Positions 1 to 32,000 of a DNA stretch of 32,000 nt are shown piece by piece. The DNA is taken from positions 1 through 32,000 of the forward strand of contig NQJD01000007.1 of NCBI GenBank assembly GCA_004284765.1, read 5' to 3'. A program made the translations under genes and the position numbers. Within the stretch, counting starts at the first letter, position 1; every line of letters begins with the position of its first letter. The DNA is from Candidatus Electronema aureum. Its GTDB lineage: Bacteria; Desulfobacterota; Desulfobulbia; Desulfobulbales; Desulfobulbaceae. Below the pieces are notes generated by a model. The model ran no database searches. It saw only the letters and a program-made list of their open reading frames with translations, and had not been told where the DNA came from.

Positions 1-114
1 CGTCTGATTCGTAAAATTTTGGCGCACACTGTTTGTGTCTTCCTTAATTTGGTCTATAACCGCCCTCCACTTGACTTGGATGGCTTGATTGCTGCCTAAT
101 CAAGTTTAAAAGAG

Positions 115-471
115 TTGCACATTAGGTTGTTAAGTGGAGTTGAGTACGAAGAAGTAGCTAATGGCGGAGATGGTGACACGCTGCGGGCAACAGTTGTAAC
201 TGAGGTTGTTCTATATCCCCAAGGAGTACTGAAGGATATCATTGTCTTTGAAATGTCTAATAAGTATTGGAATGAGCTATCTGCTTCAGGCAAGTTTGAC
301 GACAAGGAGGACAATTTCAACCTATTAAAGATAGATGCGACATACTATCTTTTCAGAAATAAAAAGAATGATAGTTTTGGCGTGCAGTTAGTATACCAAA
401 ATGGTACAGACCCTAATAAAGGTCTCGACGATCAGTCACTTGTCACGTTTGGATTTGTCTTCATTCGCTAA
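115..471 (+). CDS. hypothetical protein, no recognisable family; start uncertain (TTG 115 or ATG 250)
   Basis: Only long ORF in the AT-richer left edge. No motif I recognise. An upstream frame-1 ORF ends at TAA 97-99. A hairpin follows at 499-533. Confidence 0.3.
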   Translation: MHIRLLSGVEYEEVANGGDGDTLRATVVTEVVLYPQGVLKDIIVFEMSNKYWNELSASGKFDDKEDNFNLLKIDATYYLFRNKKNDSFGVQLVYQNGTDPNKGLDDQSLVTFGFVFIR

Positions 472-498
472 GAGCTTGCAAACACCCTGTCGCTACAT

Positions 499-533
499 GA
501 TTCCCATCCCTATCCTATGCAAGGATGGGAATC
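499..533. repeat. palindromic hairpin element, copy 1 (GATTCCCATCC - 13 nt - GGATGGGAATC)
   Basis: Perfect 11-bp arms at 499-509 and 523-533. A second copy with the same arm core and similar flanks lies at 19242-19270. Confidence 0.6.
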
Positions 534-752
534 CCTTCCACTCTTCATCGGCAATCATAGTCATCGCTCATCATATCTGCCCAGCAACGAGCATCCGTTT
601 GCCTCTGCGCTGCTTTACGTTCAACTTCAATAAATTCCTTGACAAAGCACCGACCTCGCTTTACGCTGGCTTGGAAGCCATTAAAATTGCCGCCTAATGA
701 TGACTGCCGTACTTGGCCTTGTTCTAACATCGACCATCTTGAAAAAGATACT

Positions 753-2219
753 ATGAACACCTGCACCCCTAACAGCCATATCGTTGATTCTGGTTTTTAC
801 TCCGGCGGCTACACGACGACAGAAGCCCGTCAAGTCTTCTGTGACCTGCACCGCTACCAACGCTGGTTAGATGTTGAATCTGCTTTGGCAATGGCAATGG
901 CCGGACTGAATATCATTCCCGTTGCCGCAGCGGAGAACATCCAGCAAAATGCTCATATCAACAAGCTCGACCTTGATGCCATTCGTGCTGGATTGAAAGT
1001 AACCAATCATTCGCTGATGCCGTTGCTTGCTGGCCTGCGCCAAGTCTGCGATAAGGAAGCAGGACAGTTCATTCATTTCGGGGCTACTACCCAAGACATT
1101 CAAGACACTGCCCAAGTGCTGGAGCTGCGCGACATTATCGAGATTGTTGAGCGTGAGTTGCACTGTATCATTAAGCTGCTCATCGAGCGGACGCAGCAAT
1201 ACCAAGACTTAGTAACTATAGGCCGCACTCACTGTCAGCACGCTTTACCGATGACAATGGGTCTGAAGATGGCTGGTTGGTTGGATGAGGTCTGGCGTAA
1301 TGTTGAGCGGCTGCACGAGATGAAGCAGCGCGTCTTAGTCAGCCAACTTTTCGGTGGTGTGGGTACGATGGATGCCTTTGGCGAGCACGCGCTGCCTCTG
1401 CTGACAGAGTTCTCCGTTCGTCTTGGATTACAAGCACCAAACGTTGCTTGGCACGCTTCCCGTGACCGCTTTGCCGAATATTTGTCCGTCTTTGCCCTGA
1501 CTGCTGGTTCCTTAGCGCGGATAGCGGACGAGATTCGCTGCCTTGCTCGTAACGAAACCGGCGAGATGGAAGAGCCATTTCACATGGGTAAGATCGGCAG
1601 TAGCACCATGCCGCACAAGCGTAACCCCGAGCTGTGCGAACAGGTGGTAGTGTTGTCCAAGTTGATTAAAGCACAGGCGATGCTTGGCTATGATGGGCTG
1701 CTCTGCGAACACGAACGCGACTACCGCTCAGTGCGGTTAGAGTGGGCCGCGCTTACTGATTCATCTCTCTATATGTGCGGGTTACTGGCGATGATGAAGC
1801 ATATTGTAGCCGACATGACCGTGCATGAAGAGCGGGTGCGCGAGAACGTTCTCCGGGCTGCGCCGCTGATTTCCAGCGAGGCACTAATGTTCTTCATTGG
1901 CACGAAGATCGGTAAGGAGAATGCTCATGCCTTGGTGTATCAGGTTTCAATGGAGGCAGTAGCAAGCAACAGGACGGTACTGGATATTTTGATGCAGATG
2001 CCAGAAGTGGCAAAGAACTTCAAACGGGAAGAGATTGAACAGGCCATTCTACCAGAAAAGCACATTGGTATGGCTAAAGAACTGAGCCAGCGAACAATTG
2101 CCGCTGTGCAAGCCAAGATGCAAGCGATAGGCGACGAACTGCCACAGAAAAGCGGGCAGCTCTGTCCTTTGATGATTACCGGGAATGTCTGTCCGCTCAA
2201 AAAACAAGGAATACGCTGA
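753..2219 (+). CDS. adenylosuccinate lyase / 3-carboxy-cis,cis-muconate cycloisomerase family protein (fumarate-lyase superfamily)
   Basis: Carries the superfamily signature GSSTMPHKRNP and the HFGATTQDIQDTA and TIGRTHCQHALP blocks typical of PurB/PcaB-like lyases. ATG 753 (MNTCTPNS...) is preferred over the TTG at 639 used by the ORF track. A C-terminal extension of about 35 aa contains two Cys (CPLMITGNVCPL). The subfamily cannot be assigned by eye. Confidence 0.85.
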   Translation: MNTCTPNSHIVDSGFYSGGYTTTEARQVFCDLHRYQRWLDVESALAMAMAGLNIIPVAAAENIQQNAHINKLDLDAIRAGLKVTNHSLMPLLAGLRQVCDKEAGQFIHFGATTQDIQDTAQVLELRDIIEIVERELHCIIKLLIERTQQYQDLVTIGRTHCQHALPMTMGLKMAGWLDEVWRNVERLHEMKQRVLVSQLFGGVGTMDAFGEHALPLLTEFSVRLGLQAPNVAWHASRDRFAEYLSVFALTAGSLARIADEIRCLARNETGEMEEPFHMGKIGSSTMPHKRNPELCEQVVVLSKLIKAQAMLGYDGLLCEHERDYRSVRLEWAALTDSSLYMCGLLAMMKHIVADMTVHEERVRENVLRAAPLISSEALMFFIGTKIGKENAHALVYQVSMEAVASNRTVLDILMQMPEVAKNFKREEIEQAILPEKHIGMAKELSQRTIAAVQAKMQAIGDELPQKSGQLCPLMITGNVCPLKKQGIR

Positions 2220-2232
2220 TCTGCTCCTGCGC

Positions 2233-2262
2233 GGCAGGTTTTCCACACCTGCCCTTTCCTCT
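2233..2262 (+). terminator. candidate intrinsic terminator after the lyase gene
   Basis: Hairpin GGCAGGT-TTTCCAC-ACCTGCC (2233-2253) followed by the pyrimidine-rich CTTTCCTCT. The U-tract is weak. Confidence 0.4.
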
Positions 2263-2281
2263 GGCCTGCGATAGCATCTTC

Positions 2282-2310
2282 TTGACAAACAAATCAGCGG
2301 CTCTTAGGAT
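2282..2310 (+). promoter_or_regulatory. candidate sigma70 promoter of the znu operon
   Basis: TTGACA (2282-2287), 17-nt spacer, TAGGAT (2305-2310), about 43 nt upstream of the znuA ATG. I could not find a palindromic Zur-type box. Confidence 0.4.
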
Positions 2311-2352
2311 GACCGAGCAACTGTGCTCTTCTTTCAACCTTGGACACAAAAG

Positions 2353-3225
2353 ATGATCGCAAAGATACTTTTTACCCTTATCCTGACTTTTATTTCTGCC
2401 GCTGCTTGGGCTGAACCCCTATCGGTGCTAGTCTCTATTACTCCGCAGCTATGGTTAGCCAACCAGATCGGCGGTGAGCTGATTAACACCCGCGTCCTTC
2501 TCGACAAAGGCCAAGACCCACACGGAATGCAGCCCACGCCGGAGCAAGTCACAGCGTTGTTTCGCTCCCGCATATACTTTACTGTTGGGCTGGAATTCGA
2601 GCACGAGTTAGAGCGGAAAATCAACCAGCCTGACACTGGAGTGCAGGTGGTGGATACCTCCGCAGAGATAAAGAAGATTTCCATGACTCAGCATAAACAT
2701 GGACACTATGAACAAGGTGAGGCGCAACACGGCGGTCTTGATCCCCATGTTTGGCTTGATCCACAGAACCTCCGACAGATGGCTGCGGCAATGGCTGCTG
2801 CGTTGAAGAAAGCTGATCCAGCCAACGCAGCAGTGTATGAGCGAAATCTCCAGAATACGGACAAGACCTTGACTGAGTTACATACGAAGATCAAGCAGCA
2901 GTTGGCTCCGTTCAGCGGCCAGTCTTTTCTCGTTTTTCATCCTGCGTTCGGCTACTTTGCCCACGCCTATAGTTTGCACCAAGAAGCCGTAGAGGTGGAG
3001 GGGAAATCACCTTTGCCTCGGCAGCTGCACGCGCTGATTGTTAAAGCCAAGCAGGAGAAGATCAAGGTGATCTTTGTTCAGCCACAGTTTGATCGCAAGA
3101 ATGCTGAGACCATCGCCCAAGCAATTGGTGGCACAGTGGTCAGCTTAGACCCGATGGCTGTTGATGTGCCGGGAAATTTGCGCTATATGGCTGAACAGAT
3201 CAGCGCTGCCCTTGCTCCCAAATAA
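2353..3225 (+). CDS. znuA: zinc (Zn/Mn family) ABC transporter substrate-binding protein
   Basis: Signal peptide MIAKILFTLILTFISAAAWA. Cluster A-I SBP blocks DPHVWLDP and VFHPAFGYF. His-rich loop HKHGHYEQGEAQHGG typical of ZnuA. Immediately followed by ATPase and permease genes. Confidence 0.8.
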   Translation: MIAKILFTLILTFISAAAWAEPLSVLVSITPQLWLANQIGGELINTRVLLDKGQDPHGMQPTPEQVTALFRSRIYFTVGLEFEHELERKINQPDTGVQVVDTSAEIKKISMTQHKHGHYEQGEAQHGGLDPHVWLDPQNLRQMAAAMAAALKKADPANAAVYERNLQNTDKTLTELHTKIKQQLAPFSGQSFLVFHPAFGYFAHAYSLHQEAVEVEGKSPLPRQLHALIVKAKQEKIKVIFVQPQFDRKNAETIAQAIGGTVVSLDPMAVDVPGNLRYMAEQISAALAPK

Positions 3226-3227
3226 TC

Positions 3228-3983
3228 ATGAGTGAAGCAGTTATTACTATCCGAGGTCTCGGCTTCGCCTACGATGAAATGCCGGTGTTGACGAATGTGG
3301 ACTTGGATATCTGGCCGCAGGATTCAGCCTGCATAGTCGGGCCAAACGGCGGCGGCAAGACCACCTTGGTCAAACTGATGCTCGGCCTGCTTGAACCGAA
3401 CCACGGCAGCATCCTCATCGGTGGTAAAACCCCCGCCGAGGCACGACGCAGGATCGGCTATGTTCCCCAGTATGCCCGCTACGATGCCTGCTTTCCCATC
3501 TCAGCGCAGGAGGTGGTCTGTATGGCGCGCCTCGGCAGCTCTTTCAGCGGCAGATACACGAAGCAGGATAAGCAGGCGGCATTAGAGGCATTAGCAGCGG
3601 TCAGTCTGGCAGATTTAGCCCAGCGGCCTTTTTCCGCTTTGTCCGGCGGGCAGCGGCAGCGGGTGCTGATCGCGCGCGCTTTGGCTTCGGGCGGCGATAT
3701 CCTTATTCTTGACGAACCCACAGCCAGCCTTGACCGCGAGTCTGAACAGGAGCTGCTTGCTTTGTTAGCCAAGCTGAACCAAGAGAAGATTATCCTGATG
3801 GTGACGCACGAGACCGGCTTTTCCTCCACCTTTTTCAAACGGATCATCTGCGTCAACAACCAAGTTTATGTGCATCCGACCAGCGCGCTGACTGGTGAGC
3901 TGATCCGCGAGATGTACGGCGGCGATCTACGGATGATTCGCCATGACCACCGCTGCTGCCCTGAAGGACACCAACATGACTGA
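3228..3983 (+). CDS. znuC: zinc ABC transporter ATP-binding protein
   Basis: Walker A GPNGGGKTT, ABC signature LSGGQRQRV, Walker B ILILDEP. Starts 2 nt after the znuA stop. The C-terminal tail is His/Cys-rich (HDHRCCPEGHQHD). Confidence 0.9.
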   Translation: MSEAVITIRGLGFAYDEMPVLTNVDLDIWPQDSACIVGPNGGGKTTLVKLMLGLLEPNHGSILIGGKTPAEARRRIGYVPQYARYDACFPISAQEVVCMARLGSSFSGRYTKQDKQAALEALAAVSLADLAQRPFSALSGGQRQRVLIARALASGGDILILDEPTASLDRESEQELLALLAKLNQEKIILMVTHETGFSSTFFKRIICVNNQVYVHPTSALTGELIREMYGGDLRMIRHDHRCCPEGHQHD

Positions 3984-4827
3984 GCTGTTTGCCGCCCTGA
4001 CTGACCCTGATCTGCCGTTCCTCCGCTACGGCCTGCTCACAGGCCTGCTGGCCTCGATTTCTTTTGGCATTATCGGCACGTTTGTGGTGGTGCGACGGAT
4101 CAGCTACATTGCCGGAGCCATCTCTCACTGCATCTTGGCTGGCATCGGTGGTGGCCTGTACCTCCAGACCGTGGCCGGTATCTCATGGTTCACCCCCATG
4201 ACCGGCGCAGTGATTGTCGCCCTACTCTCAGCGGTGATCCTCGCCCAAGTCAGCCGTCATGCTGGACAGCGGGAAGACTCGATCATTGGCGCGCTCTGGT
4301 CAGGCGGCATGTCTATTGGCTATCTTTTCATTGCTGCCACGCCAGGCTACTTTGATCCCAACTCGTATCTTTTCGGCAATATCCTGCTGATTACCAAGCA
4401 GGACATCTTCTTTGTCGCCGCTCTTGATCTGGTCATCTTAGCAGTGGTAGGCATCTTCTATAACAAGCTGCTGGCCATCTGCTTTGACGAGGAATACACC
4501 TTGTTGCGGGGAGTACGCACCCAGTGGTTGCACCTGCTTCTACTCTGCCTGACCGCATTGACTATTGTACTGTTGATCCGCATCGTCGGCATCATCATGG
4601 TGATTGCTCTGCTTACCTTACCTGCTGCCATTGCTGGCAATTTTGCTGCCAGCATCCGGCAGATGATGCTTCTTGCTGCTTTCTTCTGCGCAGCCTTCAT
4701 CACCACTGGATTAGGGGCCAGTTTTTACCTTAATCTGCCCAGCGGCTCGGTAATTATTGTGCTTGCCACTGGAGCTTATTTGCTCAGTTTAGCCTTGGAC
4801 AGAAAACGAACGGGGGGTCGAACTTGA
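3976..4827 (+). CDS. znuB: zinc ABC transporter permease
   Basis: Polytopic membrane protein with ZnuB/TroC-like blocks (FVVVRRISYIAGAISH, LLTLPAA). ATG 3976 overlaps the znuC stop by 8 nt. ATG 3943 is an alternative start. Confidence 0.85.
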   Translation: MTELFAALTDPDLPFLRYGLLTGLLASISFGIIGTFVVVRRISYIAGAISHCILAGIGGGLYLQTVAGISWFTPMTGAVIVALLSAVILAQVSRHAGQREDSIIGALWSGGMSIGYLFIAATPGYFDPNSYLFGNILLITKQDIFFVAALDLVILAVVGIFYNKLLAICFDEEYTLLRGVRTQWLHLLLLCLTALTIVLLIRIVGIIMVIALLTLPAAIAGNFAASIRQMMLLAAFFCAAFITTGLGASFYLNLPSGSVIIVLATGAYLLSLALDRKRTGGRT

Positions 4828-4967
4828 AAAGAAAAAAGAGGCTATGACTCAGTGAGCAGCATTGCCAAGAGAGAAAAGGCTTGCAAGTTTCTGGAAACTC
4901 CTTTACACTACCGGAACGTAATGAGCATGTTTTGTTTTAATTGTATATATGACGCGGAGTGAGATAT

Positions 4968-5555
4968 ATGAATAAGCTGTTTTCTTTTGCTATTGTTGTT
5001 TGTTCCGCCGTTATCTTGAACGGCTGTCAGCCTTACACCAATTCCTTCCCAGAATACGGGCAAAGCTCATCAACAACGGTTTATAAATATACCTCCTACC
5101 CCAACCGTTCCTCCTCGTCTATCCGCACGATTCAGCCGGAAGAAACATGGATTGAAGCACCTTCAACAACATCTTACACGTCACCGATAACCTATTATCC
5201 AACAACTCGATATAATTCGTACACGACGAATTCTTACACTACGATCCCGGTTTATCGGCCCCGACAGAACAGAACAAGATATTACGGCGACTGGTATTCT
5301 GGGCCAGCTTTCACCACGCCGCCGATGCAGCCCATACCTTATCCGACCGAGCAGTATTATCCCTTCAAGCGTCCATCCCCCGGTATCTACGTGCCTTGGC
5401 AACAAAGCAGCTGGCAAAATTCAGTCATGCCGAGGCGGTCAATCTATTATCCTCAGCAGCGTATAACCGTACCCTCATCAAGTTATTACTACTCCACATA
5501 TCCATCGACGCGGATCAGTACGCCCGTGTATATGGGGCCAACGTGGTGGTACTAA
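4968..5555 (+). CDS. Tyr/Ser/Thr/Pro-rich putative lipoprotein (LP1), low complexity
   Basis: MNKLFSFAIVVCSAVILNG|C has a signal peptide with a near-canonical lipobox (Asn at -2). GGAG lies upstream of ATG 4968. The mature part has about 27 Tyr in about 176 residues (my count) and ends in WWY. Confidence 0.75.
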   Translation: MNKLFSFAIVVCSAVILNGCQPYTNSFPEYGQSSSTTVYKYTSYPNRSSSSIRTIQPEETWIEAPSTTSYTSPITYYPTTRYNSYTTNSYTTIPVYRPRQNRTRYYGDWYSGPAFTTPPMQPIPYPTEQYYPFKRPSPGIYVPWQQSSWQNSVMPRRSIYYPQQRITVPSSSYYYSTYPSTRISTPVYMGPTWWY

Positions 5556-5626
5556 GGCAGAGCTTTTGTTGTATGTGACATGGAAAACAAGTAGTTCCTT
5601 CTGTACAACCTTCATCTGGAGGTCTT

Positions 5627-5896
5627 ATGAATATCAAAAGAATGCTGCTGGGCCTTGCCGCTATCGTTGGCATATTGAGCATGAACGGCTGTTACTATCA
5701 TCCTCTACCTCCTCCAGCGGCGGTCGTGATGCCTGAGACCCAGTCGTATGAGTCGTATGTTGTGGTTCCTTCCGCGCCAAGTATCCGAATTGCACCGTCT
5801 CGGCGTTCATATCGTCATTACGATTACCGTTACGCTCCTCGTCATTACCGCACGTACCGTCATGATCCTTACCGTAATTATCGTCATTATCGGTAA
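5627..5896 (+). CDS. small putative lipoprotein (LP2) with polyproline N-terminus and RxYRHY-repeat tail
   Basis: GGAGG lies 6 nt upstream. MNIKRMLLGLAAIVGILSMNG|CYYHPLPPP. The tail is RRSYRHYDYRYAPRHYRTYRHDPYRNYRHYR. Confidence 0.75.
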   Translation: MNIKRMLLGLAAIVGILSMNGCYYHPLPPPAAVVMPETQSYESYVVVPSAPSIRIAPSRRSYRHYDYRYAPRHYRTYRHDPYRNYRHYR

Positions 5897-5956
5897 GAAT
5901 CGCTGCGATGATGCCCATTGTAGTTGCGTTCTTCATCACAACACAGGAGAAGAATC

Positions 5957-6070
5957 ATGAAGAGATGTATCAGTCAAATGATTTTCTTAGCTCTTGTTGC
6001 CGGAATTCTCGGTGGCTGCTATTTCCCGCCGCCGCCTCATCACCCTCCCTATAGGCACCACAGACGTTAG
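5957..6070 (+). CDS. 37-aa putative mini-lipoprotein (LP3), not in ORF track
   Basis: AGGAGA at 5945-5950, ATG at 5957. MKRCISQMIFLALVAGILGG|CYFPPPPHHPPYRHHRR, stop TAG 6068-6070. Canonical lipobox LGGC. Shares the CY[YF]xPxPPP start and YRH[YH]R end with LP2. Confidence 0.65.
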   Translation: MKRCISQMIFLALVAGILGGCYFPPPPHHPPYRHHRR

Positions 6071-6079
6071 GTCAGAGCC

Positions 6080-6118
6080 AAGGGCTGCGTTGAACTTTCT
6101 GATGCAGCCCTTTCTATT
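6080..6118 (+). terminator. candidate intrinsic terminator after LP3
   Basis: AAGGGCTGC (6080-6088) pairs with GCAGCCCTT (6104-6112), followed by TCTATT. Confidence 0.5.
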
Positions 6119-6234
6119 CAAGGCTGTGTGCAAAAAATACTTGAAGAAGAAGCGACAGTCGCAGTATATTGATCAAATGACGTATCCATAAGGGAACGTC
6201 TGCTTTATGCTCACTCTCTTTAAGGATTATAATC

Positions 6235-6366
6235 ATGAACGCACTGAAAATGTCCCTCGTCCTGTTACTTGCAGCCTGCCTCTTCTCTGGTTGTACGGTA
6301 TATCACCAAGAGGCACCTCGTAAGTCTTCTGCTCCGTCCAACAGCCCAGAGCAGAAAGCGTATTAA
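6235..6366 (+). CDS. 43-aa putative mini-lipoprotein (LP4), not in ORF track
   Basis: AAGGA lies 9 nt upstream. MNALKMSLVLLLAACLFSG|CTVYHQEAPRKSSAPSNSPEQKAY, stop TAA 6364-6366. Canonical lipobox FSGC. Confidence 0.6.
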   Translation: MNALKMSLVLLLAACLFSGCTVYHQEAPRKSSAPSNSPEQKAY

Positions 6367-6376
6367 GATGTAACAA

Positions 6377-6418
6377 AGCGGGATTCTTTTCCTCCTGTAT
6401 TAGAGGAAGAATCCCGCT
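6377..6418 (+). terminator. long hairpin terminator closing the lipoprotein array
   Basis: AGCGGGATTCTT (6377-6388) pairs with AAGAATCCCGCT (6407-6418), with an inner CCTC/GAGG extension. An AT-rich tract follows. Confidence 0.6.
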
Positions 6419-6446
6419 GCATGATTAAAATTCTGTTGTTCCCGGC

Positions 6447-6477
6447 TTGACAATCCCCTCTCTTTCTGTGTTATATA
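6447..6477 (+). promoter_or_regulatory. candidate sigma70 promoter of the carbonic anhydrase gene
   Basis: TTGACA at 6447-6452. An AT-rich -10 region GTTATATA lies 17-19 nt downstream; the exact hexamer is ambiguous. Confidence 0.45.
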
Positions 6478-6485
6478 CTATCAGC

Positions 6486-6520
6486 ATTCGGCGACCTACT
6501 ACAGAAGTAGGTCGCCGAAT
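6486..6520 (+). promoter_or_regulatory. perfect 15-bp stem-loop at the predicted 5' end of the carbonic anhydrase transcript
   Basis: ATTCGGCGACCTACT (6486-6500), loop ACAGA, AGTAGGTCGCCGAAT (6506-6520), then CGTTCTTTAT. Sits between the candidate promoter and ATG 6577. Confidence 0.6.
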
Positions 6521-6576
6521 CGTTCTTTATGCAACGTTTGAGAAAATCTCAGTACAATAATCTTCAGGAGAAGACA

Positions 6577-7422
6577 ATGAAACGAGGAGTTATCAAGACT
6601 GTTCTTGGGGCCTGCCTGCTGGCTCTGGCTGCCACACCTGCTTTTGCCACTGACCTAACCGCAGATCAGGCATTGACCAAGCTCAAAGAAGGCAACGAGC
6701 GTTTCGTTAGCGGTAAGTCTATGCACCCGCACACTGACGCAGCTCGGCTGATTCAGGCGGGCAAGGAAGATCAGGGCAACCATGCCTACGCCACCATCAT
6801 TTCCTGCTCAGACTCCAGAGTGCCGGTTGAGCGGATTTTTGATGCAGGCATCATGGACACCTTCATCATCCGGGTGGCTGGTAACGTGATTGACACCGAC
6901 GAGGCAGGCTCTATCGAGTACGGCTTGGCTCATGTTAACACCCCGGTCTTTCTCGTGTTAGGTCATACGCAATGCGGCGCAGTTAAGGCTGTGACTGCGG
7001 CTGTGACTGGCCACGGCCATGCGCTGGAAATCAACATTCCGCCCTTGGTTGATAACATCGAGCCTGCGGTCAAGCGGGCGATGGAGCTGAATCCCAAGGC
7101 AAAAGAGGACAAGGATATCGTTCCAGCGGCCATTGTTGAAAACGTCTGGCAAGGTGTGCAAGACCTGTTCACAAGAAGCGCAGCAGTACGCGAGATGGCC
7201 AAGGGCGGCAAAGTCAAAGTGGTTGGTGCCATTTATGACGTAAGTACCGGCAAGGTTGAATGGCTGCCAGAAGATAAGGTAGGTACCATTCTGGCTGATG
7301 TTGAGAAAGACCCGAAACGGCAGATGCAAGCGATGGCTGACGAAGGCAAAGGCCACGAGGACCACGGCGACAAGAAAGAAGAGCATAAGGAAGAAGGCAA
7401 GAAGGAAGAGAAGCACAACTAA
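6577..7422 (+). CDS. beta-class carbonic anhydrase with N-terminal signal peptide and His/Glu/Lys-rich C-terminal tail
   Basis: Beta-CA zinc ligand motifs CSDSR and GHTQCGAV. AGGAG upstream of ATG 6577. MKRGVIKTVLGACLLALAATPAFA|TD looks like a Sec signal. Tail is GKGHEDHGDKKEEHKEEGKKEEKHN. Confidence 0.9.
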   Translation: MKRGVIKTVLGACLLALAATPAFATDLTADQALTKLKEGNERFVSGKSMHPHTDAARLIQAGKEDQGNHAYATIISCSDSRVPVERIFDAGIMDTFIIRVAGNVIDTDEAGSIEYGLAHVNTPVFLVLGHTQCGAVKAVTAAVTGHGHALEINIPPLVDNIEPAVKRAMELNPKAKEDKDIVPAAIVENVWQGVQDLFTRSAAVREMAKGGKVKVVGAIYDVSTGKVEWLPEDKVGTILADVEKDPKRQMQAMADEGKGHEDHGDKKEEHKEEGKKEEKHN

Positions 7423-7447
7423 TTGCTCATCTCCCCTGAGATGAAGA

Positions 7448-7480
7448 AAGGCCGGATTGAAAAATCTGGCCTTTTGCGTT
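7448..7480. terminator. intrinsic terminator between convergent genes (CA on plus, RdgC-like on minus)
   Basis: AAGGCCGGA (7448-7456) pairs with TCTGGCCTT (7465-7473) with one G-U pair. Followed by TTTTGCGTTT on the plus strand, and by an A-run on the other side. Confidence 0.7.
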
Positions 7481-7496
7481 TCAGCGTACAGTGGAA

Positions 7497-8051
7497 TTAC
7501 GCCACGGCCATATCTGCGCCGCTGCTGATCCATCGCCGTAGCCGGAGCAGCTCATCATTCCAGCGTTCTGAGGTGCGGATTTGCATAAAGAGGCGGAACA
7601 GCTCGTTGACCAAGTCAATCCCCTCTTCCAGCAGGGCAACGCGCTCCAATATCTGACCTTCCAGACCTTCGCGCTCATTGCTGCCGCCGTCATCAGCCCC
7701 AGCAGTGGCGGGCAACTTCATGCTACGGAATTCCAAGGTGGATGCGCTCAGGGTGAAGCTATATTCGCGTTCCTCGCTGCCGATTTTCAGCCGCGCCTGT
7801 TCGGGCCGCTTGCCCAAGGCAAGACCAGCACGGGCCTCTTTCAGCTCAGTCATCAAGCCCCGACAAACTAACTTTTCGCACTCCGGGCCTGAGCCGCATT
7901 CGAGTAGCATGTGCTTCTCAAAAACTACCGGTACTGTGCCCCTGCCAGGCAAATCGATACTGCCGCCCCGTTCCTCAGACTTGCACCAAAGCCAGATCAG
8001 GAACTCTTGGCCGAGAAAGCGTTTTTCTTCGATCAGATCAAGTAAGTCCAT
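7497..8051 (-). CDS. RdgC-like protein, C-terminal-half homolog
   Basis: By eye it aligns to the second half of E. coli RdgC: FLGQEFLIWLW with LTLTEWV, ALGKRPEQARLKIG...FTL...MKLP with EAGKVVTKLAL...FVM...LKF, and ILERVALLEEGIDLVNELF with FILMTGELAALIQNLI. Starts 16 nt after the stop of the upstream half. Confidence 0.55.
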   Translation of the reverse strand: MDLLDLIEEKRFLGQEFLIWLWCKSEERGGSIDLPGRGTVPVVFEKHMLLECGSGPECEKLVCRGLMTELKEARAGLALGKRPEQARLKIGSEEREYSFTLSASTLEFRSMKLPATAGADDGGSNEREGLEGQILERVALLEEGIDLVNELFRLFMQIRTSERWNDELLRLRRWISSGADMAVA

Positions 8052-8067
8052 CTTGTTCGCCTTGGGG

Positions 8068-8673
8068 TTAAAGTAAGGATGCGGGCTGGAGGCTATCGAG
8101 CTTGGCTACTGTTTTTTCATCAAGGAGCTGAAGCGCACTGTTCCAAGGCACCTGCATGACCAAGGAGAGGCCGAAGGTTTCTTTGAATAGCTCTTCCAGC
8201 AAAGCCAGCGGCTTGCGGCCATTAGAGAAAAACAGCACAGTCCCTTTCTGCACGTTCCAGCAGAAGTCATAGACCGCAGGCACAGGCGGTGATTTCCGCA
8301 TCAGCTCGGTCTTGATCCTCTCCTTGATCTCTAAGCGGACAGTACGACTGAGGCGGCGTAGTTCCTTTTCCTCTTTAATCCTCGCTTCTTCCTTGGTTGC
8401 GAACTTTTTCAGCACCGCACCGGAAACCTTGCGCTCATCCACCCGCAGAGAAAGCACCACGTAGTCGCCAGCAGCATAGGAGCCGTAGGCAAATCTGGAG
8501 TCAAACATATCGCCGACTGAGACCCAACCGATGGAGAGTTCGTCAAGGGTATCGTCGATGTCCTTGAAACTGTGCTTCGTCACTTGCTCCGCAATGAAAT
8601 CCCAGGTATTGTCGGGAAGCTCGCCTTCCACCGTGAACCGGGTGAAGGATGCGCTACCTGCTAAGAGACCCAT
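8068..8673 (-). CDS. RdgC-like protein, N-terminal-half homolog
   Basis: MGLLAGSASFTRF...IGWVS...VLSLRVDERKV...KKF...RRLSRTVRLEIKERIKTELMRKSPP...GTVLFFS...LLEELFKETFG follows the order of conserved blocks in the first ~190 aa of RdgC (PF04381-like). Recognition is from memory, not an HMM search. Confidence 0.6.
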   Translation of the reverse strand: MGLLAGSASFTRFTVEGELPDNTWDFIAEQVTKHSFKDIDDTLDELSIGWVSVGDMFDSRFAYGSYAAGDYVVLSLRVDERKVSGAVLKKFATKEEARIKEEKELRRLSRTVRLEIKERIKTELMRKSPPVPAVYDFCWNVQKGTVLFFSNGRKPLALLEELFKETFGLSLVMQVPWNSALQLLDEKTVAKLDSLQPASLL

Positions 8674-8836
8674 ATATAACTTGTCCTTTTCAGAAAAGAT
8701 GTGTTCGGCCCGAGAAAGGGCCGCCAGAAAGAAATCCGTCCCGAACCTTATAACAAAGAACTGCGCGAGGCAACAGGGAAGTGCAAGAGAGAGAGGGCAA
8801 GCTGCACCTCAATTTTCCTCAGCTCCCCGGATACTG

Positions 8837-9775
8837 CTATCGGGGATTGGCCGCAGGAGGTGCGGGTTGGCTGGCGCGTAGCTGGGCCAGTTCATCCAAC
8901 CACTGCTGCATCTTCTTGGCATAGGGATGCTGCATCGCCCCCATTTCCTGATACAGACTCAGACTCTGCTTCCAAGCTGCTTCCGCCTTGTCGATCTCGC
9001 CCTGTATTCCATACACAATGCCCAGATTGCCGTAGTCGTTTGCCATGCCTTTCTTGTTGCCCAATACTTGTTCAATCTCAAGGCTCTTCCTGTACATCTC
9101 CTCGGCCTTGTCCAGCTTGTCGCGTGTCCGATACACAAGGCCCAGATTGCCGAGAGCCACTGCCTGCACCTCTTTATCCTGATGCGCTTCACCCAAGGCC
9201 AGCACTTTGCGAAAGGCATCTTCCGCCTGCGCCAGCTCCTCTTTGCGGACGAGCAGAAGCCCAAGCATGTTCCAGCCGTCCGCATTGTCCGGGTCAAGCT
9301 GCACCGCCTTCTGGTAGGCAGCCAAGGCCTCTTTGGGGTTGTTCATATACGCCAATGCGCCCAAGTGGCGGGCGGCTGCCGCTGCTTCCGTGTTGGCCTT
9401 CTGCCCTTCCGCCTCCTTGCTGCGCAGTACCTCAGCAAAGATGGCCTGCGCCTTGGCAGTGTGGCCCTGCTGCAATGCTTGCAAGGCATCGTTGATGCTT
9501 GCAGCGGACGCGCCAGTCTTGGACAAGGCGGTGATTGCTTCAGTCAGGGCCTTGTTCTGCTCATCCTTGGCCTCAAGCTGCTGCCTAACCAGCTCTCGTG
9601 CCATCTTGACGACCTCCTCCGATGACATGCCGTAGGTCACAGTCACATTGCCGGTGTTGGAGAAGATGTTACCGTCTCCGCGTACCTCCTGCGTGACGTT
9701 CTCCTGCTTGCCAGTAGCGTGGTCGCCTTGAGCTATGTTCTGCTCGCCGCCCTTGCTGTCAAATGTGTCTCCCAT
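8837..9775 (-). CDS. TPR-repeat protein with Gly/Asn/Thr-rich soluble N-terminal module
   Basis: At least five 34-aa TPR units (e.g. AVALGNLGLVYRTRDKLDKAEEMYRKSLEI, MANDYGNLGIVYGIQGEIDKAEAAWKQSLSL). The N-terminus is MGDTFDSKGGEQNIAQGDHATGKQENV...GNVTVTYG. Confidence 0.85.
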   Translation of the reverse strand: MGDTFDSKGGEQNIAQGDHATGKQENVTQEVRGDGNIFSNTGNVTVTYGMSSEEVVKMARELVRQQLEAKDEQNKALTEAITALSKTGASAASINDALQALQQGHTAKAQAIFAEVLRSKEAEGQKANTEAAAAARHLGALAYMNNPKEALAAYQKAVQLDPDNADGWNMLGLLLVRKEELAQAEDAFRKVLALGEAHQDKEVQAVALGNLGLVYRTRDKLDKAEEMYRKSLEIEQVLGNKKGMANDYGNLGIVYGIQGEIDKAEAAWKQSLSLYQEMGAMQHPYAKKMQQWLDELAQLRASQPAPPAANPR

Positions 9776-9822
9776 CTTGTTTCCTTTGCTACTGTTGCTT
9801 GCTTACACAATCCCCAGCTTGC
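9773..9822 (-). repeat. junction repeat copy A (3' end of TPR-262 + RBS + ATG of TPR-312)
   Basis: A 24-nt core, TTGCTTACACAATCCCCAGCTTGC (9799-9822), is identical to 10609-10632. The flanking ~20 nt are about 70-80% similar. Confidence 0.85.
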
Positions 9823-10591
9823 CGAGGGCCGCTGCCTGCTCATCTTGGTTCTGATGCGCTTCAGCCAAGGCCAGCACTTTGCGGTATGCTTCTTCTGCCT
9901 GCGCCAGCTCCCCTGTGCGGCAAAACAGATGACCAAGCCAAGTCCAGCCAGCCGCATTGTCCGGGTCAAGCTGCACTGCCTTCTGGTAGGCAGCCAAGGC
10001 CGCTTTGGTGTCGTTCATATAAGCCAATGCGCCCAAGTGCCGGGCTGCTGCGGCTGCTTCCTTGTTCGCCTTTTGCCCTTCCGCCTCCTTGCTTCTCAGC
10101 ACCTCAGCAAAGATGGCTTGCGCCTGTGTGGTGTTGCCTTGCTCCAATTCCTGCAAGGCTTCGTTGATGCTTTTGACGGGCGCGCCAGTCTTGGACAAAG
10201 CTGTGATTGCTTCAGTGAGGGCTTTGAGCTGCTGATTTTTATCCGCTATCTGCCGGTCTTTCACGTCCAACTGCGCAAAAAGTCGCTCGGCTGTCTTGCC
10301 CGCATCAACCGAGACAATCTTCTCCTTTTCCATGTAGCTGTTCCAAGCAGATAAACCAATGCCTGAGAACTGGAGCAGAAAGCCCGCCAGCACCAAGACC
10401 AGCCCCAGCCAGAAGCCGTAGCGGAGAATCAGCTTGAGTATCTCGCTGCCGTCTTTCTTGCTTACTTGCGGTAGCAGCCCAGACTTCACAATCTCTTTGT
10501 GCATACCAAAAACCAGCATCAGCACAAAGCCCACCAGCGCCAGCGGGTGGGTGAGATACTGCGCTACTTTGGAAAAGCCTGTGATGTCCAT
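9803..10591 (-). CDS. membrane-anchored TPR protein (about 3 predicted TM helices), C-terminally truncated paralog of 8837-9775
   Basis: Hydrophobic segments are LALVGFVLMLVFG and FWLGLVLVLAGFLLQF. Residues ~123-261 are highly similar to residues ~75-208 of the neighbour. It ends LGKLGIV* in the middle of a TPR unit, where the paralog continues LGNLGLVYRTR. Confidence 0.8.
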   Translation of the reverse strand: MDITGFSKVAQYLTHPLALVGFVLMLVFGMHKEIVKSGLLPQVSKKDGSEILKLILRYGFWLGLVLVLAGFLLQFSGIGLSAWNSYMEKEKIVSVDAGKTAERLFAQLDVKDRQIADKNQQLKALTEAITALSKTGAPVKSINEALQELEQGNTTQAQAIFAEVLRSKEAEGQKANKEAAAAARHLGALAYMNDTKAALAAYQKAVQLDPDNAAGWTWLGHLFCRTGELAQAEEAYRKVLALAEAHQNQDEQAAALGKLGIV

Positions 10592-10632
10592 TTGTTTGCT
10601 CCTGTTATTTGCTTACACAATCCCCAGCTTGC
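10589..10632 (-). repeat. junction repeat copy B (3' end of higA + RBS + ATG of TPR-262)
   Basis: Same 24-nt core at 10609-10632, 810 bp from copy A. It encodes the last residues KLGIV* of HigA. Confidence 0.85.
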
Positions 10633-10894
10633 AGCCTAATGCCTCAACCACCTTTCTGACCGTCTCAAACTTCGGCGAGCTGCCCTGCGCCAAGGCTTTG
10701 TAGAGATTCTGGCGGCTGAGATTGGCCTTCTTGGCTATTTCGCTGATGCCCTGCGCTTTGGCCACCTGCCCAATGGCCATCATCAGCTGCTCGCTGTCGC
10801 CTTCCTCAAAGGAAACCTTGAGGTATTCACGGATCATCTCTGGGCTGTCGAGATATTCAACTGCATCCCATGTTCTCGTGGTTGTTTTATTCAT
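10613..10894 (-). CDS. higA: HigA-family addiction-module antidote protein (HTH, TIGR02684-like)
   Basis: WDAVEYLDSPEMIREYLKVSFEEGD...IAKKANLSRQNLYKAL...PKFETVRKVVEALG is the typical pattern of this antitoxin family. ATG 10894 overlaps the toxin stop by 8 nt. Confidence 0.85.
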   Translation of the reverse strand: MNKTTTRTWDAVEYLDSPEMIREYLKVSFEEGDSEQLMMAIGQVAKAQGISEIAKKANLSRQNLYKALAQGSSPKFETVRKVVEALGCKLGIV

Positions 10895-11195
10895 GATCTT
10901 GCTCCAATTCTTCCATGATGGCTTTTGCCCGTTCAATGTCTTTGCTCTGGCTGGATTTATCGCCGCCGCAGAGGAGGAAAACAACTTTGCACGCTCTTAT
11001 GGTGTAGTAAGCGCGGAAGCCGGGGCCGAAAAAGAAACGCAGCTCAAATAGCCCGTCTCCCAGATTTTTGTGATCACCAAAGCTGCCAAGCTGAATCCTG
11101 TCAAAACGGCTGATGATTCTTGCCCGGAAGGTGATGTCTTTGATGCCAGCCAGCCATCTGTCAAAGACATTGGTTGTCTCAATTTCGTATTTCAT
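10887..11195 (-). CDS. higB: HigB/RelE-superfamily addiction-module killer protein (TIGR02683-like)
   Basis: FDRWLAGIKD...ARIISRFDRIQLGSFGDHKNLGDGLFELRFFFGPGFRAYY...LLCGGDKSSQSKDIERAK matches the conserved pattern of this toxin family. Toxin-first order is typical of hig loci. ATG 11195 is preferred over TTG 11222. Confidence 0.85.
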   Translation of the reverse strand: MKYEIETTNVFDRWLAGIKDITFRARIISRFDRIQLGSFGDHKNLGDGLFELRFFFGPGFRAYYTIRACKVVFLLCGGDKSSQSKDIERAKAIMEELEQDHE

Positions 11196-11242
11196 CTGTT
11201 GACTGTCGCATGGAAGAGACAAGTTGTCAAGAATGCCAGCCG

Positions 11243-11284
11243 CAAAACACAGCGGGCCGGAAAGAGATTCCTCCCTTCCGGCCC
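11243..11284 (-). terminator. intrinsic terminator of fhs
   Basis: GGGCCGGAA (11254-11262) pairs with TTCCGGCCC (11276-11284). On the minus strand the hairpin is followed by GCTGTGTTTTG. Confidence 0.7.
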
Positions 11285-11311
11285 GTTCAGTGCTTCGTAT
11301 GCGGCAGCTTC

Positions 11312-13075
11312 TTAGAACACGCCCTTCACCTTGCCGGTCTCCACATCCACATCAATGCGGCGATAGGCGGGATCAGAAGCCGTGCCCGGCATCAGGGTGA
11401 TTGCCCCTGCCACCGGCACGACAAAGCCTGCGCCCTTGTAAGTGAGGATGTCGCGGATGGGCAGCGTCCAGCCTTTGGGCGCGCCTTTCAGCTTCGGGTC
11501 GTGCGAGAGCGAGAGATGCGTCTTGACCATGCAGGTGGTCATCTGCTTCATCTCCGGGTCTGCCTCCAGCCGCTTCAGCTTGGCCTGCGCTTCCGGGGTG
11601 TAGCTCACGCCGTCGCCACCATAGACTTCTTTCACAATCAGCTCGATGCGCTTGGAGAGCGGGGTCTCTAAGTCGTAGAGGAACTTGAAATCGTTCGGCT
11701 CCTCGCAGGCATCAATAACCGCGTCGGCGAACTCCAGTGCCCCGTCGCCGCCGTACTGCCAATGCTTGGACAGCGCCACACGAGCACCCGCTGCCTCGCA
11801 GATCCGGCGCACGGCCTTGGTCTCGTTGTCGCTGTCCGTGTAGAAGGCGTTGATGCAGACCACCGGGTTGATGCCCGCCTTCTTCACGGTCTCAATGTGA
11901 TGAATCAGGTTCTCGCAGCCCTTCTCGACCCAGCCCACGTTCTCGCCTTTGTACTCCTCCGGCATCGGCCGGCCTGGCACAGGGATGGGCGCACCTCCGT
12001 GGCACTTGAGCGCACGGATGGTTGCGACAACTACGGCGCAGTTCGGCTTGAGGCCGGAGTAACGGCACTTGAGGTTCCAGAACTTCTCGAAGCCGATGTC
12101 TGCGCCAAAGCCAGACTCGGTGATGTTGTAGTCTGCCAACTTGAGAGCAACGCGGTCGGCAATGACCGAGGATTGACCAATAGCGATGTTGGCGAACGGC
12201 CCGGCGTGAACAATCACCGGCTGCCCTTCAATGGTCTGCATCAGGTTGGGGTTGATCGCATCCACCATCCACGCAGTCATTGCCCCTGCCACATCCAAGT
12301 CCGTGGCGGTGATCGGCCTGTCTTGCTTGTCATAGGCCATTACCATCCTGCCGATACGCTCACGCATATCTTTCAGGTCTTTGGCAATGGAGAGGATAGC
12401 CATGATCTCGGAGCTAACCGCGATGTTGAAGCCGGACTGCATGGTCATGCCGTCTGAGGTGCCGCCAAGACCGATGGTGATGTTGCGCAGAGCTTGAGCG
12501 CAGTAGTCCATGATCCAGCGGAACTCTACCTTCTTCGGGTGGATGTCGAGACGGCGCAGGCCGCGCTGACTCAGCTGCTCGTCGGTATAGTTGCTCTCAT
12601 GCTGCATACGGGACGTGAGCGCGACCATGCCGAGGTTGTGGGCGTTCATGATCGCGTTGATGTCGCCGGTCATGCCCAGCGAGAAGGGCGTGAGCGGCAC
12701 ACACTGCGACAGGCCGCCGCCTGCTGCCGAGCCTTTGATGTTCATGGTCGGGCCGCCGGATGGCTGACGGATGGCACCAACCACCGACTTGCCGCGCTTT
12801 CCCATGCCCTGCACCAAGCCCATCGAGCAGGTGGATTTCCCTTCACCCAGCGGGGTCGGGGTGATGGCGGTCACATCAATGTACTTGCCGTCGGGCTTGT
12901 CCTTCAGCCGCTCAAGGATGGCGCGGTAGTCCAACTTGGCTAAATAATGACCGTGCGGCAGCAGCTCCTTCTTGTCCAAGCCGAGCTTCTCACTCAGCTC
13001 ATAGACGGTTTTCATGTTGCCTTCAGCGGCTTCAGCGATTTCCCAGTCAGCGTGTTTGGTGGGATCCAAGGGCAT
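11312..13075 (-). CDS. fhs: formate--tetrahydrofolate ligase
   Basis: Full-length (587 aa) match by eye to FTHFS: [56 protein letters not shown]. Confidence 0.95.
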
Positions 13076-13184
13076 GGCGGTTCTCCTGTGTGAAAGAAAT
13101 TAAAGGGATTGAAGACTGCAAATTTCAGAGCATATAAGAAGCGCACCAGAGCTGGTGCGGTGCAGGCAATAGTACGAATACACC

Positions 13185-13213
13185 TTGATAGCAGGTTTAG
13201 AACGTACTGTCAA
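13185..13213 (-). promoter_or_regulatory. candidate sigma70 promoter of fhs
   Basis: Minus strand reads TTGACA (13213-13208), 17-nt spacer, TATCAA (13190-13185). This leaves a leader of about 105 nt containing the hairpin 13142-13159. Confidence 0.5.
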
Positions 13214-13249
13214 GGAGTAGCAGTACCCAGCCGGAGGGGATGAATTGAA

Positions 13250-13433
13250 TCGCCGGAGCCTGGCGGAATTTGTCGAGTGAGGCAATGTAAGAGACTCGAG
13301 CGAGAGAAGCACCGAGTGTCGAGCGAGGGCAGGAGAGAGACTCGCTCGAGTCTCTTGCAAAACGTCGGGCGAGGAATTTTGAAAACGTCGCTCGATACAT
13401 CAGGAAGGCGTGCCGGGGCGGAATATATCTTGT
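13250..13433. repeat. phased array of degenerate 23-bp units, each starting with TCG (core TCGAGCGAG)
   Basis: Units start at 13273, 13296, 13319, 13342, 13365 and 13388 (exact 23-bp register): TCGAGTGAG, TCGAGCGAG, TCGAGCGAG, TCGCTCGAG, TCGGGCGAG, TCGCTCGAT. The flanking units at 13250 and 13411 share GCCGG.G..GGCGGAAT. A 16-bp perfect inverted repeat is embedded at 13289-13304 / 13341-13356. Confidence 0.7.
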
Positions 13434-13555
13434 CCTGACAACAAAGACATAAATTAGTTGCCGAACAGAGGACAGCACGTTATATCAAAGAAGACGATTG
13501 ACGGCAGGCCGTGATGCCCGGACATCCGAGATTCCTCACACCTTGAAATAACGCC

Positions 13556-15016
13556 ATGATTCTGAAAAACACCCACCTGCTTCGTAGCCGCTGCTTTATC
13601 GGCGGCGCATGGACAGACGGCGCGGCAGGGAAAACTATTGAAGTCCGTAATCCCGCTACCGGAGAGCTACTCGGTACGGTGCCATCTTTGGGCCGTGAAG
13701 AAACCCGACAGGCGATTGCCGCCGCCGAAGCAGCGTGGCCCGGCTGGAAAAACCGTACCGCCCATGAGCGCAGCCGCCTCATCCGCCGCTGGTATGATCT
13801 GATCATCGAACATCAGCGCGATCTGGCTGTGATTATGACTGCCGAGCAGGGCAAGCCGCTGGCTGAATCGCTGGGTGAAATACTGTACGGGGCCAGCTTT
13901 GTTGAGTGGTTTGCCGAGGAAGCCAAGCGGGTCTATGGCGACACGATTCCTATGGCTCAACCGGGCAAACGGATCATCGTGATTAAACAGCCGATAGGAA
14001 TCTGTGCCGCAATCACGCCGTGGAACTTCCCTTCTTCCATGATTACTCGCAAGGTCGCCCCGGCTTTGGCCGCAGGTTGTCCGGTGGTAGTCAAGCCCGC
14101 TGCCCAAACGCCTTTCTCGGCCTTGGCCTTGGCTGTGCTGGCTGAGGAAGCCGGACTGCCGCCGGGCGTGTTCAATGTCCTCACTGGCCCAGCGCGAGAG
14201 ATCGGCAGCGAGCTAACCTCCAACCCAGCTGTGCGTAAGCTGAGTTTTACCGGCTCCACCGAAGTCGGCAAGGTGCTGATGCGTCAATGCGCAGACACAG
14301 TGAAAAAAGTCTCATTAGAGCTGGGCGGCCATGCGCCTTTCATTGTCTTTGACGACGCTGATCTGGATGCGGCAGTTGCCGGGGCAATTGCTTCCAAATA
14401 CCGCAATTCAGGCCAGACCTGCGTCTGTGCCAATCGTTTTATTATTCAGAAAGGCATCTATAAGACCTTTGCCGAACGACTGATCAAGGCCGTGACTGAA
14501 CAACTCCGGGTGGGTAATGGTTTTGACGAAGGCGTAACCCAAGGGCCGCTGATTGATCTTAACGCTGTGTTAAAGATGGAGCATCAAATTAAAGATGCGC
14601 TGGATAAAGGGGCGCGTTTAGGTTGCGGCGGCAAGAGGGTGGGCGAGGCAGGCTTTTTCTTTGAGCCGACGGTTCTACTCGACGTGACTCCAGATATGCT
14701 GATCGCCCACGAGGAGACCTTCGGCCCGATTGCGCCGCTCTTCTCCTTTGCTACAGAAGAGGAAGCGGTTGCCTTGGCCAACGATACGCCCTACGGCTTG
14801 GCTTCTTACTTTTTCAGCCGTGACATCGGCAAGTGCTGGCGAGTGGCTGAAAATCTCGAATACGGCATGGTGGGTATCAACACTGGCATTATGTCCACCG
14901 AGTCTGCACCTTTTGGCGGCATTAAGGAATCTGGCATCGGACGGGAAGGTTCAAAGTACGGAATTGAGGAGTATTTAGAGCTGAAATACCTGTGTTTGGG
15001 AGGAATTGAAAGGTAA
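13556..15016 (+). CDS. gabD: NAD(P)+-dependent succinate-semialdehyde dehydrogenase (aldehyde dehydrogenase family)
   Basis: ALDH catalytic blocks ELGGHAP and FRNSGQTCVCANR, plus the GabD-like N-terminus FIGGAWTD...IEVRNPATGE...GTVP. Substrate assignment rests on overall resemblance only. Confidence 0.85.
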   Translation: MILKNTHLLRSRCFIGGAWTDGAAGKTIEVRNPATGELLGTVPSLGREETRQAIAAAEAAWPGWKNRTAHERSRLIRRWYDLIIEHQRDLAVIMTAEQGKPLAESLGEILYGASFVEWFAEEAKRVYGDTIPMAQPGKRIIVIKQPIGICAAITPWNFPSSMITRKVAPALAAGCPVVVKPAAQTPFSALALAVLAEEAGLPPGVFNVLTGPAREIGSELTSNPAVRKLSFTGSTEVGKVLMRQCADTVKKVSLELGGHAPFIVFDDADLDAAVAGAIASKYRNSGQTCVCANRFIIQKGIYKTFAERLIKAVTEQLRVGNGFDEGVTQGPLIDLNAVLKMEHQIKDALDKGARLGCGGKRVGEAGFFFEPTVLLDVTPDMLIAHEETFGPIAPLFSFATEEEAVALANDTPYGLASYFFSRDIGKCWRVAENLEYGMVGINTGIMSTESAPFGGIKESGIGREGSKYGIEEYLELKYLCLGGIER

Positions 15017-15044
15017 TCTGTTAGAGATAACTGCAATCCGTCTC

Positions 15045-16469
15045 ATGAAATCAAAACTGATGATACGTCCTGAAACTCGCTGTATCGTTATCGCCGGTCT
15101 AAGCGGTGGCTCTGGCAAATCGGTGGCTTCAGTCGCGCTGGCGGCGGCATTACGGCAACGCGGCAGCCGGGTAGCACCGTTCAAAAAAGGGCCGGATTAC
15201 ATAGATGCGGGCTGGTTGACAGCGGCTGCGGGTCAGCCCTGCTATAACCTTGATCCGTTCCTGATGAGCGTGGCGGCTGTCGGCGAGTCCTTTCAACGGC
15301 ACGCGGCTGGTGCGGAGTTCGCCCTCATTGAGGGCAACCGGGGACTGTACGACGGCGTGACAGCGGAAGGTGAATTTTCCACCGCAGAATTAGCCGTGTT
15401 GCTGGATGTACCCGTCCTCTTGGTAGTCAATTGCAGCAAAACCACCCGAACAGTGGCGGCGATGGTGCTTGGTTGTCGAGAATTGGACAAGCGGGTGCGC
15501 ATTGCTGGGGTGATCTTGAATCAGATTGCCTCGCCTCGTCACGAGCGGATTATTCGCCAAGCAGTGGAACAGGATACTGGCATCCCGGTGGTCGGAATCA
15601 TCCCACGTTTGGAGAAGGACATTTTCCCCATGCGCCATCTCGGCGTACTTCCGCATCAGGAGTACGGCGACAGCAATGCCGAGGCAGCAGTCAGTCGTTT
15701 GGCCGCGCTGGCTGAGGCGCATTTTGATCTGGACTTGATTGTCCGATTAGCCGCGCCGCGATGTTTTGAACCGCCGTCCGCCTTGCCACAGATCAAGGAC
15801 ACGGAGAACGTGACCATCGGTATCTTGCGCGATGCGGCCTTTCAGTTCTATTATCAGGAAAATCTCGATGCTCTGCGTGAAGGCGGCGCGGAGCTGGTGA
15901 TGATCAACGCTCTGATCGCAGAGCAGCTACCGGAGGGCTTGGATGCGCTTTACATCGGCGGTGGCTTCCCAGAAACTCATGCCCAGCATTTAGGAGAAAA
16001 CGCCTCCTTCCGTACTTCTGTCCGGCAAGCGGCGGAGCAAGGGTTGCCGATCTATGCGGAATGTGGCGGGCTGATGTATCTGGGTCGCTCAATCATTGTG
16101 GACGGCAGCGAATATCCGTTAGTTGGGGTTTTTCCGGTCACATTTACCATGTCGCAGAAACCGCAGGCCCACGGTTATTCTATCTGTACAGTTGAGCAAA
16201 AGAATCCTTTTTATCCGCTCGGAACACAGATCAAAGGACACGAGTTTCGCTATTCAACAGTGGCGAATTGGGACGGTAGGGCAGAGGAGTTGGCTTTGCG
16301 GGTGGAGCGGGGAACAGGTTTTCAGGAAAAACGAGACGGGCTGCGGAAAAACAATGTGCTGGCTCTTTACACCCACGTGCTGGCTCCGGGTGCGCCGGAA
16401 TGGGCGGCAGGACTGCTGCGGGCTGCACAAGATTGGAGAAAAAAAGGCAGGCATTCCAATACGGAATAA
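15045..16469 (+). CDS. cbiA: cobyrinate a,c-diamide synthase family protein (CbiA/CobB/DsrN/CfbB-type tetrapyrrole amidase)
   Basis: N-terminal ATPase P-loop IAGLSGGSGKS. C-terminal GATase-1 domain with YAECGGLMYL and the GHEFRYS block. Start is ambiguous (ATG 15045 or 15060; the TTG at 15006 overlaps gabD). Confidence 0.8.
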   Translation: MKSKLMIRPETRCIVIAGLSGGSGKSVASVALAAALRQRGSRVAPFKKGPDYIDAGWLTAAAGQPCYNLDPFLMSVAAVGESFQRHAAGAEFALIEGNRGLYDGVTAEGEFSTAELAVLLDVPVLLVVNCSKTTRTVAAMVLGCRELDKRVRIAGVILNQIASPRHERIIRQAVEQDTGIPVVGIIPRLEKDIFPMRHLGVLPHQEYGDSNAEAAVSRLAALAEAHFDLDLIVRLAAPRCFEPPSALPQIKDTENVTIGILRDAAFQFYYQENLDALREGGAELVMINALIAEQLPEGLDALYIGGGFPETHAQHLGENASFRTSVRQAAEQGLPIYAECGGLMYLGRSIIVDGSEYPLVGVFPVTFTMSQKPQAHGYSICTVEQKNPFYPLGTQIKGHEFRYSTVANWDGRAEELALRVERGTGFQEKRDGLRKNNVLALYTHVLAPGAPEWAAGLLRAAQDWRKKGRHSNTE

Positions 16470-16476
16470 CCTGCCT
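16438..16476 (-). terminator. intrinsic terminator of the globin gene, overlapping the cbiA 3' end
   Basis: AGGCAGG (16445-16451) pairs with CCTGCCT (16470-16476), with an inner ATTCC/GGAAT extension. On the minus strand it is followed by a T7 run (A-run 16438-16444). Confidence 0.7.
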
Positions 16477-16497
16477 GATTGCTTCTGACAACAGTTA

Positions 16498-17016
16498 TTA
16501 CTTGTTCAGAACATCCTTCCGCACGCTGTTTGCAACATCCGCAGCCTTTTTAATCTGATCATCTTTCACGCCCAGCTCTTTCAGAGCCGCGCCCAAATGC
16601 TCAAGAATAACATCAAAGTGGCTGTCGTTCAGCCCTTTCTGCACTAAATGAGCATGAGCAGTGCGCAGGTCGCGACCGGCATACGCATTAGGGCCACCAA
16701 AGGCAAAGGTCAAAAAAGCCTTCTGCATTGCTCTCTGACGATCCATATCAACCCCTTTGAAAAAGCCGTTGACCCGATCATCAGCCAGCACTTTTTTGTA
16801 GAAAAGATCAACTGCTGCATCAACGGCCTTCTCGCCGCCCAGCTGCTCATACAGGGTCGGTTCAGTAGGCTTTGCTGCTTCTGTCGCCGGAACCTCAATC
16901 TTGGTTTCCGGGGCGGCAGGTGCAACAGCTGCATCTTTTTTCGCAAAGGCGTTATGGCCAACAGCAATGGTCAGAAAAGCTGCTGCGGCTGTTGCTACGA
17001 GAATTGTTTTTTTCAT
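16498..17016 (-). CDS. glbN: group I truncated haemoglobin (trHbN) with N-terminal Sec-type signal peptide and Ala/Pro/Glu linker
   Basis: The globin core LYEQLGGEKAVDAAVDLFYKKVLADDRVNGFF...DMDRQRAMQKAFLTFAFGGPNAYAGRDLRTAHAHL...HFDVILEHLG aligns block by block with cyanobacterial GlbN as I remember it. The N-terminus is MKKTILVATAAAAFLTIAVGHNAFA|KKDAAVAPAAPETKIEVPATEAAKPTEPT. Confidence 0.9.
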   Translation of the reverse strand: MKKTILVATAAAAFLTIAVGHNAFAKKDAAVAPAAPETKIEVPATEAAKPTEPTLYEQLGGEKAVDAAVDLFYKKVLADDRVNGFFKGVDMDRQRAMQKAFLTFAFGGPNAYAGRDLRTAHAHLVQKGLNDSHFDVILEHLGAALKELGVKDDQIKKAADVANSVRKDVLNK

Positions 17017-17145
17017 GAATCAGGCTCCATCTGAGGACATTTTGCCCTCTAAAATTTTGTGAAGCAGTCAGCGACAATATAGCCCGCCGCTTCTTCGTTT
17101 TGATCAGCAGAACATGCTGCGGGAAGAATCATTCCTTCTCAAGAC
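17017..17145 (-). promoter_or_regulatory. conserved leader/promoter block A (upstream of glbN)
   Basis: About 70% identical by eye over ~130 bp to 17723-17861. Contains hairpin 17033-17049 located 17 nt upstream of the ATG. Confidence 0.65.
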
Positions 17146-17249
17146 AAAATGGTATGCTTTAGGCAGAAAAAAGGCAAGGAGGATTTTTTGCAGCTGTGGT
17201 GGAAAGGACTAAAGGAAAGCAAAATAAAGAACGGCAGGGAGGGGAGATA

Positions 17250-17294
17250 CAAAAAACATAGGCGGCAGGCTCATTGTGAGAACCTACCGCCTAC
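17250..17294 (-). terminator. intrinsic terminator of the Ala-rich protein gene
   Basis: TAGGCGGCAGG (17259-17269) pairs with CCTACCGCCTA (17283-17293) with one mismatch. On the minus strand it is followed by TGTTTTTTG. A second small hairpin ATGCCGAA/TTCGGCAT lies at 17309-17330. Confidence 0.75.
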
Positions 17295-17350
17295 GGTGCC
17301 GCACTTCTATGCCGAAAGTTAATTCGGCATGAATATGCAGCCAAAAGATA

Positions 17351-17722
17351 TTACTTCTTATCTGTTGCTTTCTTCTCTTTAGCGGCATCAGCCGGTACAG
17401 CTTCAGCAGCCTGAGCAGCTTCATCAGTGGCAGGTGCAGCCTCAGCAGGTGCAGATTCAGTCTGAGCAGCAGCCTGAGCAGCTTCATCAGTGGCAGGTGC
17501 AGCCTCAGCAGGTGCAGATTCAGTCTGAGCAGCAGCCTGAGCAGCTTCATCAGTGGCAGGTGCAGCGGTAGCATCAGCCGGTACAGCTTCTTCGCCTTTA
17601 ACGGCAGCAGCCTCAGTAGATGCAGCTTCAGCGGTAGCAGCTTCAGGTTTCTTTGCAAAAACGGCATTGCTTGCTGCAACAACGAACAGAGCGGTGGCCA
17701 AGAATAACAGTGCTTTCTTCAT
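17351..17722 (-). CDS. secreted Ala/Glu/Thr/Pro-rich tandem-repeat protein
   Basis: MKKALLFLATALFVVAASNAVFA|KKPEAATAEAA..., with a signal peptide and KK start similar to the globin's. Contains 21-aa repeats APATDEAAQAAAQTESAPAEA. ATG 17722 with AAGGA upstream is preferred over TTG 17728. Confidence 0.75.
   Translation of the reverse strand: MKKALLFLATALFVVAASNAVFAKKPEAATAEAASTEAAAVKGEEAVPADATAAPATDEAAQAAAQTESAPAEAAPATDEAAQAAAQTESAPAEAAPATDEAAQAAEAVPADAAKEKKATDKK
17409..17566. repeat. 63-bp tandem repeat, about 2.5 copies, copies 1 and 2 identical
   Basis: Units start at 17409, 17472 and 17535. Sequence is GCCTGAGCAGCTTCATCAGTGGCAGGTGCAGCCTCAGCAGGTGCAGATTCAGTCTGAGCAGCA. Confidence 0.9.
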
Positions 17723-17861
17723 GATCAAGGTTCCTTGCGAGGGATATTTTTCCCTCTGAAATTTATGAAGCGGTTAACGGCAATCTGCCGATAACTCTTC
17801 GTTTATAGCAGCAGAAAATGCTGTGGGAAAGCGATAGTCTTCCTTAAGAAGAAGGGAATCT
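17723..17861 (-). promoter_or_regulatory. conserved leader/promoter block B (upstream of the Ala-rich protein gene)
   Basis: Paralogous to 17017-17145. Hairpin GAGGGA-TATTTT-TCCCTC at 17739-17756 lies 17 nt upstream of the ATG. A possible -10 (TATAAA on the minus strand) sits near 17813-17818. Confidence 0.65.
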
Positions 17862-18045
17862 TATTCCTTTACGAGAGGAAACGCAAGTATTTTTTTATCC
17901 GTTTTTAACGTGCAAGCTGTTTCTAGCTAACCTATCTTAGCGGCTATGTTTTTCAACTTTTTCAGATACTTTCTGATCGAGCTACCGAAACATAGGGTAA
18001 CAGTGAACCCTGAATGTTATTCGTAAAGAAAACAATTTAAGATGG

Positions 18046-19068
18046 TTAGTGTTGTATCCGTAAATTCCTCTTCTTTTGATAGAGGAACACCGCCCGGTTA
18101 TGCTCCTCCAGTGTGCTGGAGAATTGATGGCTGCCGTCGTTCTTGGAAACAAAGTACAGATACGGCACCTCCGCCGGATGCAGCACTGCCTCCAACGCCG
18201 CCTTGCCGGGATTGCAAATTGGCCCGACAGGCAGGCCGCTGATGGCGTAGGTGTTGTAAGGGGTTGCCGCCAGCAAGTCGGCTTTGGTTAAATTGCCGTT
18301 GAAATCCTTAATGCCGTAGATAGTAGTTGGGTCGGATTGCAGACGCATTCCCGTGCGCAGCCGATTATAAAAGACCCCAGCGATGCTCTTCCTTTCGCTG
18401 GCCGCGCCGGTCTCTTTTTCCACAATCGAGGCCAAGGTGAGGAGCTGATGCCTATTCAGCCCCCTGCTTTCCATTGCTCCCAGTTCCTTCCAGACCGCAA
18501 AAAAACGCCGCACCATCGTGCTGATGATCGTGCGCGCGTCGGTCTCGCCGCGCACAAGGCTGTAGGTCTCAGGGAAAAGATAGCCTTCCAGCGAGGTAGC
18601 TTCAAGTCCCAAGCCTTGGATGAACTGCCTGTCGTGGCAGAGCTGAAGAAAGGCGGCGGTGTCTGTCCAGCCGTCCTTGGCAAAGATTTCCGCAATCTGC
18701 GCCATCGTCAAACCTTCTGGCACTGTCACCCGGTGCTGCACCGGCTTGGCGTTATGCAGGAAGCGGATAACTTGCAGTGGGGTCAGCCCCAGCGGAACGC
18801 TGAATTCTCCTGCCCGCAGCTTGGGTGGGTTCTTCCGTTCAAGCTCTCGCAGCAGGCGCAGCAGCGCGAGAAAGCGGATGTCGTCTTTAATCAGCCCCTT
18901 TTCGCCGAGCAGCGTTTTGATCTGCCGACTGCCCGCGCCTTTGGGAATGTCAACAATCACCTCACCGCTGCCTGGCGCGAGAGTGAAGACATAATAGGCA
19001 AACCAGCCTCCGGCGGCAAAACTGACGAGCAGAAGCAGGGCAAAGAAAACGCGGCAGAAGGTGCGCAT
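18046..19068 (-). CDS. mltG: endolytic murein transglycosylase MltG (YceG family)
   Basis: N-terminal membrane anchor, then YceG blocks ASIVEKETG, AGVFYNRL, MRLQSDPTTIYG, YNTY...GLPVGPICNPG, YLYFVS. ATG at 19068 (a TTG at 19071 is also possible). Confidence 0.9.
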   Translation of the reverse strand: MRTFCRVFFALLLLVSFAAGGWFAYYVFTLAPGSGEVIVDIPKGAGSRQIKTLLGEKGLIKDDIRFLALLRLLRELERKNPPKLRAGEFSVPLGLTPLQVIRFLHNAKPVQHRVTVPEGLTMAQIAEIFAKDGWTDTAAFLQLCHDRQFIQGLGLEATSLEGYLFPETYSLVRGETDARTIISTMVRRFFAVWKELGAMESRGLNRHQLLTLASIVEKETGAASERKSIAGVFYNRLRTGMRLQSDPTTIYGIKDFNGNLTKADLLAATPYNTYAISGLPVGPICNPGKAALEAVLHPAEVPYLYFVSKNDGSHQFSSTLEEHNRAVFLYQKKRNLRIQH

Positions 19069-19151
19069 CAATCACCACCGGTTATGAGAATTGATATGCG
19101 CCACCTGTTTGCAATGATGGAAGAGAACAGCTGGCGGTGAAAGAGTCCACT

Positions 19152-19391
19152 TTATGTGAGGCAGCGACCCCTGCGCCGCCTGCCGCTTTGCCCGCACCTG
19201 TAAGGCAACAGCTCGGCAAGCTGCTTGTCGCGGCCAAGGAAGTTCCCATCCCGCTGCAAAAAGGATGGGAATCCCATTTCCAATTCATCGAGCGTAGAAT
19301 TTCTCGTGGGTTACTCATCCCGCAGCTGCCTCAATCATTCCTGAGTTTTGCCCGATGCGCCCTCACCCACGAGGATGATCTTGACCTCAGC
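19152..19391 (-). pseudogene. decayed remainder of a ROCO-type gene: Roc GTPase P-loop interrupted by in-frame stops
   Basis: In the same frame as the LRR ORF: ...KE-TGA-AEVKIILVGEGASGKTQE-TGA-LRQLRDE-TAA-PTRNS...FLGRDKQLAELL...-TAA (stops at 19392-94, 19335-37, 19311-13, 19152-54). KIILVGEGASGKT is a Walker A / Roc G1 motif. Confidence 0.55.
19242..19270. repeat. palindromic hairpin element, copy 2 (TTCCCATCC - 11 nt - GGATGGGAA)
   Basis: Same arms as 499-533. The shared flank is GGATGGGAATCCC.TTCCA..TTCATCG. Lies inside the decayed ROCO region. Confidence 0.6.
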
Positions 19392-19700
19392 TCATTCCTT
19401 GGTGCCTTCTTTAGCTGCGGCGAAGTATTCTCGGATGGCTTTTATGCCTTTGTAGGCAATCTCTATGGGTGGGGAGGTAAGAGGGTTGCCGTAAAGCCAA
19501 AGCTCTCGTAGATTGGTCAGTTGAACGATCTCTGGCGGCAGGCTGGTAAGGTGGTTGTGGACGAGAGCAAGACAGGTGAGATTGGTGAGCTGAAAGAGTT
19601 CGAGCGGCAGCTCCGTTAATTTTTGGAAGTCAAGATTAAGCTCCGTTGCCCCTGTCTCCGCCGCCTCTTTAATCCGCCGCAACGCTTCTTCTTTGCTCAT
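19392..19700 (-). CDS. leucine-rich-repeat protein (102 aa), probably the surviving N-terminal fragment of a ROCO protein
   Basis: MSKEEALRRIKEAAETGATELNLDFQKLTELPLELFQLTNLTCLALVHNHLTSLPPEIVQLTNLRELWLYGNPLTSPP contains LxxLxLxxNxL repeats. ATG 19700 is preferred. Followed in frame by a Roc P-loop after a TGA. Confidence 0.7.
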   Translation of the reverse strand: MSKEEALRRIKEAAETGATELNLDFQKLTELPLELFQLTNLTCLALVHNHLTSLPPEIVQLTNLRELWLYGNPLTSPPIEIAYKGIKAIREYFAAAKEGTKE

Positions 19701-19736
19701 TGCCTTGTTCCTCCGTGGGCGTTTTTGCCGTGTGGT

Positions 19737-19764
19737 GTATGGGCGATTCGCGAATCGCCCATAC
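19737..19764. repeat. 28-bp perfect palindrome GTATGGGCGATTCGCGAATCGCCCATAC
   Basis: The reverse complement of 19737-19750 equals 19751-19764. It reads GRFANRPY in both directions, which explains the two mirror ORFs in the track (19693-19899 plus strand, 19392-19856 minus strand). Confidence 0.9.
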
Positions 19765-19823
19765 AATGGCTTGTTATGCCTGTGTCCCGCATCCAACCAT
19801 AAGCGCGTGGAAATATCAACAGA

Positions 19824-19847
19824 AGGGACGAAAAATTGTTCGTCCCT
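19824..19847 (-). terminator. intrinsic terminator of the Ni/Co transporter gene
   Basis: AGGGACGAA (19824-19832) pairs with TTCGTCCCT (19839-19847). On the minus strand it is followed by TCTGTTGATATTT. Lies 13 nt after the stop. Confidence 0.6.
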
Positions 19848-19859
19848 ACATCGCACACA

Positions 19860-20798
19860 TCAGAACCAAATGTTCTTCACTGAATGGAACATAGTGTAGG
19901 AGCCGAGAACGATAATCAGCACTGCGCTGGCAATGCTCAACTTTCGGGCGATGTCTAAGTTGTCGCTGATCTTGCCGGTCAGATGACGACTCTGCGACAG
20001 CAGCACGCCAATGGTGATCATTACTCCACCGAGGCCGAGACTGAAGAAAAGAGTAACGCTCAAGCCTTGGGCGATCTTGCCTGCGGCAATCGCAGCAAGC
20101 AGCGTGGCAATGGCTGCGGGGCAGGGGATGAGTCCGCCGGACATACCCAACAGAAGCAGCTCCCATTTGCTTTTCGGTGCGCTCTTGCCGTGGTCGTTGT
20201 GGTCGTGATGGTTGGGTGCGGCAGGTGCAGGATCATGGTGTTCATGGGGATGAGGATGTTCATGATAGCCGCTGCCCTCTCCTTCGTGTTCATGCGGATG
20301 CACATGCGGGTGCTGATGCTCGTGAACATGCTCATGAGGCGGCGGGGTTTCGTGCTGATGATCATGCTCGTTTCCGTCTCTATGTACATGAGGATGCTCA
20401 TGCGGATGATGGTGTTCGTGGCTGTGTTCGTTGTGCGGGTGGTGATGATCATGCCCACTGCCAAAGAGATGAATATGGCCGTGACCTGAACCAGAAAGTC
20501 GCTGCCGTAACATCCAAATACCAACGATCAGAATCAGCGCAGCAGAGAACAGACCTAACCAGTTGTGCAGCACTTCGTCCGAGTAGGTCTTGGAGAGCAG
20601 CATCGCCACCAGACCAAGTAGGATGACGCTGAAGGTATGGGTGATAGTAACGATAGTGCCGAGCAGCACACCGTCCCAAGCCCGGCCTCTGGTGCCGACC
20701 ATATAGGCTGCGATCAGGGTCTTGCCGTGACCGGGTTCAAAGGCATGAAATGCGCCGAGGATAATCGCCCCAGAATACAGTGTAAACAGCGTGGTCAT
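19860..20798 (-). CDS. RcnA/NicO-family nickel/cobalt transporter with very long His-rich loop
   Basis: N-terminal HAFEPGHGKT motif characteristic of the RcnA/NicO family. About six hydrophobic segments. The central ~100-residue loop has about 39 His (my count), e.g. HDHHHPHNEHSHEHHHPHEHPHVH. Confidence 0.8.
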   Translation of the reverse strand: MTTLFTLYSGAIILGAFHAFEPGHGKTLIAAYMVGTRGRAWDGVLLGTIVTITHTFSVILLGLVAMLLSKTYSDEVLHNWLGLFSAALILIVGIWMLRQRLSGSGHGHIHLFGSGHDHHHPHNEHSHEHHHPHEHPHVHRDGNEHDHQHETPPPHEHVHEHQHPHVHPHEHEGEGSGYHEHPHPHEHHDPAPAAPNHHDHNDHGKSAPKSKWELLLLGMSGGLIPCPAAIATLLAAIAAGKIAQGLSVTLFFSLGLGGVMITIGVLLSQSRHLTGKISDNLDIARKLSIASAVLIIVLGSYTMFHSVKNIWF

Positions 20799-20825
20799 GA
20801 AAAGTCTCCGTCCTTTTTGGGAGTA

Positions 20826-20841
20826 ATGAAAGTGCTTTCAT
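20826..20841. promoter_or_regulatory. 16-bp palindrome ATGAAAGTGCTTTCAT, candidate operator in the transporter-lysR divergent region
   Basis: Perfect 7-bp arms, 28 nt upstream of the transporter ATG (20798). A role as a LysR-type or metal-regulator site is inferred from position only. Confidence 0.35.
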
Positions 20842-21088
20842 GACTTAAAACACAAAGCCACCTGCCCGTGCAATAGGTTATTTACCTCATTTTGTCGGGC
20901 GAAACACCTACGAGGCTGGGTGTTGGTATGGAAAGAGAAGCCAATGCTTGTACGCAAAGCAAGAGCTGTGGGCTGCTTTTTATCTTGACAACAAGGGTGT
21001 ATTGTACCTACATAGCAAGCAGAGTCAGCAAGAGCACACGGAATTGGTAACCATCTGCCGCCTTCATCAGGCGGTTACAGGAGCGAGC

Positions 21089-22078
21089 ATGGCCATCACC
21101 CTCAGGCAGTTTGAAATCTTCATCGCAGTGGCGGAAACCACCCAAGTGACTAAGGCCAGCAAGATGATGTTCTTAACGCAGTCGGCGGTCAGTATGGCTT
21201 TGGCAGAGTTGGAGCATCAACTCGGTGGTCCGCTCTTTGATCGGCATGGCCGTAGCTTGCTTCTCAACGACCGAGGTCGCTATCTGCTGCCCATTGCCAA
21301 AAAGCTCATCTTTCAAGTGCGGAATGTTGAGTCTATGCTGACGGAGAACAAGGCTTCGTTGGCTGGCTCGTTAGAGATCATCGCCAGCTCTTCCATCGGT
21401 AATTACGTGTTGCCGTATCCGGTGGGATTGTTCATGCGGATGCACCCGGATGTACGGATCAACATGCTGGTGGCCAATACTCGGCAGGCCGAACGCTTGG
21501 TAGCGCAGGGAGTGATTGATCTGGGCTTTGTCGAAGGTGGGATAGCTGATGAAGCGGTGCGGCGAACGCCTTGGTTTGAGGATGAGCTACGGATCATTGT
21601 CAGTGCCTCGCATCCCTTAGCAACGCAAGAGGTGTTCCGTATCCCTGATGATTTGGAAAAAACTGCTTGGGTGTTACGTGAGGAAGGCTCTGGTACAGCG
21701 GAGATATTTAAGACCAGACTTGGTAATCATGCGGCACTGCTGAATGTTGTTACCCGAATGGGACACACCGAAGCGATCAAAAAGGCGGTAGAGGCGGGCG
21801 TGGGCGCGTCTTGTTTGTCTGAACTCACCATCTGTCGAGAGACCGAGTATGGATGGTTGAAAAGTTTAGCTATCGAGGGAATCAGCACCCGGCGACAGTT
21901 GTCAATCATTCAGCATCAGGACAAGATGACCACCCGCCTGATGGAGGAGTTTCTCCGCTTCTGTGGCATCATGACCGAATGCGGCCTCAGCCGGGAATAT
22001 CTCTCTTCTCCGCGTAGGTTAGACGAACTGCTCCGTTATGCCGCTGGTGCAGCAGCAGACAGTCGCCAAGCTCCCTGA
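21089..22078 (+). CDS. LysR-family transcriptional regulator
   Basis: MAITLRQFEIFIAVAETTQVTKASKMMFLTQSAVSMALAELEHQLGGPLFDR is a classic LysR wHTH, followed by a substrate-binding domain. AGGAGCG upstream of ATG 21089; the track start at 20948 is unlikely. Divergent from the Ni/Co transporter. Confidence 0.9.
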   Translation: MAITLRQFEIFIAVAETTQVTKASKMMFLTQSAVSMALAELEHQLGGPLFDRHGRSLLLNDRGRYLLPIAKKLIFQVRNVESMLTENKASLAGSLEIIASSSIGNYVLPYPVGLFMRMHPDVRINMLVANTRQAERLVAQGVIDLGFVEGGIADEAVRRTPWFEDELRIIVSASHPLATQEVFRIPDDLEKTAWVLREEGSGTAEIFKTRLGNHAALLNVVTRMGHTEAIKKAVEAGVGASCLSELTICRETEYGWLKSLAIEGISTRRQLSIIQHQDKMTTRLMEEFLRFCGIMTECGLSREYLSSPRRLDELLRYAAGAAADSRQAP

Positions 22079-22082
22079 TTTC

Positions 22083-24383
22083 TCAAAGCGCAGCAGCTAT
22101 GGCTCGGCGCAGCTCTTGGAGATTGAAGGGCTTTGCTACTGCTGCCCGGAAGCCGTAATCTCGGTACTCAGCCAGCACTGGGTCGTTGGAATAGCCACTG
22201 GCAACAATCAGTCGGGCCGCTGGATCAATCAGCAAAAGCTGCTGGGCTGCTTCCTTGCCGCCCATGCCGCCGGGAATCGTCAAGTCCATGATCACGAAAT
22301 CAACCGGATTGCCGCTCTCTAACAGCTGCTGGTAGGTGCTAACTGCTTCCGCTCCATCTGAAACCAAAATCGCCTCATGGCCGAGGGCGCGGAGCTGGGC
22401 CTGTACCAAGTTGCGCAGCATCCGGTCATCGTCCATCACCATGATTCGAGATGGTTTCTGCGCGATATTTTCCTGTTTCGCCTGTGCTGTTATTGCATCA
22501 GCAGAGGGTGCGGCAGCAGGCAGATAGATCGAAAAAAGAGTCCCTTGGCCCACCTCAGACTGCACAATGATATGGCCGTCATGTTTCTTAATCACCGCAT
22601 GACAAATGGCTAAACCAAGGCCGTTTCCTTCTGGTTTGGTGGTGAAATAAGGATCAAAGATTTTATCCATGATCTCTGGGGGAATACCGCTTCCGTTGTC
22701 CTGAATAGTGATGCGAACAAAGCTGCCTTTGCATAACTCAGGCGGCAGCAGCGGTTCTGTTGCCGCATTCTCTACATTGCTACAGACGATACGAATCTTG
22801 CCGCCTACCGGCATGGCCTCACGGGCATTGAGGATGATGTTCTGGATTACTTGACTGATTTGGCCGCTGTCTGCATTGATCAGCCAAAGCCCCTCAGCAA
22901 AAGTGTATTCGCAGGAGACATGAGAGCCGTGCAGGACAAAATCAGCCGACTCACGGACTAAGTCGATCAGCGAGGTGGTTTCCTTCATTGGCTCTCCCCC
23001 CTTGGCAAAAATCAGCAGCTGCTGGGTTAATTTTGCCGCTCGTTCAGTGGCTTTCTGGGCATCGGTGAGCAGACCAATGGTCTGGGTATCCTCAGTGCTA
23101 ACGCGGGTGGCGGCTAACTCAACATTGCCCATGATAGCGAAGAGAATATTGTTGAAGTCATGAGCAATGCCTGCGGCCAGCAAACTGAGCGACTCCAATT
23201 TCTTGATTTTGATCAACTCCTCGGTCATCTTCCGCTCGTTGGTCACATCACGAAAAACAATCACTGTGCCGATGATTTTGCCCTCTCGGTCGCGGATCGG
23301 TGCGCAGCTATCAGCAATGCTCAGACTGCTGCCGTCTTTGCGGACTAAGGCGGTGTTATTCTCCAACATCACCAGCGCGCCCAGTTCCAGCACTTGGCAT
23401 ACCGGGTTAGCGCACGTTTCTCCAGTCTTCTCGTGAATGATTTTGAATACCTCTGCTGAGGGCCTACCAGCAGCGGAGGCGACAGACCAGCCAGTCAGCT
23501 GCTCGGCGATCTGATTGAGATAGCTGATCTTACCAGTTACATCAGTGGCGATTACCCCATCGCCGATGGAATGCAGGGTGACGATCAGTCGCTCGCGTTC
23601 TTCCTCTGCCTGCCGTTCTGCCTTTTTCAGATCGGTAATGTTCCGGCAGATACCGATCAGACCGAGCGGATTACCGTCCGGGCCGATGTAGGGAGTCTTG
23701 AGCACATCAAACAAAACGGTTTTGCCGTCTGAGCAAAGGATGGTTTCCTCTCTGCGCTCCGCTGTACACGAGGCCAGCATTTCCTGATCCCGACTGCGAA
23801 AATGGGCAGCAATGTCCGGCGGCAACACTGCCTCATCTGTTTTACTGAGTATCTCGCCTTCCTTTTTGCCTGCAAATTCTTCAAAAGCTCGGTTGCAACC
23901 CAGATAACGGTTGGCCAAATCTTTGAAATAAATCGGGTCAGGGATAGAGTCGAGGAGTGCTTCCAGCATAGTTTTTTGATGCCGGAGCTTTTCTTGCGTA
24001 TGCTTCAGACTCAGATGCGTGCTGATCCGAGCTAACACCTCGTCCTGCTGAAAAGGCTTGGTGATGTAATCCACACCACCCGCTGCAAAACCAGCTATTT
24101 TGTCTTCCACACTGTGTAGAGCAGTCATGAAAATAATCGGAATATCGGCTAACTCTCGATATTCTTTGATCCGGCGACAGGTCTCGAAACCGTCCATATC
24201 CGGCATCAACACATCCAACAAAATGACATCGGGTTGAATATACCTCAGCATCTCCAGCGTCTGGCCGCCACTCTGGAGAATGCGAAGTTCAAAATCCTGC
24301 TCCTGAAGAAAGGAGAGCAGCACTTTTAGCGTGGCTGGCTGGTCATCCACAATCAGGATGAGGTCTTTTTTGCGCTCGCTCAT
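22083..24383 (-). CDS. hybrid two-component protein: REC - PAS x2-3 - HisKA/HATPase - REC
   Basis: N-terminal receiver (LIVDDQ...DVILLDVLMPDMDG...K). PAS regions. H-box AAGIAHDFNNIL. N/G boxes ILNAREAM, DNGSGI, GNGLGL. C-terminal receiver (IMVMDDD...VIMDLTIPGGMGG). Its start overlaps the upstream kinase stop by 4 nt. Confidence 0.9.
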   Translation of the reverse strand: MSERKKDLILIVDDQPATLKVLLSFLQEQDFELRILQSGGQTLEMLRYIQPDVILLDVLMPDMDGFETCRRIKEYRELADIPIIFMTALHSVEDKIAGFAAGGVDYITKPFQQDEVLARISTHLSLKHTQEKLRHQKTMLEALLDSIPDPIYFKDLANRYLGCNRAFEEFAGKKEGEILSKTDEAVLPPDIAAHFRSRDQEMLASCTAERREETILCSDGKTVLFDVLKTPYIGPDGNPLGLIGICRNITDLKKAERQAEEERERLIVTLHSIGDGVIATDVTGKISYLNQIAEQLTGWSVASAAGRPSAEVFKIIHEKTGETCANPVCQVLELGALVMLENNTALVRKDGSSLSIADSCAPIRDREGKIIGTVIVFRDVTNERKMTEELIKIKKLESLSLLAAGIAHDFNNILFAIMGNVELAATRVSTEDTQTIGLLTDAQKATERAAKLTQQLLIFAKGGEPMKETTSLIDLVRESADFVLHGSHVSCEYTFAEGLWLINADSGQISQVIQNIILNAREAMPVGGKIRIVCSNVENAATEPLLPPELCKGSFVRITIQDNGSGIPPEIMDKIFDPYFTTKPEGNGLGLAICHAVIKKHDGHIIVQSEVGQGTLFSIYLPAAAPSADAITAQAKQENIAQKPSRIMVMDDDRMLRNLVQAQLRALGHEAILVSDGAEAVSTYQQLLESGNPVDFVIMDLTIPGGMGGKEAAQQLLLIDPAARLIVASGYSNDPVLAEYRDYGFRAAVAKPFNLQELRRAIAAAL

Positions 24384-27300
24384 GGCGTTGTGCGGGTCGA
24401 GTGTTGATCGGCCAGAGTGACGATCTGGTTCAGCTGGTAATTGTCTGCAAGCTCCTCAATCCGTGCGGCAAATTGCTTATATCTGCCTGCATCTACCTCA
24501 GCCAGCCAAGCAGCTTTCTTCGTCACGCCAGCAATATTGCCTGTGCGGGCTAACGTTACCAGCTCGGCCAAGTCCTCAGTCGGAGGCCAAGCCCAGTCCG
24601 GGAAGCTGTCAGGGTCTGCCTCTTCCGGCCATGTCATGGGGATAAACAGCTGAGACGCAATCACTGCCAGCAGATCAATGGAAGAAAAGGGTCGGATGAT
24701 GCAAGCGGCGAAACTTTCCTTTTGCTGACCCAGCTCCGCGTCTTCTGGAGCGGCCACTGCGATCACTGGGATGTCTTTCAACTCAGGATGCTCGCGCAGC
24801 TGCTTGGTCAGCGGAATATCGTCGAGTTCCGGCTGGCGGAAATCGAGCAGCACCGCGTCAGGCCGGAAGCGAGCGCAGGCTTCGGCCAAGCAGGTACTGT
24901 CAGCCAGCTCGTGAATCTGAAAGCCCGCATCTTCCAAGATGTTGCGTAACACGGCCCGATGCGCCGCTTTGTCATCCGCGATCAGGATACTTTTACGGCC
25001 ACAAAGTGCGGCAGGGATTTCCACGGTTCCTTGGTTACACAGCACGCGCACTTCGATGCTGAAAAAGAAACGACTGCCCGGCCCTTCACCTGGTCGAGGA
25101 TGAATGTTGAGCGGACTGACCACGTGCAACTCACCGCCCATCAGTTGGACCAAGGTGCGACTGATTGCCAAGCCGAGGCCAGAGCCTTCGGCGTATTTGA
25201 GCCTCTCGTCATTCTGCCGGAAGGGTTCGAAAATCTTTCGTTGCAGGTCTGGGGTAACGCCTATCCCGGTGTCTTCTACGCTTACTGTCAGCAACATCCG
25301 GTCTCTGGTAGCGGTCTTTTCTGCGTGAACAGATAAAGTACAGCAACCCTGCCGAGTAAATTTGACTGCATTAGAGAGCAAGTTGAGCAGCACTTGGCGC
25401 AAACGCAGCTCGTCTGCCTCAATCACCGCAGGTAAGGTTTTATCCGGCTCGTAGAACAGCTCAATATTTTTCAACTGCGCCCGACCTCGGATAATCTCGG
25501 CGATGCCATTCAAGAAAGGTGGCAAACGGAATTCTCGCGTCACTAATTCCATCTTGCCTGCCTCAATCTTAGACAGATCAAGGATATCGTTGATCAGCAT
25601 CAGCAGATGCTCGCCCGACTTGTGGATAGTGCGAATACTGTTCAGTTGCCGAGAAGTGAGCGAGGTATCGCTGGCAAGAATCTGAGTATAGCCCAATACG
25701 GCGTTGAGCGGAGTGCGCAGCTCGTGGCTCATATTGGCGAGAAAAACCGATTTGGCATGATTGGCTGACTCGGCTATCTCCTTGGCCGTGAGCAATTGCT
25801 GCTCTGCCAACTTACGGGCATTGATGTCTTGCATGATCCCAGCGGCCCGCAGTGGCCTACCTTGAGCATCTCGCCGCGAAACCCGGCCTGCACCCAGCGT
25901 CCATATCCACTGACCGAATTTGTGCCGCAGGCACTGCTCGGCGATGAACACTGGTGTCTTCCCCTCAAGATGCTCGGTCATCTTTTGCATGATCTGCTCT
26001 TTCTCTCGCGGATGCAGGGCATTCTCCCACGTTGAAAGATGAGGCTCGATCTCATCTAACTGATAGCCGAGAATTTCTGGCCAGCGTTCATTGAAGACCA
26101 CTTCGCCGGTTTCAATATTCCAATCCCACGTACCGAGATTCGCACCTTTGACCGCTAATTCCAAACGCTCATTGCTTTCCCGTAGAGCCTCTTCCGCCTT
26201 CCTGCGATCAGTTATATCATGAATAATCGAGTAGAGCAATGTCCTGCCGCCGCTGCGCAAAGGACTGGAATAGACTTCCACGTCCCGCACCTCACCTGAG
26301 GCTACTTGGTGATGGAAATTAAAATACATTTGCTTCCGTTCGACCGCTTGCACCATCGCTGCTCGCACGTCAGGGGCCGGAAGCTGGTTGATCTCAGTAA
26401 TGCTCATAGAAACCAAGGTTTCTTGATCATAGCCGTAATAGCGGCAGGCAGCTTCGTTAGCCTCGACAATTTTGCCATCTACTGGATCAACGATCAGCTT
26501 GACTGCCGTATTCGTTTCAAAAGTTTGCCGATACCGCCGCTCGCTTTCCCGCAGCAATTCCCCTTGGAGCTTGAACGCCGTGATGTCATGTGCGCTGAGA
26601 ACAAGGCCGCTGATTCTGCCGTCCGCATCGACAAAAGGATAATACGACATATTCAGATAACGCCGCCCTAAGGGAGGGAAATCGAACCAACCCTGATAAT
26701 GAATTTCTTCACCTGCCAAGCAGCGTTCAAATGTTGCCTTGATCTCCTGCCGCTCAAAGTCCGGGCCGTGCAATTCAGTTGCCGTGGTACCGACAATCTT
26801 TTCTGCTGGTTTGCGAAAACTTTTGCAGTAAGCGGCGTTCACGGCCTGATAGACCAAATTGCGGTCAAGAAAGGCCATCAAATCGTCGGTGGCAGAAATA
26901 ATCTGCTCATAACGGCGCAGCAGTTCGCCGGTCTTTTTGCGTTCAGTGATATCCTCTTTGGTGGCGACAAACTTGCTGATCTCTGAGTCGGAAGCAAAAA
27001 CCGGGGCGATAACCATCGCCTCCCAAGAGAGCGAGCCGTCTTTAGCCCGGTTTAACAGCTCGCCTTTCCAGACCTTACCCTGTGAGATGCTTTGCCACAT
27101 TTCTCGGTAGATTTCTGGTGCGGTCTGACCGGACTGAAAAATGCTGGTTTTCTCGCCTATTAACTCGGTAGCCGTGTAGCCGGTCAGGAGTTCCGCTGCT
27201 GAATTGACGTACTCAATCCGGCCTTGCGTATCAGTGATCACAACAGCGGAAGGACTCTGCTCCACCGCTGCGGAAAGGATTTTCACCTGCCGATCGTGGT

Positions 27301-28018
27301 GGCGGATAATTCCGGCCATGCGATTGAACGTTTGGGCTACGTTGGAAAAATCAGCAGTTTTGCATTTTTCCTCCAACGGCTGCCACGACTCGCTGTCTAA
27401 AGCGTTAAGGCCTGAAATTAGCTCGGCAATTGGATCAGAAACTGCATAGCGGACAAAAAGATTAGTAATAGGGATGAAAAGCGCGAAAGCCAGCAGGAAA
27501 AATCCCAGCATGGCCGCGCAAAGCAGGCCGCTTTCATTGAAGTCAGGCCGTTCCACCGCAAGCAAAAGAGCAACTTGACTGCCATCCGCTAACGGCAGCC
27601 GGGCCGCAGAGACCATCATATGGTCAGAATGGGGAATTTCTTGGCCCTGCCAAGGAGTAGCTGAGTTGAGCAGCGGGAGAGAATTCGGAAGCACAGCAGC
27701 GCAAGGCGACCTGCCGTCAGTGCTTATGGTACGGGAAGGGGCAAGAAAATGGATATGCAAGCCACTTTGTAGAGCAGCTGAGTTGAGCAGCTCTTGGGTA
27801 ACTTCTTCTGCCGTGTGTACTTGTTTTAGGGTCTGCTCCAAAACCAAAAAGCCCTGTCGGAGCTGTTGCCTAAGCTGTTCTTCCTGCTGCCGTCTATCCA
27901 TCAGCATGAAAATGCTGTGCAAAAGAATCAGCACTACAGCCATAGTGCAGGCTCCGAAAAAAACAATTTGATCACGCAGTTTCAAATAACTGCAAGGATC
28001 CAAAAACAGATTACGCAT
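24380..28018 (-). CDS. large hybrid sensor histidine kinase: 2 TM + periplasmic loop - HAMP - about 5 PAS - HisKA - HATPase - REC - uncharacterised C-terminal domain
   Basis: TM segments FFGACTMAVVLILLHSIFMLM and AAMLGFFLLAFALFIPITNLF. H-box MSHELRTPLNAVLGY. LLSNAVKFT, DTGIG, GSGLGLAIS. Receiver ILIADDK...VLLDF. ATG 28018 (MRNLF) is preferred because a good promoter lies inside the 28019-28087 extension. Confidence 0.9.
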   Translation of the reverse strand: MRNLFLDPCSYLKLRDQIVFFGACTMAVVLILLHSIFMLMDRRQQEEQLRQQLRQGFLVLEQTLKQVHTAEEVTQELLNSAALQSGLHIHFLAPSRTISTDGRSPCAAVLPNSLPLLNSATPWQGQEIPHSDHMMVSAARLPLADGSQVALLLAVERPDFNESGLLCAAMLGFFLLAFALFIPITNLFVRYAVSDPIAELISGLNALDSESWQPLEEKCKTADFSNVAQTFNRMAGIIRHHDRQVKILSAAVEQSPSAVVITDTQGRIEYVNSAAELLTGYTATELIGEKTSIFQSGQTAPEIYREMWQSISQGKVWKGELLNRAKDGSLSWEAMVIAPVFASDSEISKFVATKEDITERKKTGELLRRYEQIISATDDLMAFLDRNLVYQAVNAAYCKSFRKPAEKIVGTTATELHGPDFERQEIKATFERCLAGEEIHYQGWFDFPPLGRRYLNMSYYPFVDADGRISGLVLSAHDITAFKLQGELLRESERRYRQTFETNTAVKLIVDPVDGKIVEANEAACRYYGYDQETLVSMSITEINQLPAPDVRAAMVQAVERKQMYFNFHHQVASGEVRDVEVYSSPLRSGGRTLLYSIIHDITDRRKAEEALRESNERLELAVKGANLGTWDWNIETGEVVFNERWPEILGYQLDEIEPHLSTWENALHPREKEQIMQKMTEHLEGKTPVFIAEQCLRHKFGQWIWTLGAGRVSRRDAQGRPLRAAGIMQDINARKLAEQQLLTAKEIAESANHAKSVFLANMSHELRTPLNAVLGYTQILASDTSLTSRQLNSIRTIHKSGEHLLMLINDILDLSKIEAGKMELVTREFRLPPFLNGIAEIIRGRAQLKNIELFYEPDKTLPAVIEADELRLRQVLLNLLSNAVKFTRQGCCTLSVHAEKTATRDRMLLTVSVEDTGIGVTPDLQRKIFEPFRQNDERLKYAEGSGLGLAISRTLVQLMGGELHVVSPLNIHPRPGEGPGSRFFFSIEVRVLCNQGTVEIPAALCGRKSILIADDKAAHRAVLRNILEDAGFQIHELADSTCLAEACARFRPDAVLLDFRQPELDDIPLTKQLREHPELKDIPVIAVAAPEDAELGQQKESFAACIIRPFSSIDLLAVIASQLFIPMTWPEEADPDSFPDWAWPPTEDLAELVTLARTGNIAGVTKKAAWLAEVDAGRYKQFAARIEELADNYQLNQIVTLADQHSTRTTP

Positions 28019-28057
28019 TCCTGATGGTTCTCCGGGAGAAAAAGTATAATTTTTTGA

Positions 28058-28087
28058 ATTATAACCGGAGAAGCAAAAGGAAGTCAA
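28058..28087 (-). promoter_or_regulatory. sigma70 promoter of the kinase operon
   Basis: Minus strand reads TTGACT (28087-28082), 18-nt spacer, TATAAT (28063-28058), with an A-rich tract immediately upstream of the -35. Confidence 0.6.
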
Positions 28088-28154
28088 ATTTTTTGAATTA
28101 CGATAACGAGAATAAGTGCTTTTGTAATGATAGATTTAGAATGAGCTGAAGGAG

Positions 28155-29324
28155 TTACACCAATTCTGCCATCGCTGTATTCGCTAACAGTAATCCCTGC
28201 TCAGTCAAACGCAGCTGCCTGTCAACAATAATTTCCAGCATTCCATGTTGGATAAGTTGTACCAAAGTTGTGCCATAATATATCTCAGCATCAATCCCAA
28301 AACGGCGGCGTAGTTCTGGCAACGAAACCCCTGCTGTCATTCGCAGACCCATAATCACGGTTTCCCGAAACGCCGCTTCCGGCTCTAAACGTTCCTCGTC
28401 CTGCCAAACCGTTTGCCCGTTCTCCATCAGCTGGCAAAACGCTCCCACATCAGCTACCGCATTGCGCCGGATTCCACCGAGACAAGAAACCGCACCTGGC
28501 CCCAAGCCGATGTACTCGCCATTCTGCCAATAATTGATATTATGATGACACTCAAAGCCGGGAAGTGCATAATTTGATATCTCGTAGCGGCAGAAGCCTG
28601 CGCCACGCAGCATCCGTTGTGTTTCTTCCAGCATTCGCAGTACGGTGTCTTCGTCAGGCAGCGGCAGACCGCCTTGCGCGTGCTGGCGAGCAAAGGGCGT
28701 GTCGTGCTCAATAGTTAGCTCGTATAGGGAAAGATGCTGCGGTGTTAAGGCTAACGTCTGCGCTAAACTGTCCTGCCAAGTTTGCAGCGTCTGACCGGGC
28801 AGGCCGTACATTAAGTCTATGTTGATATTGGTAAAACCAGCCTGACGTGCCAAATGCGCCGTTTGTATCGCATCAGTCGCGGAATGCGGACGACCTATTC
28901 GCCGCAGTTCTCGATCATGCAAGGATTGTACCCCGATGGACAAGCGGTTAAAGCCAGCTTGCCGCAGCATATTCAGACCATAGAAATCAACTGTGGCCGG
29001 ATTGACCTCAATGGAAATTTCCGCGTCTTCAGCGCAGGGGAAGTGCTGGCGGCATTCGGCGAGCAAGCTGCTCAAGGCCGCAGGTGGCAGCATAGTGGGT
29101 GTGCCTCCGCCAAAGAAAATGCTGGTCAGCGGGCGGGTGTAGTATTCGCCCTGATTGGACGGGCGATCACCAGGATCGCCCCTACGGGAAAACTGGCGAA
29201 TTTGCCGGGTGACAGCGGCAAGGTAGCTGCTGTAGTCGTAATAGCCTGCTTCGGAATAAAAGCTGCAATAGGCACACTTCCGCAGGCAGAAGGGTACATG
29301 GAGGTAGATGCCCAAATTATCCAT
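28155..29324 (-). CDS. hemW: radical SAM family haem chaperone HemW (HemN-like, oxygen-independent coproporphyrinogen oxidase family)
   Basis: YLHVPFCLRKCAYCSF (CxxxCxxC), GGGTP, and the HemN C-terminal domain. The ~389-aa size fits HemW rather than HemN. Confidence 0.85.
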   Translation of the reverse strand: MDNLGIYLHVPFCLRKCAYCSFYSEAGYYDYSSYLAAVTRQIRQFSRRGDPGDRPSNQGEYYTRPLTSIFFGGGTPTMLPPAALSSLLAECRQHFPCAEDAEISIEVNPATVDFYGLNMLRQAGFNRLSIGVQSLHDRELRRIGRPHSATDAIQTAHLARQAGFTNINIDLMYGLPGQTLQTWQDSLAQTLALTPQHLSLYELTIEHDTPFARQHAQGGLPLPDEDTVLRMLEETQRMLRGAGFCRYEISNYALPGFECHHNINYWQNGEYIGLGPGAVSCLGGIRRNAVADVGAFCQLMENGQTVWQDEERLEPEAAFRETVIMGLRMTAGVSLPELRRRFGIDAEIYYGTTLVQLIQHGMLEIIVDRQLRLTEQGLLLANTAMAELV

Positions 29325-29511
29325 ATAATTATTTACGATGAAAACAATTGGTTAAGCTAATCTGTTAAAAATTTATTTAACAACTACAGTTTTTGGTAAT
29401 GGCTAATCAACAAGTGATGATCTTAATCGCTATTCTATAGCGATGCGCCCAATGGATTGGACATCTTCTTTAAGATGTTAGACATTAGGTCAGCATCTCT
29501 CTTTATACAGC

Positions 29512-29545
29512 AAAAAGGGGAGACCGCCCTTGGGCAATCTCCCCT
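29512..29545 (-). terminator. intrinsic terminator of amtB-glnK
   Basis: GGGGAGA (29517-29523) pairs with TCTCCCC (29538-29544). On the minus strand it is followed by TTTTTG. Confidence 0.75.
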
Positions 29546-29569
29546 GCTTCAGCCTCTGAACAAAGACGA

Positions 29570-31181
<1,612 letters not shown>

Positions 31182-31276
31182 AACATAGTCCTCCTCTTGA
31201 AAAGATTAAAGTGTTGCCGAAGTATCCGCTGGAAAGAGACCTGTTTTCTATCCCCTTCACTGTTTCCTGTATATTT

Positions 31277-31292
31277 TGCAAAATTCATGCCA
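31277..31292 (-). promoter_or_regulatory. sigma54 (-24/-12) promoter of amtB-glnK
   Basis: Minus strand reads TGGCAT-GAATT-TTGCA, against the consensus TGGCAC-N5-TTGCA. It ends about 96 nt upstream of the amtB ATG, with an AT-rich region upstream. Confidence 0.8.
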
Positions 31293-31500
31293 TCTTTACA
31301 ATGTGTTAATTTTAACTTTTCATATCAAGCAATTATTCCAATTGTGTACGATTCACCACGATACCGTTTGATACGTTTTTGTATTTAACAAATATTTCAT
31401 CTTGCAAAAATGTAACTACCTTACGATAAAAAACGAAACACCAAACCCCTTAATAGGAGGTTCGGCGCAGTTTAAAAAACAAGGTGTAAGTGGCGGCAGA

Positions 31501-31722
31501 TTAAGTCCACCAAATCGACCGTTTAGGCGGGTTGCCGTACTTTTCAAAGACATCGCCCGACTCCTTCAGCACCGCCTCCAGCTCCTCTACAGTGAAGCTG
31601 TAGCCGTCCTCAGCGGCCAGCGCGACAAACTCCTCTTTGGTGGCCGGAACATCGTATTTCGCCTTAATTTTCTTGTCCTTGCCGCCCGCTGTCAGCAATT
31701 TTTCTACGTCTGCTTTTGCCAT
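31501..31722 (-). CDS. Nif11-domain-like small protein (73 aa)
   Basis: Strong GGAGG lies 8 nt upstream of ATG 31722. MAKADVEKLL...KEEFVALAAEDGYSFTVEELEAVL resembles the Nif11 / Nif11-type leader fold (...eevvalAkeaGfeft.eEL). The C-terminal tail is KESGDVFEKYGNPPKRSIWWT. Confidence 0.55.
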   Translation of the reverse strand: MAKADVEKLLTAGGKDKKIKAKYDVPATKEEFVALAAEDGYSFTVEELEAVLKESGDVFEKYGNPPKRSIWWT

Positions 31723-31756
31723 GCTCTGGCCTCCTCTAAAGACTGTTATTTTTGAA

Positions 31757-32000
31757 TTACGAGAAAAATTCAATCTGTAGGCTTTCGCCGCTGCCCTGTG
31801 TCAACCTATAACTGCCACCGTCGAGAAATTTCATTCCGTTCTCCGCTGCTGCGGCCTTGATTGGAGCAGTAGTTTCTCTGAGCAATTCTTTGCTCGCCTC
31901 TTGGTTGCTGTGAAGAAGCAGCGTGTTGTTCTCATCGGTAAACTGAAGCAGGAAGGCGTTATGGTTGAGAAAAATCAAATCCTCATAAACATGAGAAATG
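31757..32000 (-). CDS. hypothetical protein, 5'-truncated by the window edge
   Basis: The reading frame stays open to position 32000 (...ISHVYEDLIFLNHNAFLLQFTDENNTLLLH...LQIEFFS*). The track start at 31978 is only a TTG. No family recognised. Confidence 0.4.
   Translation of the reverse strand, partial: ISHVYEDLIFLNHNAFLLQFTDENNTLLLHSNQEASKELLRETTAPIKAAAAENGMKFLDGGSYRLTQGSGESLQIEFFS

Follow-up and report, generated by a model that had tools for sequence, protein, structure and literature searches.

A tandem array of four small predicted lipoprotein genes between a zinc importer and an exported carbonic anhydrase in Candidatus Electronema aureum

Electricity flows in cable bacteria through a shared, specialised periplasm, and these organisms face extreme pH swings. 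According to the literature, the conduction mechanism and the cofactor structure are still unresolved. In the 32 kb window analysed here (the whole stretch of DNA under study, from Ca. Electronema aureum GS), four short ORFs of extreme amino acid composition lie in tandem between the genes of a zinc importer and that of an exported carbonic anhydrase (CA). This raises the question whether they are real genes and what their products might do in the periplasm.

Layout and annotation of the locus

The importer genes stand in the order znuACB on the plus strand: znuA (2353..3225) codes for the periplasmic protein that binds Zn for the ABC importer (PF01297 at 7.5e-67), znuC (3228..3983) for the ABC ATPase (PF00005), and znuB (3976..4827), a gene call in the closed genome, for the ABC-3 permease (PF00950 at 2.1e-63). 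LP1 (4968..5555) begins 140 nt after the end of znuB and encodes a predicted lipoprotein precursor of 195 aa, with the signal peptide MNKLFSFAIVVCSAVILNG preceding the Cys. It is followed on the same strand by the likewise predicted lipoprotein precursors LP2 (5627..5896; 89 aa, signal peptide ending in GILSMNG before the Cys), LP3 (5957..6070; 37 aa, MKRCISQMIFLALVAGILGG before the Cys) and LP4 (6235..6366; 43 aa, MNALKMSLVLLLAACLFSG before the Cys). The exported beta-carbonic anhydrase occupies 6577..7422, also on the plus strand (PF00484 at 6.8e-38), and carries a Sec-type signal peptide ending in AATPAFA, after which the protein continues with TD. An earlier sequence-only reading had described tandem low-complexity lipoprotein genes between importer and CA, and the arrangement proved genuine, down to coordinates, strand and signal-peptide ends. 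The Shine-Dalgarno sequences that it had assigned to each gene are likewise in place, the distances to the ATG being 8 nt for GGAG (LP1), 4 nt for GGAGG (LP2), 6 nt for AGGAGA (LP3) and 8 nt for AAGGA (LP4).

LP1 (CDV28_1077 / CAK8720468.1), LP2 (CDV28_1078 / CAK8720473.1, UniProt name 'Lipoprotein') and LP4 (LDFHOB_09910 / CAK8720478.1, in the closed genome) carry existing annotation as hypothetical proteins. The claim that two of the ORFs are unannotated therefore holds for LP3, which the closed-genome record of E. aureum GS does not call as a gene, and fails for LP4. The exact sequence of LP3 had no match in a collection of 15 billion proteins.

The plus strand around LP4 contains several candidate transcript signals. 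An inverted repeat after LP3 (6081..6111; AGGGCTGC...GCAGCCCT, then TTCTATTC), read from the sequence with a loop of 15 nt that lies outside the scan rules for hairpins, may terminate or attenuate transcription before LP4. A promoter-like site upstream of LP4, found by sequence scan (6141..6170; TTGAAG-18-TATATT), is one that we infer to act as the LP4 promoter, which fits an LP4 transcript level about 12 times that of LP2. The long imperfect hairpin read directly 3' of the LP4 stop codon (6377..6418) is likely a terminator, and comparable strong hairpins occur 3' of LP4 in other species. In an Rfam search of positions 4700-6700 no family was found; the only sub-threshold hit, ROSE_2, was dismissed (22 bits vs a gathering score of 65).

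Lipoprotein signals, composition and conservation

The Cys stands at position 20, 22, 21 and 20 in LP1, LP2, LP3 and LP4, all of which contain K or R within the first 7 residues and an uncharged hydrophobic stretch, so that 4/4 show the lipoprotein layout of a positively charged n-region, a hydrophobic h-region and Cys at position 15-35. Under the PROSITE-type lipobox rule [LIVMFWSTAG]2-[LIVMFYSTAGCQ]-[AGS]-C, LP3 (ILGGC) and LP4 (LFSGC) fit, and LP1 (ILNGC) and LP2 (SMNGC) deviate only by Asn at position -2. This Asn, already flagged as non-canonical, is indeed outside the rule, and the orthologs of LP1 and LP2 have LSGC, LGGC or LNGC, the first two being canonical. The window has 485 ORFs that begin with ATG and reach 30 aa or more. 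A relaxed lipobox fits 9 of them; four of the nine lie head-to-tail within 1.4 kb, and the other five are without a hydrophobic core. LP1 to LP4 are very probably real lipoprotein genes.

The mature parts are unusual in composition. Mature LP1 (176 aa) contains exactly 27 Tyr, where the earlier estimate had been about 27 in about 176, together with 26 Ser, 25 Pro, 25 Thr and, in agreement with the few acidic residues reported, 6 of these; across the window's large ORFs, the Tyr background is 2.3%. It contains YYGDWYSGP and ends in GPTWWY, which includes the WWY end noted before. The conserved core of LP1, GPxFTTPPMQPxPYPTExYYPFKRPSPG (core peptide FTTPPMQPIPYPTEQYYPFKRPSPGIYVPW), is invariant across orthologs. 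Mature LP2 consists of a CYYHPLPPP start, a Pro/Val spacer and a Tyr/Arg/His tail (...YRNYRHYR), with the conserved core CYYYPPPP...PAPxIVVP. Mature LP3 has 17 aa (CYFPPPPHHPPYRHHRR) including HH pairs, and mature LP4, short and of low complexity, has 24 aa (CTVYHQEAPRKSSAPSNSPEQKAY) with a C-x-x-x-H motif. The motif said to be shared by LP2 and LP3, a C-Y-[YF]-x-P...PPP start and a YRH[YH]R end, is present, and an Electrothrix member (GGCYFPPPPGPGG...) bridges the two. The proposal of LP3 as a minimised LP2 paralog is in part supported by the conserved GC-Y-[YF]-x-PPPP start; statistically, however, paralogy is not demonstrable, because LP3 reaches only about 10 bits against the LP2 profile.

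Mature LP1 and LP2 are predicted to be disordered, no fold being obtained with AlphaFold2 from shallow alignments (LP1, 9 sequences: pLDDT 48, pTM 0.12, without secondary structure; LP2, 14 sequences: pLDDT 56, pTM 0.17, signal-peptide helix only). That no named family could be recognised from the letters is borne out by the searches, in which neither LP1-LP4 nor eight homologs matched Pfam (E up to 1; E up to 10) or NCBIfam. In a published expression table LP1 is labelled a YXWGXW-repeat protein (PMC13293266 Data Supplement 2). It resembles these small, Tyr/Trp/Gly/Pro/Arg-rich bacterial lipoproteins in its YYGDWYSGP and GPTWWY segments; membership of the family (Pfam WXXGXW, PF12779) was rejected, hmmscan with LP1, LP2 and the eight homologs at E up to 10 giving no match and NCBIfam none.

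A collection of 1.84 billion proteins yielded 7 representatives of the LP1 family, whose organism-named members are all cable bacteria. Outside cable bacteria, the LP1 and LP2 families turned up on unnamed metagenome contigs only, and every trace of LP3 and LP4 came from a cable-bacteria locus. The sequence-only reading had made its case depend on conservation of the ORFs in relatives, the small ones included, and all four do recur with lipoboxes in other Electronema species at pN/pS below 1 (0.0-0.5 across the array genes; 0.10 for LP1 vs E. nielsenii). ORFs, signal peptides and lipoboxes are kept in E. nielsenii, sp. VV, V4, JC, PJ, UBA5173 and two metagenome contigs, even at an LP1 identity of 35-45%. 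The mature sequences evolve fast, with indels, and membership of the array varies: LP3 with its lipobox is conserved in E. nielsenii, sp. VV, V4 and JC; UBA5173, PJ and L016 lack it, and UBA5173 and PJ possess an additional His-rich LP5. Orthologs of LP4 with CTVY[HN]Q[ED]APKSS occur in UBA5173, sp. PJ and L016, with diverged forms in VV, V4 and JC, and the LP4 C-termini vary (KAY, QNR, VQQ, QKM, GQY). A C-x2-C-x2-C motif follows the lipid Cys in LP1 orthologs and is missing in E. aureum; the His content of the LP2 tail differs between clades; metal ligands are missing from the conserved cores of LP1 and LP2, and none is invariant in LP1. In close species pairs the spacers are 94-98% identical at the nucleotide level, with coding sequences equal or lower, so nucleotide identity is uninformative on coding; coding status rests on the deep retention of ORFs and lipoboxes, on pN/pS and on expression data, which together show the four ORFs to be real, conserved genes.

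For LP3 another reading was weighed, namely that it is untranslated and owes its conservation to a regulatory or leader function of the stretch that separates LP2 from LP4. Its length of only 37 codons and the conservation of the spacers at the level of coding sequences between close species agree with this, as does its position outside the published expression data, which follows from its lack of annotation. On the other hand, LP3 has its own Shine-Dalgarno sequence, a pN/pS of 0.07-0.35, a C-Y-F-PPPP start in common with the Electrothrix family member, and a signal peptide, GGC lipobox, PPPP and HH that are kept across clades in which LP1 is only about 40% identical. An untranslated LP3 is very improbable.

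Genomic neighbourhood and expression

The closest solved relative of ZnuA is Synechocystis ZnuA (1pq4, E 8.5e-50), with aligned DPH/DPH/FHP motifs and a His-rich loop; to judge from these three His ligand motifs and the loop, ZnuA is of the Zn type. The array lies 3' of znuACB in 8 of 10 distinct cable-bacteria loci, following znuB in E. aureum, sp. VV, V4, JC, UBA5173, L016, Electrothrix GW3-4 and E. aestuarii, and znuB is not upstream of it in sp. PJ and L010. Thus the synteny with znu, about which the sequence-only reading had asked, is kept in both cable-bacteria genera; at the same locus in two non-cable Desulfobulbaceae (ZnuB 69-71% identical) there is no such array. An exported CA is found downstream in 7/7 Electronema-type loci with a visible downstream region, and in sp. 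PJ it follows the array though znuB is not upstream. The His/Glu/Lys-rich C-terminal tail of the beta-CA is conserved in 7 species. On contig L010, LP1 and LP2 adjoin folE2, the gene of the Zn-independent GTP cyclohydrolase IB and a classic member of the Zur regulon.

In marine Electrothrix an analogous array of four lipoproteins follows znuB, once with a non-homologous delta-CA behind it: in GW3-4 this enzyme, with its own lipobox, takes the CA position, and in E. aestuarii no CA follows the array. The LP1 profile gave no credible match to the Electrothrix array members (about 10 bits or less). The long Electrothrix lipoprotein LPb therefore counts as an analog, homology not being demonstrated. 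An Electrothrix member carries about eight tandem repeats of 14 aa (PVTRTYTPVIRRSx) in which beta-branched residues abound, and the CCPPP tails of Electrothrix members are Cys-rich segments. Taken together, occurrence in both genera, replacement of the CA by a non-homologous one and the folE2 neighbour make the genomic linkage to Zn genes stronger than the sequence-only reading could know.

It is unlikely, though worth serious weighing, that the LPs are generic fast-evolving orphan lipoproteins with no tie to zinc or CA, whose position after znuB was inherited from a cable-bacteria ancestor. Every locus belongs to one family-level clade, the flanks outside the znu-LP-CA block are rearranged, members of the array are gained and lost (loss of LP3, the His-rich LP5), and expression differs among znuA, the LPs and CA. 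However, the block has outlasted insertions inside the znu operon at some loci (Uma2, two large genes), the replacement of beta-CA by delta-CA and the complete turnover of the outer flanks, and the neighbourhood with folE2 is an independent one.

Published expression data provided the LP1 protein (iBAQ 5.65e6) and transcripts of LP1, LP2 and LP4 (677, 511 and 6387 TPM); LP2 and LP4 are in no proteome of the table (PMC13293266 Data Supplement 2). The transcript level of LP4 is similar to that of a major porin, the CA reaches iBAQ 8.1e7 and 2397 TPM, and znuA in the same culture stays below 500 TPM (PMC13293266 Data Supplement 2); LP4 and CA therefore do not simply share the regulation of the importer. 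A de novo search of 17 regions from 11 sources (the window and ten loci) turned up no Zur-like palindrome common to the upstream regions of znuA, LP1, LPa, LP4 and CA. Neither the expressed nor the core list includes WLE97423 to WLE97425, the neighbours in E. communis RB. A literature search on the LP genes, the CDV28 locus tags, the znu/CA locus and a link of Tyr to fibres returned nothing beyond the expression table.

The abundance of the CA, and its standing as the most constant downstream neighbour (beta or delta) where the region is visible, sp. PJ included, invite the idea that the LPs are its partners in pH and carbonate chemistry, their titratable Tyr, His and Arg residues buffering or relaying protons at the membrane, or the proteins blocking carbonate mineral nucleation. 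Statherin, amelogenin and the extensins share a Tyr/Pro/Gln/His composition without a fold, and the association with CA recalls biomineralisation settings. The likeness is one of composition only, since there is no homology and the LPs are bacterial, predicted to be lipid-anchored and devoid of the acidic or phospho-Ser clusters typical of mineral-binding proteins. Composition and adjacency are the whole basis of the idea, the array of E. aestuarii has no CA, and a partnership with CA appears quite improbable.

Zinc hand-off or envelope structure as possible roles

The reading that we prefer, with a probability of about three in ten, is that the LPs are disordered periplasmic tethers coupled to the supply of Zn for ZnuA and the exported CA. 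After Sec export and lipidation they would hang from the membrane into the periplasm, and this would be the outer membrane by the E. coli +2 rule, because none of the four has Asp at +2. As flexible Tyr/Pro-rich tethers they could capture and buffer Zn(II) near the membrane through His-rich segments (the LP2 tail, the HH pairs of LP3, C-x-x-x-H of LP4); in orthologs, Cys-rich segments (C-x2-C-x2-C of LP1, the Electrothrix CCPPP tails) might do the same. The Zn would then be passed on to ZnuA and to the Sec-exported CA, which must acquire its metal in the periplasm, and the ligand-free cores of LP1 (FTTPPMQPxPYPTExYYPFKRPSPG) and LP2 would serve as docking motifs or spacers rather than as metal sites. 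The Zn-type ZnuA, the linkage of array and znuB, the exported CA with its His-rich tail and the folE2 neighbour are consistent with such a hand-off. Against it stand the variable ligands (none invariant in LP1, C-x2-C-x2-C missing in E. aureum, His of the LP2 tail differing), the lack of a shared Zur-like palindrome in the regions searched, LP4 and CA transcripts far above znuA, sp. PJ and L010 without an upstream znuB, E. aestuarii without a CA, and no similarity to known Zn chaperones in Pfam or NCBIfam; the synteny with znu within one family may also be due in part to common descent.

Accessory periplasmic Zn-binding proteins encoded with importers of the znuABC type are known, such as ZinT, AztD, Pseudomonas PA4063 and streptococcal Pht/AdcAII. 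Like the array, they adjoin a Zn ABC importer and are exported to the periplasm or surface; several are His-rich and partly disordered, and by analogy their capture of Zn and its hand-off to the binding protein is the role proposed here. Unlike them, the array comprises four tandem, predicted lipid-anchored proteins dominated by Tyr, Pro, Ser, Thr and Arg, with no Pfam or NCBIfam similarity and no metal ligands in the conserved cores. If Zn handling is true, the array would represent a new kind of metal buffer in the periplasm, disordered and lipid-anchored, that in sulfidic sediment would feed an importer as well as a zinc enzyme exported by Sec.

Nearly as likely as the Zn hand-off is an envelope-structural role in the cable-bacterium periplasm, in which the LPs would make up a matrix, a spacer or a cross-linked layer tethered to the membrane, for example by Tyr-Arg/Tyr-Tyr interactions or by polyproline spacers that connect the membrane with peptidoglycan, fibres or junctions, the znu/CA neighbourhood being incidental or only regulatory. 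The restriction of named matches to cable bacteria, with two non-cable relatives lacking the array at the same locus, argues for this role, as do the extreme Tyr/Pro/Ser/Thr/Arg composition without a predicted fold, the absence of metal ligands from the conserved cores and the Electrothrix member with its tandem repeats. Transcription of LP4 at the level of a major porin is what is expected of a small structural lipoprotein. The iBAQ of LP1 is nevertheless modest (5.6e6 vs >1e9 for the top envelope proteins; PMC13293266 Data Supplement 2), LP2 and LP4 escape detection as proteins, the mature sequences change fast with indels, and no paper was found that ties the LP proteins to fibres. The repeated association with znuACB, two unrelated types of CA and folE2 would also be left unexplained.

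A comparison with Braun's lipoprotein Lpp, a helical coiled coil whose C-terminal Lys is cross-linked to peptidoglycan, is suggested by LP4, which is also very small and very highly transcribed. The Lpp-like reading was rejected, since LP4 has no match to the LPP family of Pfam and no conserved C-terminal Lys; its mature peptide is short and of low complexity, with a C-terminus that is not conserved.

It is tempting to speculate, although the odds appear very low, that the array supplies building blocks of the specialised periplasm found in cable bacteria alone, for example a non-conductive protein matrix or anchor that holds the nickel-containing conductive fibres in place between the membranes, or a Tyr/His proton or charge relay for the abundant periplasmic CA. 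If this were true, the array would count among the long-sought proteins of the conduction machinery and would be no Zn accessory; with a structural role in general, the LP proteins would be candidates for the envelope matrix. In any case, the locus adds orphan lipoprotein families known only from cable bacteria and conserved in both genera. Corrected gene models allow published proteome and RNA-seq data to be mined again under the Zn-handling and the structural reading alike; in E. aestuarii the annotation misses most of the array, including an ORF of 266 aa.

The four lipoprotein-type genes and their neighbours

The sequence-only reading proposed four consecutive plus-strand lipoprotein-type genes between znuACB and an exported carbonic anhydrase (CA), and all four open reading frames are present with signal peptides of the kind it described: LP1 (4968-5555, 195 aa), LP2 (5627-5896, 89 aa), LP3 (5957-6070, 37 aa) and LP4 (6235-6366, 43 aa). 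At each N-terminus a basic n-region leads into a hydrophobic stretch and then Gly-Cys, with the Cys at position 20-22, and the Shine-Dalgarno motifs that had been named were read before all four frames. LP3 and LP4 conform to the strict PROSITE-type lipobox; the Asn at -2 already noticed in LP1 and LP2 is the sole cause of their failing it. Under a relaxed lipobox rule nine of the 485 ORFs of the whole window (ATG start, at least 30 aa) fit, four of which form the 1.4-kb LP cluster, while the remaining five have no hydrophobic core. The approximate count of 27 Tyr in about 176 residues of mature LP1 proved exact on recount (27/176), that is 15% compared to 2.3% in the large ORFs of the window; in mature LP1 Ser is present 26 times and Thr and Pro 25 times each, acidic residues number 6, and the chain ends in WWY. 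LP2 has 19% Tyr and 16% Arg, and the mature LP3 peptide is CYFPPPPHHPPYRHHRR.

The neighbours were correctly named as znuA (PF01297), znuC and znuB (PF00950) upstream and a beta-CA (PF00484), which has a Sec-type signal peptide, downstream. The nearest match to this ZnuA is the Zn-specific protein of Synechocystis (1pq4, E 8.5e-50), and the alignment of the two shows the DPH, DPH and FHP motifs together with a His-rich loop. The C-terminus of the CA (7340-7422) is a His/Glu/Lys-rich tail, EGKGHEDHGDKKEEHKEEGKKEEKHN, whose composition is kept in seven species (the window and loci L007, L009, L012, L013, L014 and L016 of other genomes and contigs).

Candidatus Electronema aureum is a freshwater cable bacterium, and an identical LP1 is found on its 2.94-Mb chromosome OW818638.1 (GCA_942492785.1). 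LP1 (CDV28_1077 / CAK8720468.1), LP2 (CDV28_1078 / CAK8720473.1, UniProt name 'Lipoprotein') and LP4 were previously in databases as hypothetical proteins, their expression values unremarked in a supplement. Two of the frames had been taken for unannotated mini-ORFs; this holds for LP3, which is without a gene call in the OW818638.1 record and whose exact sequence was not found in a collection of 15 billion proteins, and fails for LP4, annotated as LDFHOB_09910 / CAK8720478.1.

Conservation of the array in cable bacteria

These are real, conserved genes of cable bacteria, in an array linked with znuACB and in most cases with an exported CA. All LP1 homologs found come from cable bacteria or unnamed metagenome contigs: a word-indexed search returned eight clusters (those with names belong to Desulfobulbus sp. 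F1/F4 and Electronema sp. VV/V4), seven proteins were all that an exhaustive profile search of 1.84 billion representatives yielded, and scanning one genome per GTDB species turned up four loci, three of them in named Electronema and one in a MAG that bears only the name Desulfobulbaceae bacterium UBA5173. The family retains an invariant core, GPxFTTPPMQPxPYPTExYYPFKRPSPG, within otherwise variable Tyr/Ser/Thr-rich sequence. Most orthologs (P0003-P0008, P0024-P0026; L016 7313-7924) carry C-x2-C-x2-C starting at the lipidated Cys (GCQICTDCEP, GCTVCTDCEP), a motif that E. aureum, E. nielsenii and contig L010 no longer have.

Every related locus read (sp. VV, V4, JC, E. nielsenii, UBA5173, sp. 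PJ and two JGI contigs) repeats the small ORFs in unchanged order, their signal peptides intact and their lipoboxes canonical (LSGC, LGGC, LSAC). LP2 keeps C-YYY-PPPP...PAPxIVVPxP, with a Tyr/Arg/His-rich tail in one clade and a poly-Pro tail in another. LP3, of the form GGC-[YC]-x-x-PPPP...HH, occurs in the aureum/nielsenii and VV/V4/JC clades and is absent from the UBA5173, PJ and L016 loci; UBA5173 and PJ have a fifth, His-rich lipoprotein after LP4 (CWHHHETSRHE...). The pN/pS values, from small counts, were 0.10 for LP1, 0.08-0.5 for LP2, 0.07-0.35 for LP3 and 0-0.3 for LP4. Since these counts are small and in close species pairs the spacers are conserved as much as the coding sequences, the coding status rests more on retention of ORF and lipobox at deep divergence. 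The LP4-CA spacers of sp. VV and V4 are 98% identical, their LP4 coding sequences only 89%, with indels; mature lipoprotein parts evolve faster than adjoining non-coding DNA.

The marine Electrothrix sp. GW3-4 (L015), reached via a weak LP2-profile match (P0022), has znuA-znuC-znuB and behind it genes for four lipoproteins of 54, 197, 79 and 61 aa, rich in Tyr/Pro/Ser/Thr/Arg, and then a delta-class CA (PF10563; L015 8617-9453) with its own lipobox (LATVGC), which is a non-homologous replacement at the position of the Electronema beta-CA. In E. aestuarii (L017 5992-7776) the same four lipoproteins follow znuB, only the 86-aa one being called publicly, and no CA follows the array; an uncalled 266-aa ORF contains the 14-aa unit PVTRTYTPVIRRSx about eight times in tandem and has a Cys-Pro tail, CCPPP...CCP (CCPPPTSCCP). 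Against the LP2 profile the Electrothrix members of 61 and 71 aa reach 29 and 26 bits; the long lipoprotein has no detectable similarity to LP1. Two non-cable Desulfobulbaceae with ZnuB 69-71% identical have no array, and unrelated opposite-strand genes lie right after their znuB. The array is a conserved set of cable-bacteria families spanning both genera, and all named organisms found to have it belong to the lineage. Among the papers that could be searched, none discusses the array, LP3, the uncalled Electrothrix members, the CA replacement or the absence from the two non-cable relatives; these are new.

The Electronema block withstands complete turnover of the outer flanks and, between znuA and znuC, the insertion of a Uma2-family gene (seen in L007 850-6282 and L009 5815-6291), to which sp. 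VV adds two large genes encoding 1029 and 577 aa (the latter with FG-GAP/TSP_3); znuCB-LP-CA is left whole. Exceptions are sp. PJ, where znuB does not precede LP1, yet the CA follows, and contig L010, where LP1 and LP2 adjoin folE2, which encodes the Zn-independent GTP cyclohydrolase IB and is a typical Zur-regulon gene. With this block retention and the folE2 neighbourhood in view, it appears rather unlikely that the LPs are inherited orphan lipoproteins with no functional link to Zn or CA. A published pangenome core list includes znuABC and the CA and omits the LPs (PMC13293266), as expected because of their rapid divergence.

Expression and transcription signals

Data Supplement 2 of PMC13293266 lists proteomes and a transcriptome of E. 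aureum GS for annotated genes. Transcripts are recorded for LP1 (TPM 677), LP2 (511) and LP4 (6387), the last similar to a major porin (6944) and AprB (6468); LP1 protein was detected (iBAQ 5,649,300), and LP2 and LP4 are absent from every proteome. LP1, LP2 and LP4 are therefore both conserved and expressed, which answers the two objections, lack of conservation and lack of expression, that would have told against them as genes. The CA downstream has iBAQ 80,980,800 and TPM 2397, and the znuA of the locus iBAQ 777,100 and TPM <500. The strain has a second CA (CAK8712683.1) and a second ZnuA (CAK8715968.1), the latter at iBAQ 2.0e7 versus 7.8e5 for that of the LP locus.

We infer that these unequal levels fit separate transcription units, as do an inverted repeat read after LP3 (6081-6111, plus strand), a promoter-like site before LP4 from a motif scan (6141-6170, plus strand) and strong hairpins, one after LP4 and one before the CA. 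Upstream of the CA start a near-consensus promoter-like TTGACA...TATACT (~6447-6480) is followed by a perfect hairpin with a 15-bp stem (ATTCGGCGACCTACT / AGTAGGTCGCCGAAT; 6486-6520, -27.8 kcal/mol). This hairpin is a terminator or else an element of the 5'-UTR, and it had no match in Rfam.

Nature and possible role of the proteins

The sequence-only reading had recognised no named family, and searches of Pfam, NCBIfam and Rfam gave no match for the LPs. The label 'YXWGXW repeat-containing' given to LP1 in the PMC13293266 table was rejected, the Pfam profile having no match at E up to 10. AlphaFold2 with family alignments gave LP1 pLDDT 48 and pTM 0.12 with no secondary structure, and LP2 pLDDT 56 and pTM 0.17 with the signal-peptide helix only. 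The LPs are best described as predicted lipid-anchored, intrinsically disordered periplasmic proteins with short conserved motifs. In E. coli, lipoproteins without Asp at +2 are sorted to the outer membrane; because none of the four LPs has Asp at +2, they would be placed there, by a rule that is E. coli's and may not hold in this phylum.

It is tempting to speculate, at a probability of about 0.3, that the disordered LPs buffer periplasmic Zn(II) and supply it to ZnuA and the exported CA. As flexible tethers reaching into the periplasm, they would buffer Zn(II) close to the membrane by way of variable ends rich in His or Cys and pass it to ZnuA and to the Sec-exported CA, itself with a conserved His-rich tail; the ligand-free conserved cores could be docking motifs or spacers. 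Weaknesses of this model are that the LPs have no invariant metal ligands, that a search for a Zur-like operator found none, and that LP4 and CA are transcribed far above znuA. Almost as likely, given the distribution in cable bacteria, is a cable-specific envelope-structural role, against which stands the recurrent linkage to znu. A part in CA-linked pH or carbonate chemistry, suggested by composition analogy only, is improbable, the array of E. aestuarii having no CA behind it. The array is a solid lead, of high importance only if the LPs prove part of the conduction envelope.

Elsewhere in the window, genes for a HigB/HigA-like toxin-antitoxin pair (Gp49 with an HTH protein) and for two TPR paralogs (10613-11222 and 8837-10591, minus strand) are flanked by rdgC and the gene of formate-tetrahydrofolate ligase. 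A NicO/RcnA-family membrane protein (19860-20798, minus strand), about 13.5 kb from the array, carries a very His-rich central loop about 100 residues long and matches the expanded-loop RcnA reported for cable bacteria (PMC11247825). A truncated (bacterial-like) globin gene (16498-17016, minus strand) is, by accession order, probably the 'Hemoglobin' CAK8720534.1, abundant in the E. aureum GS table (iBAQ 6.0e7, TPM 1957; PMC13293266 Data Supplement 2).

Follow-up and report, generated by a model that had tools for sequence, protein, structure and literature searches.

The window analysed here, a 32,000-nt stretch of DNA from Candidatus Electronema aureum, carries a shortened TPR gene, TPR-262, that appears to have arisen when a fragment of a TM-headed paralog was captured by a single insertion at the 3' end of a higA-like antitoxin gene. 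The reading as a whole, which covers the TPR family, the single-insertion capture, the resulting TPR-262 and the likely roles of the proteins, has in our estimate a probability of roughly 0.8. The repeated junction that flanks the inserted DNA is the scar of a single insertion and not a recurring cassette boundary, and the empty site has been kept in a relative.

Results

Organization of the higBA-TPR locus

ORF calls in the window placed all four genes of the locus on the minus strand (Table 1); higB-higA-tpr262-tpr312 is a probable four-gene operon, and its genes are likely to be transcribed jointly. By family models, higBA is a putative type II toxin-antitoxin pair: the higB product scored 118.5 bits against TIGR02683 (cutoff 62.85) and also matched Pfam Gp49, and the higA product scored 110.8 bits against PF21716 and 100 bits against TIGR02684 (cutoff 53.7). 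higA lies directly downstream of higB, with an overlap of 5 nt (10890–10894). TPR-312 has TPR-262 on one side and an RdgC-like gene on the other (gene calls, Pfam). Synteny of the fhs and RdgC flanks with eight sister genomes was uninformative, since the neighbors differ in each of those genomes. A single reading frame runs through higA, tpr262 and tpr312, with one TAA codon between successive genes, because the insertion described below is in frame, with a length of 270 codons. Stop-codon read-through that would fuse the three in-frame ORFs was considered; however, a shared frame of three ORFs is expected by chance about 1 time in 9.

Table 1. Features of the higBA-TPR locus (positions are those of the window)
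Feature	Position	Strand	Description	Basis or remark
Terminator-like hairpin, strong	11253..11285	−	follows fhs	
higB promoter region	11196–11252	−	TTGACAACTTGTC palindrome	follows terminator-like hairpin
higB	10890..11195	−	higB-like toxin, HI1419-type RelE/ParE family, 102 aa	TIGR02683, Pfam Gp49
higA	10613..10894	−	higA-like antitoxin, HI1420-type, HTH_3, 93 aa	PF21716, TIGR02684
Junction copy B	10595..10632	−	last 6 higA codons, TAA and 14 nt intergenic with AGGAG	
Inserted 772-nt fragment of TM-headed paralog	9823..10594	−		absent from syntenic contig L082
TPR-262	9803..10591	−	two-TM head, helical linker, three TPRs, higA-derived KLGIV-stop end	
Tract ~98% identical (3 mismatches) to P0025	10237..10400	−		mismatch map
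Junction copy A	9785..9822	−	supplies last residues and TAA of TPR-262	
TPR-312	8837..9775	−	disordered two-motif head, helical linker, core TPRs, three 40-aa TPR units	
Soluble head of TPR-312	9626..9775	−	motif 1 GGEQNIAQGDHATG, motif 2 GDGNIFSNTGNVTV	
Conserved core of TPR-312	9132..9564	−		paralogous to 9804–10236
Tract of 328 nt, 100% identical to G003:C4 gene	8912..9239	−		sequence comparison

TPR-262 and its paralogs

In agreement with the original prediction, the two tandem TPR genes share a core that is about 85% identical (84.5% over 433 nt, E 4e-138), and their N-termini are unrelated. At the protein level, identity is 65% over 188 aa (E 1e-62). Pfam detected TPR_1 in TPR-262 (39.9 bits) and both TPR_12 (83.7 bits) and TPR_1 (82.4 bits) in TPR-312, and the AF2 models of the two proteins contain several helical repeats. 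The TM head, for which about three TM helices had been proposed, has two hydrophobic segments instead, at approximately aa 12–35 and 54–80; its extra LQFSGIGLS stretch is missing from many paralogs.

TPR-262 is best described as a truncated 5' fragment of a TM-TPR family member, because full-length paralogs are found on contig C33 of this strain (431 aa), at the Der locus of the closed genome of the strain (P0025, 350 aa, found only there) and in all eight sister genomes searched. The expectation of two TPR paralogs was thus correct for the tandem pair at the locus, but the strain has more of them. TPR-262 is 85% identical to the C33 gene over 789 nt, and the alignment stops at the TPR-262 stop codon; the variable 40-aa repeat array is missing from TPR-262. 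In the AF2 model its TPR part has pLDDT > 90 through the last helix (residues 249–261), and this helix could, according to the model, be used as a terminal cap.

The junction repeat

The 38-nt junction sits at the higA stop and again at the TPR-262 stop, and the two copies are identical at 35 of 38 nt. As had been claimed, the repeat stands ahead of both TPR genes and has a 24-nt identical core, an exact 24-mer at 9799–9822 and 10609–10632; by our arithmetic, the chance expectation for a given 24-mer in 2.76 Mb is ~2e-8. The translations agree with the further claim that this core encodes the end of HigA in copy B and the KLGIV-stop end of TPR-262 in copy A: HigA terminates in LGCKLGIV and TPR-262 in ALGKLGIV, and TPR-312 reads ALGNLGLVY at the same place. 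The corresponding stretch of other higA copies (G008 and the C44 remnant) reads GCAAGCTGGGCATCGTCTGA, and therefore the junction is native to higA. Junction copy A has the window-specific variants of the higA end, including TAA and GCAA, which, together with the higA origin of the junction, supports the proposal that recombination between the higA 3' end and a TPR helix created the TPR-262 stop. The AGGAG of copy B lies 7 nt ahead of the TPR-262 ATG; in copy A it is mutated to AGTAG, and the native 5' UTR of the soluble-head gene, GGAAACAAG, comes next.

The additional claim that the repeated junction bounds a cassette unit had to be abandoned. The copy number of the 24-mer had been named beforehand as the observation that could overturn it, and we found two copies in this genome, in this strain only, and none in 60 related genomes with up to 3 mismatches allowed (0/60); a recurring cassette junction was rejected on this ground. 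Pfam detected no recombinase family in the 16 genes that make up the 12.8-kb locus (none within ~6 kb).

An empty site in a syntenic contig

The syntenic metagenome contig L082 (JGI 3300047517) has the unduplicated state, namely higA, one junction and the soluble-head TPR gene, with 27 nt between the two genes. L082 positions 7698–7991 are 96.9% identical to 10888–10595 of the window and positions 7954–8139 are 92.5% identical to 9822–9637, and the two matches overlap by 38 nt, corresponding to one junction whose sequence equals the consensus of copies A and B. The window is therefore the L082 state plus an 810-nt (270-codon) insertion, in which a 772-nt piece of a TM-headed paralog and 38 nt of duplicated target meet at a microhomology. 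The crossover is at one of the best matches of the donor genes to the higA end (17–19 of 31 nt; mean 8.1, SD 2.5). Compared with the single L082 junction, copy B has one private change and copy A has two. The polarity could be the reverse, with TPR-262 having been lost from L082 via recombination between both junction copies, but these three private substitutions argue for the ancestral sequence in L082.

We infer the following path for the insertion. The earlier order would have been higA, a 27-nt spacer and the soluble-head TPR gene, into which one illegitimate, microhomology-mediated recombination would have introduced the 772-nt piece of a TM-headed paralog, which begins near the start codon and extends to the first GGCAATCTGGGCnTTGTGTAT repeat-unit boundary, with the target being duplicated over 38 nt. 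The fragment would have acquired the junction Shine-Dalgarno sequence at the ideal 7-nt spacing, as well as the final higA codons and stop, yielding TPR-262. The donor search uncovered no identical paralog; the best was P0025 of the closed genome, 88.5% identical overall, and the tract of near-identity to P0025 (Table 1) could be a donor signature or, equally, the product of later gene conversion. The C33 gene was rejected as donor, its linker being only 63–70% identical where P0025 is 98–100% identical. Microhomology-mediated insertion or duplication (template switching of the MMBIR/FoSTeS type) with gene-fragment capture likewise has a foreign piece flanked by a short target duplication, with junctions at microhomologies; the present case differs in that the downstream gene is a paralog of the donor and the 270-codon insertion is in frame.

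Head exchange and mosaicism in the TPR family

The TPR family is multi-copy and occurs almost only in cable bacteria; its members recombine rapidly with each other and carry exchangeable N-terminal modules. At orthologous loci of sister species the flanks are conserved, and the head between them is of the two-TM type in some and of the soluble type in others. The interchangeability of the N-terminal modules foreseen in the original prediction is illustrated by G008:C5 (soluble head) and G007:C62 (TM head), in which the upstream flank is 91.6% and the downstream der gene 82% identical and the heads are unrelated. The TPR-312 body is 94% identical to that of the TM-headed gene G003:C4 from another Electronema species, with a dS of 0.13 as compared with a background of 0.35–0.86 for orthologs of this genome and G003, and only 79.6% identical to the L082 body. 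The core-region tree is star-shaped (0 of 13 inner branches supported), and therefore the duplication cannot be dated from it. Family dN/dS values of 0.15–0.48 indicate purifying selection, so no gross positive selection was seen. The anticipated variable-head TPR family with the hallmarks of a conflict system in a multicellular host is thus present in a cable bacterium, and its function was, then as now, a matter of interpretation.

The soluble head of TPR-312

The disordered two-motif head of TPR-312 comprises aa 1–50, with motif 2 at aa 33–46. AF2 modeled the TPR part with pLDDT values of 90–99 and residues 1–63 with values below 50; the low values are compatible with, and are not evidence for, the head as a candidate amyloid. 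This two-motif tag was found in cable bacteria only. Within this genome, motif 1 occurs in eight proteins and motif 2 in six, being terminal in all six. The carriers include two P-loop NLR-like proteins of the NB-ARC/TPR type, C59 (Pfam NB-ARC) and C26, as well as a HetE-N-like protein of 128 aa (C26:5479–5865) that has the motif at its C-terminus and ends GSGHIFSGSGNVTVTK. The Pfam HetE-N match of the latter, 25.1 bits, is right at the cutoff of 25; this HetE-N/Bell-like effector gene is on a different contig from TPR-312 and adjoins its own NLR. The presence of the head motifs on NLR-like proteins and at a HetE-N/Bell-like C-terminus suggests that the soluble head resembles an amyloid-signaling motif. 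The profile check suggested for both N-terminal modules was of limited use: searches of PDB sequences with both heads gave only chance-level matches (E ≥ 0.05), and neither head is covered by a Pfam model. At the locus, PADLOC reported nothing beyond generic TPR matches.

Discussion

The arrangement could have other origins. In-situ tandem duplication by unequal crossing-over, followed by replacement of the upstream head by gene conversion, is an unlikely one. The higA end would have recombined with a TPR site of the same gene, so that junction, head and core were doubled, and a TM-headed paralog would have been the converting donor. This scheme predicts the right-hand junction identically, and the family demonstrably undergoes head replacement and gene conversion often; however, it requires two events, the TPR-262 core is 84.5% identical to the TPR-312 core and 83–88% identical to those of other paralogs without pairing in the tree, and the head boundary lies only 3–8 nt before the ATG, as against a start 20–35 nt upstream for the swaps at other loci. 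We regard as quite unlikely that an array of higBA, a full-length TM-TPR gene, a second higBA and the soluble-head TPR gene was shrunk by microhomology-mediated deletion, with the TPR tail and nearly all of the second higBA being lost and 24 nt of higA remaining as junction copy A. Such deletion-left higA 3' remnants are present at G000 C44:139–225, at G005:C94 and at the Der locus of the closed genome, and TPR-higBA adjacency is attested in G008:C5, but at the locus nothing is left of a second higB or higA body, and a second higBA is unnecessary given that higA is followed directly by the soluble-head gene at the same locus in L082.

It is highly improbable that the junction is the head/body shuffling site of a programmed, integron- or shufflon-like cassette system. 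Although the repeat stands at two consecutive gene boundaries and the heads are truly modular, its two copies are confined to one strain among the genomes searched, the boundaries of other head swaps differ and are junction-free, and the locus lacks a recombinase. Chimeric joining of paralogs would be conceivable in a short-read MAG of 73 contigs that has a repeated gene family and breaks at repeats, and it is just as improbable: the independent closed genome of the same strain (OW818638.1, a 2.94-Mb chromosome) is 100% identical over 12,789 nt of the locus, and both flanks are common to L082. An assembly artefact was therefore rejected, and single-insertion capture is the reading that we retain.

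As in other HigBA-type (HI1419/HI1420) type II toxin-antitoxin systems, the toxin gene comes first, the genes overlap and both NCBIfam models score above cutoff. What differs is that the antitoxin 3' end appears to have served here as a recombination substrate, that higA lent its final codons and stop to the adjoining gene, and that toxin-antitoxin copies and remnants repeatedly adjoin TPR family members. The NLR-associated hypervariable TPR/WD families of fungi and filamentous bacteria are similarly multi-copy, lineage-restricted and mosaic in their evolution, with pseudogene fragments, varying repeat number (338–662 aa here) and near-identical internal repeats, but the cable-bacterial subfamily is set apart by its missing NOD domain and its low overall dN/dS.

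A short G/N/Q/V-rich motif that is N-terminal on a TPR-containing sensor links the present case to the amyloid-signaling Bab/Agp Abi system of E. coli (BASS11; bioRxiv 10.1101/2024.11.07.622273) and to the Bell/BASS-NLR pairs described from filamentous bacteria (Dyrka et al., bioRxiv 10.1101/2020.01.06.895854), and the multicellular nature of the organism fits as well. Further points in common are the high internal identity of the TPR units (here 3.6 copies of 120 nt, 86%) and a motif that is also C-terminal on a small helical HetE-N/Bell-like protein of the same genome. Motif 2 of TPR-312 is a short motif at the extreme N-terminus, as on BASS/Bell sensors, and C26:5479–5865 has its motif C-terminally, as on Bell/HeLo-like effectors; gene calls at the TPR-312 locus gave no adjacent pair of sensor and effector genes. 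Unlike both systems, TPR-312 has no adjacent effector gene, NTPase or catalytic domain, its head contains two motifs, and its paralogs swap the tag for a two-TM module. Pfam gives TPR models only for TPR-312, with no NOD (NB-ARC/NACHT); a NOD is not obligatory, the published exception and precedent being Agp, a NOD-less TPR protein with a BASS motif (bioRxiv 10.1101/2024.11.07.622273).

Motif sharing is the basis on which the family may be read as NOD-less sensors or adaptors, with an output that would come from a membrane module built into the protein or, alternatively, from an amyloid-type tag addressing a Bell-like effector. A tentative and rather doubtful extension has the two-TM module and the new two-motif amyloid-type tag as two outputs exchanged by recombination. 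Through the tag, the one Bell-like pore-former in the genome would be recruited and would thus be the common effector for several TPR and NLR sensors, and TPR-262, under the higBA promoter and without variable repeats, would be a decoy or dominant regulator of membrane-anchored paralogs.

The locus represents a clean natural case of gene-fragment capture with the empty site preserved, in which the captured fragment was made expressible via a ribosome-binding site and a stop codon borrowed from a toxin-antitoxin gene. The TPR genes come from a family, largely confined to cable bacteria, whose evolution proceeds by the exchange of entire N-terminal modules and repeat bodies, seemingly across species boundaries too. 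Cable bacteria are multicellular filaments of centimetre length, for which the sacrifice of individual cells has obvious consequences. If the soluble head is an amyloid-signaling tag, the regulated-cell-death or immunity network of cable bacteria would be wider than one Bell/NLR pair and would include sensors without an NTPase.

Gene order and candidate operon

The two tandem TPR genes downstream of higBA, the TM-headed TPR-262 and the soluble-headed TPR-312, have in common a core of 433 nt with 84.5% identity (protein alignment E 1e-62), in line with the original prediction, but the TM head contains two hydrophobic segments rather than the three TM helices proposed. A stretch of 12,789 nt of the window has a 100% identical counterpart in the closed Ca. 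Electronema aureum chromosome (OW818638.1, 2.94 Mb), which rules out mis-assembly of the locus. The spacers between higA and tpr262 (21 nt) and between tpr262 and tpr312 (27 nt) are short and no terminator-like site was found in either, so that higBA-tpr262-tpr312 are likely co-transcribed. In the region upstream of higB (window 11196-11252), TTGACAACTTGTC has a -35-like hexamer within a palindrome that is kept in the sister genome G008, and this palindrome is a candidate HigA operator.

Features of the higBA-TPR locus in the window
Feature	Coordinates	Strand	Remark
fhs	13075..11312	-	upstream of higBA
strong terminator-like hairpin	11285-11253	-	directly after fhs
higB	11195..10890	-	above cutoff of HI1419/HI1420 toxin-antitoxin models
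higA	10894..10613	-	above cutoff of HI1419/HI1420 toxin-antitoxin models
TPR-262	10591..9803	-	TPR gene after higA
TPR-312	9775..8837	-	TPR gene after TPR-262
RdgC-like gene		-	next after TPR-312

The junction as an insertion scar

The repeated junction is 38 nt long, with 35/38 positions identical between copy B (higA stop side) and copy A (TPR-262 stop side) and an exact core of 24 nt. As had been noted from the sequence, TPR-262 terminates here in ALGKLGIV*, at the place where TPR-312 reads ALGNLGLVY. The coding part of the junction is native to higA: ...LGCKLGIV* is also the C-terminus, encoded by slightly different DNA, of the G008 higA and of a higA remnant on contig C44. Copy A has the variants specific to the window, among them the TAA stop and the GCAA behind it.

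The syntenic metagenome contig L082 provided an empty-site control. Its globin-cbiA-aldehyde dehydrogenase-fhs flank is 90-96% identical to that of the window and its higA 96.9% identical; higA is followed by 27 nt and then by a soluble-head TPR gene, with no gene in between. The single L082 junction, GCAAGCTGGGGATTGTGTAAGCAAACAACAGGAGCAAA and then GGAAACAAGATGGGAGAC, maps to both window copies; with one private change in copy B against two in copy A, the L082 state looks ancestral. The window equals this state plus 810 nt, namely 772 nt of a TM-TPR gene, starting about 3 nt before the ATG and ending at the TPR site, and the 38-nt duplication. With this control, the proposed footprint of recombination between the higA 3' end and a TPR helix was confirmed. 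The further proposal that the junction bounds a cassette was refuted: the 24-mer occurs only twice in the Ca. Electronema aureum genome, and none was found in 60 family genomes at up to 3 mismatches. The junction is best read as the scar of a single event, whose empty site survives in L082.

Origin of the insertion and its consequences

The alignment of TPR-262 with the C33 gene, a TM-headed paralog (85% identity over 789 nt), ends at the TPR-262 stop codon; TPR-262 thus covers two-thirds of a TM-TPR gene, counted from the 5' end. At the right-hand junction, donor GGCAATCTGGGCnTTGTGTAT, the start of every 40-aa repeat unit in the donor, abuts higA sequence TGCAAGCTGGGGATTGTGTAA; repeat-unit starts are among the best donor-gene matches to the higA end (17-19/31 nt, versus a mean of 8.1, SD 2.5). 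On the left, the boundary falls between GCAAA and the ATG; ACAGGAG is native to the 5'UTR of TM-TPR genes and gives microhomology on this side as well. A double template switch would account for the insertion in a single step. Less economical rivals are an unequal crossing-over with later conversion of the head, and a deletion inside an array of two units. The best candidate donor is P0025, a 350-aa TM-headed gene at the der locus, found only in the closed genome and 88.5% identical overall: it has only 3 mismatches over 10237-10400 in the linker region, where C33 is only 63-70% identical, and 87-94% identity to the remainder of the gene. The event may be old, or blurred by later conversion; the 3/38 divergence between the junction copies fits both alike.

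The AGGAG of the junction sits 7 nt before the TPR-262 ATG and is predicted to serve this gene. Head, linker and three TPRs are kept, and the final helix comprises residues 249-261 (AF2, pLDDT about 90). Since TPR arrays are capped by an A-type helix that stands alone behind the final repeat, the truncation point is structurally tolerable. The dN/dS of the head is 0.16-0.20 against C33 and the nielsenii ortholog, and about 0.2 on TPR-262's own branch in a three-taxon split of the pairwise values; by this measure TPR-262 shows no sign of decay, and its truncation may be recent.

Distribution and mosaicism of the TPR family

The strain, a cable bacterium to judge by the Candidatus Electronema and Electrothrix names of related loci, has at least four family members: TPR-262, TPR-312, P0025 and the C33 copy. 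The C33 copy, of 431 aa, combines a TM head and the core with 3.6 repeat units of 120 nt that are nearly identical to one another. The TM-headed family was present in 8/8 sister genomes searched, mostly in multiple copies (2-10 matching places per genome), and in Electrothrix; other genera of the bacterial family gave merely weak generic TPR matches. In a search of 5.8 billion proteins, all named strong matches (E < about 1e-60) belonged to Electronema or Electrothrix, and a few weaker ones (38-43% identity) to Gammaproteobacteria, Actinomycetota, Pelagibius and Geminicoccaceae.

Family pseudogenes and fragments are common. The C33-locus ortholog of another strain (L084 7001-8688, holA to MBL-fold gene) is broken into ORFs of 280, 73 and 78 aa. 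On C20 of the 73-contig assembly (527-772, minus strand), a TM-head gene remnant (..MNYAWFEKIAPHLATSPLVLIGFVLLLAYGIHW) ends after ~35 residues; its neighbours are an ORF of 123 aa and a multi-copy repeat of contig ends, and its flank shows synteny with the region upstream of G003:C4. At L002 824-959 (C33, downstream of the 431-aa gene) and L070 7400-7520, family members are bordered by 23/46-nt tandem repeats, which resemble in type the 23-bp array at window 13250-13433.

The predicted modularity of the N-terminal heads was borne out by a head swap between G008:C5 (soluble) and G007:C62 (TM), whose heads are unrelated, while identity reaches 91.6% in the upstream flank and 82% in the der gene downstream. 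TPR-312 has a head of the type seen in G008:C5 and in L082, but a body that is 94% identical to that of the TM-headed G003:C4 and only 79.6% identical to that of L082. Head swapping and mosaicism are thus real in this family. The dS of the TPR-312 and G003:C4 bodies is 0.13, versus 0.35-0.86 in flanking orthologs, which indicates a recent inter-species exchange or, less likely, MAG cross-assembly. In some relatives the soluble head is followed by a single TM helix. Window 8912-9239 and the G003:C4 locus are 100% identical over 328 nt between two Electronema species.

The soluble head as a tag

The TPR-312 soluble head, unstructured over residues 1-63 (AF2), has two motifs, GGEQNIAQGDHA[IT]G (motif 1) and G.GN[IV]FS[GN][ST]GNV.V (motif 2), carried in the Ca. 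Electronema aureum genome by 8 and 6 proteins, respectively. In all carriers motif 1 is found no further than about 10 residues from the start; motif 2 is near a terminus in 5/6, the exception being a 202-aa C25 protein (~47 residues from the end). One carrier, a C59 NB-ARC/TPR protein, is 64% identical to the TPR-312 head over 45 aa (E 3e-12). The head is confined to Electronema and Electrothrix among 16 genera sampled, and in the protein database it forms only 23 clusters, all of TPR proteins.

The tag is also found on a P-loop protein (C26:5865-8414). The gene just upstream of it (C26:5479-5865) encodes a helical protein of 128 aa that scores at the cutoff of Pfam HetE-N and has the C-terminus GSGHIFSGSGNVTVTK. 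Within C26:5479-8414, the 128-aa HetE-N/Bell-like gene overlaps the start of the 849-aa P-loop NLR-like gene, and the terminal motif is common to both. The layout of this pair matches that published for Bell/BASS-NLR systems (bioRxiv 10.1101/2020.01.06.895854), and TPR-312 carries the tag of this pair. As E. coli Agp shows, a TPR protein that lacks a NOD can bear a BASS motif. TPR-312 has neither an adjacent effector gene nor an NTPase, which speaks against its membership in these systems. The suggested link to conflict or cell-death systems gains concrete but indirect support.

Association with toxin-antitoxin genes and a shared frame

In G008:C5 the soluble-head TPR gene is followed downstream by higBA of the same lineage, and the der loci of G005 and the Ca. 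Electronema aureum strain contain higA 3' remnants. This association may stem from a functional link or from an insertion hotspot common to both. In the closed genome, P0025 and the old higA remnant flank a second, inverted Gp49/HTH_31 toxin-antitoxin pair (L083 2480-3006); the 73-contig assembly lacks ~2.8 kb of this locus. A palindromic multi-copy element of ~130-140 nt, with at least 10 copies that are nearly identical and in some cases sit at contig ends, adjoins the 87-nt higA 3' remnant upstream of der (engA) at C44:1-225 and L083 3046-3282. At L082 7525-7700, a 48-aa HicB-like fragment stands in place of higB and higA lacks its first 19 codons; this toxin-antitoxin module is decaying.

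The insertion measures exactly 270 codons. On the minus strand of window 8837-10894, higA, TPR-262 and TPR-312 share a reading frame, in which only one TAA and 7 or 9 sense codons stand between a gene and the next. The frame match is probably a coincidence, with a chance of about 1 in 9; read-through of the stops would join higA, TPR-262 and TPR-312 into one fusion.

Follow-up and report, generated by a model that had tools for sequence, protein, structure and literature searches.

One gene in the 32,000-nucleotide stretch of Candidatus Electronema aureum DNA analysed here (the window) very probably encodes, to judge from its sequence, a group I truncated haemoglobin (trHbN) that a cable bacterium exports. 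The gene, for which the initial annotation named no strand, lies on the minus strand. The 172-residue product comprises a predicted signal peptide, a 27-residue low-complexity linker and a group I 2-on-2 globin (Table 1). An identical 172-residue protein is encoded on OW818638.1 (GCA_942492785.1), and the closest named protein, at 94% identity, comes from Ca. Electronema nielsenii F5, under the name 'Desulfobulbus sp. F5'. A published study (PMC10030654) describes closed genomes for both Ca. Electronema aureum GS and Ca. Electronema halotolerans, the latter a closed MAG with accession OW818675.1. With moderate confidence we read the product as a stand-alone periplasmic group I truncated haemoglobin that would be exported, loaded with haem b and engaged in periplasmic O2 chemistry. 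A role for it in O2 reduction or O2 handling is plausible, and we hold it tentatively.

The predicted exported globin is already known: the protein is annotated, a periplasmic location has been predicted and debated since 2019, and its recognition here is a correct rediscovery. The novelty implied by the initial annotation does not stand, as a cable-bacterial periplasmic truncated haemoglobin has been in the literature since 2019 as a candidate O2 reductase. Later papers attribute to Kjeldsen et al. (2019) the description of cytochrome-truncated-haemoglobin fusions unique to cable bacteria, and the proposal that these are periplasmic terminal oxidases (via PMC11976967, PMC7875522). The fusions, referred to as lPHCtX or tHgb-PHC, are credited to the same study in PMC11976967, PMC7875522 and PMC13047784, and the GS fusion TAA74525.1 is listed in the supplement of the paper that describes them. 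A periplasmic truncated haemoglobin, proposed to reduce O2, has been stated for all cable bacteria, and some cable-bacterium genomes are reported to carry a second, separate truncated haemoglobin gene. The stand-alone copy appears in the literature only as 'a second gene', the O2-reductase proposal having been made for the fusion. Our literature search on cable bacteria and truncated haemoglobin found no biochemical characterisation of the protein, and a search on trHbN and signal peptides found nothing relevant. It is fair to say, as the initial annotation did, that characterised trHbNs are generally described without signal peptides, the family survey PMC4720485 mentioning neither signal peptides nor the periplasm. 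What is added here is modest, namely the proof of the start codon, the monocistronic unit, an invariant Met at E10, a missing His117, kinship to the fusion domains and a hint of exported trHbNs outside cable bacteria.

Table 1. Features of the globin gene, its product and nearby genes (positions counted from the first nucleotide of the window).
Feature	Position	Strand	Codons or residues	Basis or remark
Stand-alone group I truncated haemoglobin, predicted exported, complete CDS	16498..17016	minus	1-172 plus stop	ATG start; 3' coordinate counts the stop codon
Predicted Sec/SPase I signal peptide MKKTILVATAAAAFLTIAVGHNAFA	16942..17016	minus	1-25	hydropathy, charge, conservation; cleavage predicted after A25 (AFA/KK)
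Low-complexity Ala/Pro/Glu/Lys/Thr linker KKDAAVAPAAPETKIEVPATEAAKPTE	16861..16941	minus	26-52	length varies among orthologues
2-on-2 globin domain	16501..16860	minus	53-172	Pfam, PDB sequence matches, AF2 model, alignments
GGAG, Shine-Dalgarno-like	17025..17028	minus		8 nt upstream of the globin ATG
B10			Tyr73	GlbN numbering alignment
CD1			Phe86	GlbN numbering alignment
E7			Gln94	GlbN numbering alignment
E10	16726..16728	minus	Met97	alignment to 1s69/2hz2
E11			Gln98	GlbN numbering alignment
F8, proximal His	16654..16656	minus	His121	GlbN alignment
Gly-Gly motifs (AB, EF)			G60 G61, G107 G108	orthologue alignment
Probable intrinsic terminator of globin gene	16438..16476	minus		GC-rich hairpin and U7; -22.3 kcal/mol, z = -4.2
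Intrinsic terminator of upstream gene	17257..17295	minus		16-pair stem and T-run
cobB/cbiA-like amidase	15006-16469	convergent to globin gene		
fhs	11312-13075			
hemW-like gene	28155-29324			

Profile, sequence and predicted-structure comparisons agree in pointing to a group I (N) truncated haemoglobin of the TrHbN-1 type with a 2-on-2 fold, and so bear out the trHbN core recognised by the initial annotation. Residues 54 to 170 match Pfam Bac_globin (PF01152) at 1.2e-20, with 74.3 bits against a cutoff of 21; an NCBIfam profile search gave no match for the globin or for the neighbouring protein. The best PDB sequence matches are all to group I proteins, with Synechocystis GlbN at 1.4e-35, Tetrahymena trHb at 7e-34, Chlamydomonas THB1 at 2e-29 and Mycobacterium tuberculosis HbN at 1e-18, while group II (O) chains match at only ~1e-4 to 1e-6. 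An AlphaFold2 (AF2) model built on nine orthologues, which is a predicted and not a solved structure, places helices at residues 55-59, 62-78, 83-86, 91-105, 115-126, 131-147 and 152-170. Its mean pLDDT over 10-residue blocks is 63 to 94 in the globin region (mostly 80 to 94, with a dip to 63 near residues 111-120), and residues 1 to 50 fall below 50. Searching with this predicted model, Foldseek ranked THB1 (6cii) and the Tetrahymena protein (3aq5) at the top with target-normalised TM scores of 0.84 to 0.85, and all of the top 33 matches were group I truncated haemoglobins. The proximal His121, both Gly-Gly motifs, Tyr73 and Gln98 are invariant in the orthologue alignment, and the aligned distal pocket, with Tyr at B10 and Gln at E7 and E11, would present the residues that usually form hydrogen bonds to bound O2 in a TrHbN-1. 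The known modes of covalent haem attachment are ruled out, as the segment carrying His117 in GlbN is deleted and there is no CXXCH; since the protein lacks Cys and CXXCH altogether, the haem would be held non-covalently.

The relatives of this globin include proteins in which the same domain is joined to a cytochrome. In a scan of one genome per species, which yielded 52 loci at which ORFs were reconstructed, the arrangement of signal peptide, linker and globin recurred in nine other cable-bacterium genomes (loci L001 to L008 and L012), from Electronema spp., Electrothrix aarhusensis and a Desulfobulbaceae MAG, and full-length matches covering all three parts came from Electronema and Electrothrix genomes only. 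Three further loci (L009 to L011) encode a signal peptide, a short linker, a globin, a cytochrome with five CXXCH motifs and a second globin at the C-terminus, and in another (L013) the order is signal peptide, cytochrome, globin. The stand-alone globin is 75 to 80% identical to the fused globin domains of L009, L010 and L013, its paralogues. As c-type cytochromes mature only after Sec export, the fused globin domains must fold and load haem b in the periplasm. The initial annotation's inference that haem b would likewise join the stand-alone globin outside the cytoplasm finds its best indirect support in these fusion paralogues.

Most of the remaining loci among the 52 lack a signal peptide, and 111 of the best 120 database homologues are tandem di-globins of ~250-300 residues, encoded by Gallionella, Neptuniibacter and many MAGs, that have Lys at E10 and likewise lack a signal peptide. 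Our own signal-peptide heuristic flags the exported globin and none of these 111 proteins. In a neighbour-joining tree the cable-bacterial domains, stand-alone and fused, fall together in a group with Met at E10, but with only 15% bootstrap support and one Oligoflexales sequence inside the cluster, which is too little to establish monophyly. The initial annotation had proposed surveying homologues for clade-specificity of the signal peptide, and that survey speaks against it: by the heuristic, trHbNs with a signal peptide or a lipoprotein signal also occur in Verrucomicrobiota, Lentisphaerota and other metagenomic clusters, ruling out on this evidence a signal peptide unique to cable bacteria and hinting that exported trHbNs exist more widely.

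Cable bacteria reduce O2 very rapidly, yet most of them lack a canonical terminal oxidase, and a truncated haemoglobin is the leading literature candidate for the periplasmic protein that carries out their O2 chemistry. In the mechanism we propose, the precursor would be exported unfolded via Sec and cut by signal peptidase I after Ala25, releasing a soluble protein of ~15.9 kDa with a flexible 27-residue Ala/Pro/Glu/Lys/Thr tail ahead of the 2-on-2 globin. In the periplasm, His121 (F8) would hold haem b without a covalent bond. Electrons would reach the globin from c-type cytochromes of that compartment or from members of the pentahaem cytochrome (PHC) family, and the globin would bind O2 and reduce it at the filament's cathodic end, as an unfused equivalent of the globin domains of the tHb-PHC fusions. 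Several points count against a role in O2 reduction: the activity precedent in the literature is the Bacillus subtilis truncated haemoglobin (1ux8), a distant group II relative with 22% identity to the exported globin, the published case centres on the fusions, and the gene context is uninformative.

The best-surviving alternative, though unlikely, is periplasmic NO detoxification, in which the oxy-ferrous globin would turn NO to nitrate, or process NO or nitrite, and so shield the redox proteins of the periplasm while DNRA proceeds or close to the oxic-anoxic boundary. The domain is of group I and keeps both Tyr B10 and Gln E11, the two residues that control how ligands react in M. tuberculosis HbN, an NO dioxygenase. 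Moreover, Ca. Electronema aureum reduces nitrate with a periplasmic NapAB and a multihaem cytochrome (PMC10030654). NO dioxygenation would, however, need O2 and a reductase in one compartment, and no nitrogen-cycle genes lie near the globin gene in the window. Further, a truncated haemoglobin is reported in all cable bacteria but NapAB has been reported in only two species (PMC10030654), and for this reason we favour an O2-linked over a nitrate-linked role.

The pocket also contains a Met at E10 (Met97), a residue shared without exception by the 19 cable-bacterial globin domains examined, stand-alone and fused alike. E10 is the position of an iron ligand in GlbN (His46), and the residue found there 'may coordinate the heme iron', giving a hexacoordinate complex that eases electron transfer, according to PMC11904497. 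It is conceivable, if distinctly unlikely, that Met97 ligates the ferrous iron to form a His-Met six-coordinate haem b, and that the globin serves as a periplasmic electron carrier resembling a small b-type cytochrome or alternates between acting as a closed carrier and opening to bind O2. The precedents conflict: in the K(E10)M variant of THB1 the Met binds the iron when ferrous and not when ferric (Nye et al., 2019, via PMC11904497), but the TrHbN of Shewanella benthica, which has a natural Met at E10, is described in the same paper as five-coordinate when reduced. Because these two cases disagree, iron binding by Met97 cannot be predicted. Nor is the residue special to export. Among the 149 closest clusters at 50% identity, Met occupies E10 in 42 of 376 domains (11%), compared with Lys in 123 and His in 51, and it is found as well in Desulfuromonadales, Ketobacter/Pseudomonadales and Oligoflexales relatives that lack a signal peptide, which rules it out as a signature of exported globins. 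An extended and speculative version, which we consider unlikely as a whole, would combine carrier and oxidase. Met97 would be a redox-linked sixth ligand, and the ferrous His-Met 'cytochrome' would be fed by the periplasmic cytochrome and fibre network until O2 displaced the Met and was reduced. The stand-alone protein would then be a diffusible, easily purified version of the terminal oxidase's catalytic module, and exported or lipid-anchored trHbNs might form an unrecognised extracytoplasmic class of O2- or NO-reactive proteins.

The case for export by the Sec route rests on rule-based features and conservation in orthologues, and it sustains the Sec-type signal peptide proposed by the initial annotation, with export itself a prediction. 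The n-region is MKK (K2, K3), the h-region is a run of 16 uncharged residues (T4-V19) whose Kyte-Doolittle means over a 9-residue window peak at ~2.0-2.4, and the c-region Gly-His-Asn-Ala-Phe-Ala places Ala at -3 and -1 of the predicted site (A23-F24-A25/K26). Small residues at these two positions favour signal peptidase cleavage under the (-3,-1) rule. In eight orthologous protein clusters, with 74 to 94% identity overall, the MKK start, the hydrophobic core and an (A/V)FA site are all kept. Tat export is ruled out, the absence of a twin-arginine motif stated in the initial annotation being borne out by the MKK n-region and by the lack of RR anywhere in the protein, which has no Arg before residue 81. 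A lipoprotein is likewise ruled out, the 172 residues containing no lipobox and no Cys.

The linker has the length given in the initial annotation, and its 27 residues (A8 K4 P4 E4 T3 V2 D1 I1) lead into the globin, which begins at about P53/T54. Across the same eight clusters both its length and its sequence vary, the AKPxEP(S/T)LY junction alone being conserved. The two segments also differ at the codon level. In comparisons with five orthologous genes, synonymous differences in the signal-peptide codons equal or exceed non-synonymous ones (for example 8 versus 5 and 11 versus 5), whereas in the linker codons non-synonymous differences are at least as numerous as synonymous ones in four of the five. 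Such a contrast is what one would expect of a translated signal under selection followed by what would be a fast-evolving disordered spacer. A long flexible linker behind a hydrophobic segment is also what a tether would look like, and the segment could in principle be an uncleaved signal anchor that holds the globin at the periplasmic face of the inner membrane. We regard this as very unlikely, given that the uncharged stretch spans only ~16 residues, with Gly-His-Asn and then a canonical A-x-A site behind it, and that retention of the site as (A/V)FA in orthologues favours cleavage under the (-3,-1) rule. A cleaved signal peptide and a soluble periplasmic globin remain the preferred reading.

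There is no ambiguity about where translation of the gene starts. Apart from the ATG of codon 1, the first 60 codons contain no ATG, GTG or TTG, which confirms and extends the earlier observation that no Met lies between residue 1 and the globin fold, and an in-frame stop stands two codons 5' of codon 1. Starting at a canonical codon further downstream would cost the protein helices A and B, as codons 2 to 60 are devoid of such triplets; for canonical starts, this rules out a cytoplasmic globin whose extension is a start-codon artefact. More generally, the idea that the extension is an annotation artefact and that translation starts downstream to give a cytoplasmic globin, for which only the general rarity of signal peptides among characterised trHbNs speaks, has a negligible chance of being right in view of the lost helices, the correctly spaced GGAG ahead of codon 1, and a signal peptide conserved as protein with synonymous differences matching or outnumbering non-synonymous ones. 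The judgement of the initial annotation that the extension is not such an artefact is upheld by the same features together with the upstream stop.

The globin gene appears, from sequence features, to be monocistronic, because intrinsic terminators flank it on both sides. None of 200 shuffled sequences folds as well as the hairpin of its own terminator, which overlaps the 3' end of the convergent cobB-like coding sequence, and the strong terminator on the other side rules out an operon with the upstream neighbour, a low-complexity secreted repeat protein. A sigma-70 promoter scan of positions 16300-18100 found nothing. The arrangement of globin and cobB is kept in four other Electronema loci. 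A tblastn search with the neighbouring repeat protein, which is of low complexity, returned no orthologue; one was found in L001 by reading ORFs. The two genes that the initial annotation had cited as anaerobe-like content, fhs and hemW, were both located in the window, the latter as a hemW-like gene for a radical-SAM protein. Further neighbours encode an aldehyde dehydrogenase, MltG/YceG, a NicO-like transporter, a LysR regulator, a hybrid sensor kinase and AmtB, and none of the neighbouring genes is functionally linked to the globin.

For work on cable-bacterial respiration, a monocistronic gene for a cysteine-free protein of 172 residues is the simplest experimental handle on the O2-reductase hypothesis, the stand-alone globin being far easier to express, to load with haem and to test electrochemically than the pentahaem fusions of ~830-890 residues. 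For globin biology, the protein would offer a clear example from nature of a 2-on-2 globin whose haem b has to be taken up outside the cytoplasm, and the survey of relatives suggests that extracytoplasmic 2-on-2 globins are not confined to cable bacteria.

Among known systems, the route proposed for haem loading has a mechanistic analogue in cytochrome b562 of Escherichia coli, a small soluble protein of the periplasm that is made with a cleavable Sec signal peptide and whose non-covalent haem b is held by His and Met; it sets a precedent for loading a b-type haemoprotein outside the cytoplasm. The likeness is one of mechanism only, cytochrome b562 being a four-helix bundle with no globin pocket and no O2 chemistry, and we claim no homology. 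M. tuberculosis HbN (1idr) is a group I globin with ~33% identity that shares Tyr B10 and Gln E11. Its E7 residue is Leu where the exported globin has Gln, and, unlike the exported globin, it has no Sec signal peptide but a pre-A motif of 12 residues. Closer in predicted structure is THB1 of Chlamydomonas reinhardtii (4xdi, 6cii), the top structural match (target-normalised TM 0.84, 42% identity). It too is a TrHbN-1, in which the E10 side chain, naturally Lys, ligates the iron, but it is eukaryotic and lacks a signal peptide. The best solved relative by sequence is GlbN of Synechocystis sp. PCC 6803 (1s69, 2hz2, 1mwb), with ~56% identity over residues 54-171 and identical residues at B10 (Tyr), CD1 (Phe), E7 (Gln), E11 (Gln) and F8 (His). 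GlbN has a chain of 123-124 residues with neither signal peptide nor linker, its E10 residue His46 is the sixth ligand where the exported globin has Met, and its His117 forms the covalent haem link in the segment that the exported globin has lost. The nearest system is found in the same organisms: the lPHCtX / tHgb-PHC fusions likewise begin with an N-terminal signal peptide, a short low-complexity linker and a trHbN, and their globins share the pocket of the stand-alone protein at every position compared (Tyr B10, Gln E7, Met E10, Gln E11 and His F8). They differ in their linker, which is Gln/Asn/Gly-rich in the fusions and Ala/Pro/Glu-rich in the stand-alone protein, and in that the stand-alone globin is unfused and encoded by a gene of its own that appears to be transcribed alone.

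The product of the gene directly upstream of the globin gene is likewise predicted to be exported, and its signal peptide (MKKALLFLATALFVVAASNAVFA|KK) is similar to that of the globin. Past this peptide the product is an acidic (pI about 4), low-complexity chain rich in Ala, Pro, Glu and Thr, with no match in Pfam or NCBIfam, and the gene contains a perfect 63-bp tandem repeat (2.6 copies) and ends in a strong terminator of its own. The public gene call for this protein is 144 aa long (2232-2666 in locus L053, equivalent to 17351-17785 in the window), a span inside which the window has an in-frame TAA; the ATG at 17722 is the likelier start. An orthologue with (APAEA)n repeats is present in Ca. 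Electronema nielsenii F5 (locus L001, 3092-3391), and the protein is absent at the corresponding position in Electronema sp. PJ (locus L006). On the other side of the globin gene, its probable terminator hairpin lies partly within the final codons of a convergent cobB-like gene (stop at 16469), so that transcripts arriving from either side may share a single palindrome. A nickel-related membrane protein gene is also found nearby; the fibres of cable bacteria contain a Ni cofactor, according to the abstract of PMC12093952, which makes nickel handling in these organisms of interest.

Features in the neighbourhood of the globin gene (window coordinates)
Feature	Position	Strand	Remarks
Probable globin terminator hairpin	16438-16476		
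Low-complexity secreted-protein gene	17351-17722	-	tandem repeat at 17404-17566
Small leucine-rich-repeat protein	19392-19856	-	about 3 kb from globin
NicO-like nickel-transporter / DsbD_2 membrane protein	19860-20798	-	about 3 kb from globin

Among the best 120 database homologues, the nearest relatives outside cable bacteria form a large family of tandem di-trHbN proteins of ~250-300 aa (P0002-P0110) from Gallionella, Neptuniibacter and many MAGs. Their E10 residue in the distal pocket is Lys, and they begin with a short N-terminus, for example MGCFFSKLKGLFGG or MFGFLKKLFGGG. The representative proteins (including P0121-P0131) also comprise poly-globins, in which one chain can contain as many as 13 trHbN domains; one of them, P0121, has 1882 aa and 12 Pfam-scored stretches. 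A crude signal-peptide heuristic flagged none of the 111 tandem di-globins and 15 of the 149 representative clusters.

Signal-peptide-like or lipobox N-termini are carried by group I truncated haemoglobins outside cable bacteria, at loci L039, L041-L043, L046, L051 and L052 and in proteins P0168, P0199, P0224, P0245 and P0246, for which we found no discussion in the literature searched. Their architectures include a globin combined with a signal peptide and a small Cys-rich YHS-like domain (PF04945, with a score under the Pfam cutoff) in Verrucomicrobiota, a signal peptide and globin in a Lentisphaerales protein, lipoprotein-type signals on several metagenomic trHbN proteins, and a signal peptide, cytochrome c554-like multihaem domain and globin in P0199. 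Three further trHbN proteins of about 300-370 aa with Met at E10 (P0182, P0263 and P0265) have N-terminal regions that by eye resemble CheW-type domains (e.g. YLTFVVNDEEYGVDILRV), a hint that these may be globin-chemotaxis fusions.
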